Below are positions 1 to 64,000 of a stretch of DNA of 64,000 nt, in pieces. Within the stretch, counting starts at the first letter, position 1. Every line of letters begins with the position of its first letter. The stretch lies in NCBI GenBank assembly GCA_965644295.1, contig CBFFRP010000173.1, forward strand, positions 1 through 64,000. The letters are read 5' to 3'. Both the position numbers and the translations under genes were made by a program. Below the pieces are notes generated by a model, which saw only the letters and a program-made list of their open reading frames with translations, was not told the DNA's origin and ran no database searches. Origin of the DNA: Paraphysomonas bandaiensis (taxonomy: Eukaryota; Protista; Chrysophyceae).

Positions 1-3000
1 GGATTACTCGTGGGTCCGCGTTGCCGTGGCTGCACCAAGTTGATGTCCGATATGCCTTTGATGTGACCCTGAGAACTCCTGAGATAGGAGTCCCATCGGG
101 CGAACCATGCAGTGATGATTTCGTGGGTGGGGGTGGTTGCCGGGGGGCCGCGCCATCCATGCCGTTTGTATCCAGCAGAATTGAACATCTTTTGGATAAT
201 CCGCAAAACCATGAGCATTCCTTCCTGTATTACTCTCATTTCCGGGGAAAAGCCATTCTTGAACTTTGAGCGTGTGCGCTGACAACGTTCGTGTAGGCGT
301 GTGCTATGTGTACATGCAGGACGCTTCGCCTCAAGCGAAGCCTGGAGGGTTATGTGATGGATGGCCGCTAGTCTGTTGGCTGCCACCTCAGGAGGGAGTA
401 TGGCAGTCGATCCGTTGTCTAAATGTGGTAGTTGTGCATGAAGTTGGAGGAGTCTTGCGGTGTATGCCTGTACTTCCTTGGAGTCCTTCGGGTTTACATT
501 GAGACGGGGGGGGATTCGGAGGTGCGACTCAGGTGGTCGAGGGTCAAGATTGACTGGTACGGTGAAACCGACCCAGACCGGTCGATGATCGAAGGCTGCT
601 GCGAGTAATGAGGGGGAGTCAAGGCAGCCAGTGTCCGTAACAGACATGTTCGGAGGTAACGGCGTGTGTAGAATATGATCGATCCGCGATATTCCTTTGT
701 CTAATCTGTGGAAGGTATGATATGTTTTCCTGGGTAGGAGAAGCTCATGGAGTGGTGCAGCCAGTTGGAGTTTGTCGGCAAGTGGTCGTATGTCTCTGCC
801 TTTAGGATTTGTCTCCATGGAGCCATTGAAGTCGCCGGCGACAATGACAGTATGGTCCTTGGCTCTGGCCTTAGTGACCCATTTCGTAAGGATGTTGCAT
901 AGGAGCTTGTAGGGGTCAGCAGTACAGATACCACGGGACGCTCTCCTAGCTTGGTCAATTTGCTCCATAATGTGCAAGTGCCTGGCGTGGATGGCTTCGG
1001 GGGTAGATAGACGCTTATTAGTACTAGGGTGTGCGCCACCGACGTTTTGAACTCTAGTCGGCTCACTAAACCAAGTCCCGTAAAGTCAGCCTTTGTGAAG
1101 GCGAGACGGCGCTTCCAGTATTCGCTGATTATGACTACTGTACCCCCCATTAGTGGGTCTCTTGAAGTCAGTTTTGGCTGCTTGCTGAGGAAGAGGCATA
1201 TTCTTGTTCCTGGAGTGCATCTTCGATGATACGCGTGAAGAAGTTGGCCTGAGTTTCTGTTAGACGGACATCCTGTAATAGGAGCACGTCCAATTTTGCC
1301 GCTTAAAGTGTCGGATGATAGCTTGGGCTTTACCTGTGTGTGATGCCGGATTGCCATTTGTGTTCCATGTGGAGAGTCGGAGTCCCATGGCTGCTCCCGA
1401 GGGATCCTTGGGGATGCTGCTGGAGGGTCTCTGTAGGAGTTCCACTCTTGTCTGCAAGGAGTCTGTCCCATACTGCTATATTGGCACCGCCTATGTCGCT
1501 GTCGCACGCAGCCCTGGCTTGGATTAATATCTCAAGTGGCCAGCGTTGATCACACCAATAATGATGTCCGTAGTTGATGAGAAGTTCTTCATCCTTAGCA
1601 ATGGAACGCATTGAACTGGACATAGAGGCGTTTATTTTTCGTGACAAACTTGACATTAGCCATGTTTGTGGCTAGGGGGTCATTAATATACCCAGCTTCG
1701 CATGTTACACATTGTCGGACTTGGTCAAAGCCATCTATTGCGAAGGTACCAGTACTGTCTTGAACTATGTAATCAGAACGCCTTGTAGACTGACTCATCT
1801 TTGTTAGTGGATAGCGTTTGCCTTTGTACTCAGCAATGATGACGTCTGCTGGGAATGTGTTCTTCGCATAAAGGGATAGTCCTTTGGCAGTGTTATCGGC
1901 GTACGCAATGTAGAACTTTCTTGACCAGTCCCTGTCCCAGCCGGTGGTATCTAGTGCTGGAGTTGGTCTGATCGTTCGTGTGGTCGTGGTTGGGTGTGAG
2001 TTGTGAAGGTTCGTTGGTTGGTCACTTTCATCATAATTTACGACCTTTTTGGCTTTCCGGGTTGGCTGGCATCGACTTGTCAACGCAGTTTGAGCGTGTT
2101 TCAACTGCATCTTCTTGTGAGATGGTAGTGCTCCAGGGGTTGAAGCCTGCAGAATCTGTCGAGTTGTTCGTGCTAACTTGGTGCTGCTTGACGAGGTTGT
2201 TCTGGTGCTGGTCATCTTTGATGTCCTATTGTTGTTCGTGATTGAGTCCGCGGGGAGTGTAGGTGGAGCGATGGGGTCAGCCGTTGAGAGTATACTGGTG
2301 GCCAAGGTGTTTTCAAGAGATAGTAGGGCGTTGTCTAGGGCAGTAGAAAGACCGGCAGGGTCTAAGAGGAAGTAGTGAGCATCTTGTAGTATGACATGGT
2401 AGTAGTTATCACGAATAGCGTCCCTAAGTTCGTCCACCTTCCATGCGATGTTATAAGCTACTTTGTCAGTAGGGATGCCTACAATGCTGAGGTAATTACC
2501 ATTTAGCGCCCACGTCGTGCAGGGGTTGATAGTAGAGGCTAAAAGGTGGACCTCTCGCACTGAGAGCCAGTGAGTTATGTCGTCTTCCGTAGTGTATGTT
2601 GTTTTGGTAGGTATTAAAAGTGCGGCCTGTGCGTGATCTAACTTATGTCGTAGTGGCTGAAGTGTGTGATGGGCCATGCACTCCCGTTGCAGTATGTCGA
2701 ACGCTTGGGTGCCTAATGTATTTATGAAAGATGCTAGCGTGTGACGGTCCTTGCGTTGTTTGAGGTCTAATTTTAGACAGGAGCGAGTGTGTCGCCTGCT
2801 TGAAGCAAGAATGTGCAGATGATAGAGTGTGCTGTATGCACAGTACCCATCACTAGGGATATGTTGTTGTGTGCGAAGGGCTGAGGGTCTGAGGGTGAGG
2901 CGGTAGACTCTGCTCATGTCGCACATATGGAGCCTGAGTTGTCGACGGTCCGTGGGGTTCATCTGTCGTAGTTGACGTCGAGCTCTCGGTGACAAGGAGA

Positions 3001-5581
3001 CTGCAATTACTTCCCTCTGTTCCTGTTGCTCTCTGTGCTCATGTGGCATAGGTGGTACAGTTGACGGCTCAGAAGTCCAGAGGATATTGGTGCTCTGTCT
3101 GGAGGTCTGGTGTTGTAGAAAACAGGATAGCCGCTCCTGAGTCCGTGTTAGAGCGTGCATGATGCAGGTGGGGATATTTGTTGCATTGAGTATGTGAAAC
3201 CCATGCTGGCTGCGTATGATGTCATGGGTTACCACAGTGTTGGTAGAAGCGTGCACTGTTAGTGCCTGTCTGGAGAATGGTGACAGCTGTGCCCAACCAG
3301 GCGCCAGGTGCGGTTGAACAGCGTCCCATAGTCTGTATGGTATGGAGAGAAGATCGAGTAGCAGTTGGAAATCCTCCGTGTCTAGATGTAGTCCTGTGTG
3401 TGGAGTCGAGGATTCATATTGCATGAGTGTCTTACGGAGACTAACAGTGGCTGTTGAGGGAATACCCTTTGTCAGGCAAAGGGTCCGCACATGCCTAGAT
3501 ACAACATGAGTGGAGTCTGCCCAGGGTTTGTTGCCATTCGCGAGATGCTGGGCAACTAGTAGGGCGCTGTGCGTGGTATCCAATTTGTGCTCTGGTAGCG
3601 TGAATGATATCATGAGATCATAGTTGTCCGTCCTGGAAGCCTTGGCTATGAATCCTTCCCATATGTCTGTACAGGCAGGGGATAGCATGTGTGCATATAT
3701 TTCTTTTAAAAGGTTTCCCTGTGGGGAGGCAGCAATGGTTTGGGTTTCATCATATCTAACCCAGTTGTTCAGCAGATCGGAGTGAAAGGGCGTGTGACCC
3801 CAGCCCTCTGTGTAGTGTACAGGGGTGTGTGGCAATGTCCTTGGGCAGTGCATCCGGCCTGATGTCAGGAGTGGTAGTGGAGTGTGAGGATGGGCCGTCT
3901 GGGGCTAATGCTAGAGTTCCCATGGTGTTCAGTTGAGTAGGGTTGGTGGTAGGTGGCCTCCGTTTGACTGGGAAATAGTCAAATAGAGTTGCATACGGTG
4001 TGGTGGCATCCTTAGTGGGTAAGGGTAATGTGTGGGTGGATTTGCTGGGTCCGTCACCGCTGTTATCGGAAGAGAATTCCTTCCCCTGAAGGGCGTGGGA
4101 GGGATGGTTGATGGACCTGGCACGATGTACTCCTTGCATTCCCTTGGAATGATATTGCAACACATTTTGGAGACGCATGATGACGAGGTCAGGAATTCTC
4201 TCGAGTAGCGCGTGTAGTTCCAACTCCACCGGGTATTTGGTGTCCAGGAAGAAGTGGTCGTTGGAGCAAAACACATCATAAGATGGAAGGAATTGAGTTT
4301 GTGGAAGGAAGGAGGAATGGTGGGTAGACCAGTACGCCCAGTTGTGGCCAAGGTCCACTGGTGAATCTTGCCAGATACGAATTCGTATACTCAGGGTTTC
4401 TGCCAGGAGGGCTATGATGTCTGTGTAGCCCCATTGCTCTGGGGGTATTCCGACAGCAGTTGGTCGTTTGCGGCGTAGTGCTTTGTTGTACGTTGTTAGC
4501 TGCTGTCGGAGCTTCTTCCGGATGCATGCAAAGTTAAGCATCTTGGCTTCAGCGAGCGTGTAGGTACTAAGTACCGTCCTGCTTGTCTGAATGACTTGGA
4601 GCAGTTTTGCTTTCGAGGCTGGATCATCGGGATTTAAATACGGGTAGTGGTCCTCCTCCGGTTGTTTGTGGTATATTGCGGCAATAGCAGCTAGTCCGCA
4701 GAAGCCCTCCATTGGTGTGTTGTTGTATTCTGTGTGTGTGTAGTGACGTGCAACCAGCATTTTCCCCTCCTCAAGCGAACATCTGAGGTGCTGTTCTATG
4801 CGTTCTAAAGCGTGCCTCGATTGTAGCATGGACATGACACTGTGAACCACCTCTTCGTGTATGGCAATGGCTAACAGACCGCTGGGCGAGTAGAAGGACC
4901 AATTCTGCAGTCCGGGGTCCGTGAAGGCAGCTGGCAGAGGGTGCGGCACAAATAGTTGAGGCAGTACACTTGTGTCAGTGATTGTTCTCTCTTGTTCGTC
5001 CTCCACTGTGGGCGGAGGGAGGCAAATAGTATGTGTGGAGTCTTCTGGACGGGGGGTGCTGTAACAGCTGTGGGTGCTGTGTCAGGTATAGGAGTGGTCA
5101 CGATGTTGTGTGTGTCTACACACTGTTGTGCCAGGTGTTGTAAATGCTCTCGCCATGCTTGCTTGTTGTGGGCACGGATGCGGAGCTTGTTTCGTGTCTG
5201 TTGACGTTGTATGTGTGGAGGGAGGGACTGGATTGTTCCTTCACGAAATTGTTGCAGAGTTCGTTTGCGACTGAGCCGCCGGAGGTTGTTTCGCTTACGT
5301 TGTGTCGAGGCCGGCCGTTTTCGTGGTCCATCACCACTATTATCACAGGAAAAGTGCGGTCCTTGATGCCTTTTCGTGGGATGTACACTGGTGGATCTCG
5401 ACTGTTTGTCTGGCGGTTTACGTGGTGGACGCATGTGGGTGCTACAGGCGAAGGTCGTTGTGTCAGGTGAGGGCCCACTATGGATATGTAAGTGTGGACT
5501 GGGGGATAACCACGTGTGAGCAGCTGCGGACACTTCTATGAGTGTACGTTTGATGTTCGTTGTGTCCCAGTCCAGTAGGAG
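1..5581 (-). CDS. Retrotransposon ORF2 polyprotein (OTU-like x2, SET, APE; continues off-window), broken by single-base frameshifts
   Basis: ORF-track pieces 4871-5533, 3756-5006, 1595-3853, 1330-1656, 1260-1457, 701-1507 and an unlisted open frame from about 945 to 1 join into one protein via +/-1 shifts near 5010, 3825, 1620, 1455, 1295, 1210 and 945. Confidence 0.8.
560..1390 (-). other. APE (exonuclease-endonuclease-phosphatase) domain of ORF2
   Basis: Manual translation gives ordered motifs LRLSTWNTNG, LDVLLLQDVR, GGTVVII, LISVYLPP, VIVAGDFN (GDFN 825-836), TF..SRIDHIL (~670-715) and FDHRPV (DH 585-590). Confidence 0.92.
1555..1920 (-). other. SET domain within retrotransposon ORF2
   Basis: Motifs KGLSLYAKNTF..VIIAEYKG, DYIV..IDG, AGYINDP..NVKF, then after one frameshift RSIAKDEELLINYGHHYW, matching SET motifs GxG, RFxNH and ELxxDYG..YW. 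Confidence 0.88.
2365..2860 (-). other. OTU-like cysteine protease domain 2 within ORF2
   Basis: IPSDGYCAYSTL (Cys 2840-2842), HWLSVREVHLLA, YHVILQDAHYFL (His 2375-2377), in the OTU order DGxC...W....E...HY. Confidence 0.75.
4245..4720 (-). other. OTU-like cysteine protease domain 1 within ORF2
   Basis: TPMEGFCGLAAIA (Cys 4698-4700), QWGYTDIIALLAETLSIRIRIW, YDVFCSNDHFFL (His 4254-4256). Confidence 0.72.
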
Positions 5582-8122
5582 TCAGTTGGAGTCGGAGCCG
5601 AAGATGTCCGAGTCCACCCGAGAGTGTTCTTCTGAGGACCTTTCTGGGATACTGTGATCTACCTTGTTTTTATAGTAATCAAGTACCGTGAGAGTCGCCC
5701 CAGCATCGATCTCATAGAGAGCTGCAACCGCGTTTTCCATTTGCGCGAGGATGGCATGGATTTTTGACAGAGGTACAAGATCTGAAGCGATGTGTAGAGC
5801 TATTTCGCAGAGCTCTGGGCAGGTGGGAGCTGGTGCTGGCTCTGTTGATGGGGATGTGTCCATCTGTCGCTGTCGTTTGGGAGTGTACGATCGCGGTGTA
5901 TCGGTCTGCATTTGTGGAGCAACAGTTGGACCGAAGGGTTGAAGGGACGTTGGAGGCGGTATTATGGGAGGGGCGTTTGTTGCTGTGTCTGTGGCCTTAT
6001 GGAGGCCGTATAGAAACCGCTGAGTAGGGAGGCCAGGGGGGACTGCTATGGTGTGATAGAGGAGCCTTAGAGTTTCGTCACCCAGAGCTTTGCGCAGTAA
6101 AGGCACGATACCTGTGCGTGAGATTTCCCAACAGAGTTTGATCTTGGTATTCCTGTCGTCCAGGTAAATGTAGGTTTGTTCAACTAAGCGTTCTTTTTCT
6201 TTGCGCCCGCTTGTGAGTGGGTTGCGGGCGGTCCAAATGATGTCCTCTATGTCCGTGGATGGGATACCTATGGCCTCACAGGCTTGCCAGACTTGGATGG
6301 GAGATAGGAGTGTTTCAGAGCAGACAGCGATGCGGAAGAGTTCTTGAGACGGTGTCCAGTTGGACTGCTTTTGCGTGGGTGTTTCAGTGCTGACCATTCT
6401 ACAACAGAGTGAGCCGAGGTTGATTTCGACATGTCCTCCTATTTCATTATTGAAGAGTGCTTTATAGAATTTAGCTCTTAGATCCTGATCGTGAATGGGA
6501 TCGTGGAGTAATAGAATCTGATAGAACCTATATGTTTTATCAGTGGCTCGAGTCTTGCCTCTATAGTGTGTTAGAGTCCAGAATACTTCGTATAGAGGTA
6601 GCGTGGGGAAACCTCCCGTTCGGAGAAGCATATCCAGCGTGTTTCGTAACCTAAAGGCATGTGCAGGTCTGGTGTGCGCTGAGTCTGCATGTAGCCCATA
6701 TATAGCCGCCACTGGTATCAGCGAGGGCTCATCCTTGGTGCGACCCACGAAGAGTTCTCGTGGCGTTCGGAAAAGTGATATCTGGACATGTCGGCGTTCG
6801 GTCCGAAGGAGGCCTTTGTCATCGACTGATGTGCCCGTTTCTACATGGAGGTCAAAGCATAGAGGGGAGGAGTACATACATGAGTCAGCGGTAACATTCG
6901 CTCCCATGCCCTGTCGGACTTCGTACCCAGGTCTGCCTAGGTCGAACGCTCGGACTACCCTACTCGCTGTGGGAGCGGGTAAGTCTGAACACGTTCGTGC
7001 ATCCTTGGCTGCCCTGAAGGTAGCGATGTCTTGGGGGGTAGGGGGTTGAATGGGAAACCCCAACTCATGGATAAGGTAGTGTGTTATCCCCAGGAAGGTG
7101 GCATCATCAGCAGCTTTTATGTTTGTAAGGACGAGTGTTTTGTACTCTCCCACAGGTAGGTCATTTTCCCATCCCAGAAAGGTGCGTACCGATGGGAGCT
7201 GTAGCTGGGGAGTGTCAGCTTTGGCTTTCTTCTGTTCTCTGATAGCATTTTTGATCTGCGCATCAATGTTGGTTGGTTGATAGGAGGGGGGAAGAACAAA
7301 CTTTGGAGTGAAGGTTCTGGAAGTGTTGGAATTTGTTTCACGTTTCATTGAAATTGTGTCGAAGTTGCTTCTAGAGAGTGTTGGTGTATATCTGTATGTG
7401 AACCGAGTGTTGTTGCGCAAGAGACTTAAGCGTGAACTTTGGGGCCTTGCATAGGTGATATACTCATAACCAGCAAGATTGAGTGGGTGTGTGTTGGTAG
7501 GGTATTGATGGGGTCCGGGGCTACGTGGTGTACCGCATGCTAGCACCGTTTTTGTGTGGTATACATCCTGTAGGGCACTGTAGTACAGTAGCCGAATATA
7601 CCGTATGCGGAATACAGTGTCTGTCCAATAAGAGGAATGGGCTGAGGGAGTGATAGGTGAACAGAATGAGGGGGTAACCTGCTGGATGCATAGACCACAG
7701 AGAAACCATGTTGGGTTGTTTTGTGTGGACATCAGGAGGCAGCCCTGTAGCTCAGTTGTGAGGGTTCGAGAGTATTCTGTGACCATATGGAGAGCACCAG
7801 AGGATCTTTTGCGTGGACCTGCTCGCACGAGCCACGTTTTGAGTGGTTGTAACCGTAGAATTCGATAGGTGAGACTATGATGTCTACTGATGTGATGGCA
7901 TATGAATGCGGTAAGCGCTGCATTAGTGCAGGCACGTGGTTTAGCCGAAGCCGTTAGGTTGGGTGGAAGTCGCAAAGCCAGGCAGTGAGGCTTGGAACGT
8001 GTACAACGTGGTAAAACAAGAGATTTGTCGGAGACGAGGTGATCAGCAAAATGTGGCCGAAGAGAGGGAGAAGAGGCCCTAGGCACACTGACATGACTCA
8101 TCCATACCCTTAATAGGGACAT
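5582..8122 (-). CDS. Retrotransposon ORF1 (gag-equivalent), up to 846 aa; may start at the ATG at 7348 (MKRETNS)
   Basis: Long uninterrupted intronless ORF directly upstream of the APE-bearing ORF2. No zinc knuckle is recognisable, so the call is positional. Confidence 0.65.
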   Translation of the reverse strand: MSLLRVWMSHVSVPRASSPSLRPHFADHLVSDKSLVLPRCTRSKPHCLALRLPPNLTASAKPRACTNAALTAFICHHISRHHSLTYRILRLQPLKTWLVRAGPRKRSSGALHMVTEYSRTLTTELQGCLLMSTQNNPTWFLCGLCIQQVTPSFCSPITPSAHSSYWTDTVFRIRYIRLLYYSALQDVYHTKTVLACGTPRSPGPHQYPTNTHPLNLAGYEYITYARPQSSRLSLLRNNTRFTYRYTPTLSRSNFDTISMKRETNSNTSRTFTPKFVLPPSYQPTNIDAQIKNAIREQKKAKADTPQLQLPSVRTFLGWENDLPVGEYKTLVLTNIKAADDATFLGITHYLIHELGFPIQPPTPQDIATFRAAKDARTCSDLPAPTASRVVRAFDLGRPGYEVRQGMGANVTADSCMYSSPLCFDLHVETGTSVDDKGLLRTERRHVQISLFRTPRELFVGRTKDEPSLIPVAAIYGLHADSAHTRPAHAFRLRNTLDMLLRTGGFPTLPLYEVFWTLTHYRGKTRATDKTYRFYQILLLHDPIHDQDLRAKFYKALFNNEIGGHVEINLGSLCCRMVSTETPTQKQSNWTPSQELFRIAVCSETLLSPIQVWQACEAIGIPSTDIEDIIWTARNPLTSGRKEKERLVEQTYIYLDDRNTKIKLCWEISRTGIVPLLRKALGDETLRLLYHTIAVPPGLPTQRFLYGLHKATDTATNAPPIIPPPTSLQPFGPTVAPQMQTDTPRSYTPKRQRQMDTSPSTEPAPAPTCPELCEIALHIASDLVPLSKIHAILAQMENAVAALYEIDAGATLTVLDYYKNKVDHSIPERSSEEHSRVDSDIFGSDSN

Positions 8123-8220
8123 TGAGCTTAAAGCTGGTTAATAAGGTGAAACTTTGTGTTGAACGGTATTTGCCACCGTAGGGCAGAGAAAGATTGCTCG
8201 ATATTATTATAATATATGTC

Positions 8221-8616
8221 AGTGCTCAACTCTGAAGTCCTACTATTTAACGCTACGAAAGCTGCTTGTTCGTCACCGCAAGCACCAAGGTGCAACCACT
8301 TTCGCTCTATCACTCAAAGCAAACGCAGCGAGCAAGCAGACTGTTGATATACCTGACAGCAGACAACCCAATACCGGATGCCATTGACGTGGGCCCATTC
8401 CCGGATGCCTGTTTATTCATCAAGGCCTAAAGACGTCTACACAAGTGACACTAATTAATGTCCCTTGTACCATACAACACACAAGCATTTGGCTATAAAT
8501 AGGCAGAACGTTGTCTGCCGACTATATTTGCAGCTCACGTTAGTTTTCTGGAGAAATATATCCGGCACTTATTCCCATAACACCACGAAACGGTGCGATT
8601 CCGACTTTGTTGTGGG
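8221..8616. mobile_element. Dispersed non-coding repeat family A, copy 1
   Basis: Alignable by eye to 29917-30226 and 56302-56491. Shared blocks: caagcaccaaggtgcaa, ggatgcctgtttattc, acacaagcatttggctat, acaccacgaaa..ccgactttgttg.ggg. Confidence 0.85.
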
Positions 8617-8979
8617 TGATAGTACATGAGGTACTATGTGATTATGAAGAGAAATTTATGATAAATATATTTTCAAAGACACACAAGTATGAACAATATA
8701 TATCAATATACTGCGAAGCCAAATTTTGCTAAAATAATAAATATATTGTAGCAGGCATAAATAAATTGTTGCAACCCAATATATTTTTCCAGACCCTGTA
8801 TGTAATGTCACGTGTCACCGATCAGTATGAGATTGGCATCTAAAAAGCACTTGTTCACTGTGGATTCGCCTCGGTAAGTGCGAATGTTATGGTTCGACTC
8901 ACATTTAGAAATGTTTATTATCTACAAAATATTTCGTTTGACCAATTACATATCATCTACGCCACAACTACACTACATA

Positions 8980-11900
8980 TTATCCTTTCTGGATTGTGGT
9001 TGCTGCATCTGAAGTTTTTCTAAATAAGCCTATGATGTTGTCAAACAAGGATGCTGACGGCGAATATACGTCACGTACCTGAATTCCCATGGCAAGAGGT
9101 GATTTGATGTGCTTCTTTTCTACTGTTGATATATTAAGCGTTGCCTCATCACCACTCTTCGCTTCATTGTCCACAATATCGGAGTTCTCAACCATAACCG
9201 TATCAGCATGCATACTAACAGAATTTTCTTCGGCTGTTTTCATCGCCTGAAGTGCTTTATCGCGCACCATCCAAAGAGTATCTTCTTCGGCATTCTCGCC
9301 TCTAACCTGACCTTCCATTCCACCTGTGTCACTATGAGCACCGTCTTCTCCACGTTGAATAATTTCTTGCTCCCCATTGCTTTTACCTCTTCCAATATTG
9401 TGGCTAGAATTGCGTGATTGTTTGCAGAGATTTACCAATACATCAAGGAGGTCGCATATCCTTTTTGCATAGTTCAAAGTAGACGATGAGACATAAAGCA
9501 CTACTACTTCCCCTCCTTCGTCGGTTAGACATACCCCGTCTGATTGAACCATTGTCGCCTTGACCACAGATATGTTCTTCACACAATTGAATGGTACTAC
9601 TTTCTGCATCATAGGGAGCAAAAACACCTCATACGAGGTAAAGTATAGTCCCGTTGTCGTAATGTAAGCCACCCCTGAGCGGTTATTGTTTCCGATAGAG
9701 CCACTTGAGGAAACTGATGCTCCTATGTCAGTTGTTGAACACTGTATCGTCGCCTTAAAGTCAAGAATATAGGGCTCTGATTCGCAAGCAACTCTAAACT
9801 TGCTCTGGAATTGAGAAAATACAAGCTTGTCATCTTTTTCGACGAGATCTCGGGTAGCAAGGGTATTAATGAGGTCTATTTTAAAGGCTTCTATTTGATT
9901 GATGCGATTGGCTACGAGAGCAGTACGATGCTGGCAAACCTCTTGGGCAGTAGTCTCACAAGTTTGCCGCAGCTGATCGTATATAATGCTCAGTACGCTG
10001 TCTACTTCGCTTCGATGGCCGGACTCTTTACCCTCTTTCAGGTATTGCCGTCGAGCCCTCAATATTAAGAGACGAGAAAACTCTATCGACGATTGCCTAG
10101 CTGAATGGTTAGAGCCCTCTGTGCTCGGGTTTTGAGTATGTGTCTGACAGGTACTATAGGGTACGCTGAACACTGATAGCTCGTGATCCTTTTGAGGTGG
10201 TGTTGGCATCTTAAGGTGGGTTCTAAAACATATTTAGGTCATCATTACTACATGGGTAACACAGTATCGTACATACCTGTCATATATAGGTCGCAGAAGT
10301 GTCATGAGACGTGCACACTGCTTTTCCTCATTCGACACACAATCAACAAGAGAGTTCGATATGGTCAGTAAATTTACATCGAGCTCACGTATAAATGTGT
10401 CGTGGAGATCCCTAACGAAATGAGGGTCAAGCACACTATCCAGAGTTGTAGCCTGTCCAGTCTGCAGTTGTTCCGTATATACTTCAGATTTACGTTCTGC
10501 ACGACTGAGTGGAGTATTGAGACCCTCTGCACTGAGGGCACGACACAGCGCTTCGTGGATTTCTAACACAAACCCGTCGAACGACCGGTCTGTCACTGGT
10601 TTTCCAGAAAAAGATTGAAACAAGGACCCGCTCTTGGCGGGAACATATGTCACTACAAGCACACGTTGCTTCCTGTTGTTCGCACCAAGATAGGCGAATA
10701 CACTTTCCCACTCACTGTTGGCATGATAAGCAGCATTAAATTGAACCATCCTATTGAGGTCTTCAGGAAGGGGCTTCAGAACAGTACCACCGAATGAAAT
10801 CAAAATCTACTTACAATATATATTAAAGTACAGTTTCTACACTTACAATAGCACACAATAACTGCTAAAGAAAACACATCGAACCTGTTCTACAAGTCCA
10901 AGAATAGTCTCGGCCCTAACATCTCCTCGCACCACATACGAGAAAGCCCTCTCCTGAGGCGCTACAGTGATCTTTCTCATCCCAAGCTGTAGTGTAGTGG
11001 GTGCCTCTATTGCCGTGGCACATCCTAGGCGAGATACATACCTCAGGCGCTGGGCGGCCATTTGATGCTGACTGCACAAATATTAGCCCACAGAGGAGCC
11101 ATAGGATATCACACCTGTCCTTTGCATCTTCTTCAGCTACTGACAGCTCTTCGATTCTTTCAAGAAGTTCCTCATATGTATACTGCTCTTCTGATGGAAC
11201 ACTGGACTCGGCAGACTTCTCGCGACACCGAACAGGGCTGGAGATCTGAGCGTCATTGTCCATAACGTCTGGGTATATACGACACGTATCTGTCGCTGAA
11301 ATCAGGAAAAGTAATTACAAAATATACCGTAATGGATAGGAAAACATGAACTTTACAATACGAATGAATGAAGTTACAACTAACAGTAACCTTTCTCGTT
11401 CATAGTCGAAGTCGGATCGAATGTATCCACATCATCTGAGGCCCATTCTAGACCCATGTCCAGCACCGGTTCAGGAGTCTATAGCCAAACACAAATCAGA
11501 CCTATTATCAAATAAAATCATCCTAACATACTTTCGTGAAATGCACATCTGTGTTCTTGCCACTGAGTTGCTTGTCGAAATAATCTGTGATGTCGATCCC
11601 AGTGTCCGGGCTCCTAGATAGCACACTATATATATGTATATACAAGCACGTGAGACTGACTGCTATGGACCATAAGAATGACATCACTCACACATCACGA
11701 GACCCCTCACGCTCTCTATGGGTCCCTATATCGCTCTCGATGTCCGGTGTACGTGTCTCCAAGTACTTAAAATGAGCAGCATCTCTATCCTGTAGATGAT
11801 CAATGAGATCCCTCACCCCCCCCTGCCTCTCATCGCCCCCTCTACTCCTCTCATAGTCATAGTCCAGGTCATGCTCATTGTCATCAGTGTTATCGTTTAA

Positions 11901-11987
11901 TAATATCTGCAGACGATCCGCATCACTAGCAGAGAGATCGTCCTCGTCCTCTGAACCCGACAACAACTGGTCTAGTATACCTGACAT
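8980..11987 (-). CDS. Multi-exon protein with acidic N-terminus and C-terminal GRAM/PH-like domain
   Basis: ATG at 11987 (MSGILDQLL). GT-AG introns traced through 11692, 11613-11533, 11478-11392 and 11295 keep frame into ORF 10916-11263. GVAYITTTGLYFTS...VPFNCVKNI resembles GRAM. Later exon joins were not fully traced. Confidence 0.65.
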
Positions 11988-12055
11988 CTTATGACTAGAT
12001 GCGAATCATACTGACATAACCACAACCCAAACATACATACACAACAATGATACAC

Positions 12056-13277
12056 ATGTATGTATGTATGTATGTATGTACGTATGTATGTATGTATGTA
12101 TGTATGTATGTATGTATGTATGTATGTATGTATGTATGTATGTATGTATGTATGCATGTATGTATGTATGTATGTATGTATGTATGTATGTATGTATGTA
12201 TGTATGTATGTATGTATGTATGTATGTATGTATGTATGTATGTATGTATGTATGTATGTATGTATGCATGTATGTATGTATGTATGTATGTATGTATGTA
12301 CGTATGTATGTATGTATGTATGCATGTATGTATGTATGTATGTATGTATGTATGTATGTATGTATGTATGTATGTATGTATGTATGTATGTATGTATGTA
12401 TGTATGTATGTATGTATGTATGTATGTATGTATGTATGTATGTATGTATGTATGTATGTATGTATGTATGTATGTATGTATGTATGTATGTATGTATGTA
12501 TGTATGTATGTATGTATGTATGCATGTATGTATGTATGTATGTATGATGTATGTATGTATGTATGTATGTATGTATGTATGTATGTATGTATGTATGTAT
12601 GTATGTATGTATGTATGTATGTATGTATGTATGTATGTATGTATGTATGTATGTATGTATGTATGTATGTATGTATGTATGTATGTATGTATGTATGTAT
12701 GTATGCATGTATGTATGTATGTATGTATGTATGTATGTATGTATGTATGTATGTATGTATGTATGTATGTATGTATGTATGTATGTATGCATGTATGTAT
12801 GTATGTATGTATGTATGTATGTATGTATGTATGTATGTATGTATGTATGTATGTATGTATGTATGTATGTATGTATGTATGTATGTATGTATGTATGTAT
12901 GTATGTATGTATGTATGTATGTATGTATGTATGTATGTATGTATGTATGTATGTATGTATGTATGTATGTATGCATGTATGTATGTATGTATGTATGTAT
13001 GTATGTATGTATGTATGTACGTATGTATGTATGTATGTATGTATGTATGTATGTATGTATGTATGTATGTATGTATGTATGTATGTATGTATGTATGTAT
13101 GTATGTATGTATGTATGTATGTATGTATGTATGTATGTATGTATGTATGCATGTATGTATGTATGTATGTATGTATGTATGTAGGTATGTATGTATGTAT
13201 GTATGTATGTATGTATGTATGTATGTATGTATGTATGTATGTATGTATGTATGTATGTATGTATGTATGTATGTATG
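12056..13277. repeat. (TATG)n microsatellite, about 1.2 kb
   Basis: Near-perfect tetranucleotide array with sparse CATG/TACG variant units. Confidence 0.99.
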
Positions 13278-13373
13278 GGGTTCGTCTCTCGTTACGTGTA
13301 TGTAGGTACAGGGTAGAGGTGGAGAGGTACATGTGTATGTAAGATATGTGAGTTGTTCTCATAATTGTGAGTC

Positions 13374-14657
13374 ATGTCGTACCCTTACGCCATATCTCTC
13401 TCCTCCATCCAGGAGGCCTCTGATCGCATCGGGTCTCATGTATCAGTGACCCCAGTGATGAGGTGCTCTAGCATCGATCGTCTCGCAGGGAGACATCTGT
13501 ACTTTAAGTGTGAGTGTATGCAGAAGACCGGGAGCTTTAAGGCTCGCGGGGCCACTAATGCTGTCCTCAAGAACTCTCCGCATGCTGTCGTGACGCATTC
13601 TAGTGGAAATCACGGTCAGGCGCTTGCATGGGCCGCTCAGAGGCTGAGTATTCCTGCGTATATAGTCATGCCGACTAATGCTCCTGTGTGCAAGCAGCGT
13701 GCTGTGCAGGTAACTCTCAGCTGTGAACTACAGCCAATATCAATATCTTGCAGGAATATGGTGGGAATATTCGCTTTGTTGAACCTACTCAAGCAGCCCG
13801 TGAGGCTGGGGCAGCAGCTGTACAGCAAGAAACTGGAGCCACGTTTATACACCCCTATGACAATCCGGATGTAATGTCAGGACAGGGAACAGTAGCCCTA
13901 GAGCTCTTGAGCCAAGTGGAAAATTTGGACGCCATCATCGTCCCTATTGGTGGTGGTGGTCTGTGCTCCGGTACTGTCAATGTTTTCATTGAATTTGTGC
14001 GTAATGAGTTATCGCAGGAGTAACAATGGCTGCTAAGTCACTGCGGCCTTCTATCAAAATTATCGCTGCTGAACCTGGTTTGATATGTCGTTGTGGTGTT
14101 GAAGTTTTAATGTGGTACACTGTACAGAGCTGGCGGACGACGCTTATCGCTCGAAAATGTCGGGAGAGAAACAGCATAACGCCGCTCCACCACTTACGGT
14201 TGCTGATGGTTTAAAGACTAATCTAGGTAGGCCCACACGTGACCTATAGTATTGAGATTGAAAGTATTGCCTCTTACCTTTGCGATTGGATGATATTCCC
14301 TCTAGTAGATCATAGTGTGTTCATATGTGTAATTAGGGGACCATACATGGCCTATTGTGCGGGATATGGTGGATGACATTATAACCGTATCCGATGATGA
14401 GATCAGGGCAGCCATGCGACTAGTGTGGGAGCGCATGAAGTGTGTAATAGAGCCCAGTGCGGGCGTAGGTATTGCAGTAGCTCTGAGTTCTAAATTCAAA
14501 TCCTCTTGGGGACAACCTGATAAGGGTCTTGAACATATTGGTGTCATACTCTGTGGAGGTAATATGACAACCGCATTTTGATATTTTTAATTCCTTATGT
14601 TGTATCCTAGGAAACATTGATCTGGATAACCTATCGTCAATACTAAAAACTGAGTAG
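13374..14657 (+). CDS. Serine racemase / serine-threonine dehydratase (PLP fold II), multi-exon
   Basis: FKCECMQKTGSFKARGA (PLP lysine), SSGNHGQ, HPYD..GQGT, PIGGGGL, IEPS, ILCGGNID. Stop TAG at 14655-14657. Confidence 0.93.
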
Positions 14658-15195
14658 GTAGTTTAGTATTAATTGAAAAGTAGTCGCGCTGTCAACTTCT
14701 GAGGGTTCCTTTTTCGCAGTTGTATTATTATTGTTTTCGTGAAAATTGGTGTCACAAAGTATCTACGATACAGCAGTAGATAAAAGTGTATACCAGTCTA
14801 CATTGTCTGCATCCTCGCATTCTATCAGTTTGTGCTCTATCATCATGAATAAAGGGAATGGTAAAAATTAATAATCAGGAATCACATACTGAACATATCT
14901 CTTAATTACAACTCTGCAACTTTTACTAATTGCTACGTACATTTAGTATATGATATATATGACGACACAGTCATCCAAAATCACTGTATCTACGGCATTG
15001 TAATACGGAAATGTCTCGATCAAGGGTTTTACATTAGCTATCGTAAGTATAATCCATAATATAGAGATGAACTGTTGTGTAATTTATTGTTCATTGCACC
15101 ATGAGAAGTTAATACTCGCATTAATACATAAATCATTACACTATGCACTCACTTTAAGTGCTCGACATAACTGACTCTATTTATATATTGCCGAT

Positions 15196-15385
15196 TAAAC
15201 AGGCATCCGGGACTGGGCCCACCTCAAGGGCATCGTCACTATATTCCTTTTCACTACTATTTATACTTAATACTTATCGTCATGATGTTAATTCCCATAT
15301 TACAGTTACCAATAACCAATAACTGTATACTACTCGTAACGGTTATAATTTAAATACCTTATAACTACAGCTTTCAATTGCTCTC
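15196..15385. repeat. Composite dispersed repeat fragment
   Basis: 15196-15235 is the reverse complement of about 8378-8416 with a few mismatches. 15320-15383 resembles 44905-44970. Confidence 0.6.
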
Positions 15386-15773
15386 AAATAACAGATAGAC
15401 ACGACCTTATACAGTCAGTATATTTTAGGTTTACAAACATAATCGTATCATTTCATTTTTTCATGTAGCACTGTGTTCAGTAAGATCTCTATTTAATTTC
15501 AATTCTGTGTTCAGCAAAAGTGAATTTCAATTTTTGTAAATCTAACAAAAGTAAATGTAGCTTTAGATTATTACTTTAAACTACATATATATAGAATACT
15601 GTAGTGCTCATGACACAAATTATTTCAGCAACAATAAGTACAGCTGATCACATAGAATAATGCTGGAACACGCTGTAGTTCTGATATACTTATTGCGGAC
15701 CATGTATAGTGTATATAGTATATTTTTAGTACGTAACCGACAACGGTTACACAGCTGAAGCACAGTTCGCATC

Positions 15774-18700
15774 TCATAGTCTTTCCTCGGCTACTTCCAT
15801 TTCACTGTGAACAGGATTTCGAAAAACGTTTACTTTATTTGTCGACATCTCATTGTCAGAAACAAACTTAGAAGGAGGGCGCCGCACTCCAGTTTCAACT
15901 GATACATAAGGACTCGTGGTTCTTCTGATAGCTTTCTTGGTGGGAAACCTGTCCACAAAGTTTTCCCTTTTATATGTTCTGCGTCCTATATACACAGCCC
16001 CAGATAGGAATAATACAGTAGCGATACAGAGAAGAGCCACAGAAACAATGAACATGACCTTGTATTCTGACTCTCCCTCGTTACCACCAGAAGTGTTCTC
16101 CGCGCCATTGCCTGCTCCGAATGTTTCCACACAAGACGTTTCCATAAACGAACTTCCAGTGTATACTTCATCATAGCAGGAACCTGAATCCCCAACATTG
16201 ACTTGAGAATACTCTATAATATAATTTGCAGTCACATCAGCGTCATCAGTTGGTACCGATGGCTGGATCTGTTTTGTTTGACACAAAAACATATTCATAT
16301 CTCCACATTTCCGATCTCTTACTTTTCCCTGCGAATATATCACGGCGCAGTTTGAACTCAATCCACCACTGGGTTCATTTTTAGCCCAGTTTACGTAGGT
16401 GTCTGTGTCACCGTGGTCCCATTCCCATACTCCCTCCAATGACATGTCGTTGTAACCGATCCAGAAGGACCGTTTCCCGAACTTTCGTCCGATGTAGTCA
16501 AAGGAATTCTTATCTGGTATAGATGCTAGCCACCCTCCAGAGGACTGACAGATACTCCTTGCATCACTCCATGTTCTTTCTTCCGATACAAATTCGTAAC
16601 AAAATCCATTATATATCCCACTGCTAAAACCAGAAGGGCAAAAAGTTGCAATTCTATCCGCTTCTGTGGGTTGAAGGGAATCAGTTTCGCATAAGAAACT
16701 CTGTTCCTGCTTACAATTTTGATCATACATTTTTCCATTCGACGAAATGACGGCGCAATCATTTTTCTGAAATCCACTTGGCTGGTTTAAACCCCACTCA
16801 ACGAAAGCGGCAGTATCGCCATTTTCCCATTTCCACTTCCCTTCCTCTTTCGCATCCGTATATCCCACCCAAAAAGGAGAATTCTGAACAGAGGTAAAAG
16901 TGGTATTAATGAATGAATAGATTCCAGAGTCCGTGATTGAGGCAAGCCAGCCTCCCTTTGACTTACACACAGCCGCATCATCCTTCCAAGAGTCTTGATC
17001 TGAAACAAACTTGAAGCACTTCCCGTTGTAGCTTCCACTATCAAATAATTTTGGACACTCGTATGTCTTTTGCGTATCATCGGTTACTCTTCCCCATTTT
17101 ACATTACTAATCCCAAGTTTAACGTACGGTGAGCTGTTGTCGTTGAAAGAGGTCAACAAGCGGCGCTCCGAAAGAACTATATTTCCGTCAATCCATGCAT
17201 CAACTGATCCTGCACCACCAACTACAAAATTCATATTTACCCGAATCACAAAGTTCATCCATTTCCCTTGCACTAAGGTCCCCAGGTTGTATATACTGCA
17301 TGACGGTACAGCTGATTCTGATACTCCACCGCAAGATTGAAGAAGAAATGACCTACCTCGGTCAATAATTATAGCGATTATGGGCCATGGATCATCCACT
17401 CGATCTCCTCGCATTACTTCGAAAATAGTTGCACTCGTGCTGGCGTCGTCGTAGGTCCACGTCGTCGGAATGCGCAATTTAAAGCCGACCCAATACACAC
17501 CTGTGTTTGTCGGCATCACGACGGCACGCTGATCAGAAGCCAGCTTTAATTGAGCATTAGTACAGGTTTTGCAATAGGAGAGACGAAATGACATATAGGC
17601 ATCTTCATTAGAGTCATGAGGTGAGTCTGCACTAGCAATCAGCTGTGAAACAGTAGCAGTTGTTCCGTCCAAACGCATTCGCCAGTGTGAAAGGACGGAA
17701 AAGTCTTCACTCATCCTTAGGGAGCTTGAGAGAGTTGGCGTCGGCTGGAAAGTTGGTGATACAGTAGGGAAAACGGTAGGCAATGCTGAAGGTGAAAACG
17801 AATCCATGCTACTACTAAAACTTGTAGCCATATCAGACAGAGTCATAAATTCCCATGTCGATCTTCCAATGGAAATTAGTTCCTTGAGTACCTCCAATTT
17901 GGTATAGTTTAAACTTGAGCACGTTTCAGTATCCGAAAACTCGAATGGAGTCAGCGAGACGACTGAAAACCCTTGATTCGCTGTAACAGGATGGTATTAC
18001 AAAATAAATTTAAATAAAAAGGGAAATACATAGTAGCACGAAACACGATATTTAACGGGATACCTATCTGAGCATCAATCCACTTCTGTGCATTGCTCAC
18101 GCTAGCTGTTCCGCCGCTGCTTGATTCCCAATAGCCGTCATCCCCCAAAACTGCCCCAGCAGGAAGATGAAACAGCCCGTTACTCAAAATATTGGGGGCT
18201 TTGACGTTGCTTCCCTCTGTACAATGAATAGGCCTACCTGCACCAGGTGAATCAAGGGGATACCAGTTACACTTCGCGCTAACGATGGTCATCGTTTGTG
18301 ATGAAATTGCTTCAAATAAAGACGAATCATAGTCACTATATGGGGGAATAAAGGCCATAGGTGCAATATTGGTAATATCCATAATTTTATTTTTTGATTG
18401 AGCCAGGTCATGAAGTTGCCATGCCATAGTCTTACCGAAATAGGGCTCATACTGATGTGATGAGCTCGCTAGCTCAACCAATGGACTGGCAGCAATGGAC
18501 TGAAGATACTCTACCATATTAGTACTCTCATCTAAATAACTACCAATTAACCCTATAGTAACAGGTACGCCCAATTTTGTGATTTCATTTACAACAGTCT
18601 TGCCAATATCCTCACACCACCATGACTGGATGTTGTCAACTCGAAGTGCCACTTTAGGAAGACTGAGTGTGGGTGGCGAGGTAGCCGGTAATGAAGAAAC

Positions 18701-19706
18701 AGGAGTAGGAAATGATGACGGAATAGGAGTAGGAACTGCATTTACGATTCGTCGGGCTCCCTCTTGGTATGTCTGTATATCCCAGTGAAGCCTACCATAC
18801 TCCAGCAATCTTCGTAGGACAGCGAACTTATTAGGGTCAGGTGTAATACAATCGATGCCAGTGGCGAATTCAACTGGATGCAGCATCACCACTGCAAAAC
18901 CCTGTGCATCTGTACAAAAAAGATGTGAGATACTCTGCTGATTAAAAAGCTTTTTGTCAACTGCAAAGCGATACATTAACATGTAAGTTTACACTCACCA
19001 ATCTGGGAATTAATCCACTCTAGTGAACTGTTCAAACTCGCAGGTCTCTGATAACTAGTCCAATATTCTGTATCTCCCATGACAGCTCCTGTAGGTAGCA
19101 TATACACTCCATCTACCTGGATGCTAGGGGCCACAACTTCACTACCATCTGGACAGTAAATTGGGGTCCCCTTCAGAGGTGATCTCAGAGGGTTCCATGC
19201 ACACTCCGAACTCATTATTGTTACACCTTCGGCTTTCACAGCTTCCATCGTGTTATCTCCATAAGAGTTGAAAGGAGGAATAAAAGTAGTGGGTGTCTTG
19301 CCCGTAACCGATTTGATGACCTCGATCGACTTCCTCAAATCAAAGCGTTGCCATTCTACAGTCTTGCCCAAATATGATTCATGTTTGTGTGAATGAGTAA
19401 CGATTTCAACCAGTGGATTCTGGGCTATAGTTTGAAGATATGAGACTATCGTCGGGCTGTCGCTGAGGTTCTTCCCGATGACCCCTACATTGACAGGAGT
19501 CCCAGCAGACAGAAACTGATCAACAGCAGACTTTGCCATTGCTTCGCACCACCATGCCTGAACATCTGAGACACATATTAACTGTATAGACACAGAAGAG
19601 ACTGCTGCTTACCGTCTAATCGGAATATAACGACTGGTTTAGCGACAGCTGACAGATAACACACATGAGCGGCCAGCAGCACATACAGGATCACAGCACA
19701 GTTCAT
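15774..19706 (-). CDS. Type I membrane protein: signal peptide, two polysaccharide-deacetylase (CE4/NodB-like) domains, polysaccharide-lyase-like jelly roll, two C-type lectin domains, TM helix
   Basis: ATG at 19706 gives MNCAVILYVLLAAH. Spliced VVIFRLDD, EIVTHSHKH, FIPPFN, VMLHP. Second copy LRVDN/FIPPY. YWVGFKLRIP..GKWMNF..AWIDG..PYVKLGI. Two CTLDs (FWVGYTD..EGKWKW; FWIGYND..EGVWEW..NEPS). Hydrophobic VMFIVSVALLCIATVLFLSGAVYI. Confidence 0.85.
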
Positions 19707-20226
19707 ATGATATCAATAGATCAACACAGAGAGTGAGATATCACCAGGGTTTAAGATAAGAGGGTTGTTGATGTGTTCTTGCAACGCCTCATTGCACTGC
19801 AGTGCATGTGCATGTGTATGTGTATGTCCCACACTGCAGAAGCGTATGGGTTACATATACAAAAACACGCTTTACCAGACGTTATATCTGAAATACAATG
19901 TATTACAGAGAAATAATACATTCCATGTGGACGAAGGAGTGACCCTCAAAGATACTGTACTGCTGTACTACGATGTAGGTATTGCCTATAGAGTATACCG
20001 CTGTATACATGATGCTTTCCGTTGGTACTTGTGTACTTGTCCTACAGTACATTCATTTGGATATGGTTGGGGTAGCGTACAGGTGTACAGGTGTACAGGT
20101 ACAGACTGTTGCGGTATGCTTCATAGTGTATGCATCTGATCTGATCCTGGTTTATCTTAAGATATTCCTCCATACAACATCACTTACAAAGTACTGTGTT
20201 CTATTCCCGCAATAGTTTTCTCTTCA

Positions 20227-21854
20227 ATGCACCCTGCTTCTAGAGTTGTTGCATCCAGATGCCTTAGAAAGACATTGAATTCCAGGCTTTCTAGCCTTGC
20301 GTCGTATGATCTGTTCAACCCGACACCAGAGCACGCACAACTCAGATCAATGATACGAAACTTCTGTGACCAAGAAGTTCTTCCTCAAGCCATCGAGTAC
20401 AACCGAAAGGAGGTATTTAACGTCGATTTATTTCGAAAATTGGGTGATCTGGGGGTGCTGGGTATCACTGTGGCAGAAGAGTACGGCGGCGCAGGTGAAA
20501 TAATAAACCCAAGTATTATGTATTGGAGTTATATTATCTGTATGTTAAGGAATGGACGCAACTGCAGCTGTTATTGTACTGGAAGAGGTTATCCATCATA
20601 TATTTTTCTCTGTATAACTGACGCCGCATTTCGTTGTAGCTAAATGCTTCTGACCCGTCAGTGTCCATTGCATACCTCGCCCATGCTATGCTCTTCTGTA
20701 ATAATCTTAACCAGAATGGTAGTCATGAGTTAAAACAGAAATATCTGCCGGGTGCAAGTGCTGGTTCTTTGATATGCGGTATGTGTATGTCCGAGCCTGG
20801 GGCTGGTACAGATGTTTTGGGCATGTCCACCTCCGCAACCCCGAGTGAAGACGGCTCCTACTTCACGATTAATGGAACTAAAATGTGGATTACTAATGGA
20901 TCACTTGATGGGACAGATACCGGAGATGCATTCTTTGTGTATGCGAAGACCGGCAAGGGCCGTGCTCCAGGTGATTTGTCAGCATTCGTAGTTGAAAAGG
21001 GGATGCCAGGATTTTCACTAGGACAAAAGATAACAGGAAAGCTAGGTACAATCACGTTGTCTTTTGTATACCCTGTTTTAATTAAGTACATTTGTTTTCG
21101 ACCAGGTAATCGGGCATCTAATACAGCCGAGCTCGTGTTCGACAATGTCAAGGTTCCTGCGACTAATCTCATAGGAAAGGTGGGGGGGGCGTCACTATGT
21201 ATGATGCGGAACTTAGAGATTGAGCGCATTGGAGCTGGAGCAATGGCTATGGGAACAGCAAGATCATCTCTAGATATCATGACCAAGTAAGTAGTGGCCA
21301 GCGTGCATATTAATTTCATTCTCTTGAGCAGATATGCTGCAGAGCGAAAGCAATTTGGCAAACCTATCGGCGAGTATGGCCAAATGCAGAAATATATATC
21401 GGAATCGTACTCCCAGTATATGGCTGGACGATCTTATCTATATAATGTGGCCAGACAGTTGGACCTCTCCACGTACGGTAATGGTCTAGACGCTGATGGG
21501 GTCAAATTGTTCTGTGCGCCAATAGCTAAGAATATTGCGGATCGGGCCATACAGGCAATTTCATTCGCATAATTTATATGAATGTATGCCTCTTACATGC
21601 TATACTTAATATAGGTGCTTGGAGGAAATGGATACACGGCAGAATATATGGTAAGCGTTTCCTGTAAAGTGGAATATATGACTCGTATTATCACCACTGA
21701 ATTGAACATGTTTGGTTGGATTTTAACGTTACGATATGCTCAGGTCGAGCAGTACTGGCGCGACTCAAAGCTTGGAGAAATTGGTGGCGGAACACTTGAA
21801 GCTCATCATAAGAACATGTGGCGCGACCTCATGAAGCGCCGCAATATTTTGTAG
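20227..21854 (+). CDS. IVD: Isovaleryl-CoA dehydrogenase (mitochondrial acyl-CoA dehydrogenase), multi-exon
   Basis: Arg/Ser-rich presequence, AYLAHAMLFCNN, MCMSEPGAGTDV, INGTKMWITNG, LEIERI, ERKQFGKPI, VLGGNGY, EIGGGT. Confidence 0.9.
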
Positions 21855-23131
21855 TAATGTGGCAACAATGACTTATGTTTGCAATGTGTGTGGTGAGAAG
21901 GTGTGATACATATGTATGTAGAGTTTCAATCTAGTTTTCATTATTTCAAAGTAGAGGTATAGATCCAACATGATATGTATCTAATCTTTCCCCAAACGAT
22001 AGTAACCTCTAAGCATATGTGAGTGATACATTCGTAATTAAATACTAATTATATTCAGTTAAGTTTATTGCTTTTTACCTTTAACGTGACAAATGATTTT
22101 ATTCGGAGTAACATGATGATATTATTTTCGTATAAATGTAGGTTTGACTTGAAATAAACGCAAAGAGTTGATAATATCATTGTCCAGTCATTAACTATTG
22201 TTTTACTATGTGATAACTGCTTTTTTCAGCAATAAAAGGATCGCGGTCTACAGTTAAACCATCATATATCTTGTATGAAGGATAGTGTATGTAGTGCAGT
22301 AAGGGAACAATATAATGTTGTGTGCTGTTAGCCAGATAGGGCAGAACGAGATAAAGTAGGTAGATTCGGCGAAAGCATAAGTATATATTTATATTTGTTG
22401 CACTTATCCAGAACTTTACGCATTTCTACAAAAAAATATACCTTTATATTATGTAGAGCAGTAGTGATGGTGGCTGTGTCAGACACTGTGATATCGATGT
22501 GAATATATGGGAATATGTGAAGAGACTCACTTTTCGACTAAATACATGAGGTAAAAAGAGTAGCTACCAGCTACAGATTGAAACACTTCTGTCTGATGCA
22601 GTCACATTTAAAGACCCGTAGCTGCACCCCTGCACCACTCACTGTATAAGCCACCACCTTAAGGCTAGATCACACCATGCTTGTTTACTTTCCATACGGG
22701 TTGCACTCATAGTTCCTCATCAGTCGGCAGGTTAATTGATTGCAGCATATCTTCTTAAGTTACAATCCAACGCAACCACAAGCAATCTGATGTCCGCTGA
22801 AGATACTTTCCTGTATAACAACACCCTACAGTGTCCACAGAATACGTCTAGAAGTCCACCATCTGGTGCTCGTGCTGTGCAGCTCAATATTCTATTAATT
22901 TTCTGACGTCGGCAACTATCATGCTGAGAAATCCACATCATCAAATTTTCATATCATTACGTTGAGTTTTCCTATGAGCAATAGGCGGATTCCTGTACTT
23001 GTGTACGTGGAGTCTAGCAGGACACCGTGTCCAGGCAGGCAGATATATGCATGAGCTGAGCATATCATAATTATATCCACACAGATCAAGCCACGCATAT
23101 ACCAGGCCAACATAAACCAACCCTCAAGATC

Positions 23132-23638
23132 ATGAGTATGCTGTTCACCCCCTCACCTCCTCCCATTGAGAGTATTAACGATGATATTGAAACGATTCAA
23201 GTGAAGAGACAGGAAAGATACACCCCTGACATGGCCTCCAGTGTACCACGTGTATTACAGCTTGATACAGTGATACCACATGATCCGCTCATAGGAGCGC
23301 TCTCTTCTCCATCATCGACCTCCACTGACTCAGATATGTCCACTGTATACTCGAATGAGTTGAGGGATTCCATACGAATTTGTTTGTCTCGTAAAACTCG
23401 CTTCATGGGAATTCCGTACATCTTATCTTCGAGCTTTTATGTGCCACCTGAAAATGGTAGTGACTACTCGCCTACATGCAGATCTCCCAGGAATTCCTTT
23501 TCGTTGAAGAAATTCATTCCAAAGATGATCAACAGAGCACTATGTGCGATAACGTCATTTTTCGGCAAGTTTCAAAGAGGAAACGAAGTGAAAAAGAATC
23601 CTTACGAGGATGAAGGATTCGTGAAATCTTTTATATAA
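23132..23638 (+). CDS. Hypothetical Ser/Pro-rich protein, 168 aa
   Basis: ATG-initiated single ORF with coding-like composition in otherwise AT-rich DNA. No recognisable domain. Confidence 0.55.
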   Translation: MSMLFTPSPPPIESINDDIETIQVKRQERYTPDMASSVPRVLQLDTVIPHDPLIGALSSPSSTSTDSDMSTVYSNELRDSIRICLSRKTRFMGIPYILSSSFYVPPENGSDYSPTCRSPRNSFSLKKFIPKMINRALCAITSFFGKFQRGNEVKKNPYEDEGFVKSFI

Positions 23639-24289
23639 CTCAAGACACGCCATATTACACCACGGCGATGCGATTATGCTTTTATGCCAGGTTTACTGGT
23701 GAAATTGATATGATTCACATTCTTATTTAGGGGAGATGTGTAGTCTCTCGTATATAGACATTACCAGTACTTTTACCGATGAGATTCCTGAAATATGGAC
23801 ATAAATGACACAATTTGCTGTCATGCCAGCAGACTTCAGATGTGTCAGAATTATTACTATACATTTTGCATTATTCTATTGGTTGACTTCAGTTTTATAT
23901 TATAATTTTTTTGGAAAAAGAACATGTACTATCAGCATCGAAGATGTAAATAATTGAATATACACTTAACTCATTCTTAGATGCCAGATAAATTAAGTTG
24001 CTGTTATATTGATTTGAATGACTATAGTCCAATGTGTATAGTGTATATATATAGTATATATACTATATACCAAATAAACCAGGTATAGGAAACAATATAT
24101 TGCAATATATTGATTGGTGGACTAGTTAAGTATTCCATCAATATTGTTTCTGTTAAAGTAGCTCACAGTATATAATATATTGCAATCAATATTATGATAG
24201 TCATATACAGAAAGCTACTTAACTGTAGGGTAAAAAATATATATAAGTCCATGTATATAAATCTCCGTTCAGACAGTAATTATTGTAAC

Positions 24290-24535
24290 AATACAGAGGA
24301 TGATGAAGCTGAATTTGGATATGTGGAGAAAATTCTTCAATCAGCTCAAACTTAAGAACAGAAAGTTGAAATATCTAAATACAGGTGCACGAGTCATGTA
24401 GTATGTACTTCCAATACATGTGAACGCCTGTCCAGTGCAGAGTTCAGCAAAACTGATATAACAGTTCATATGCTACTACACTTAAAATGCTGTTGTTTCT
24501 GAAAGCTAACCGACAGTTGTGGCCAGATAATATTG
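24290..24535 (+). pseudogene. hAT-like transposase C-terminal relic 1
   Basis: From 24374 it reads SKYRCTSHVVCTSNTCERLSSA and from 24481 LKMLLFLKANRQLW, matching the hAT dimerisation motifs TSxxxERxFS and MxxFLxxNxxxW. Confidence 0.7.
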
Positions 24536-25095
24536 GATGAATATGGTGATAATGATGTCACCGATGATGGCTCAGGGGATGAGTAAAAACAAGGACGCCT
24601 CTTTTTCCCGCCCCTTTTTTTTGAGTAGGAGGAAACTTTTAATTAATTAAGAGCAGTGGGCTTGATTATCAAGTGACCTTAGACCTTATAATGACAAGTA
24701 CTAAAAACTACGGATGTGTTTACTTACTGATTAGTCATACAAATATATGGCAATATACTGCAATAGTATTGTAGGGCCGGTTTAAAAACTCCATCAATAA
24801 TAGATGGAATGCTATCTAACAATAATTTTTCCTTATCCCTGAAAATAAACTACCATTTATCTCTCTACCTTCTTCGAATCATACGTCAGAAGTACTAATT
24901 CATATATATGAACGAGATATAAACAGTAACTAAGTAGTGTTTGCACTTCCTGATTAAGTCCAATATAGTTAAGATAGATAGTCAGAGAAATTTTAATATT
25001 TCATTATATAATTTAAGAAAGAAACACAAATCTTTTAAATTGCGCTACCTTCGCAGCAGTCAAAGTAATTCCCAGATAGGAAGTAATATGTACAG

Positions 25096-26488
25096 TTAAG
25101 TAGCAGTGAGGAATGCTTTACTTTCGATAAATGTAGATATCATCTCATAAAGTCGCTCAGGTTCATTCATAGGAGCAAGGTGACCTGCCCCATTCACAAC
25201 AATCTCCGTCAATGTGTCGTACTCCTGCACCCAGCCAGAGATATGAGTAGCACCGTTGTATTCCGTCAACCACTTTCTTCGAGGAGCAGAGAGATACTTT
25301 CCTCGTCCAGGCCAATCCATCTGCATGATCCATTTCTCATTTGAAAAGGGGCCATCCTTCCAATCAAACTGCCCCTAAAAAGAAATTACTATTATAAAGT
25401 TGCACAAGCGCCTTCAATACTAACTTGATATAGGAGGACCCTGATGTTGTCGAGTAGGAATGGAATCTTGTCCGCCTGGCTCTGCATAACATCATCGTAA
25501 AGGGCGATCGAAACCTGGCTATCGGTACTGAAGGGAATATCTTGTGGAACGTGCAGCATGTCCTTGGCCTCTGGGCTGTTTAAGAAGGTATCCATGCGTT
25601 CATGCATGTAATCGTAGTCCTCGAATGTGCGCACATCATACTTATTAATACCACTGCTTGAAATGACGAGGTCTTCCATCTCGCTCCGGTAGTCGTGAGC
25701 GGCAGTGTAGTTTCGCTGAAGACAGGCGACACTAGCCTTCAGCGCAGATACCTTCGCAGCAGCAAATGTTTTTGCGTCAATTATACCGAAATCATATGCA
25801 GCACGCGGGCCAGCTTCCACCTGGGAGCAGGGGTCTGTGAGCCCGTCACCAATAGCCACACCCTGAAGGTGTATAACGCGCTTGCCATTCTCGACCGCAT
25901 TCTGGTTCTCGCTAAGAATCTTGTAGGCAAAGGAGGGGATATAGTGGCCACCATATGACTCGCCGGTAATAAAAAAGGGAACGTTGGCGTATTCCTCATG
26001 CTGGTTGAACCATTCCTGCATAAAGTAGTATAAGTCCTGTGCAACCTCATCCTGGTTCTTAGCGTAGGCATCACCTGACCCCGCTACGCTATATCCAGTG
26101 CCAATCGGCTGGTCCACGAATAAAACATTGTATTCTCTATTCCAGTTCCCAACCGTACGGGGTTCAAGCTGTTCGTTTTCATTGAGATAATACGGACCAA
26201 GTTCAAAAAACAGTCCCAACTCTCCGGGAGACCCGGGGCCACCTGTGATTACAATAGTTAAGCAGAGTATGCGAGGCTGGTCTGTTAAACACCTTGAAGC
26301 CAGAGGAGCAAAGGCTTCGGCTCCCCGCTGGGCACTTGCTGCGGAGTGAACCAATAGAATATTTTTGAACCCGGTGTCTGTGGGCGTGATCCCGATATAT
26401 CTATGAACCCGGAGAGCTCTTGAGCGACACACGACAGGGCGCTGAGGGCGATGCCTGTATACAAGACAACCAATCTCATCATCGCCAT
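25096..26488 (-). CDS. Serine carboxypeptidase (peptidase S10), secreted, 3 exons
   Basis: Signal peptide, LLLWLQG/GPG, FVDQPIGTGYS, GESYGGHY (catalytic Ser), GQFD, GAGHLAP (catalytic His). Confidence 0.95.
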
Positions 26489-27012
26489 ATGTGGTGATTG
26501 ATGAATGGGTCTACGATGATGTTGGTGAATGAATTAAGTTAAGAGGTGATGTGGTATATAGCCATAACTATACCATATATATGTGTAGATATCCATATGA
26601 TATGACCTGCCTGTTGCTAACAGGATGTACTGCTGTACAGGTATACAGGAGTACAACAGTACGGCTGTGTAGAGTATGGCTACGAAGGTAGGAATTCTAG
26701 AGTTCCTAGAGATGTTTGTATGGATAGAATATACGCCGTACTTCTTGATTACGGTGCCGCAGTACAGCTCTACAGTGTTCTGATCATACTAGTGTTCACT
26801 CTTATCTACGATGTACACTACGCACGTTCGTACCGACACATAACTTCAAGACACGACATGGAGCTACACACACACACAGACACACACACAGACACACAGA
26901 GATAATGCTATCGGCTGTGTTAAGAGCCACCATCAACCAGTACCAGTCCCGGTAACTCCCTCTATCACTGGGTTTTATCTTACCTCTGGAAGCCTCATAT
27001 TTAAGTCATTCA

Positions 27013-29392
27013 ATGGATCGAATCGAATATAAGAAACAACAGACTCATAGAGGCAGTAGAGGCTTGTTCCGCTGTCTATACCCCCGTGAGGTGTGTCTTC
27101 TTATGACTGCTGTGGCAGGACTGTGTTTGTTTGTGCCCCTGTGGATGGGGTACGACAGAGACGATGATGTGAAGCGCATATCTTTCGGTTTCGTTAACTG
27201 GGATGTGTTTTACGCAGCTTTAGTGGCTTCCTTTTCAACTGCTCTGCCTATGACTCTGGATACTGTTTTGGATTATCAATTGCCCCTTAGGACAACCCTT
27301 CCAAGATATTTAATGATATTTTCACTTGTTCTTCCTGGAGTATTATCATTCGCATCTTATTCGATATCACAAAGTTACGATATGAAACTGGTACTCGCCG
27401 GAATACATTTACGCGAAACCTTACTTAGAGGTTCTTTGCTTAGCTTTCTTATGTGTGACGACTGTTCATGGAAGGCAAACACAGCTGTGGGCTGCGTGTG
27501 GAGTTTGATCATGCTGGAACTCCAAACAACGATGTGGGGATTCTTTCGTCCTGATGTAGTTTCTTACTCCTGGAGAATGTTTGTTTATACTTTTACCCCG
27601 ATATCACTTTTCTTGGTATTAGGGATGCTTGTGTATCGTTTGCGCAAAACATTCTATATGGCCTCTAAATCCACAAAGGTGATTCATTTTCCAACCTTTT
27701 ACACAGCGCTTTTTGTGCTCTGTATTAGTATAAAGATATGCGTTCTTTCTATTACAAAGGATATGGCGTATTCTGGATTTTCAGATATATTTATATGCAT
27801 TCTTGCGACGAGTATACCAGGACGGCAGGCCAGACATGAAAAGACAATAGCGCAGGTAACTATGTATTCCAGTACGAAATATCACTAAGAACGTAACACT
27901 AGATGGTACTTGAATCGAAACGTGATTATGTGAGTTATATATCTCATGAGATCCGTACACCTCTCAACTCGGTATATATGGGTATTCAACTACTCTCCAA
28001 AGAGTGGGGGAGGGATTTCAAAAGTGTTGATGTGGGGGCTATCCTGGGTGACATAGATGACTCATGTAAAGTTGCCATTGATATTCTGAATGAGCTTTTA
28101 TTGGTCAACAAGCTAGAGACTGGGAATATCGAGTTAGAAAAAGAGCTAATAGTGGCGGTAGATTTGATTAAGAATGTCACTGCTCCATTCAGTGTACAGG
28201 TATGCTTCTTGTTGAGTGTGGTTTTCCGGAAAATGATATATCTTTAGGCACGGCAGAAGGGTGTCGAATACAATTTTACCGGGGATTCTCATGTTGATCC
28301 TATCCTGGTTGCTAGTGATACGCATGTGTGTGTAGACACTCGGAAGATCAGCCAAGTATTGCGCAATTTGGTTTCTAATGCTCTGAAATTTACACCAAAG
28401 GGTGGCCGGGTGGATGTTTATTCCTACCTTACACGCAAAGCATCTCCAATGTCGAAGACATTGTCACACCCCCCACATAGTATTCAGCCATCGGCGACAC
28501 AGTGTGGAAAGACTGAAGACATACCGAACGATCAGTTGCGATTTGGAGCCAGTAACTTTGACCTAGCTGATTGTAAGCTGCGCATAGAAGTTCATGACAC
28601 CGGTGTGGGCATATCACCGGTACATAGCATCTCATTCTGAAGTATTCTAAGTGGAATTAATGTTTTATGAACATAGGACAACATGCAAAGGTTATTTGGC
28701 GAAATTGTTCAGTTCAATGCATCCAAGCTTCAAAATGGCGGCGGTTCTGGTATTGGCTTGTGGAGTGAGTCTTATATCTTGTGTGTGACCATTCTAAATG
28801 GTAAATTTTAGTTTCTAAAAAGATTATGGATTTGCATGGAGGGCGTATAGGAGTCAGGTCTGAACTGGGCAAGGGGTCTATGTTTTTCGTTGAGATGGAT
28901 GTGGCTACTAATGTTTTGAAAGCCTCTCGAAGGTACACAACCACTGCGGTAATGTTGCCATCGCTTCCCATGCGGTCGTCTAGCAGTGAATACATTCAGG
29001 AGATAGGCAATGACTCTATAGATGGAACTAAAGTCCTCGTCGTTGATGATTCTACCGTTAATCGAAAAATGATGAAGCGATTACTGGGGCCGAAAGTGGG
29101 TCAATTATGTGAAGCTGAGAATGGTATTAAGGCTGTAGCTAAAGTACACGAGTCAATTGAAAACGGATGTCCGTATGATGTCATATTCATGGATGCTAAT
29201 ATGCCTGAAATGTGCGGCACGGACGCCACTGTACTTATTCGTGACATGGGATATAATGGGATGATTATTTTCCTCACCGGGAATGTGTTGCCAGAAGAGT
29301 ATGATCGGATAAAATCCGCTGGGGCTGATGAAGTTATCATTAAGCCTTGCACCTTGGACCGTTTAGAATATTTTCTTGAGAAGTGTAGGTGA
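27013..29392 (+). CDS. Membrane hybrid histidine kinase (multi-TM sensor, HisKA, HATPase_c, receiver), multi-exon
   Basis: SHEIRTPLN (H box), QVLRNLVSNALKFT (N box), VHDTGVGI (G1), GGSGIGL (G2), VLVVDDS..IFMD..IIKP (receiver). Confidence 0.93.
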
Positions 29393-29916
29393 GCATCTGA
29401 TTGTGATGTTGCTTATTTCTCATTATACTAAACTATTCAGGAAGTAGCATATTACTGGAAATACAGATAATACTGAGACTATAGGCAGTTGTGGTGTATG
29501 CTTGTTCGTAGTCGTGTACTTATATGCGACATTCTGTTCTATATGAATTCACCTATATCTATATGCGATATCGGACCTAATTTCGTTACACTATTTATTT
29601 TTGTTCATTCGATGGGATTTCAGACATAAATTAGTAGCCCAATATTTTTGTACTATAGTAGTAGCTTTGTGCGCTGTGACTAAGATTCCTATTTCGTGAA
29701 TATGCCTCTTCGTAAGTATATAATATATACAGGTCTGTCTCTTATTTATAGTGTGTGTACGTATACAGTATTATCTCTATAATGTGTAATTACTGTAATT
29801 GGGACAGAAAAAATTATTGCAACAATAATTGTCAACTGTTACGCAGCCCTGGTAGTGAATTATTAGCACTAGGTGTGTAAGAGTCAGATCTAGTGTAGCA
29901 AAGCAATTTAACTATT

Positions 29917-30226
29917 AGTGCTTAAATCTGATATCCTACTATTCGGCGCTACGAAAGAGCTGCTTGTGCATTACCACAAGCACCAAGGTGCAATCACCCC
30001 AATACCCCGGATGCCTGTTTATTCGTCAAGGCCCAAAGATGTCTACACAAGTGACAAGGGACACTTATTAGTGTCCCTTGCACCACACAAGCATTTGGCT
30101 ATATAAGTGGGCAGAACAATATCTGCACTATCTATATATGCGGCTCAAGTTAGTTTCCCAGCGAAATATCTCCGGTACTTATCCCCAGAACACCACGAAA
30201 AGTTGAGAGTCCGACTTTGTTGAGGG
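29917..30226. mobile_element. Dispersed repeat family A, copy 2
   Basis: Homologous to 8221-8616. Contains hairpin caagggacac-ttatta-gtgtcccttg and ends gagtccgactttgttgaggg. Confidence 0.85.
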
Positions 30227-30462
30227 CGGATATAAGACAATTAACTAAAGCCTACTTCTACGTGCGTACCTGTAGCTTGTTGATATGCTTACCGTAGGAT
30301 CGGTAGTAGCTATCCTGTATTCTGTGTAACAATGAAATACAGAATCTACAGTAACAGGAATAGGAATAAAATATGCTGAGAAAATGAAAGAGCAGTATCT
30401 ATTTAAGGTATGACTTTTAGAGAAAAAGAGTGGTGCTAATGATTGATGTCCTCAACAATCAC

Positions 30463-30560
30463 ATTACTACAACACCATAACCTTACTATCTCTCCAAATA
30501 TAAAATCAGCTATTACTACAGCACCACAACCTTACTATCTCTCCTAATATAAAATCAGCT
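30463..30560. repeat. Tandem duplication, 49-bp unit x2
   Basis: attactac..accttactatctctcc.aatataaaatcagct occurs at 30463 and 30512. Confidence 0.85.
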
Positions 30561-31486
30561 GTACAGTATCTTGCAACGCCCAACATACACCACCTATTCA
30601 TAATAGCGGAGGAATAAGGATAGGGATAATACTGCCCCTTTCAAAGAGTCTAATATTGTATGAAACGATGAGGAACACACACGCGGGAGTAAGAAATTAT
30701 TCGGGTTCCGGTTAGTTCTATATCGTTAATAGGATTGTAATAATATAACTTCTTAATAAAAAAGGAAGTATACCCCTAATATATAAAGAGATGAATCCAA
30801 TAGGATTTCACGACAAACATGTAACACCAAGTATGCAACAACGCACTCTGCAATCTAATATAAGTGAGAAATATAAGAAATTCAAGAGTAGAGATAAGCG
30901 GGAGGTTTTTAAGAGTAGATAAATCAATCAGAGGAATATGATAACGAGGCAAATTCACAATTGATAGGAGTACAAATAACTTATAACACATTTCACCGTA
31001 CCTGGTATTGTCACGTACTTTTCATGGACACACGCAAAGACAAAATCAAGATATAGAAGAGGTAAATTGCACGTATATATACGTAGTCGGTGATTCCTAA
31101 ACTACAACGACCATTACATACTTCGATCACACATTATTACAAAAATTAAAGTCAATATTAAATTAAAGGTTTATTTATAACAAGGTATATTATTTCGTCA
31201 AATTTTCGCTTAAACCAGTGGTATTCTTTCTGCAACAAGACAAACAGCGCCAACATGATAACCTCAATTTATACCCAATCAGCAAAGTCACCAGCCAGAC
31301 AGCAAGAAGTACGAATGGGAATATATACATATCACAAACACTCAAAGTATGCATTTTCAATGTCATCGGAGACGATAAACGAGGTAAGGGTGTCCCACGC
31401 ATATAACTTAGAGGTTCAGTTAACTGATCACCTGTGAGCGTGTTGATAAGTTGATCGTACCGCTCACTACCAGACTGGTCTAGTAG

Positions 31487-34347
31487 TCAGTATATGTAAA
31501 CTTCGCTCTGAGTATCTGGCCACATCACGCGATACTTGTAGCTGAACCGAATAGTTTCTTTAGGTTGTAGTAGCTTTGCCCACACGACATGATGTGTCTT
31601 CTTCGCCATGAACGTGCGAAGAGATGAGGAGTGCTGAGTGGATAGTGATTCAAGCACCGCGGAAATGACACCTGTCTCATCTTCAATTTGCTCATCAATA
31701 TAAACTACAGAATCCTTGTCTGGTGATAGCAGTTCGACCTGGAAACAAAACATCATCACTTATGCAATATGCTCAGGTAAACACATAATAATTTATGGCA
31801 ATCATTACAGGTGCACGCAGTTTTACAATATGCATAGTGCCTAAACTACTCCACATATTACAGCACACTAATCACATGCACACCCCTAGGGTACCTCAAT
31901 ATCCGCAGATGAACTATGCGGAAGATAGTCCGAGAGAATAAACACATGCGGCCTGTGTAGTCAAGTACATAATATTAGAAATACAAGTCCACTTATCAAA
32001 GATACGTAGCATTTTGCGAATAACTACACTTCACACAGCAACTTACTTATCGTATGTACTCGTGACAGTAACCGCCATATCTTCTATCTTCATCCTATAT
32101 TTCTTTTTCTCTGTTACAAACCAGCCGGATATATCTTCTTCCTTTGTGCGCTGCGTTGGCAAGATAGGAGTCATGTTGACTTCTATATTCTTATCGACGC
32201 CTAAAAACAAAATAGGAAATTAAAAGTTATTTTGTCATCACATTCCAATAACAATATAGTCACCTAAGTCAACTCTTAGATGCCCTCCAGGCTGTGTTGC
32301 TTGAATACTAGTTGTGCCTATGTATTGCCCCTGTAGAAATACACACGCGTCTCCCGTAGACAGAAGTGGCACTCCCTCGCTCCCACTTTCGGTATATGTG
32401 CCCCACGATTTCAAGTACGCTCTGCAAAATGTTATGGTGAGGGGTATAATAGTAGTTTAAAAAACTGATACCTAGAATCGCCTCCCGTGAGTACCGCATA
32501 GGAAAAAACTTGAGAGGGTACCTACATTACAATGAAGTATATGACGAGAAACTATTATGTAGAACGAAAAAGTCACAAACATGGAATCCGAACATATGGA
32601 TAAGTAGTATATGATAAACCATTTGTTTAAGATTATGTACCTCTGCACTGTGTATAAGCAGCTTATCATGATTGCTCGAATAATATGGAGAGGGTTTCGA
32701 TTGACCAGGAAGTAAACGGTACTGGGCCTATTGATCACATTTAACTCCGATCAGGGACACTCATCGCACATTAACATAAAATAAAAGCGTAATATATAGA
32801 CCACTGTAAGAATTATAGGAATCCTAACCTTGTTGTCGGCACTAACTACAGTTGTCTTGTGCTTGGGGGTGAAAGTAAAAGCCGCCCCCAAGTCGCCTAC
32901 TCTTTCCACATGAGCTGTCTCCACTACCATGTCTGCCATCGCTGCCATTGGCATAGCCCCAGCGGATTCCATCATGTCCATCTCGTTGTCTGGCATTCCC
33001 TGCGGCAGTAGTGAGTATATATTCCACAGTTGAACAAGAGTTGCAATGGTAACGAAATAAAACCGATGATACATATTACTCCACCCTACTAAGTGCTATC
33101 ACTCCTATATAACAAGCCACTCACCCTATTTCTGGCCATGCTTTTCTTCGCGAAGGTCCTCTCCTGAGAAAAAGTTCTGTATCTCGGCGAATTATATGAA
33201 ACAGTCTTCCGCACGGGAGACGGGGAGGCGTGTAGATGCTCGGGAAAGGACGAAGAAAGCACAAGTAGTACATCATCCCAATCCTCACCTAAAAGAATAT
33301 ATGTAAACAATATAATATAACAATTTAATAGCCAACCGGTGGATTGTCCAACAGCTGCAAAAAAGTCAATCTGTAAGGTATATCCATCCTTCCCATTTCC
33401 TCCCTCCAGTTTCAAATCGTACTGAGCAGACCAGCTGGCTGGAGATGCCCTGTGCACAGCAGTAAACTGCTGTACCCTTGGTTCAGCGAAACTGCTCTCC
33501 GGTATATAAATATGCATGCGTAAAACCTTCTCAGATCGAGATGGTGGCCAGGAACGAATCTCAGTAGGAAGTGATTCGCATTTCGTACCGCCAGTATCCG
33601 TAGTTCTATACGGAGCTAGGAGAGCGCATGACACGGGGATGTACACACCAGAACTCTCTAAAGTGTGCACAGCTGCTGTGATAGCATCTATAGCTCGATT
33701 AGTATTGTTTAGCTCCTGAGTCACCAGCTTTCTGGAATTTTGAGCAACGCCTACAACACGATGATTCCATTACCGCTATGCAAATAATGCCGCACAAATA
33801 AGTCCTTACTTATCTCTTTATCTTGGATTGATAACATTTCGAGAACGTTTTCTACAGATGGGAGTGGCTGTGATGCCTGTGGTGTCACCACCGCCCCAAC
33901 ATATTTTTCGATAGCAGCAGATCTCAACTCAAGTCTGTTATATTCAGAGCGTAGCGTGTCCGCTTTTTCCATGTATTCGGCTAGAAGAGTTTTGAGGGCA
34001 CGTAGATGTTTCACATACGCCTCATCCTCAGTACGACTGACAGTGAGATCCTCCACAGACGTACTTAACAATCGGGCGTCACCTGTCCCTTGAACTCTGA
34101 CCGTGCGGTCCTCCAGTGTCCCTGGAAGACCATGCAGTAACACCGTATGATACCCTGCAGTCAGAGATACGCTGAAGTCTCTCTTAATCTCTGCTGTGTT
34201 ACCAAGCAACGTCACCTCAGTGATAGTCGAGGTCGGTATCTGAGTAATATCCTTGCAATGAACCCCAACAGAGGAGATCATCGTGTATACATACATCCAT
34301 CCAATAGACAACAATCCACAGCCCACACTGCCATAAGGACGACGCAT
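31487..34347 (-). CDS. DUF4140/DUF4139 (MuiA-like) protein, multi-exon
   Basis: STITEVTLLGNTAEIKR..LHGLPGTLEDRTVRVQG (DUF4140), coiled coil, ASWSAQYDL..VGQSTG/EDWDDVLLVLSS (DUF4139), C-terminal VWAKLLQPKETIRFSYKYRVMWP. The start codon is uncertain. Confidence 0.85.
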
Positions 34348-34893
34348 CGGACCGCAACAGTGTTGGTAAAACACAAACACAGTGAGGGAGTAAGCGGGAT
34401 TATCAATGAGAAATATGGGAGGGTGGATTCCTATCAGCTCTGCTCTCGTCTGCTGGCTGGATATGTACACACTCCCTCCAACTCACATACAGTCCAGTCC
34501 AGCCGTATCTTCCTCTCCATATGTCAGTGCAGTACATCCAGAGGGGTCGCTCCACGTGTCATCCTTTTCGGGAGTTCCGTTTTTGTCTTCAAAAAGTGCC
34601 GGAAATGGTCATTTTCTATGTTTTTGGACTCATATTTCAAAGTCGCCCCTAAAAATCCTATATATTACACTCCAGTGTCGTTGTGTGACATGACTGTGAC
34701 TGAAAACACAGTGTCTCTTGTAGATCCAACAATAAAATTTGGTTTTGAAAAACTGCTCAATGGAGTTGATTTTTTGTATAGGCCCAAGCCGCTTCGTGAG
34801 CACTGGACGGTCGTGTAGTTAAACACTGGCACGTGAACCATCTCACTGTAGGAGGTAGTTACATCAAGAGGTCAGTGAAGCGCTTCTGTTACA

Positions 34894-35229
34894 ATGGCAG
34901 GCCAGGGTGCATCTCTTCAAAACTATAATAATGAGCTTGTGAAATGCATTGAGGATCTAAGAGAGAAGAGAGAAGAGATCAACAGGCAGATCCTTAAAGA
35001 AGAAGAGGAGAAGGCGAAGATCCAGAGAGACCTCAGCATACTCACTGATAGGCTATCAAGTATCAATGAAAATTTAGCCAAGAAGATTCAAGCGAGAAAT
35101 GAGTATGACAGGACGATACAGGAGACGGAGGCGGCTTATATGAAGATATTGGAGAGCTCACAGACACTGCTGCAGGTCCTCAAGAGGGAGACAGTGAGCT
35201 TGACTAAGAAGAAGCAGTCATCTTCCTAG
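34894..35229 (+). CDS. SSNA1: SSNA1/NA14/DIP13 microtubule and basal-body coiled-coil protein
   Basis: [28 protein letters not shown]...[23 protein letters not shown] is the family signature. Confidence 0.96.
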
Positions 35230-37175
35230 GCCGTACGTATAGCCCGCATAAATCAAATCTTTATGCTTTGTTCAAAGTGGGTTGTTTCCACCACATTGTT
35301 CATAATGATTTGATTTTCTTGCTGTTACAGTAACTCTTCTGGACGAAGCTGTGTTGTACTACATTCTTTGTGCATGATATCATTCAAATTGCTTAATAAT
35401 TTATACGTAGTGCTTGATTACCTTTCGTGTCGGATACGTATCTATCCACCACAGCTCATTGCCTGCTAGTGGATGATGTGCATGCACTTGTTGAACACAC
35501 ATTACTATCACATTAAAGTTTAATTATATATATGCTGAACATGTAGAGTGTAATATAGATAAAGTTCAGTAAGTCGTTGTCGTACTCTATTATTCTCCTC
35601 TCGCAGTAGTTTATGATGATCGGTTTGTTAAAGTGAACGGAAAATTATATAGATGCAGCGTAGTATCTGTATGTTGATGCATACATCGAAACTTAATGTG
35701 GTCGTCTGTGTGTATTGATGCGACACGAATATAGAAATCTATCACTATCATTGCAAGAGAAAAAATACCTCAGTAGATATATTGGTTTGAGGTTTGAGTT
35801 AACCTACTCCAATAGTCATTTCCTTTAATTGCTGCCATTGAATTTTTATTTGCTTTCCTATTATTATTCATAGAAATACATTTTTCCTCTTATAGCAAGC
35901 ACGCTACAAGTAGCCATACATTTCAGATGTATTACGCTTTTAACATCATGAGGATAAGCAACAATTTATCCTAGGGATAAGTACATAAAAGGAGAAGCGT
36001 CCCTTATCTGAAACGAGGGTGAAAGGAAACAGGTGTTCAATATTAACACTAGGAAAACAAAGTACTCTTTCAAATCAATGGCAGCTATTATTGGACAATT
36101 TCGCCCTCGTTAAAACTTGTGAGCTCGGAGTGTTGGAAATTGACTTAACTGAACCATATTTTCACTCTATCCTGAAATTATAAGTTAGAAACATATAGTA
36201 ACAGAACAATATCACTTATAACCGAATGTCTTTCCACATCGTATGCCTAACACACTGTAATAAGAATGTCATCAAGTTACACATAGCCATGGCAGGATTA
36301 GACGCATAATTATCGATATAACAATCCGACAGTATACAGTATGACATAGCGCCTTTCCACTAAGCGCAATCAACGCAATTATTGAACTTCTCATATGCTT
36401 CGAGTTCTCTGAAATTATATATGTCAGTGATTAACACACGGTCACTCTAATACACATGTTAGTAAACTCTCATTACTCAGGTTATCGTACGCTTACCTCT
36501 GGGCTCACTAAACTCAGCAGGTGCATTATCACTGGTCTCTCTAGACACAAACGCTATATTTTTACAGACACCATTCGCGCTGACCCCACTAGGTACAGCA
36601 CTCACACTACTCTCTGGCAAAGTACGAAGGGACTTACTCTTCCCTAGAATCTCATCTGCCGTAGACTTGTTGGACGTGTCGCCCGAAGCCGGCATCGATG
36701 ATGATTCGTCTCTCCTGTCGTCACAATAACGAGGTTTTGAGTGTAGTCTTGGGTTTATTATAGATATAGCTTAACTCTGAAACATTTCAGGCCAGCGGGT
36801 CACTCTTGACTCCCGTAACCTCAAGCGCATCATAGATCGTATATGGCGCAAATACAATTCAATGGAAATAGCAATAATTCTTATAACTGTCATTTTTGAT
36901 GTATACAATACCGAATTAGTTAACATCTAAAACAACCCCATTGTCACATATTCAATATTACCTACAATACACAGATATATGAAGGCAAAAATATTGGTAA
37001 GTGACAAACTAAATATTACAAACACCTATAGCGTCGTAAAAAGTACTTTGAAACAATTTCTTGCTGCTCATTTGATTTTAGTCCAATTTCTTTGATATTT
37101 GATAATTAACTTTGAATCCCTCCTGCACACTGTAAACTAATATTAGGCCCGTAACAAACAACTTAAGTTCAATGA

Positions 37176-40100
37176 TTATTCTCCGGTACGTATAGCATAA
37201 GCCACCGGTAGAGTTTCACTGCAGACTTTGTTTTCTTCTGGGGCTGAGGGATTTGTATTGGCTATTGGGTTCAATACAGGTTTCTGCTCAGTTGGTTGGC
37301 CTGAACGCCTGTCCTGTACGCAGCAGAAAAAACAGAAGAAGCAAAATACACAAACTCCGCAAACTATGACAACAGGGAATACAATAATAACAATTGTATT
37401 GTTGTCAAAGGTGTCATCATCAGCATTAGGGTCATGCGGTAGCGAAGGCACGGTACTTGAAGAAATAGTGGGCACTGTGCTTGGAGAAGGAGTATCTATA
37501 GCAACAGTAGATCCGTACAGAACATAGCTCGATCCCGCAGAATCAAGTCCACTAGGATCAGCCTGCCCTGCACCAATTACCAAGTCAGGAGCACGATCGC
37601 CATTAATATCAGTACCAAAGCTGACAGCAGAACCAGTATTATCCCCACTTTGTAAGCCGTTGATGACAAGTCCTGTAGAAACGTCTAAGCTGTTCAAATA
37701 AAATGTACCGTTTCGCTGCATATCAAGACTATCGTATAGGACATATACAGCACCAGTTGACTCTCCATGTGAATCAGCGTTAGGAGACCCAATAACAACA
37801 TCATTCCTCGGACCACCACCAAAATTCCCATTGGCAACAACTGTTGTTCCACTGTGATCATAATCTGCACAGCCAATAATTACATAACTGGCGTTATTCA
37901 CGCTTGGTATTTCGTCACCCACTTCCATCGTATGCCACCCGTACATAAGATAGGTTGCACCGTTCTCAATAAATCCGTTGTTCGACGAATGTGGCGCTCC
38001 AATAGCAATATCATTATAACCATCGTCATTTATATCCCCCGCTGCGCTGACAGAGTGTCCAAACCTATCTTCTGGTTTCTCTCCATAAAGAATCCAACCA
38101 TTGCTTCCATCCAACGCTGCTGCATCTATCGACCTATTAGTTCGATGTCCTCCGAATATAACGTACACCGCACCAGACCTGTAGGCACTGGGTGCCCCAA
38201 CTGCCAGGTCTTCGAAGCCATCTCCATTCATATCGCCCACAGATGATAAAGAGAACCCAGTTTCATCACCAGCCGCAATGCCATCAATCACAAACCCACG
38301 GCATTCACTTAAATTAGATAGCATTATCATATTTGAGGCAGCGATATCATTTCCACCAAACAAAATATATACAGAACCACTCTGGTTGTTTCCGCCTTTA
38401 ATTGCACCGATGGCAATGTCGTCAAAACCATCCGCATTAATGTCACCAGCTGAGCCCACAGCGTATCCCATCATTTCGTTGTCAGTAACGCCTTCAATAA
38501 CAAGCCCATCCATGCTGTCAACAGTCACTACCCCACTGCTTCCAACAGCACTTCCACCAAATATTACGTATGCCATTCCAGCAGATCCAGCATTCGGCGC
38601 ACCAATAATGACATCATCAAAGCCGTCGCCATTACAGTCTGTGAACCCAACCGAAAATCCGAAGTTATCAGCAACACCCATACCATCTATAACAAACCCT
38701 GTTTGACCATCAATGTAACTGTCATCGAATTCAGGATCACTTGTTTGACCACCAAATATAATAGTGACTGATCCTCGCGTCGTTGAGTTCCCAGGAGAAC
38801 CCACAACAATATCCGCCATTCCATCACCATTAATATCTCCATTGCAGCTGATGGCATAACCACTCTGAGATCCCGCTGTATTTCCATCAAATACAAAGCC
38901 ATTGTTACCGTTTAATTCGCTCAAATCGCATGCTCCCCCAGTGCATATGTGCTGTGTAGGTGATAAAGATGGCATGTGCGTGTGGCCAGAATAAACGTTA
39001 AACAAGATAGACGTTGCGCCTGTACTTTCGGAATTTATCGAAGTCACCACTACATCAAGTTGTCCGTCAGCATTCATATCTCCAACACCAGCCACAGCAT
39101 ATCCGCTATTGTCATCTGCAGCAGCACCGTTGATAGAAAATCCACTACTTCCATCGAGCTGACTGACGTAATAAACACCACTGGTTACACTATTTACAAA
39201 TACCACATAGCTCGTGCCTTCATTATCTGAGTATGGGTCTGCATACGGTGCTCCCGCAACAATATCATCAACACCGTCATGATTAATATCACCAGCACAG
39301 CTCACCGAGTACCCTAAACCGTCATAATAATCAATGCCATATATAATAAAGCCATCTGGGCCAGATAGCGCACTCATAGAAACTGCGCCAGTGCTTCCAA
39401 TTGATGGGCTACCGTACATGACATACACTGCTGATGCTCCAAGCACAATATCATTGATACCATCGCCATTGACATCACAGCCAGTAACGGATTCGACAAC
39501 ATGTGAACACGATGATTTAAACCCATCTGATCCGTCTAGGTCCGCTACTCGGATGATTCCAGCGTCCACACCGGTACCTCCAAGGAAGCTAGAGCCAAAT
39601 ATTACACAGTCATCAACGTACACATCATCGTAGCCGTCATTATTTACATCACCAATACTATTTAAAGGGTAGCCAAAAAGGTTTGACGAACCAACAATTG
39701 TTATGCCATTTGTGCCATCAAAATTTTCCAGCACAAGTACACCTGCATCGCCCACAGAGGAGCTGCCATAGACTACGAAAGCCACCTCTAACGCAGGTAG
39801 TCCAATCATAAAGTCATCGAAACCATCACCATTTATATCACCCGCCTTTCCTTGATATCGGCCTATATTCAATGAATCCGTTGCACCGTCGGGAGCAACA
39901 ATAACGAATCCGTTTTTTCCATCTAAAGTTGTGACGTCAAATACTCCATTGCTACCGATAGAACTTCCTCCAAATATAACGTAACTTTCACCCATATTAG
40001 AAGCAGCATATGGGGCACCTATAACTAAATCATTAAAGCCATCACCGTTGATATCGCCAGCACCACACACGGTGTACCCGCCCTCACCACCACTATCGAA

Positions 40101-43100
40101 CCCTAGTATGGTAAAGCCATTTATTCCATTGAGCGTATTTAATGACTGAACTGCAGTATTTCCTAGAGAACTGGAGCCAAATATGACATAACTACAACCG
40201 GAATTGCTTGTAGAAGCAAATGGTGCACCAATAATTAAGTCTGGTAGCCCATCACCATTGATATCACCAAGTGCACTTACAGAATACCCACTTTGGTCAC
40301 TGTTTCCCTCGCCCATCCATGTCATCCCATCCACACCATCCAACTCATCAATATCAACAGGGTTGACAAAATGAATCGCAGGAAAGGATGGAGAAAGTGT
40401 CAGTGGCTCCAGTGTCGGTACAGGAGAGTAGTTGGGAGACTCTGTTTGTGGCGGTGTAGATGTACAAAATATTAAATATACTGCGCCACGATCATTGTTT
40501 GCATATGACGCTGCAGTCACAACATGTGACCCCACCCCAAGCACCTGAGAGCCAGAATTATCACCATCATCAACGCCGTTCATCGTAAAGCCGTTGGAGC
40601 CATCAATATCCCCTAGACGAAATTGGCCACTCGGTACAGATACTGCAAATATCGCAGCTGTTTCACCAACATTCTCATCATCGCCGATATCCTGGTACGG
40701 AAGGCCAAGAATGAAGTCAGCAATACCATCATGATCGATGTCACCAGCACAGCTGGTGGCCTTGACAAATCTCGCTTCAATTATAAATCCATCTTGACCA
40801 GATAAGGTGTCTAAATCGACTAATCCACTACTTCCCACGCCATCCCCACCGAAAAGCACATACGTCCTCTCCGAACTGCTACCACCATCCGCCACAATGA
40901 TATCAAAGCTGCCATCTCCGTTTACATCACACCCACCGGCCACGGACGAAATTATATTATACAATCCGCAGCTTATTCTAAAACCATTGGTTCCATCTAG
41001 ATCTGCCAATTCAAAGTAACCAAATTGAAATCCACTCCCAGCGATATCTGGTGCACCAAATATAATATAAACATAACTATTCGATAGCCCAAATAAAATG
41101 TCATCATACCCATCTCCATTGAAGTCGCCTGCTGTATCTATATGAAAATCATTGTCGCATCCACCACAGTGGTGGCCAGACTCGATAACAAAACCATTGT
41201 AACCATCAATATCATCAATATATAACAAGCCAGTTCCTCCTACAGCCTCGCCCCCAAATACGACATACAGATTTGCGTTTTCGCAATCGCAGGTAAACAT
41301 AATATCATTGTATCCGTCACCGTTGACATCGCCAGCCCTACTAACTCTATATCCAATATCACCCAAAGAGCTTCCGCGTATAGTGAATCCATTTGACCCA
41401 TCAAGAGTGTTTAAATATACAACACCAGAACTGCCAACAAAAGTGCCACCGAACAACACATAAACTTCCCCTGACGACGACACACCGTTTGGATCGGCAT
41501 AAGGTGCCCCGATAAGTATATCATCAAACCCATCCCCATTTACATCACCAGTACCACTCACCGTCCACCCACAAGCGTTAGCGTTGTTCACACCCCGGAT
41601 AACATATCCGTTGCTGCCGTCCAGATCGGACAATGACATAGACGAAATGGACGTGAGGCTTTCTTGACCGAGTACGACATACACAGCACCCTCGTCGTTG
41701 GCATAAGGAGATCCAATCAGTATATCAAGCTCACCATCACCGTTAACATCCGCTGTCCCGAGAGCATAACCTGCCTTGTCGCCACTGCTCTCTCCGTTAA
41801 TCGTAATACCTTCACCGGCTTGCATAGATTGCAGCTCCAACGGGTTTGTGCACTGCAACAAAGAATCGGCAGTTGGGGAAAAAGTATCATCTGTAGTTGG
41901 TGTAGCTGTAACCTGCGTTGTGGGAGGGACTGTATTCTGCAGGTCTGACGTGCAATAAATTAAATACGACTCTCCTTTTCCATCATTAGCGTTATACGCT
42001 GTTATCAGGACATCGTCGAGGAGGTCACCGTTGACATCACCCACACCAGCCACTACCCATCCCGAGTAGTCGTAAGAATTAACCCCATATATGGTATATC
42101 CGTTCCCCCCATTTATTCCATCTAACGAAATCACTCCATTCTCATCGTACCCACTAAATATTACATACGTCTCGCCCTCGTAAGTACTGTGGGGGGCTGC
42201 CGTGTAGGCCCCAATTAAGATATCATCTAAACCATCTAAATTCATGTCACGCGCACAGCTGACAGAATTTCCAACTGATCCACCTGTTCCTTCTATAATT
42301 AACTGCTCTTCACTCGTGAGTTCGTTGACATCTATACTTCCTGTGTTTCCTACTTCCCCCCCTCCGTATATCACGTGCACAGTGTTGGTAGTTATATCCC
42401 CAGCGACAATATCGTGATTGCTGTCGCCATTCACATCACATCCCCCAGATATGGACGATACATCCATGCCCCCAATTGTGAACATGTCTAGATCATGTAC
42501 AATGCAGTTACCTGAGGTGCACATATCACCTGATCCAAACACCACGAGTGTTTCATCATTTCCAACAATAGCTATGTCATCGTAGCTATCGCTGTTTATA
42601 TCTCCTACTGAAGACACGATGAAACCAAAGTTATAATCATCTCCCACGACGTTAAATCCATCAGATCCATTAAGGCTATTAACGAGAAGCGCACCGGACG
42701 ACCCGACATTCTCTCCACCATACACAACAGTCAGTGTTTTGGCCGAGGGAGCAGATATATACAAATCACTATAGCCGTCGTTGTTGACATCCCCACTGCT
42801 ACTGCTATATCCCAAATGCCCACCAGTAGTTGAACCGCGGATTATAAATCCATTCACACCATTGAGGGTACTAGTGTATAAAGATCCACCACTCCCCACT
42901 TCGGGTCCGCCAAATATGACGTAGGCTTCCCCAGCACCTGCCACTCCTGCTGGGTCAGCATCGGGGCCACCAATCAACACGTCGTCAAAACCATCCCCAT
43001 TGACATCACCAGCACCACTCACAGACCACCCGATATTCTCATACCCATCAGCACCGTATACTCTGAAGCCATTCGATCCGTCCAAGTCACGCAGAGAGAG

Positions 43101-43388
43101 TGTGAGTGTATCTGTCAGATGCGACCCTCCAAATACGATATACGTAGAAGTACCATAACAGTTACTGCACCGGTCAGATCCGAGCACAATATCATTGACT
43201 CCGTCCCCGTTAATGTCGCCTAATGAGCTGGCAGAGTACCCCGAATAGCTGAAGTATCCTTCCAGCACAGTGCCCTCTCCTGTCTGGAGATATGACAGCT
43301 CTAGAGGGCTAGAGCAGATGCTTCCGGTGGTCCTCACTGCTGATGAGATGAGCAGGAGCAATGAGAGCAACATGGTGATTGTTCGCAT
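37176..43388 (-). CDS. Intronless 2070-aa type I membrane protein with about four FG-GAP (integrin-alpha-like) beta-propellers
   Basis: Signal peptide. Many G.SVS..GDxNGDG.DD..IGAP...G..YVIFG blades in four modules separated by P/S/T linkers. TM IVIIVFPVVIVCGVCVFCFF and a short tail. Confidence 0.93.
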   Translation of the reverse strand: MRTITMLLSLLLLISSAVRTTGSICSSPLELSYLQTGEGTVLEGYFSYSGYSASSLGDINGDGVNDIVLGSDRCSNCYGTSTYIVFGGSHLTDTLTLSLRDLDGSNGFRVYGADGYENIGWSVSGAGDVNGDGFDDVLIGGPDADPAGVAGAGEAYVIFGGPEVGSGGSLYTSTLNGVNGFIIRGSTTGGHLGYSSSSGDVNNDGYSDLYISAPSAKTLTVVYGGENVGSSGALLVNSLNGSDGFNVVGDDYNFGFIVSSVGDINSDSYDDIAIVGNDETLVVFGSGDMCTSGNCIVHDLDMFTIGGMDVSSISGGCDVNGDSNHDIVAGDITTNTVHVIYGGGEVGNTGSIDVNELTSEEQLIIEGTGGSVGNSVSCARDMNLDGLDDILIGAYTAAPHSTYEGETYVIFSGYDENGVISLDGINGGNGYTIYGVNSYDYSGWVVAGVGDVNGDLLDDVLITAYNANDGKGESYLIYCTSDLQNTVPPTTQVTATPTTDDTFSPTADSLLQCTNPLELQSMQAGEGITINGESSGDKAGYALGTADVNGDGELDILIGSPYANDEGAVYVVLGQESLTSISSMSLSDLDGSNGYVIRGVNNANACGWTVSGTGDVNGDGFDDILIGAPYADPNGVSSSGEVYVLFGGTFVGSSGVVYLNTLDGSNGFTIRGSSLGDIGYRVSRAGDVNGDGYNDIMFTCDCENANLYVVFGGEAVGGTGLLYIDDIDGYNGFVIESGHHCGGCDNDFHIDTAGDFNGDGYDDILFGLSNSYVYIIFGAPDIAGSGFQFGYFELADLDGTNGFRISCGLYNIISSVAGGCDVNGDGSFDIIVADGGSSSERTYVLFGGDGVGSSGLVDLDTLSGQDGFIIEARFVKATSCAGDIDHDGIADFILGLPYQDIGDDENVGETAAIFAVSVPSGQFRLGDIDGSNGFTMNGVDDGDNSGSQVLGVGSHVVTAASYANNDRGAVYLIFCTSTPPQTESPNYSPVPTLEPLTLSPSFPAIHFVNPVDIDELDGVDGMTWMGEGNSDQSGYSVSALGDINGDGLPDLIIGAPFASTSNSGCSYVIFGSSSLGNTAVQSLNTLNGINGFTILGFDSGGEGGYTVCGAGDINGDGFNDLVIGAPYAASNMGESYVIFGGSSIGSNGVFDVTTLDGKNGFVIVAPDGATDSLNIGRYQGKAGDINGDGFDDFMIGLPALEVAFVVYGSSSVGDAGVLVLENFDGTNGITIVGSSNLFGYPLNSIGDVNNDGYDDVYVDDCVIFGSSFLGGTGVDAGIIRVADLDGSDGFKSSCSHVVESVTGCDVNGDGINDIVLGASAVYVMYGSPSIGSTGAVSMSALSGPDGFIIYGIDYYDGLGYSVSCAGDINHDGVDDIVAGAPYADPYSDNEGTSYVVFVNSVTSGVYYVSQLDGSSGFSINGAAADDNSGYAVAGVGDMNADGQLDVVVTSINSESTGATSILFNVYSGHTHMPSLSPTQHICTGGACDLSELNGNNGFVFDGNTAGSQSGYAISCNGDINGDGMADIVVGSPGNSTTRGSVTIIFGGQTSDPEFDDSYIDGQTGFVIDGMGVADNFGFSVGFTDCNGDGFDDVIIGAPNAGSAGMAYVIFGGSAVGSSGVVTVDSMDGLVIEGVTDNEMMGYAVGSAGDINADGFDDIAIGAIKGGNNQSGSVYILFGGNDIAASNMIMLSNLSECRGFVIDGIAAGDETGFSLSSVGDMNGDGFEDLAVGAPSAYRSGAVYVIFGGHRTNRSIDAAALDGSNGWILYGEKPEDRFGHSVSAAGDINDDGYNDIAIGAPHSSNNGFIENGATYLMYGWHTMEVGDEIPSVNNASYVIIGCADYDHSGTTVVANGNFGGGPRNDVVIGSPNADSHGESTGAVYVLYDSLDMQRNGTFYLNSLDVSTGLVINGLQSGDNTGSAVSFGTDINGDRAPDLVIGAGQADPSGLDSAGSSYVLYGSTVAIDTPSPSTVPTISSSTVPSLPHDPNADDDTFDNNTIVIIVFPVVIVCGVCVFCFFCFFCCVQDRRSGQPTEQKPVLNPIANTNPSAPEENKVCSETLPVAYAIRTGE

Positions 43389-44948
43389 ATGTGTGTATAT
43401 ATGGCTGTATGTATCATGTAGGTGTGTATCTTTACTGGTACAGTCCGCAACAGGTCCACCGTATCGGCAGTCAACATCTTATTTTTTCGGAGATATATTG
43501 AAGCAAATATTCTTTATATTACTGAAGTGTAACTACGTATGGAATACAGATAATTGTTGTCTCAATAATAGAGGCATCTTGGAACAAAAATATACAAAGG
43601 ATGCCGATACGACTCTGTATGGTATACCGTATTCCGTACACGTCTACAGCTGTATCATGTACTCGTATCTTGTCATATAAAAGATGGTGTACCTCTCTAT
43701 GCACTTATCCAAAGATGAGGTACACCGTATACAGTATCCATCATATGGTACACGGTATGCGGTATACGGTACAGGTATACAGCACTGCTTATACATGCTG
43801 CGACACGAAGATCCTGGCCATGAGGATGCTCTGCAAGGACACGTACAGACATATCTGTATCAGTGCGTCGTCCTTGCTGGTAACATGCACATAATGTTTG
43901 CGAGTAAGAATAGGTCTGATGACTTGCTCTAACAGTATGCGGCTGTGGCGCTCTGCTTGCAGATGGTATCTATATATCGACTAGTTCCTACTGCATCACA
44001 ATATCAGCTGTGTACAGGGTATAAACAGCAGTTGCAGGTGTGAGGTCTTAACAGTGTGTATGGTAGATCATCGGTTGCACACAGGAGCCCACATATATCG
44101 TTGCTTCAAGAATGGCATCAAGAGTTACAGAATTGACACATTCATAATAAGTATGAGGGATTCTTCCATCAACTCGTCGATACACTTTCATAGATCGGTA
44201 CGGCGAATACTAACAGTCCTCATGTCACTCTTCATCATTAAACCCGTGTACCTGGATAAAGGTTCATAGAATGCTAGTGCTCCTACTTCCCATGCTGTGA
44301 AGACTGAAAGCTAAGTAATTTATCAGGATATAGCCGCAAGGCATAATCGTAATCTTCACTTTCAATATGAACGCATAGCTAATTTTTTCATCGTACGCAA
44401 ACGTATGCATCCTACTATGCTTAATATGATTCTGCTTTGGAAACTGGCAAATTTGGTCTGATTGTTTCAATTAATTTGAATGATGTTAGTGACGACATTA
44501 AAAATTGCGATCAAAATGAAGCCACATATGGTGGATATGGGTTGCCCCATGCTGAGAGCGTGCCCTAGTGTAGTACTAGTGTGACAAAACTAAGCAATGC
44601 ACTAATATTTATTATATTCCCGGCGTATTCTTTGTATGTGATGCCAAGCTAGCTCCAGCTGTTTCTAAAATGTATTTAGTAGGCTGTCTATACACATTTA
44701 CGAAAAATCCCGCCCTTTCTAGGGTAAAGCAATGCGCTGCTAGGCCTTCGCCTATAAAATTAGGGAAGATTATAATAAATATAATAAACAATATATCACG
44801 TTATCTCTACTACCACTCATTTCTAGTACGATCTTATATCGTCACTATCCTCTCATATGGTCAATATATATTTAGTTCTCATTACTTCTCATAATATAGT
44901 TAACCACTACTGTATTCTCCAGTAACCGTCATAATTCCAATATCTTAA

Positions 44949-45092
44949 AATTACAGCTTTTAATTGCTTAAACAGCAAAACTCAACACTCCCTCTCAATT
45001 CAAAGCTGTACATTGAATTGTCAAACCACGAGACATAACTGATGGGTAGAATTACAGCCCGCTTTTAATTGCTCCAACGGCAAAACTCAACA
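44949..45092. repeat. Imperfect direct repeat, about 40 bp x2
   Basis: aattacagc..ttttaattgct..aac.gcaaaactcaaca occurs at 44949 and 45050. Confidence 0.7.
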
Positions 45093-45629
45093 TATGGCAC
45101 TGTGGCTACACTGTAGTAATGGGGCATGGATTTAATGAAAGTACTTGAAAGTTGTCAAGGCTTATGGTTTTTTTGGTAATGTGCTCTTAAAATGTATTTC
45201 TAAAATGAAGTATGTAACTAGCTATATCCCTGTAATTAGCTGTACACAGAATTCGACACCATTAAATAAGCCGATCTAATGACTCATTTTCTTGTGTAAA
45301 CATTGTTATCCACTGTAGGAGCTAACCAAACCAATTTTTCATCTACTTGATATGTAACGTCGCCATTACACAACCGTATCAGAGACTTTTCACTTCTAGT
45401 GCATAAGCATAACTCACTTCACTCTTTAAAAAGTTTGTGATGTGCACGCCGGTTACAGTTATTAGCAATATAACATCATAAGATAAGAGCAACTAACTAG
45501 CAATTATATGACGCAGAGCAGACTATGACTGCTGCTGTTTCATCTTGAATCAATTCAAAAAAAATGAAACAATAAAGGCGTGAACATCAGCCAGCTCTGT
45601 AGCGCCGAGCTCTTACATGTAGTCCTCCT

Positions 45630-47284
45630 CTAATGGTGTCCACTCTTGCTCTCCTCTGCCCCGGCATCAGGCTTGCCGCCAGCAGAGCGGCGGGGGTAGT
45701 ACTTCTCTCTGAGTTTGTGGTCAATCTTTCCAAGAAGATTCTGAGGAAAGGTTCTGAGGAGGTCCCAGGCAAGATCCAGACTCTCGAAAACGTCTCTGTT
45801 CTGGTATGGTCCCTGAGCAATGAATTTGCCCTGTACATCACGAGTGGGTAAAATGAGAACAGAAATATAGTCAATTAAGATTCATACCTCAAACTTCTCC
45901 ACGAATTTGATGAAAAGGTGATCCTCCAGAGACAGAGCTTCCTCTCCAACGACAGCTTTCATAGCCATAACATCTTTGCCTCTCGCGTAGGAAGCATACA
46001 GCTGGTTGGAGACAGCACCATGGTCATCACGGGTCATGCCCTTACCGATAGCAGACTTCATCAGACGAGACAAAGATGGAAGAACATTAATGGGAGGGAA
46101 AATTTCCTTAGTGTGGAGCTTTCTGTCCAGGTAGATCTGGCCCTCAGTGATGTACCCAGTGAGATCAGGAATAGGGTGGGTGATATCGTCATTAGGCATT
46201 GTAAGGATCGGCAGCTGTGTAATAGACCCGTTTCTCCCAACAATACGACCAGCTCTCTCATATATGGTCGAGAGATCGGTATACATATAACCTGGGTAGC
46301 CTCTGCGTCCAGGAACCTCTTCTCGTGCAGCAGATACCTCACGCAAGGCGTCGGCGTAAGAAGACATGTCTGTCAGAATACAGAGCACATGCAGGTCACG
46401 CTCGTAGGCCAAGTATTCTGCAGTGGACAGAGCAAGACGAGGGGTGATGATGCGCTCGATAGTAGGGTCATCAGCAAGATTGAGAAATAGGGCTGTTCGC
46501 TGCATGGCGCCAGACTCCTCAAAGTCGTTACGGAAAAATCTACTCGTTTCCATGTTTACACCCATGGCACCAAATACAATAGCGAAGTTGTCTTCATGCC
46601 CATCCAAGGTGTCCTTAAGCCTAACCAAAGAGGCTTGGCGACAGATCTGCGCCGCGACTTCATTGTGAGGAAGACCAGCAGCGGAAAAAAGTGGAATCTT
46701 CTGACCACGGGCAATAGAGTTCATGACATCGATAGCGGAGATACCAGTCTGAATCATGGCCTTGGGATAATCGCGGCTGGAAGGATTAATTGGCATACCC
46801 ATGATATCCAAGTAATCTTCAGCAAGAACCGGAGGTGCACCATCAATCTGTTTTCCTGAGCCATTAAAAGCTATAGAGAAATACAGATAAGAAGTAGTTG
46901 CAAAACGCCAAAACACTTACATCTACCAAGCATCTCCTCCGAAATAGGCATCTTCAAAACATCTCCAGAAAATTTGCACCGGGTATGAGTGTTATCGATT
47001 CCTGAGGTTCCCTCGAATATCTGTACAACTGCTTTCTTTCCAGCAACCTCAAGAACCTGACCGGATCTGACCTCACCATTACCAAGAGTGACGTTAACGA
47101 TCTCGGCGTATCTGGGCTTCTTGACATTCTCTAAAATGACGAGAGGACCATTGACACCAGCGATGGTTCTATACTCCAACTTGGGGTCGACACTGTAGTC
47201 TCTGATAGCAGCTGCTGCGTTGATCTGAGCAGCAGTCATGCCGGAGCCACCTGTCATAAAAGCGGGATCGTTGAACGCAGACAT
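45630..47284 (-). CDS. ATP6V1B: V-type proton ATPase subunit B, 3 exons
   Basis: [70 protein letters not shown]. The last exon reads [19 protein letters not shown]-stop. Confidence 0.97.
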
Positions 47285-49899
47285 CTGTATGCAGCGAGGT
47301 GAGGCAGTCAGAGGGAACATCAGTGTATTCAACTACCTTTTTTCTTTTCTATGGGTCGAGCAATGGGATGGATATAACTTCTATATTCGTGTATGATATA
47401 TGCTACACTTGAGATGTATGTGTATATATGTGGATGGATGTACAGTATATTACTATGGTACTGTACATGCATACAGCAGCAGTACAGTGCAATGAGAATC
47501 CATGTCATCAAAAACACCCCCAAGATATGACATATACATACATACATATACGTATACCTCTGCACTATTATAGAGCACCGCCACATATGAAGCTGATTTT
47601 TTTCTCATATGCCGATTGACGTATCTTCAATCATCACATTTCAGTTTTCGCCTGGTTTTGATATGGCTGATTTCGACATCAGAATTCCAACTATCCACAC
47701 TCCCAAAATATCGTGGATGAAAATTCCTCCAAGAGAAGGAAAATGTGAAAACCCAGGATTTTCCTATAAATGTGAATATTCATGCCACGATATGCAGAGT
47801 ATTGTAGAGGAGTGTCCATAGCTCTGAAAGATAGAGACGATAGTCATGATCAGTACTTAGAAATTTAGGAGAGGTGAGTCACATGCTGTCTCAAAGCTTC
47901 CCTAATGATCAGTAATCTGCAGAGCCTCTTCAAGGATGTTGTATTCTCATACGCGTATAGGATTGCTATGACACTGATGAGCGTTACTGTAACGAAGTAC
48001 TAGATTATTCCTGTGACATTAGTGTGGCATGTTACTCTCGATGTAGTTATATAGAGCATTATTGGAGCTCTCTTGTGATTGAACACTTCTGTTCTCCAGG
48101 TAAAGGATTCAGTAATATGACTTTGCTGTTGAGAGGATATTGATTATTACTGTTGCTTTGAGAGCTACAAAGGCACAGATGGTGCTGAAGGATATGAACC
48201 TACTCTGGGGGTGGTCTGTACCACGTGGAGCAAAAACTAATATGATGTTGATTAGCAATGTCAAGAACTATTTTGTTGGGTTTATCATAGACCTGCTAAT
48301 ATGGATCGAAGGTTAACAAAGGTGAGGAAAATAAACTCAAGACTAACTTCGAAAGCTGAGTCAGTATTCATGCAGTTTTCAAAGATTCCATCGGACGATT
48401 CGAAATCAATAGAGAGTTATGCTGTCGATGTGCAATTTTTGCTATTAATCAAAGATACAAACAGTTTATTCACTCAGTCATATCACAGACTTGAATTGAA
48501 AGTGCTATTAAGGAGCGTGACGAATGTCATATAAGCAGTTAGGACGGAAGATATTTACAACAGGCGCGAAACCGAATCGTTCTGCTATACTGGGAGCGTT
48601 ATACAACCCTACACACATATATAGTTTTGCAACGTACTGTGGTGATGCATATGTCGTGACTATATCGTTTCTTCAGTACGCTCGAAAAGGCCTACCGTGT
48701 TTCCAGTTTAGACTACAGTCAGTGTGAAGTAATACCAGGTTCTGCTTATCAAGGAGTCCCTGAAAAGCAAACTGACATGGATTTCCTTGCTTTATCAGTA
48801 TTTAGTCACAGGTTTAGTGGCCATATAACTCTGATATTGCAACCATGGTAGCTGTACTGTCAAGTATTAATGAAACTGCAACCGTGTTTTCTCTTCTTTT
48901 TTCTACCATCGCTGGAAAGGCAAGGCAACGCCTGAATATGCTTTTTAGAACAACCTACTGAAGGTGTTTGCCAGGTCAAACAGTTATGTGCACTTGGAAC
49001 GTCGATTTTTATGATAATATACAACTTCCCGATTGTTAGCACAAAACATATACGGTGCCAAAGATAACATCTGATAAAACAGGTTAATAACACCGTCCTT
49101 TATTATAACGCTGTTGAGTTTTGCTTTTTTACTATCTGTTACGATGTAATCCTACAAAATACATGTGTACCCGAATGCCAGGCTTGGCTAACAATTAATT
49201 GAAGTGCCTATTAAATTATTGTTTAAATAATGATAATTGGAATTAAAGCTGGTAAATGTGGCTGGCTTAATAGCTAATAGCTGCTTAAGATGTATAGCAA
49301 CTGATCATAGGTACAAACATACAAACCCATTATCTGTTCGCATAGAAGCTGGATGCAAAGTCACTTTATCATTTTATAAGTCACAGTTATGTGACAGCAT
49401 AAGTATAGAAAAGATCTAATTATAACATGAGAGAACTACTGTATTTAGATATCTACCACTTTAGACTAGTAGTAACACGGATTACTAAATACTCAGTTGT
49501 CTCGGGACTGCTTGTGCATTGCTGCAAGCACGTTGGTCAACTATCCCTTGTATTGGACTTTTAGTCCGGTGGTCTTCCTTTGGGTAATGTTTCTGGCGGT
49601 CCGGAGCCACATGTGAGCCGGGATGTGGAGGGGGAGGTGTTGATTCGTGAGTGTGAGTCGGTGACAGACGGTCTAGGATTTCCAGTCGTGTCGGGGATTC
49701 GTTCAGTGGTGAGGATCGTTTGCTTCCGGACCGGGTTTGCAGGCCTGCGTTGGGAGCATGTGACAGCATATAAGGGTCAGTATACGCTTTAACCTCAGCA
49801 CACAAGAAAGAACACATGTCAAAGATCGTTGACAAATAACAAACTGGGCATACATAGCAGAAGCTGATTGCTATATTGCTTCAACGGCTTCGAAATATA

Positions 49900-50390
49900 G
49901 TGGCGTAAATGACGTTGTGTATCCGTTGGGGGTTGACGACTACCATCAGACAGACGAACAATAATAAACTAGAATCATTGGATAGCAATGCTTATCATTA
50001 TGTATTCAACAAGATGGCATCGGATGAACCAAATTCCACCTGGGTACAGACGCGGACATTGTTTGAAATGCAGATTCGAGAAAGAAGTACTCAACATTCA
50101 GCGTGGTGTGGAAGAAGAAAATGCACAGGTGCAACCGTTTTTGATAAACCTGCTACCTGCACAGGAAGGTAACCTCGATGAAGTGAAAGAGGATGATGAG
50201 GAAAACGAAGCCACTCTTTTACAGAAGGGCAACCAAAAGCGCAAGAAAGCATGCATCAAACGATGTCATCGCATGAAGCATTTGTATAGCACTATCAATG
50301 TTTGTGATAGATAGTTTAGCAGAGCTAAGATTGTTGAAAAAATGATGTTTCTGCGTGCTAATCGGCATATTTGGGATGAGGTTATAACAC
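49900..50390 (+). pseudogene. hAT-like transposase relic 2
   Basis: RFEKEVLNIQRG..VQPFL, STINVCDR*FSRAK, EKMMFLRANRHIWD, with an in-frame stop and deletions. Confidence 0.7.
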
Positions 50391-50810
50391 ACACAGCGGG
50401 AGGGGTGGATTCTTTGAATCAGTAATATGGTAGAAAATGGTAGCAGAAAGTGATAGTATTTACTGGCTGTGTAGTGGTAGTAGAAAGTAGTGGAAGAAGT
50501 TAGAAGTATAAACTGGACGTATCTCCTGACTGTACTACTCCTACTATTTATACCTATAGTATTTATAATATAATAAGGTAAAGTATATTTTGAGGTATAC
50601 GTTGAAGTTATATTTTAAGATTTCTATAAATAAAAATGATAATTTAAGTTTTAATATATCAAAATATAACGATAGATATAAGTACTGTACAATAATAAAG
50701 ACTCATGATTGACGACGTATGTTAACACCAAATAAAAAAGACAGCGATGACCGACGTATGATACTTATTGTGAAAATTTATACCATTATTTGTTATAACA
50801 TTATATGTTA

Positions 50811-51199
50811 GACTGTGTCTAAAACTTTTTAGGTAATAATGGTAATGGGTAAAAAGGTAAAAATAAAGGAATTGCATGTCGTCATCACTGCTGTCACTGC
50901 TGCCACTGCTCCAACTTTCATCACTGCTGCCACGGCTCCAACTTTCATCACTGCTGTCACTATCGTCTTCATATACACAACATCTCCGAATTTCTTATCA
51001 CTACTACGTATATGTGTGCTATATATGTTATTTTACTTTTAAATTTAAATTAACTATCTTTGGGATACTATTATCGCCCATATATGGGATTTATCTTTTT
51101 CTGCCCATTACCTTTAAAGTTTTAGCACCTCTTTTAGGGTAATTAGTTAGGTAAAAAACGCATAATTACCTTTTTACCCAAAACGTTTTAGACACAGCC
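50811..51199. mobile_element. PIF/Harbinger (Tourist-like) MITE, 389 bp
   Basis: 15-bp TIRs gactgtgtctaaaac / gttttagacacagcc (14/15 match). TTA target duplication at 50808-50810 and 51200-51202. Subterminal ggtaa/ttacc repeats. Confidence 0.85.
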
Positions 51200-52496
51200 T
51201 TAGAATGCAAAGCAATTGTAAAATAAATATTATATTTTTTAATGAAATTGAAAGATGAAATATATTTTGCATTAAGTACACGCATAGAGGCCTGATATTC
51301 AGAAAGAATTGAGTGCTTTAGATAAGAAAATAGAAGACATGAAAAATTTATCATCAGACCTTCAGACAAAAATGATAAACAAGTATCTTTATTGAATGAA
51401 AGGCAATTAATTGTGCTTAGCAATAAAGACGAAGAAAAAAGAAGCGAATTGTTAAAGGAATATGATTATCAACAAGGAGAATATCATCATCATGATTCAA
51501 TAGGATGGAAGTAATTTTTTAAAATAAATATTATATTATAATATACTTATATATGGATAGCCTAAAATGGGATATAAACTGTAATAATTATAGACTTAGA
51601 AAACCTCGTACTTTTGACAATACAGTAGAGGGCCGTTATTATATAGTGATATATAAAAGTGTTCTGCTTTTGTTACTTTGTCAAAATTAATATCTTTTAC
51701 ATCATTGAACTTATTTTTCTTCATACGATTATACGTAATTTTTACTGCAAGATGGTAACTAATGGATTACAGATTTTAGACATTGAACTGAGCTATTTGA
51801 ATAATGTAAGTGGTAATATTCAGACACAAATAAAAACGACTAACATAAACGATATATCTACTAATGCATACAATATAGAGACGTTGAGATATTCCACTGT
51901 GTGTGTTTATAGTTCACTAAGTACTCTAAAATCCAGCAATAAAATTGAAGGCTACTTGCAATGCTTGGCTAATAATTGCAATTTGCAATTATTATTGTTT
52001 GATACTTGTCACCAATTTATTGTTAGGCGTTAGGCAAGCCTAGTAAAATTGTATGTTTATTAGCAATAGACGTTTGAGAGTCAGTACCAGCTTAGTAGCT
52101 AGATTAACAGACTAGTCAAAGCTAGATAAGCATTTACCGTAAGCTAACTAGTATTACTCTAATATCCTACTATATAACGCAAGCTTGCCGATGCGTAATA
52201 CGACAGAAGCTACTCTGTATGAACGTACGTCATTACGGCTCTTTATACAGGTAGTCACTAAACATTATTGGCCCCTATCTGGTCATAATACTCTTCTGGC
52301 CCTAGCACGTAACCAAGACTACTAGCTAATTCCGTCGCACACTACTATGTATTTATTGTATCTGACGAATGACTATGAGACATTAAAATCAGCTCCCCAT
52401 ATTTGACACATATGGCTTGGTATTAACTTAAAACATCAATTTCAAATATCGCACTAATAGTGTGATATATATACGTACATATCAATCCACTAGTCG

Positions 52497-53518
52497 TTAG
52501 TTCTTGTGTCCTGACTGGAATGGCACATACTGCCCACTTGGGCTGATTATGCCTTGACAGGGCGGTGGAAGAGGATATGCCAAGCATATATAGTCCTTCG
52601 CAAGTAAACGACATATGGCCCTCAAGAAACCAGGTTTCTCATGCAGTACTTCCAAAATAGACTTTTTCATGTTAAAAGGATCTAGTGAGGTGTAATGCTG
52701 CCTCCATTTTAATGTGTAAGGGATAGTAATATTAAGCTTCTGCTGCATGAGGTTCCAATCGTCACTGAAATTCTCCAGATACCTAAAACGATATTACATA
52801 CAGGAACTTTCTATTAATAAGTATATATGTACCCGATAAAGCGTGGCATCCACTTGATCATAGAAAAGCTCATGCAGAATAGGTGCACATCTGCCGAAAT
52901 ATCATGCAATAACATTTTCTCTTTCCCACTGATCAGATTCTGAAGCACAACGGTGGCCATTGCTTTGCTAACTTTAGAATCATTATAAACGCGGTGTACA
53001 TCAGCCATAGTGGCTTTCCATCGTTCAGGCGGCGTTCCAAACACATGGTACCAGTGGCTTTCCACCATGCCGGACAACCAGTGGCTAAAGGGATCTCGAT
53101 AGAAAGTAAACACGTTACCGGTGTCGCCACTGTATTTCGAACGGTGATCCATATTATTCCGATATATCTCATAAGATTTATTTACGATTTCATAAGAGCG
53201 TAATATGTTTTCTGAGTTCCCTTTGAACACGCGAGCATACGTAACTACTGTTCTATTGACGTGGAACGTATAGGCGCCCCAGTCATACTCAAACATCCTG
53301 TGAGCAAACCGAGACACTTCATCTTTATCTACTTTTTCGTTCCATCTGATTTCTTTCATAGCATCTGAAAACAGGAGCATGTTGAGTTGTTTGGAGGTGA
53401 ATGCGTCCATGCACTCAAATGATATATCCTCTCTGCTCCTTGGACGATTACCAACAGAGTAGTGGGAGTACGCATAGCACACTGACACCACTACTGACAG
53501 ACATATCAAATGCCGCAT
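52497..53518 (-). CDS. Sulfotransferase-like protein (Sulfotransfer_2-type), 2 exons
   Basis: N-terminal hydrophobic segment, YARVFKGNSENI (5'-PSB-like), FTFYRDPFSHWLSG (3'-PB-like), FIG/YLENFSDDW, DYICLAYPLP. Confidence 0.7.
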
Positions 53519-53633
53519 ACTTAATAATAACATCATAAACAGAGTGTTCACACTTTCACGATGATTCATACATACATTCACAGACAGTTACTTTCGTTGG
53601 CCAGAAAGAGTTGCTGTACGTAGATGTACACGC

Positions 53634-53943
53634 ATGTATGTATGTATGTATGTATGTATGTATGTATGTATGTATGTATGTATGTATGTATGTATGTATG
53701 TATGTATGTATGTATGTATGTATGTATGTATGTATGTATGTATGTATGTATGTATGTATGTATGTATGTATGTATGTATGTATGTATGCATGTATGTATG
53801 TATGTATGTATGTATGTATGTATGTATGTAGTATGTATGTATGTATGTATGTATGTATGTATGTATGTATGTATGTATGTATGTATGTATGTATGTATGT
53901 ATGTATGTATGTATGTATGTATGTATGTATGTATGTATGTATG

Positions 53944-53977
<34 letters not shown>

Positions 53978-54163
53978 GGTATGTAGGTATGTAGGTATGT
54001 CTGTATGTATGTATGTATGTATGTATGTATGTATGTATGTATGTATGTATGTATGTATGTATGTATGTATGTATGTATGTATGTATGTATGTATGTATGT
54101 ATGTATGTATGTATGTATGTATGTATGTATGTATGTATGTATGTATGTATGTATGTATGTATG
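53634..54163. repeat. (TATG)n microsatellite, about 0.53 kb
   Basis: Near-perfect tetranucleotide array. Confidence 0.99.
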
Positions 54164-54207
54164 GCTCCTTCTATGTTTTTATGTATAGCTTGTCTCAGCA
54201 TAGTGTG

Positions 54208-55772
54208 ATGGGCATTCAGTGGTCCAAGTTGGTGCTTTTATTGGTGATATGGTCGCCGGAGTTATCTAGTCTCCCACCTTCCTCTGTTTGTATGGGTGTT
54301 GATCGTGTGGAGGGCTGGAGGGGTAGAGGAGGGCACTCCGCGGACTGTTTTACTGGAAGTTTCATTAGCTATGAGTCTTGCCGTCAACTCTTCGTTGAAA
54401 GGAATACTTGCGATGTGCTGGTATTCAGAGAGAAGATGTGTTCGCTGCATGACAGCTCGATGCCTGGTTTTGAGCGACTGGAGGATGCCTCTGATGTGGT
54501 GGTGCTCACTAAAGTCAGGCGAGAGAATATGACGGCGTGTTCTGGTGAGAGCGCTCTATCCGCTGTGGACAAATTCAAGAAATGTGTACGAGCTTCGAGG
54601 CCAATTCGTTTAGAACACTCAATATCTCGCTTAGCTATTGTTATATCTGTGACATCTTCATGGGCAGTCTCCCATACTGCTGGTGTTAATTCCATCAGGT
54701 CCAACTTCGAGTGCTACTCACAAATTCATAATTACACTTTTGTAAGTTATTTGTTTTTCTACTTGTTTATACGTAACTTTCTACTCTCCAGCACTTGAAT
54801 GTAATGCCTGACATGCCAACTTCTCAGTTTTTTTATGAGCGCCATCGCTACGTATTAGAACGCTACCTACCGTTCCATAACTACGTGCTTCACCTTGATG
54901 CTGATAGCCTTGTACTAAATTTATCTCGTTCCCTTGATCGCTTCCTTTCTCCTACCTCATCGAAACATATTCACCTTCACATGCACGAGAACGGTGAAGC
55001 GACTGCTGCAGCTTACCTTGTGAAAAACTCTCCAACCTCTCGGTGTTTCTTGCAGCTGTGGGCGGACTTTTCACCTCCCCACAATGAAAAAGGATATAGA
55101 AGTACGTATGAAGTGAGCAATTATGACAATGGAGATCTTGTGGCAGCTCTAACTAATCTACTTGGGCCGCGGCGATATCTTGAGTGTATAAGGCGCATAG
55201 CACGCCTTGACCCGGCGGTGGTGGAAAATATGAGGAACCCGTATCACGAGACCGTAGTAGAATGTTGGAAAGATTTACAGCCAACTCTTCATCGAAGACT
55301 TCGTCGTATCGCCCCCCGTATTATGATATACCTTCCACGAGAGGGTTTTTGGAGGACGCACGCGCGCACTGGACGATTTGGCCAGTGGTGGAATGATCTC
55401 TTCGGCAGTTGTTATGCCTCATCTGATGTGATTGGACACGGGTGGAAAGCAATGCCGCGCAACATGTGGGGGGAAGAAGGAAAATGTGATATTGTACGAG
55501 TTAGAGATGGACATGGAGAGAACCCTGTCTGTCACTGGCTCTCACCGGAAGAGGAATTACGACTTGCAAGGGAGTATTGCATGTGGCGGTCTCCATCGTG
55601 CAGACATTGCATTGCTGGATTGAGGAGTTGCGAAAATATTTGTCTCTCAAGTGGGTCTTCTTGCAGACTACTGAATGGGTCTGACTTATCCCGAAATAGA
55701 CAGACCTTTGGTGTGGACAACAAGAATTGGTGGAGACAGCAAATGTGCTCCGCTTGCCCGCTACATATTTAG
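54208..55772 (+). CDS. Glycosyltransferase-like protein (DUF273/GT34-like, DxD), 2 exons
   Basis: Signal anchor, Cys-rich PAN-like segment, CYSQIHNYTF, intron 54742-54791, FFYERHRYV..YVLHLDADSLVLN, NYDNGDL. Confidence 0.72.
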
Positions 55773-56301
55773 CTGCTAGATTGACCAAGGCAAAGATATT
55801 GTGACAGTTTTTATGTTGCTGTGCCGTGAATTGTGCGCACACACTATACTTTTATATTTTCCAGTTTGGTTTTTTGGATTTGTGGATTATTCGTAGAGTG
55901 CTAAGTAGTGTTCTCTATAAATAGATGCGTACAATGCATGTTAAAAATAAAACGACATGGAATAATAGAACGAAGTTTTTATGATATATGCTAATATAGG
56001 AGATGAAAACTGCCTAGAGACTATTGGAATTGCTGAAGTCAACCTCGTACTGAGGAATTTATACTTAGTAACACGAAGTGCTTAATAATCATATGTACAC
56101 TTCCAAAAATGTGTATGTCAATTCTGTAGCATTAGTATAAGAAAGTATCTCATAAAGCTGTACGTCAATAATCTATGCACAATGCATAACCGACCACGCA
56201 GTTCTATATCCTGTAGTGTGTATAAGTCTCATGGCTAAACATACTAAAGAACTCAAGGAGAGAAACTATGAAAAAGTGTTCACACATACACAAATGCTAA
56301 A

Positions 56302-56491
56302 CCCCTCAACAAAGTCGGACTCGCACTTATTTGTGTCCCTTGTACGACACAAGCGTTAGGCTATGAGTGAGCAGAACAATATATCTCCGCTGACTTTATA
56401 TATATGCAGCTCACGTTAGTTTCCCTGAGAAATATCTCCGGTACTTATCCCCAGAACACCACGAAAAGGTGCGAGTCCGACTTTGTTGAGG
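56302..56491. mobile_element. Family A short MITE with 23-bp perfect terminal inverted repeats
   Basis: cctcaacaaagtcggactcgcac (56304-56326) is the exact reverse complement of 56469-56491. The interior matches the right halves of the 8.2 kb and 29.9 kb copies. Confidence 0.88.
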
Positions 56492-57339
56492 TTCACTTTT
56501 GAAACAATTGAAAAAGGAACATCGAAAGATAATTAGAATATAATTGACTACAGCTTGCTTTAATTAATTGATATAAACAATGCTGTCAATTTGACACTGG
56601 CAAGGTGTGATTGGAGTGTGTATATTAGTTCTTGCACGCGGTACAAACTACGTGATGATGTAGCTACTTAAAGGTTTAAAATTACTATAGGGCCATCAGC
56701 ATGATGTGTTCAAAAGTGTTTACTTTGAAACTGAAAGACGGATTTTACAATTTTCTGGGATTCTGGAAAAACTTAATTGATGACGTCAAATAGAAAGTCA
56801 GACCACGACAGAATCAGGTGTCAATCATTCATGATAGTGAATAATCATTTTTAACATTACTATACAAATAACGAAGATGACTGCGTTATATTGCATGCTT
56901 GTTGTTATTAAAGAACAATATTTTTTGTTGTGAAAAATTTAATTCACTTTAGCTACATAATAATTTATTTAATTGGTCAACAGTATAAGCAATAAGCATA
57001 CTGTACCAGAAGTCACTGCAAAAGTGTTCTTTGATAATTTGTACTAGTAATTGGGAACTCTAAAGAATGCTATTAAGCTCCGTAAAGAAAGATATTTTGT
57101 GCGGAGTAGACAGATAAGATACCAGCAGATGGGACTCCACATTTGTGATGATTGACCGCTATTTGCCACTATCTGACCACTTGCTATCATGTGGGTTTGG
57201 TTCTGCCGCGTTAAGTCTAATTCCAAGTGGAATGGAGCATGTCAAGCGGTGTAATTACGGGACAACTTGAAATTCTTTCAAAGTGTGTTAATATAACAAC
57301 AGGAAGACGATGAGCACCAGTACCTCCACGACGTTCCGA

Positions 57340-57460
57340 GCGTCATTTGGGCGACAATGCTACTACTATTTATAACGCTGCTTCGAAAACGCAGTCGTAA
57401 AGGTTCGAAAATGTGCCTTACTTAACCGGACGGAAAAGGATCGAATTAATAAACCGTAAC
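57340..57460 (+). pseudogene. hAT-like transposase relic 3
   Basis: HLGDNATTIYNA, then after a frameshift FENAVVKVRKCALLNRTEKDRI. This is homologous to the FEKEVLNIQ block of relic 2. Confidence 0.55.
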
Positions 57461-58304
57461 CTCTGGGATGAAATAACAGTTGAGCAAGCTATGTTGTCAG
57501 CTAATGTATAGCTACTTGAGTACGAAGTTCAGTATCAATTAAATTGCGATTAATTGCAAATAAATTAATTGGGACAACAAGTAAGAATAGCAATTCTTAT
57601 TGACTGAAATTTGCGTCAATAAATTATTTAAAGTGTCATTAAAACTTTGTGTACTTTTTAATACTTATTGATTAAACTTCTATCAACTCTCCACCAATAA
57701 AGTGCTCAACTTACAACGGTATTTCTAGTTTTAAGATGACGTTTACACACTACACTCGATGTGTCAGCAATATGCAAGGTTCGCCCCGTTTTCATGTTTA
57801 AGTATATGAATCCTACGAAAACTAGATATACTTACTTTATAGGATTAATGTACAGTTCACAGTTCTATATGGATCTCGTTAAACTAAGTCGCCACGTCAA
57901 TGAATTCTGCATATGTATGAGAAAAATTGTTGTGTATACACCCCAACGCCACGAAATCGAATATACTATTCCGTAATATACTATCAAAAGTTTAGATAAT
58001 AACACACTTTCATTGCAAGCTAACGACAAAAAAGCATTTTAAGGGGACAAAAAAGTGATATTAATTCGGCATATAAAAGAAAAATCGTGCAGGGTAATCA
58101 TTCTAGTTCAACATATGATTGCAAACGGATAGTAAAAAACAAACACAACAAGAAGAGGAAATGGTCTCACCAAGCATAATAACTTGAGATGGAATCACAA
58201 AACTAATGGAACCATTTCATTCTCTTGTGTACAGTTATGCATGCCTGCACCTACAGCGCCAAGATGTAGGTGGGACAACATCAAATTAAGTCGCGAAACT
58301 TCAC

Positions 58305-58598
58305 TTAACAGTGGGGTCTCGGATCATACATATAGTCTTGGCGGAAGGAATGCAACTCGTCCCTTGACCACCACATCCACGAAGATACTCCTGCATTAGC
58401 GTACTCGCGACAGGTCGGTATCAGAACTACTTTGAGCTCAGCAGAGAAGGACAGGCGTTTCTTTGCTGGTCGATTCAAGCAGTGGTCGTCATCTTCTGTG
58501 CATCGCTTCTTACGTCTTATGGAAGGTGGCTTTGTCGGGGACGCGTGCGTCTCAGAGTGGGAGCAAGAGCCGTCGTCAGAAGAGCGCTTGAGAGTCAT
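58305..58598 (-). CDS. Small protein (97 aa) with RVxF-like motif
   Basis: ATG-initiated, basic NLS-like tracts, KKRLSFSAELKVVLIP..EY......WWS..EL..F. Confidence 0.65.
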   Translation of the reverse strand: MTLKRSSDDGSCSHSETHASPTKPPSIRRKKRCTEDDDHCLNRPAKKRLSFSAELKVVLIPTCREYANAGVSSWMWWSRDELHSFRQDYMYDPRPHC

Positions 58599-58717
58599 CT
58601 AGCAATACAGGAAATTGACTGCGACACGAGTTTGTAAACAAGCCTTGAATAATAATAATGCAGTCATTGGGGAATCTGAAGATAGAGTCCGATATGGTGA
58701 GGGATATGCAGCGCCTG

Positions 58718-59085
58718 AACCACACTCCAATCCCCGTATCACCGAGTACGATGATGCATTCCCTGTACAAGTACAGTACATACGTACATACATATACATA
58801 CATACATGCATTGTGTACAGCAGTACATAAAACCACACTCCAATCCCCGTATCACCGAGTACGATGATGCATTCCCTGTACAAGTACAGTACATACGTAC
58901 ATACATATACATACATACATGCATTGTGTACAGCAGTACATAAAACCACACTCCAATCCCCGTATCACCGAGTACGATCATGCATTCCCTGTACAAGTAC
59001 AGTATATACGTACATGCATATACATATATAACATAAAACCACACCCCAATCCCTGTATCGCGAGTACGATGCATTCCCTGTACAC
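58718..59085. repeat. Tandem repeat, 113-bp unit, about 3.5 copies
   Basis: aaccacac(t/c)ccaatccc starts at 58718, 58831, 58944 and 59037. Each full unit contains a (TACA)n-like core. Confidence 0.92.
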
Positions 59086-59469
59086 ACATGCATGCATATG
59101 TACTGCTGTACATACATTCATACCTGTACAGCAGTACATAAGTTCATGTATACCGTACCCCTATATACTGCAGTTGGGCCTACACCTCTGAATTGTCCGT
59201 TTTGTAACATTGCCAGTGACATGTATACCGTATACTGTCTGTATAGCAGTGGCTGTAGAACTCACAGCATTATGATTCTTCTTGCTTTAATTGTCTTCAC
59301 TTCGTCTTCGTTCATAGTACATGTAAGAGTGAAGTGTGTAGTGTCGTGCTGTGTAGTCTCGTATATGTTTAGTATGGTATCCGTATCTGTAGTCTCACTA
59401 TATCAGTAGCGTATATATAGTAGGATCGTCTGTTGCTACTCTTTCCATTAAACCACTTCGACCAGTCTC

Positions 59470-62400
59470 ATGATGATTCCTCTCTACTTAATTGTTCTCA
59501 TGGGATGTATGTGTGTGAGTGAGGGCTACTATGAGTCACGCACAGAGGTGGATATAGCATGGGAGTTTGATGATGAGAACTATAAGATGGGGTGGTCGAA
59601 TGCCACCACAGAGGAGATGGGGATGGATTTTCGTGTTGAGGATGGTGAGATGCGGGCGATTATACATGACTGGAACCCTCACTTTGATTCGCCTATGATG
59701 GTACTGACCACTACCAGACGACACTATGCGGTGTTTCGTATGATGTATGCGGGGGCTGCTTCTAAAGGAAACCTGTTGCTTAAGTATGGCCCCTCGATCA
59801 GTCATGATCAGCATGTGGATGAAGTTAAGCAGAATTGGCGCAGCCCACAGCAGATTCGTGTTGTGGATGTGTCCAGCGGGTTTGATAGCGCCGCCTACGC
59901 GGTAGACGAATCACAGTACACACCTTGGGTGGTGAACAGTACCCGGCAGGGGTCGTGGATAATACTTGATGCGCAGGACTATCGATGGGTGACTGCACTA
60001 ACGATACGTACTAGTGACGACATTGATGCCCCCCGTAGGTGCCTCTTGCAGTACTCAGTAACCAGTAGCGCGGGACCTTTTGTAACCGCTGCAGACTTTA
60101 TTCTAAAGAAAGATAACGAGGAACAGGAAGTGAGGGGATTCAGTACACATTCCCGATACTGGAAATTAATTGTAATCGATAATTATGGCTCAGATGTTTC
60201 ATCCATCCGTGATATCAAGCTCGAAGGGTATGACGAAGGTATAGGGCTGCTAGAGTTTGAGCTGGATAATACTGGTGTGTATAAAAATTACTATCTCCCC
60301 ATCCACGATATATTACAGGGTCCTCTGGTACGTATGCGCGTTGAGTTTCTTCACTCACCCAGAGCGGAAATTGCCAGCTCTCGCAAGTCCAGGGCGCAAT
60401 TTCGTGAGTCTCTTGCGATTGATTATGTTCGCGTTGTCCGTAGTCCTGAGATATGGAAAGTACGAGGGTGCTTAGATCGGTACTTTGACAACCCGAACCT
60501 CTTCAATCCACAGTACAACGTGGCTTCCAGACAGCTTAAGATAAATGGTCAACTTCCTATCAATTACTTTGACAAACTGGAGATGGACCTTCAGTACGCA
60601 AGTACCTACGACTGTCCACATCAAGGTGGAATAGATGTCCGCATCGATGGCCTGAACTTCGGCCTGCATCCGCGAGTGTATATAGACGATATCGAGTGTC
60701 CAATAACTGAAACGGATTCAGTGACTCCCGGAAGTCGCGAACAATATATCATTTGCACCCTTCCGCCCTCGAGTCAGTACCGTGCAGGTACCGTGGGACA
60801 GGTGGAGGTAGAAAACAGCATTGTACGAGTTGAGAGTGGGACACTACCTGGATTGTTTCAGAGTGCTCCATACTTTACTTACAGAAAGGCAACTCCGGCT
60901 CCAAACCGACCGGTGATAACAAATATTGGAGCCCGTCGTGTCGATATCGTGTGGGAGCCTCCTGGAACCGAATTTGATAACCTCATGACAACAGGATATA
61001 AGATATCATGGTTTCAGGCACAATATAGGTCTCGCGTGAGCAACCTGACAGTTGGAAACATTACGACCACCTCCATTCGGGGATTGGAGCCGAATACCGC
61101 GTATGTATTTGGCATTAGTGCTCTATCAGAGGGTGCAGCCACACGGGCTGCAATTTTGCCAACAGACCTATATGGACGCCGAGAACCTCTCCCGGATGCC
61201 ATCGAAAGTCCAATTAGCATATTTACAGATATCACATCAACACTACAATTTGATTTTGATTTCCAAGGGTTTGATGCCAACTCTACGTTGAATAGCTCGG
61301 GTTCGACCGTGTCCTCCAGCAACGGGCCCACTGGCCAATATGGCCCGGAGGGAAATTATGGTCTTGTCATTGTTGGCTCCGCACAAGTGGAAAACTGTAA
61401 TGCGTCTATGACCTGTTGTGATGGTTATAACGAAACCCTGGGCCTTGCTTCTTGTGGGACTGGGAGGTCTGTGTGTGCTGTTCTATTGGAAAGAAGGCTC
61501 GCATATGACTACGTGTATGACGGTGTAACCCGCAGGCAGGTTCCTAGCAATATCCCCTATGATGACGGATCGCCCCCGGAGAAAGTTGTTCTCACTCTTC
61601 AGGAGCTGATTGACAACGCTGGCGCGGAGCTTCCCTCTATGCCTTGTGGACCTGCTCTGCGGCTGACCCCGTCGGCTGCACGAGAGTCTGGTGCTGTGTG
61701 GTATAGCCGAAAGATGAACGTTCGAGAGGGATTTGATTCTACCATCACATTTCAGATATCTAACCCTTCTATCCGATGCAACAGACTGGATGATGTTAAC
61801 ACCTATTGTCGATCGCGCGGTGCGGATGGCCTGGCATTTGTAATGCAGGACTCAAGCCCTGTCGCACTTGGCTTGGCTGGTAGTGGCCTCGGATATGAGG
61901 GTATTTTTAACTCCCTTGCCATTGAGCTGGACACCTTCTTTAATTATGACCAAATGGACTACTACGAGAACCATATTGCTGTCTTGACTCAGGTAATATT
62001 GCTCATATTACATGCTATCCATTGCTTATGACACGTAACAGGGCCGCCGGTTTAATATTACCGCAAACCATTCCAGGGCTTTGGCAACTGCCACTCGTGT
62101 TCCAGATATCACGGATGGTCGTCATACTGTTCGTATTCGATACGAGCCGAACTTTGACGAGAGGGCTGTACTGCACCCGTCCTTCCAGACTAATGGGTTT
62201 ACGACTTGGTTTTTGGAGGTAGTTGCTATATGTGCCTGTGTATGCTGTTTACAGTTATTCTGTTTGTTGCAGAATTCTGATTTTCAGTACGGTGGTGACG
62301 GTGACTGGGGCACGGGTTTTGGGCTGTTATATGTATACATGGATGATATGTACTCACCTATCATAACTACCCCCCTGAACCTAGACAAGACGCTGGAACT

Positions 62401-62686
62401 GGACGAAGGGCGTATGTACGTAGGAGTTACCGCTGCGACGGGAGAATCACATTGGCAGGCGCACGACATATTAGGGTTTCAGTTTACGAGCCTTTTTGTT
62501 GACCAGGACTACACACCTCCCCAGGTTGTTAATGGTGAAGGGGCTAAGGACTGCGTCAACGAAACTGTGTGTGTTAACCGTCCCGATTACGATCATTATA
62601 TGAGAAAGAACAATATTTGGGGAAAAGGACACGACTCCACGGAGAGTTGGCAAACTGGTACAGAGGGACTGTGCTCGAACTGCTGA
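59470..62686 (+). CDS. Secreted multidomain protein: discoidin/F5-8-like, IPT/TIG, FN3, legume (L-type) lectin; 3 exons
   Basis: Signal peptide, WIILD..RYWKL, IDGLNFG..VYID..C, WEPP..GYKI..GLEPNTAYVFGISA, GAVWY..GADGLAFV..AIELDTF..YVGVTAATG. Introns near 61993-62041 and 62219-62272. Confidence 0.85.
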
Positions 62687-63288
62687 AGCATTGAAAATAC
62701 CTAGTGATGTTTATAGAATTTAATGATTATTGTCGTATTTGTGAAGTAATAATAATACGTTGCGGCGTAGTGTTTTAGTATGCCGAGACGGCACCGTATC
62801 TCCGAGGTTAGGCTAATGTGGTCACTCATATTAATACTTATATTGGTGCACTGTAATCAACGTAAATAATTCCGTTTTCGTAAGTGGAAATATTATTTTT
62901 TTGCTTAATGTAAAGTGTAATCATTAATTACGTAACACTGATGGCAAAACGCACTACCAATGTTACTTATTATTAGCAGAAAAGGAAAATTTTACTATGT
63001 TGCTTAGACTTTAGAATATTTACGTATAGCCTCAAATCAGCTATCCGCTACGGTATGCCTTTGAGGGGGATCATATCATACGTTGAATAATTCGGTTTAC
63101 TCATAAAAACTAACATAAACAAACCTATTTACACAGCTGTAAATGTATGTCTACTCCAGTAAACACTATTAACTGAACACGCAATACGAATAACATTAAC
63201 TAGTTACGATTGATCCCCCATCGTAGCTAGTAGCTAGGTATCATCTCTGTACTTTATACTGTCTATAGGTAATTAGTAAATTCTCATT

Positions 63289-63848
63289 TCAATATTTCTT
63301 GACATGAATAAATATGTCCGCCATACCCCTACAATTCCGTAAAAAATGACAAACAAAATTCCCATAAGCACTCACCAACTCATTTCTTTGCGTAATTCGT
63401 TGACAACTACGAATCCAGACGTCTTTTTGTGCAAAATTCTGGTGAATGTTATGAATATTGATCCAAGCTTCATTCCAGCTACAAGTTTCAAAAAGGAAAA
63501 TAAATATACGTTATCATGTACTGTAAGTGGCCAGTGCATTATACCTGCCAGCTCTGAAATGTTTCGTATCATCATCTCACTAAAGCAGGTGCTATTTGCA
63601 AACACAATGTCTCCTTTCCTCCAGTCACACAAATCCACATCAAGAAGGGACCCTTGAAAAAATTCAACTGTCGGAACAGATGAAATGTTATTGTCTGCAA
63701 ACACATCATAATGCTTCTTGCAAGTGATGGCCAGGTCATGCAAGCCATGTAAAATTTCAACGCCATAGCATCTCTTAAAGCTATAAAGACTTGCAGCGGC
63801 CAGAACAGCACGGCCACAGCCAGAACCAAGATCATAGAAGTATTCACC
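63289..63848 (-). CDS. DOT1-like class I SAM-dependent methyltransferase, 3' exons; 5' end probably beyond the window
   Basis: FYDLGSGCGRAVLAAA, YGVEIL, FFQGS, DIVFANSTCF, final MSW/GMADIFIH. Stop at 63289-63291. Confidence 0.8.
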
Positions 63849-64000
63849 TGTAGCACACACTGCGTGAGATGCGTATAGGCTTAGATCAGACCATACTCGG
63901 CCGCTGACTGTGCTCGTAGAGGGCCTCATATAATATCTCTGCAAAGCTATCAAACGTGATTTCACCATACGTTAAGGTTGAATCCCAGTTAGCTAATCGC

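Follow-up and report, generated by a model that had tools for sequence, protein, structure and literature searches.

What kind of mobile element carries a SET domain and two protease-like domains ahead of its endonuclease, and what could these domains do for it? The question is raised by the first 8 kb of the window, a stretch of 64,000 nucleotides of Paraphysomonas bandaiensis DNA, where an earlier note had placed a giant LINE (positions 1-8130) encoding a SET methyltransferase and two OTU-like proteases. A non-LTR retrotransposon of approximately 12.2 kb occupies the minus strand of positions 1-8194 with its 5' two-thirds. Intact copies of this length, 99% identical, are present in contigs L002, L006 and L008 from Tara Oceans and other marine metagenomes; their coding part consists of ORF1 (846 aa) and ORF2 (3114 aa), with an in-frame TGA between them. 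These natural copies were used as reference, and residue numbers are those of the intact ORF2 (L002:3176-12517); the six ORF2 frame pieces of the window (5581-4874, 5081-3759, 3904-1598, 1671-1333, 1531-704 and 1085-3, all on the minus strand) were searched separately. Private to the window copy are 46 substitutions and eight indels (near 5057, 3820, 1617, 1427, 1298, 1207, 947 and 38), and the frame changes in its ORF2 are due to these indels. These differences reflect slight decay of the copy or errors in sequencing. The coordinates of all features are given in Table 1.

Six or more insertions with differing 5' flanks were found at 99% identity, and contigs of independent origin, differing in sample and assembler, show the same structure. 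Their 5' junctions put the start of the element near 8194 and not at 8130, so that the LINE proposed earlier is there but its span is corrected. No LTRs or TIRs are present, with no direct or inverted repeats of at least 30 bases in L002. The element also has no poly(A) tail, and the 3' end of L002, judged by eye, is short and TAA-rich. Target-site duplications were sought at the insertions, and none was clearly readable. The element is a recently active APE-type LINE, and the compact genome around it is that of a marine protist and not human. Elsewhere, the window contains short tail-like fragments of the element and a host FG-GAP ORF. The 71-nt stretch upstream of the 5' end is probably left over from an earlier, truncated copy or from a short repeat sharing the tail; as RNA, this 3' UTR module was not consistently more stable than its shuffles.

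Table 1. Features of the element in the window and their correspondence with the intact ORF2.
Feature	Position (strand)	ORF2 residues	Remarks
Stretch similar to the 3' UTR	8238..8308 (-)		71 nt; 94% to L002:12564-12634 (internal 3' UTR of the element); 44 nt upstream of the 5' end
5' end and short 5' UTR	8123..8194 (-)		Shared sequence opens with ATCTTTCTCTGCCC; 5' junctions of six insertions align here
ORF1	5582..8122 (-)		846 aa; TGA at 5584-5582
Inter-ORF stretch	5435..5581 (-)		49 codons from the ORF1 TGA to the first ORF2 ATG; open in the ORF1 frame
ORF2	1..5434 (-)	1 to ~1812 of 3114	Reading broken by 8 private indels and the window edge
Junction motif 1	5324..5365 (-)	24-37	QGPHFSCDNSGDGP
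Cys/His domain 1	4209..4739 (-)	233-409	Cys246 at 4700-4698; His394 at ~4256-4254
Junction-type motif 2	4047..4097 (-)	447-463	QGKEFSSDNSGDGP
Uncharacterised region	2885..3998 (-)	~480-850	One 53%-identical fragment, P0017
Cys/His domain 2	2330..2881 (-)	852-1035	Cys865 at 2842-2840; His1020 at 2377-2375
SET	1567..1882 (-)	1185-1289	Window copy split by a 1-base insertion near 1617
APE-type endonuclease	561..1370 (-)	1355-1625	Three private 1-base deletions in the window copy
Start of the APE-to-RT linker	1..560 (-)		Conserved among relatives; cut by the window edge

On the intact ORF2, the domains follow the order GDGP motif, Cys/His domain 1, GDGP motif, uncharacterised region, Cys/His domain 2, SET, APE, linker, RT (FADD), RNase H-like domain and CCHC. 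The order that had been read from the window is thus borne out, with approximately 1350 residues ahead of the APE where about 1400 had been estimated. The window edge cuts ORF2 approximately 240 residues ahead of the RT; the RT, the RNase H-like domain, the CCHC and the 3' UTR all lie off the window. An RT had been expected beyond the APE, and it was found in the intact copies L002 and L006 (RVT_1, 55 bits against a cut-off of 29.6, ORF2 2049-2342), with FADD at residues 2259-2262 and matches to human L1 ORF2p structures in the PDB (E=1e-7). It is followed by an invariant D-E-D-H-D pattern and the CCHC. The RNase H-like domain gave weak RNase H matches in the PDB by profile only, and was recognised neither by Pfam nor by a single-sequence PDB search. 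Together, these domains of the full-length copies establish the giant LINE. For the endonuclease, Exo_endo_phos scores 37.6 bits in the intact copies (cut-off 24.5, ORF2 1355-1592), and from the window's own pieces Pfam recovered nothing but its C-terminal half (E=5e-5). The motifs GDFN, SRIDHIL and DHRP are found, and the Glu of 'QET' is Asp clade-wide. Pfam recognised no domain in ORF1; an identical protein (P0001) belongs to a 17-member marine metagenome cluster, and BLASTP between the ORF1s of different families gave no similarity. A representative protein search with a 769-aa piece returned nine matches, mainly fragments. The same APE-RT-RNase H-like-CCHC order, with two ORFs and neither LTRs nor poly(A), is found in the I, Tad1, LOA, R1 and Ingi group and in some L1 elements. 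In contrast to these LINEs, the window element has around twice the usual length, the approximately 1350 extra residues before the APE and an ORF1 without a recognisable domain. Like other LINEs, it would move by target-primed reverse transcription.

The order SET-APE-linker-RT-RNase H-like is kept in P0026, P0027, P0031, P0038 and P0039, diverged relatives (around 40% RT identity) which form one clade (SH-aLRT 97) in an RT tree composed of metagenomic relatives alone. SET accompanies APE-RT in all six clade relatives whose sequence extends that far, and the more distant P0062 (24% RT identity) is also SET-APE-RT. The nearest neighbouring lineages found are carriers of Peptidase_C48. Both tandem Cys/His domains are present in P0026 and P0027, and L012 has one; in P0027, which was outside the seed, hmmsearch detected them at 1e-21 to 1e-23. 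The earlier note had asked whether SET and OTU always travel with APE-RT. This holds for SET, and Cys/His domains with GDGP occur in diverged families, but no Cys/His domain was detectable in the SET-bearing P0038 and P0039. Because these two relatives carry SET without it, the function of SET is independent of the Cys/His domain. The notion of a one-off chimera does not fit these data: judged by the recurrence of SET-APE-RT in diverged relatives of a single clade, the architecture is inherited. Scans of metagenome and viral contigs with the SET-APE alignment or protein gave no match.

The SET domain (PF00856) lies immediately ahead of the APE and scores 35.6 bits in the intact copies, against a cut-off of 22.4. 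Its AlphaFold model has a pLDDT of 70-90, and Foldseek relates it to MLL3, SET7/9, SETD8 and PRDM at E ~1e-6; the SET domain noted originally is real. Between the families L015 and L016 it retains 76% aa identity while synonymous sites are saturated. The clade conserves EELxxxYG together with its Tyr, and a GxG-type motif is found in most relatives (KGLSL in the window's element). The cofactor motif 'NH' is 'ND' in most of the clade and AIDE in P0038, and because of the ND reading SET catalysis is uncertain.

In three diverged families (L002, L015 and L016), ORF1 and ORF2 share one frame with just one TGA between them. At the junction, the ORF1 frame is free of stops for 49, 91 and 100 codons, compared with 1-6 in the other frames. 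The inter-ORF stretches of L015 and L016 have 43% aa identity at saturated dS, with dN/dS of approximately 0.4, values which indicate constraint at the protein level on the sequence that follows the TGA. The core of junction motif 1 is FSCDNSGDGP (ORF2 28-37) and that of motif 2 is FSSDNSGDGP (ORF2 454-463). The motif is conserved at the ORF1/ORF2 junction of five families, and GDGP itself is found in six of six instances. In P0039 it lies at residue 537, within an unbroken ORF, while P0026 and P0027 have a single GDGP motif and two Cys/His domains each. A host code in which TGA is reassigned can be dismissed, as TGA ends host ORFs and the ORF2 of the window's element; the ORF2 of L015 and L016 ends in TAG. 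RNA structure 3' of the TGA stands out in L002 (z=-2.4) but not in L015 and L016. This layout suggests a read-through polyprotein that would be processed later, and the in-frame TGA and the junction motif may favour such processing at least as much as the chromatin and counter-defence functions proposed by the earlier note. To our knowledge, TGA read-through is not a known expression route for the ORF2 of a LINE.

The two Cys/His domains are paralogues, with one conserved Cys early and one invariant His late, 147-155 residues apart. The Cys, in a G-x-C box, is kept in seven of seven instances and the His with its aromatic neighbour in eight of eight, the His being one of two invariant columns. 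Between L015 and L016 the domains retain 45-47% aa identity at saturated dS. Pfam gave no match up to E=10, nor did PDB profile searches with four and eight domain instances; a PDB sequence search was blank, and a domain-only search with domain 2 returned one near-identical fragment and no more. AlphaFold reached a pLDDT of 41-48 (shallow alignments without P0026 and P0027), which yielded nothing usable on the OTU question: no Foldseek match fell below E=0.7, a result that is meaningless because of this pLDDT. In these low-confidence models a helix begins at the Cys, and the His lies within a strand. Of the OTU assignment, the Cys and His motifs fit; no tool supports OTU itself, and the Asp expected at Cys-3 is not conserved (D, T, K, D, E, K, R). 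We regard the domains as putative papain-like, possibly OTU-like, cysteine peptidases.

As a joint explanation of these observations we lean slightly towards a LINE moving by target-primed reverse transcription that combines a TGA read-through polyprotein, self-cleaving papain-like Cys/His peptidases and a chromatin-acting SET. ORF2 would be made at least partly via read-through of the ORF1 TGA, giving a polyprotein of approximately 4000 residues. The Cys/His domains would cut it, most plausibly at or near the ...S-x-[DN]-x-x-GDGP motifs, and cleavage would free ORF1p and the accessory modules. SET would remain fused just ahead of the endonuclease, with chromatin where the element inserts, or the element's own copies, as its target, and would serve as a lysine methylase or as a targeting module that binds histone tails. 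The Pro of GDGP would directly follow the putative cleavage point, an unusual position for this residue in a protease site, and counts against protease cleavage there. A bolder version proposes a clade of giant LINEs of marine protists that operate like a small polyprotein system of retroviral style: UGA read-through would yield the polyprotein of some 4000 residues, tandem papain-like proteases of a previously unclassified kind would cut the GDGP junctions, and an active SET would mark histones where the element inserts or in its own chromatin. This version is unlikely as a whole; if true, the element would be the first retrotransposon known with its own histone writer.

Other readings of the junction and of the Cys/His domains have to be weighed against polyprotein processing. 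ORF2 could start at a non-AUG codon or via re-initiation in place of read-through. The GDGP motif may also be a diverged 2A-like ribosome-skipping signal that parts ORF1p from ORF2p, and not a protease site: conserved in five families, it ends in G-P and lies in the N-terminal region of ORF2p, as do the 2A-like sequences of many APE-type LINEs (PMC3708506). However, the NPGP of the D(V/I)ExNPGP signature is missing from every instance, and changes at key 2A positions abolish skipping (PMC3708506), so that we consider skipping decidedly improbable. The motif also differs from the 2A-like peptides in having putative proteases beside it and an in-frame stop upstream. If the domains are enzymes, they could be deubiquitinases or deconjugases, acting on host proteins or on ubiquitinated proteins of the element (counter-defence, chromatin signalling) and not in polyprotein processing. 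They have OTU-type motifs (G-aromatic-C; His then aromatic), OTU proteases without an assigned role occur in Helentrons and Ginger1 transposons, and P0026 and P0027 combine two domains with one junction motif. Against this, OTU membership is unproven, and a processing step would be called for by the in-frame TGA, by the apparent translation between the ORFs and by the conservation of the junction motif; as a replacement for processing, deconjugation is therefore rather unlikely. The two roles are compatible with each other, and viral OTU-like proteases serve in both deubiquitination and polyprotein processing. It is doubtful that the domains are instead a non-enzymatic, fast-evolving module, structural or binding nucleic acid or metal, in which Cys and His serve another purpose. 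The lack of any profile, fold or structure match to peptidases, the mere two invariant columns in eight instances and the lack of the domain in the SET-bearing P0038 and P0039 are in keeping with such a module, but an early Cys and a late His, placed on helix and strand in the low-confidence models, form a papain-like pattern, and a metal site would usually require more ligands.

Chromodomains and PHD fingers steer other retroelements to chromatin, and SET could likewise be a non-catalytic histone-tail binder that steers the endonuclease to particular chromatin. The ND in most of the clade at a position that contacts the cofactor, with the further departure of P0038, would be expected of such a binder, as would the constant fusion directly upstream of the APE and the relative P0058, in which PHD fingers take the place of SET. 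The GxG-type motif of most members, the EELxxxYG and its Tyr and the identity kept at saturated dS are points on the other side, and neither this motif conservation nor the identity argues against catalysis. A binder without activity is possible, though on balance we expect otherwise. Finally, the locus might be no LINE at all: a Helentron-type element, another composite or a chimera made in assembly could join SET, protease and APE, given that an OTU-like protease, SET and a LINE-derived APE endonuclease are reported in Helentrons and proto-Helentron (PMC4067079). Helentrons have a Rep/helicase protein with the APE at its C-terminus and no RT, with SET and OTU in separate ORFs, whereas here neither ORF1 nor ORF2 has a Rep or helicase, and RT, RNase H-like domain and CCHC follow the APE in one ORF of 3114 aa, in independent contigs and in relatives that keep the order. 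The RT rules out a Helentron, and a composite or chimeric origin of any kind is extremely improbable.

Among known systems, gammaretroviral Gag-Pol is expressed by read-through of a single in-frame stop, and viral polyproteins are cut by papain-like or OTU-like proteases. The in-frame stop between structural and enzymatic ORFs and the Cys/His domains encoded in cis are alike in the window element, but here the mode of expression is predicted from sequence. In this clade, LINEs with Cys/His domains built in are likely to be expressed as a read-through polyprotein, which is otherwise typical of retroviruses and RNA viruses. As in the window element, a cysteine-protease-type module lies inside a non-LTR ORF in NeSL/Utopia (Ulp1/C48) and Dualen. 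The residue order of C48 is His-Asp-Cys, whereas here the Cys precedes the His, two copies of the domain are present and a SET accompanies them; the NeSL/Utopia endonuclease is restriction-like (PMC4640811).

Retroelements capture chromatin readers (chromodomain, PHD, MBD) and DNA methylases. Capture of DNMT is described for retroelements of dinoflagellates and charophytes (PMC5890265) and that of MBD for arthropod Copia, an LTR element (PMC6673714). The captured domains in these elements are of host type, as in the window element, but act on DNA methylation, whereas here a histone-type SET is fused to a LINE endonuclease. A literature search found no SET-bearing LINE and no LINE with a histone-type lysine methylase, and we could not find the combination of SET and two Cys/His domains ahead of APE-RT described for any LINE. 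The shared-frame ORF1-TGA-ORF2 layout with a GDGP motif at the junction is new here. With an active SET, the element would establish or remove its own chromatin state as it integrates, which is directly relevant to how transposons evade silencing or turn it to use. The family is young, with copies 99% identical, and abundant in ocean metagenomes, and its intact natural copies make the proposed activities directly testable.

The element at the left end of the window is a LINE whose core is an ordinary APE-RT-RNase H-CCHC arrangement. Its ORF1 has the same sequence as P0001, which represents a cluster of 17 proteins drawn from Logan and ENA marine metagenomes, Tara Oceans samples included, and three metagenome contigs that carry the whole element are 99% identical to the window across 8.2 kb. 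In two of these (L002 and L006), the 846-aa ORF1 is followed by a single unbroken ORF2 of 3114 aa. The window edge cuts ORF2 at residue ~1812, ahead of the RT; the intact copies contain the RT domain beyond this point, as expected by the earlier note, which had described a giant LINE with SET and two OTU-like proteases ahead of its APE. The order of parts that it gave is correct on the intact ORF2. In its RT region the element resembles human L1 ORF2p structures (E=1e-7), and the RNase H for which the note proposed a search is represented by an RNase H-like domain with a D-E-D-H-D pattern invariant in 11 relatives, for which nine of ten weak PDB matches are RNase H (E ~0.9). One start, ATCTTTCTCTGCCC (window position ~8194), is common to six insertions whose 5' flanks are unrelated, which marks the family as dispersed and young. 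No direct or inverted repeats were found at the ends of L002. In the endonuclease, the Glu of the 'QET' motif is replaced by Asp (x-D-x-R; ORF2 ~1388-1394, window ~1270-1250) here and in 11 of 11 close relatives checked (P0026-P0045), and is retained in the distant relative P0062.

Coordinates of the element, its domains and a gene elsewhere in the window (ORF2 residues numbered on the intact L002 copy)
Feature	Location	Strand	Details
ORF1	window 8122-5582	minus	846 aa
ORF1 stop TGA	window 5582-5584	minus	
Inter-ORF stretch	window 5435-5581	minus	
Motif FSCDNSGDGP	ORF2 28-37		
Cys/His domain 1	ORF2 233-409		
Motif FSSDNSGDGP	ORF2 454-463		
Unknown region	ORF2 ~480-850		
Cys/His domain 2	ORF2 852-1035		
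SET	ORF2 1185-1289		Pfam 35.6 bits (cut-off 22.4)
APE	ORF2 1355-1592		Pfam 37.6 bits (cut-off 24.5); to ~1625 by motifs
RVT_1	ORF2 2049-2342		Pfam 55 bits (cut-off 29.6); FADD 2259-2262
RNase H-like domain	ORF2 around 2540-2697		
Cx2Cx8Hx4C knuckle	ORF2 2849-2866		by eye
Whole-element contigs	L002; L006; L008		13.0 kb; 12.8 kb; 12.3 kb (cut at one end)
Junction regions	L002:3026-3175; L015:1244-1519; L016:1441-1743		
FG-GAP repeat protein	window 37176-43388	minus	single 2070-aa ORF, at least 14 FG-GAP repeats

The window copy stands out by its composition, with a G+C content of 50-52% and a strong strand skew in the first 8.2 kb versus ~40% in the rest. Downstream of ORF1, six open stretches in shifting frames on the minus strand reach base 3; searched separately against Pfam, they match only the C-terminal half of the APE endonuclease (E=5e-5). 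This copy has 46 private substitutions and eight private indels of 1-2 bases, the latter being the cause of all the frame changes bridged in the earlier note. As the indels fall both in and outside homopolymer runs, the copy either has decayed slightly or bears read errors.

The SET domain predicted ahead of the APE was borne out. AlphaFold modelled ORF2 residues 820-1300 with pLDDT 70-90 across the SET portion, and Foldseek matched the model to MLL3, SET7/9, SETD8 and PRDM domains (E ~1e-6). The EELxxxYG motif, including its Tyr, is kept across relatives, and most clade members have ND in place of the usual NH motif, with P0038 deviating more. The domain thus belongs to the SET fold, with putative methylase activity.

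No tool bore out the OTU label for the other two domains. These are genuine paralogues: P0026 and P0027 have two copies each, in the same positions, and a profile made without P0027 detects both of its copies (1e-21 to 1e-23). An alignment of eight instances has only two invariant columns, one of them a His that precedes Tyr or Phe; every one of the seven instances covering the site has the Cys of P-x-x-G-[YFL]-C, 147-155 residues from the His. Nothing was found for these domains in Pfam, even at E up to 10, nor by profile searches of the PDB; the AlphaFold model has pLDDT 41-48, which makes Foldseek from it meaningless, and the Asp at Cys-3, the source of the OTU look in domain 2, is not conserved. 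Since no tool recognises them as OTU or a known peptidase, we named them putative papain-like Cys/His peptidase domains. The observation in the earlier note was confirmed and its interpretation partly supported; the OTU label and the functions proposed there, in chromatin or in defence against host ubiquitination, stand as hypotheses.

The architecture is inherited and is no one-off chimera. Among 39 relatives found with the RT/RNase H part of ORF2, five (P0026, P0027, P0031, P0038 and P0039) are ~40% identical to the element in that part, share its SET-APE-linker-RT-RNase H-like order and form one clade with it (SH-aLRT 97, quick maximum-likelihood RT tree). All six clade members with sequence upstream of the APE have SET, the remaining members ending at contig ends. 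The accessory region has been conserved together with APE-RT, as seen for SET and, in P0026 and P0027, for the paired Cys/His domains; in P0038 and P0039, SET is present and no Cys/His domain was detected. SET-APE-RT is also found in P0062 (NCBI assembly, 24% RT identity, 119-member cluster), and short fragments carry Cys/His-SET (P0024/L012) or SET-APE (P0019 and P0023). Neighbouring giant LINE lineages (P0041, P0044, P0048, P0053, P0056 and P0058; ORFs of 1500-2800 aa) have Peptidase_C48 (Ulp1-like) or, in one lineage, PHD fingers, and not SET. P0048 has a SET-like stretch close to its C-terminus.

Between the contigs of P0026 and P0027 (L015 and L016), synonymous sites are saturated along the entire element, and amino acid identity falls from 88% in RT and 86% in APE to 76% in SET, 45-47% for the two Cys/His domains and 23% in ORF1. 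Selection thus maintains every part ahead of the APE, with faster evolution there than in the core enzymes.

A point beyond the earlier observation is the arrangement of the ORF1/ORF2 junction. In three diverged families (L002, L015 and L016), ORF1 ends in a single TGA, which is followed by 49, 91 and 100 stop-free codons, respectively, in the frame of the called ORF2, versus 1-6 stops in the other two frames. The inter-ORF stretch has 43% amino acid identity and a dN/dS of ~0.4 between L015 and L016. Host ORFs terminate in TGA, and the ORF2s of L015 and L016 in TAG. The shared open frame, the constraint and the use of TGA as a host stop argue that the sequence past the TGA is translated, most simply, judging from sequence, by read-through. 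Just past this stretch is the motif G-x-x-[HFY]-x-S-x-[DN]-x-x-GDGP (six instances, five families), which the window element carries a second time, between Cys/His domain 1 and the unknown region; in P0039 it occurs at residue 537 of an ORF without any stop. Read-through would yield a polyprotein, which the putative Cys/His peptidases may cut at the GDGP junctions. In other APE-type LINEs, 2A-like skipping peptides occupy this position (PMC3708506); unlike these, the motif lacks their NPGP signature. In L002, a stem-loop ~8 nt past the TGA (L002:3036-3115) folds better than 200 of 200 shuffles (z=-2.4); no such excess of stability is seen in the corresponding parts of L015 and L016.

OTU, SET and a LINE-derived APE are known from Helentrons (PMC4067079); these have Rep/helicase and no RT, whereas the element has an RT, so a Helentron reading was rejected. 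Accessory proteases are known in LINEs, as with Ulp1 in NeSL/Utopia (PMC4640811). The nearest functional parallels are retroelements that have captured DNA methylases and MBD domains (PMC5890265, PMC6673714). Within the full-text literature searched, no LINE with a SET domain was found, and neither SET nor OTU is mentioned in an opinion piece on accessory domains of retrotransposon polyproteins.

The genome around the element is compact and protist-like, and is not a human one. Ordinary eukaryotic genes, among them serine carboxypeptidase and the ATP synthase beta subunit, appear as long ORFs, and no tRNA or Rfam matches were found in the window. Near the FG-GAP ORF are ORFs with C-type lectin and polysaccharide lyase, and with L-type lectin, fn3 and TIG, a putative cluster of surface or adhesion genes. 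An (ATGT)n microsatellite of 1.2 kb (12056-13277; 306 units, 97% matches) causes the stacked overlapping ORFs on both strands and the composition spike there. Stretches derived from or related to the element's 3' UTR (78-94% identity) are present at three sites, all on the minus strand (8238-8308, 29932-29997 and 52086-52180), the first lying 44 nt upstream from the 5' end of the window copy, and related sequence lies in the 5' flank of the L006 insertion (L006:1-66). Old truncated copies, or a short repeat with the LINE tail in common, could explain them; the 71-nt piece does not exceed shuffled sequence in stability. Window 44755-44987 matches the 5' flank of the L002 insertion (L002:5-241) at 89%, a further repeat family common to both, suggesting that their hosts are identical or close relatives.
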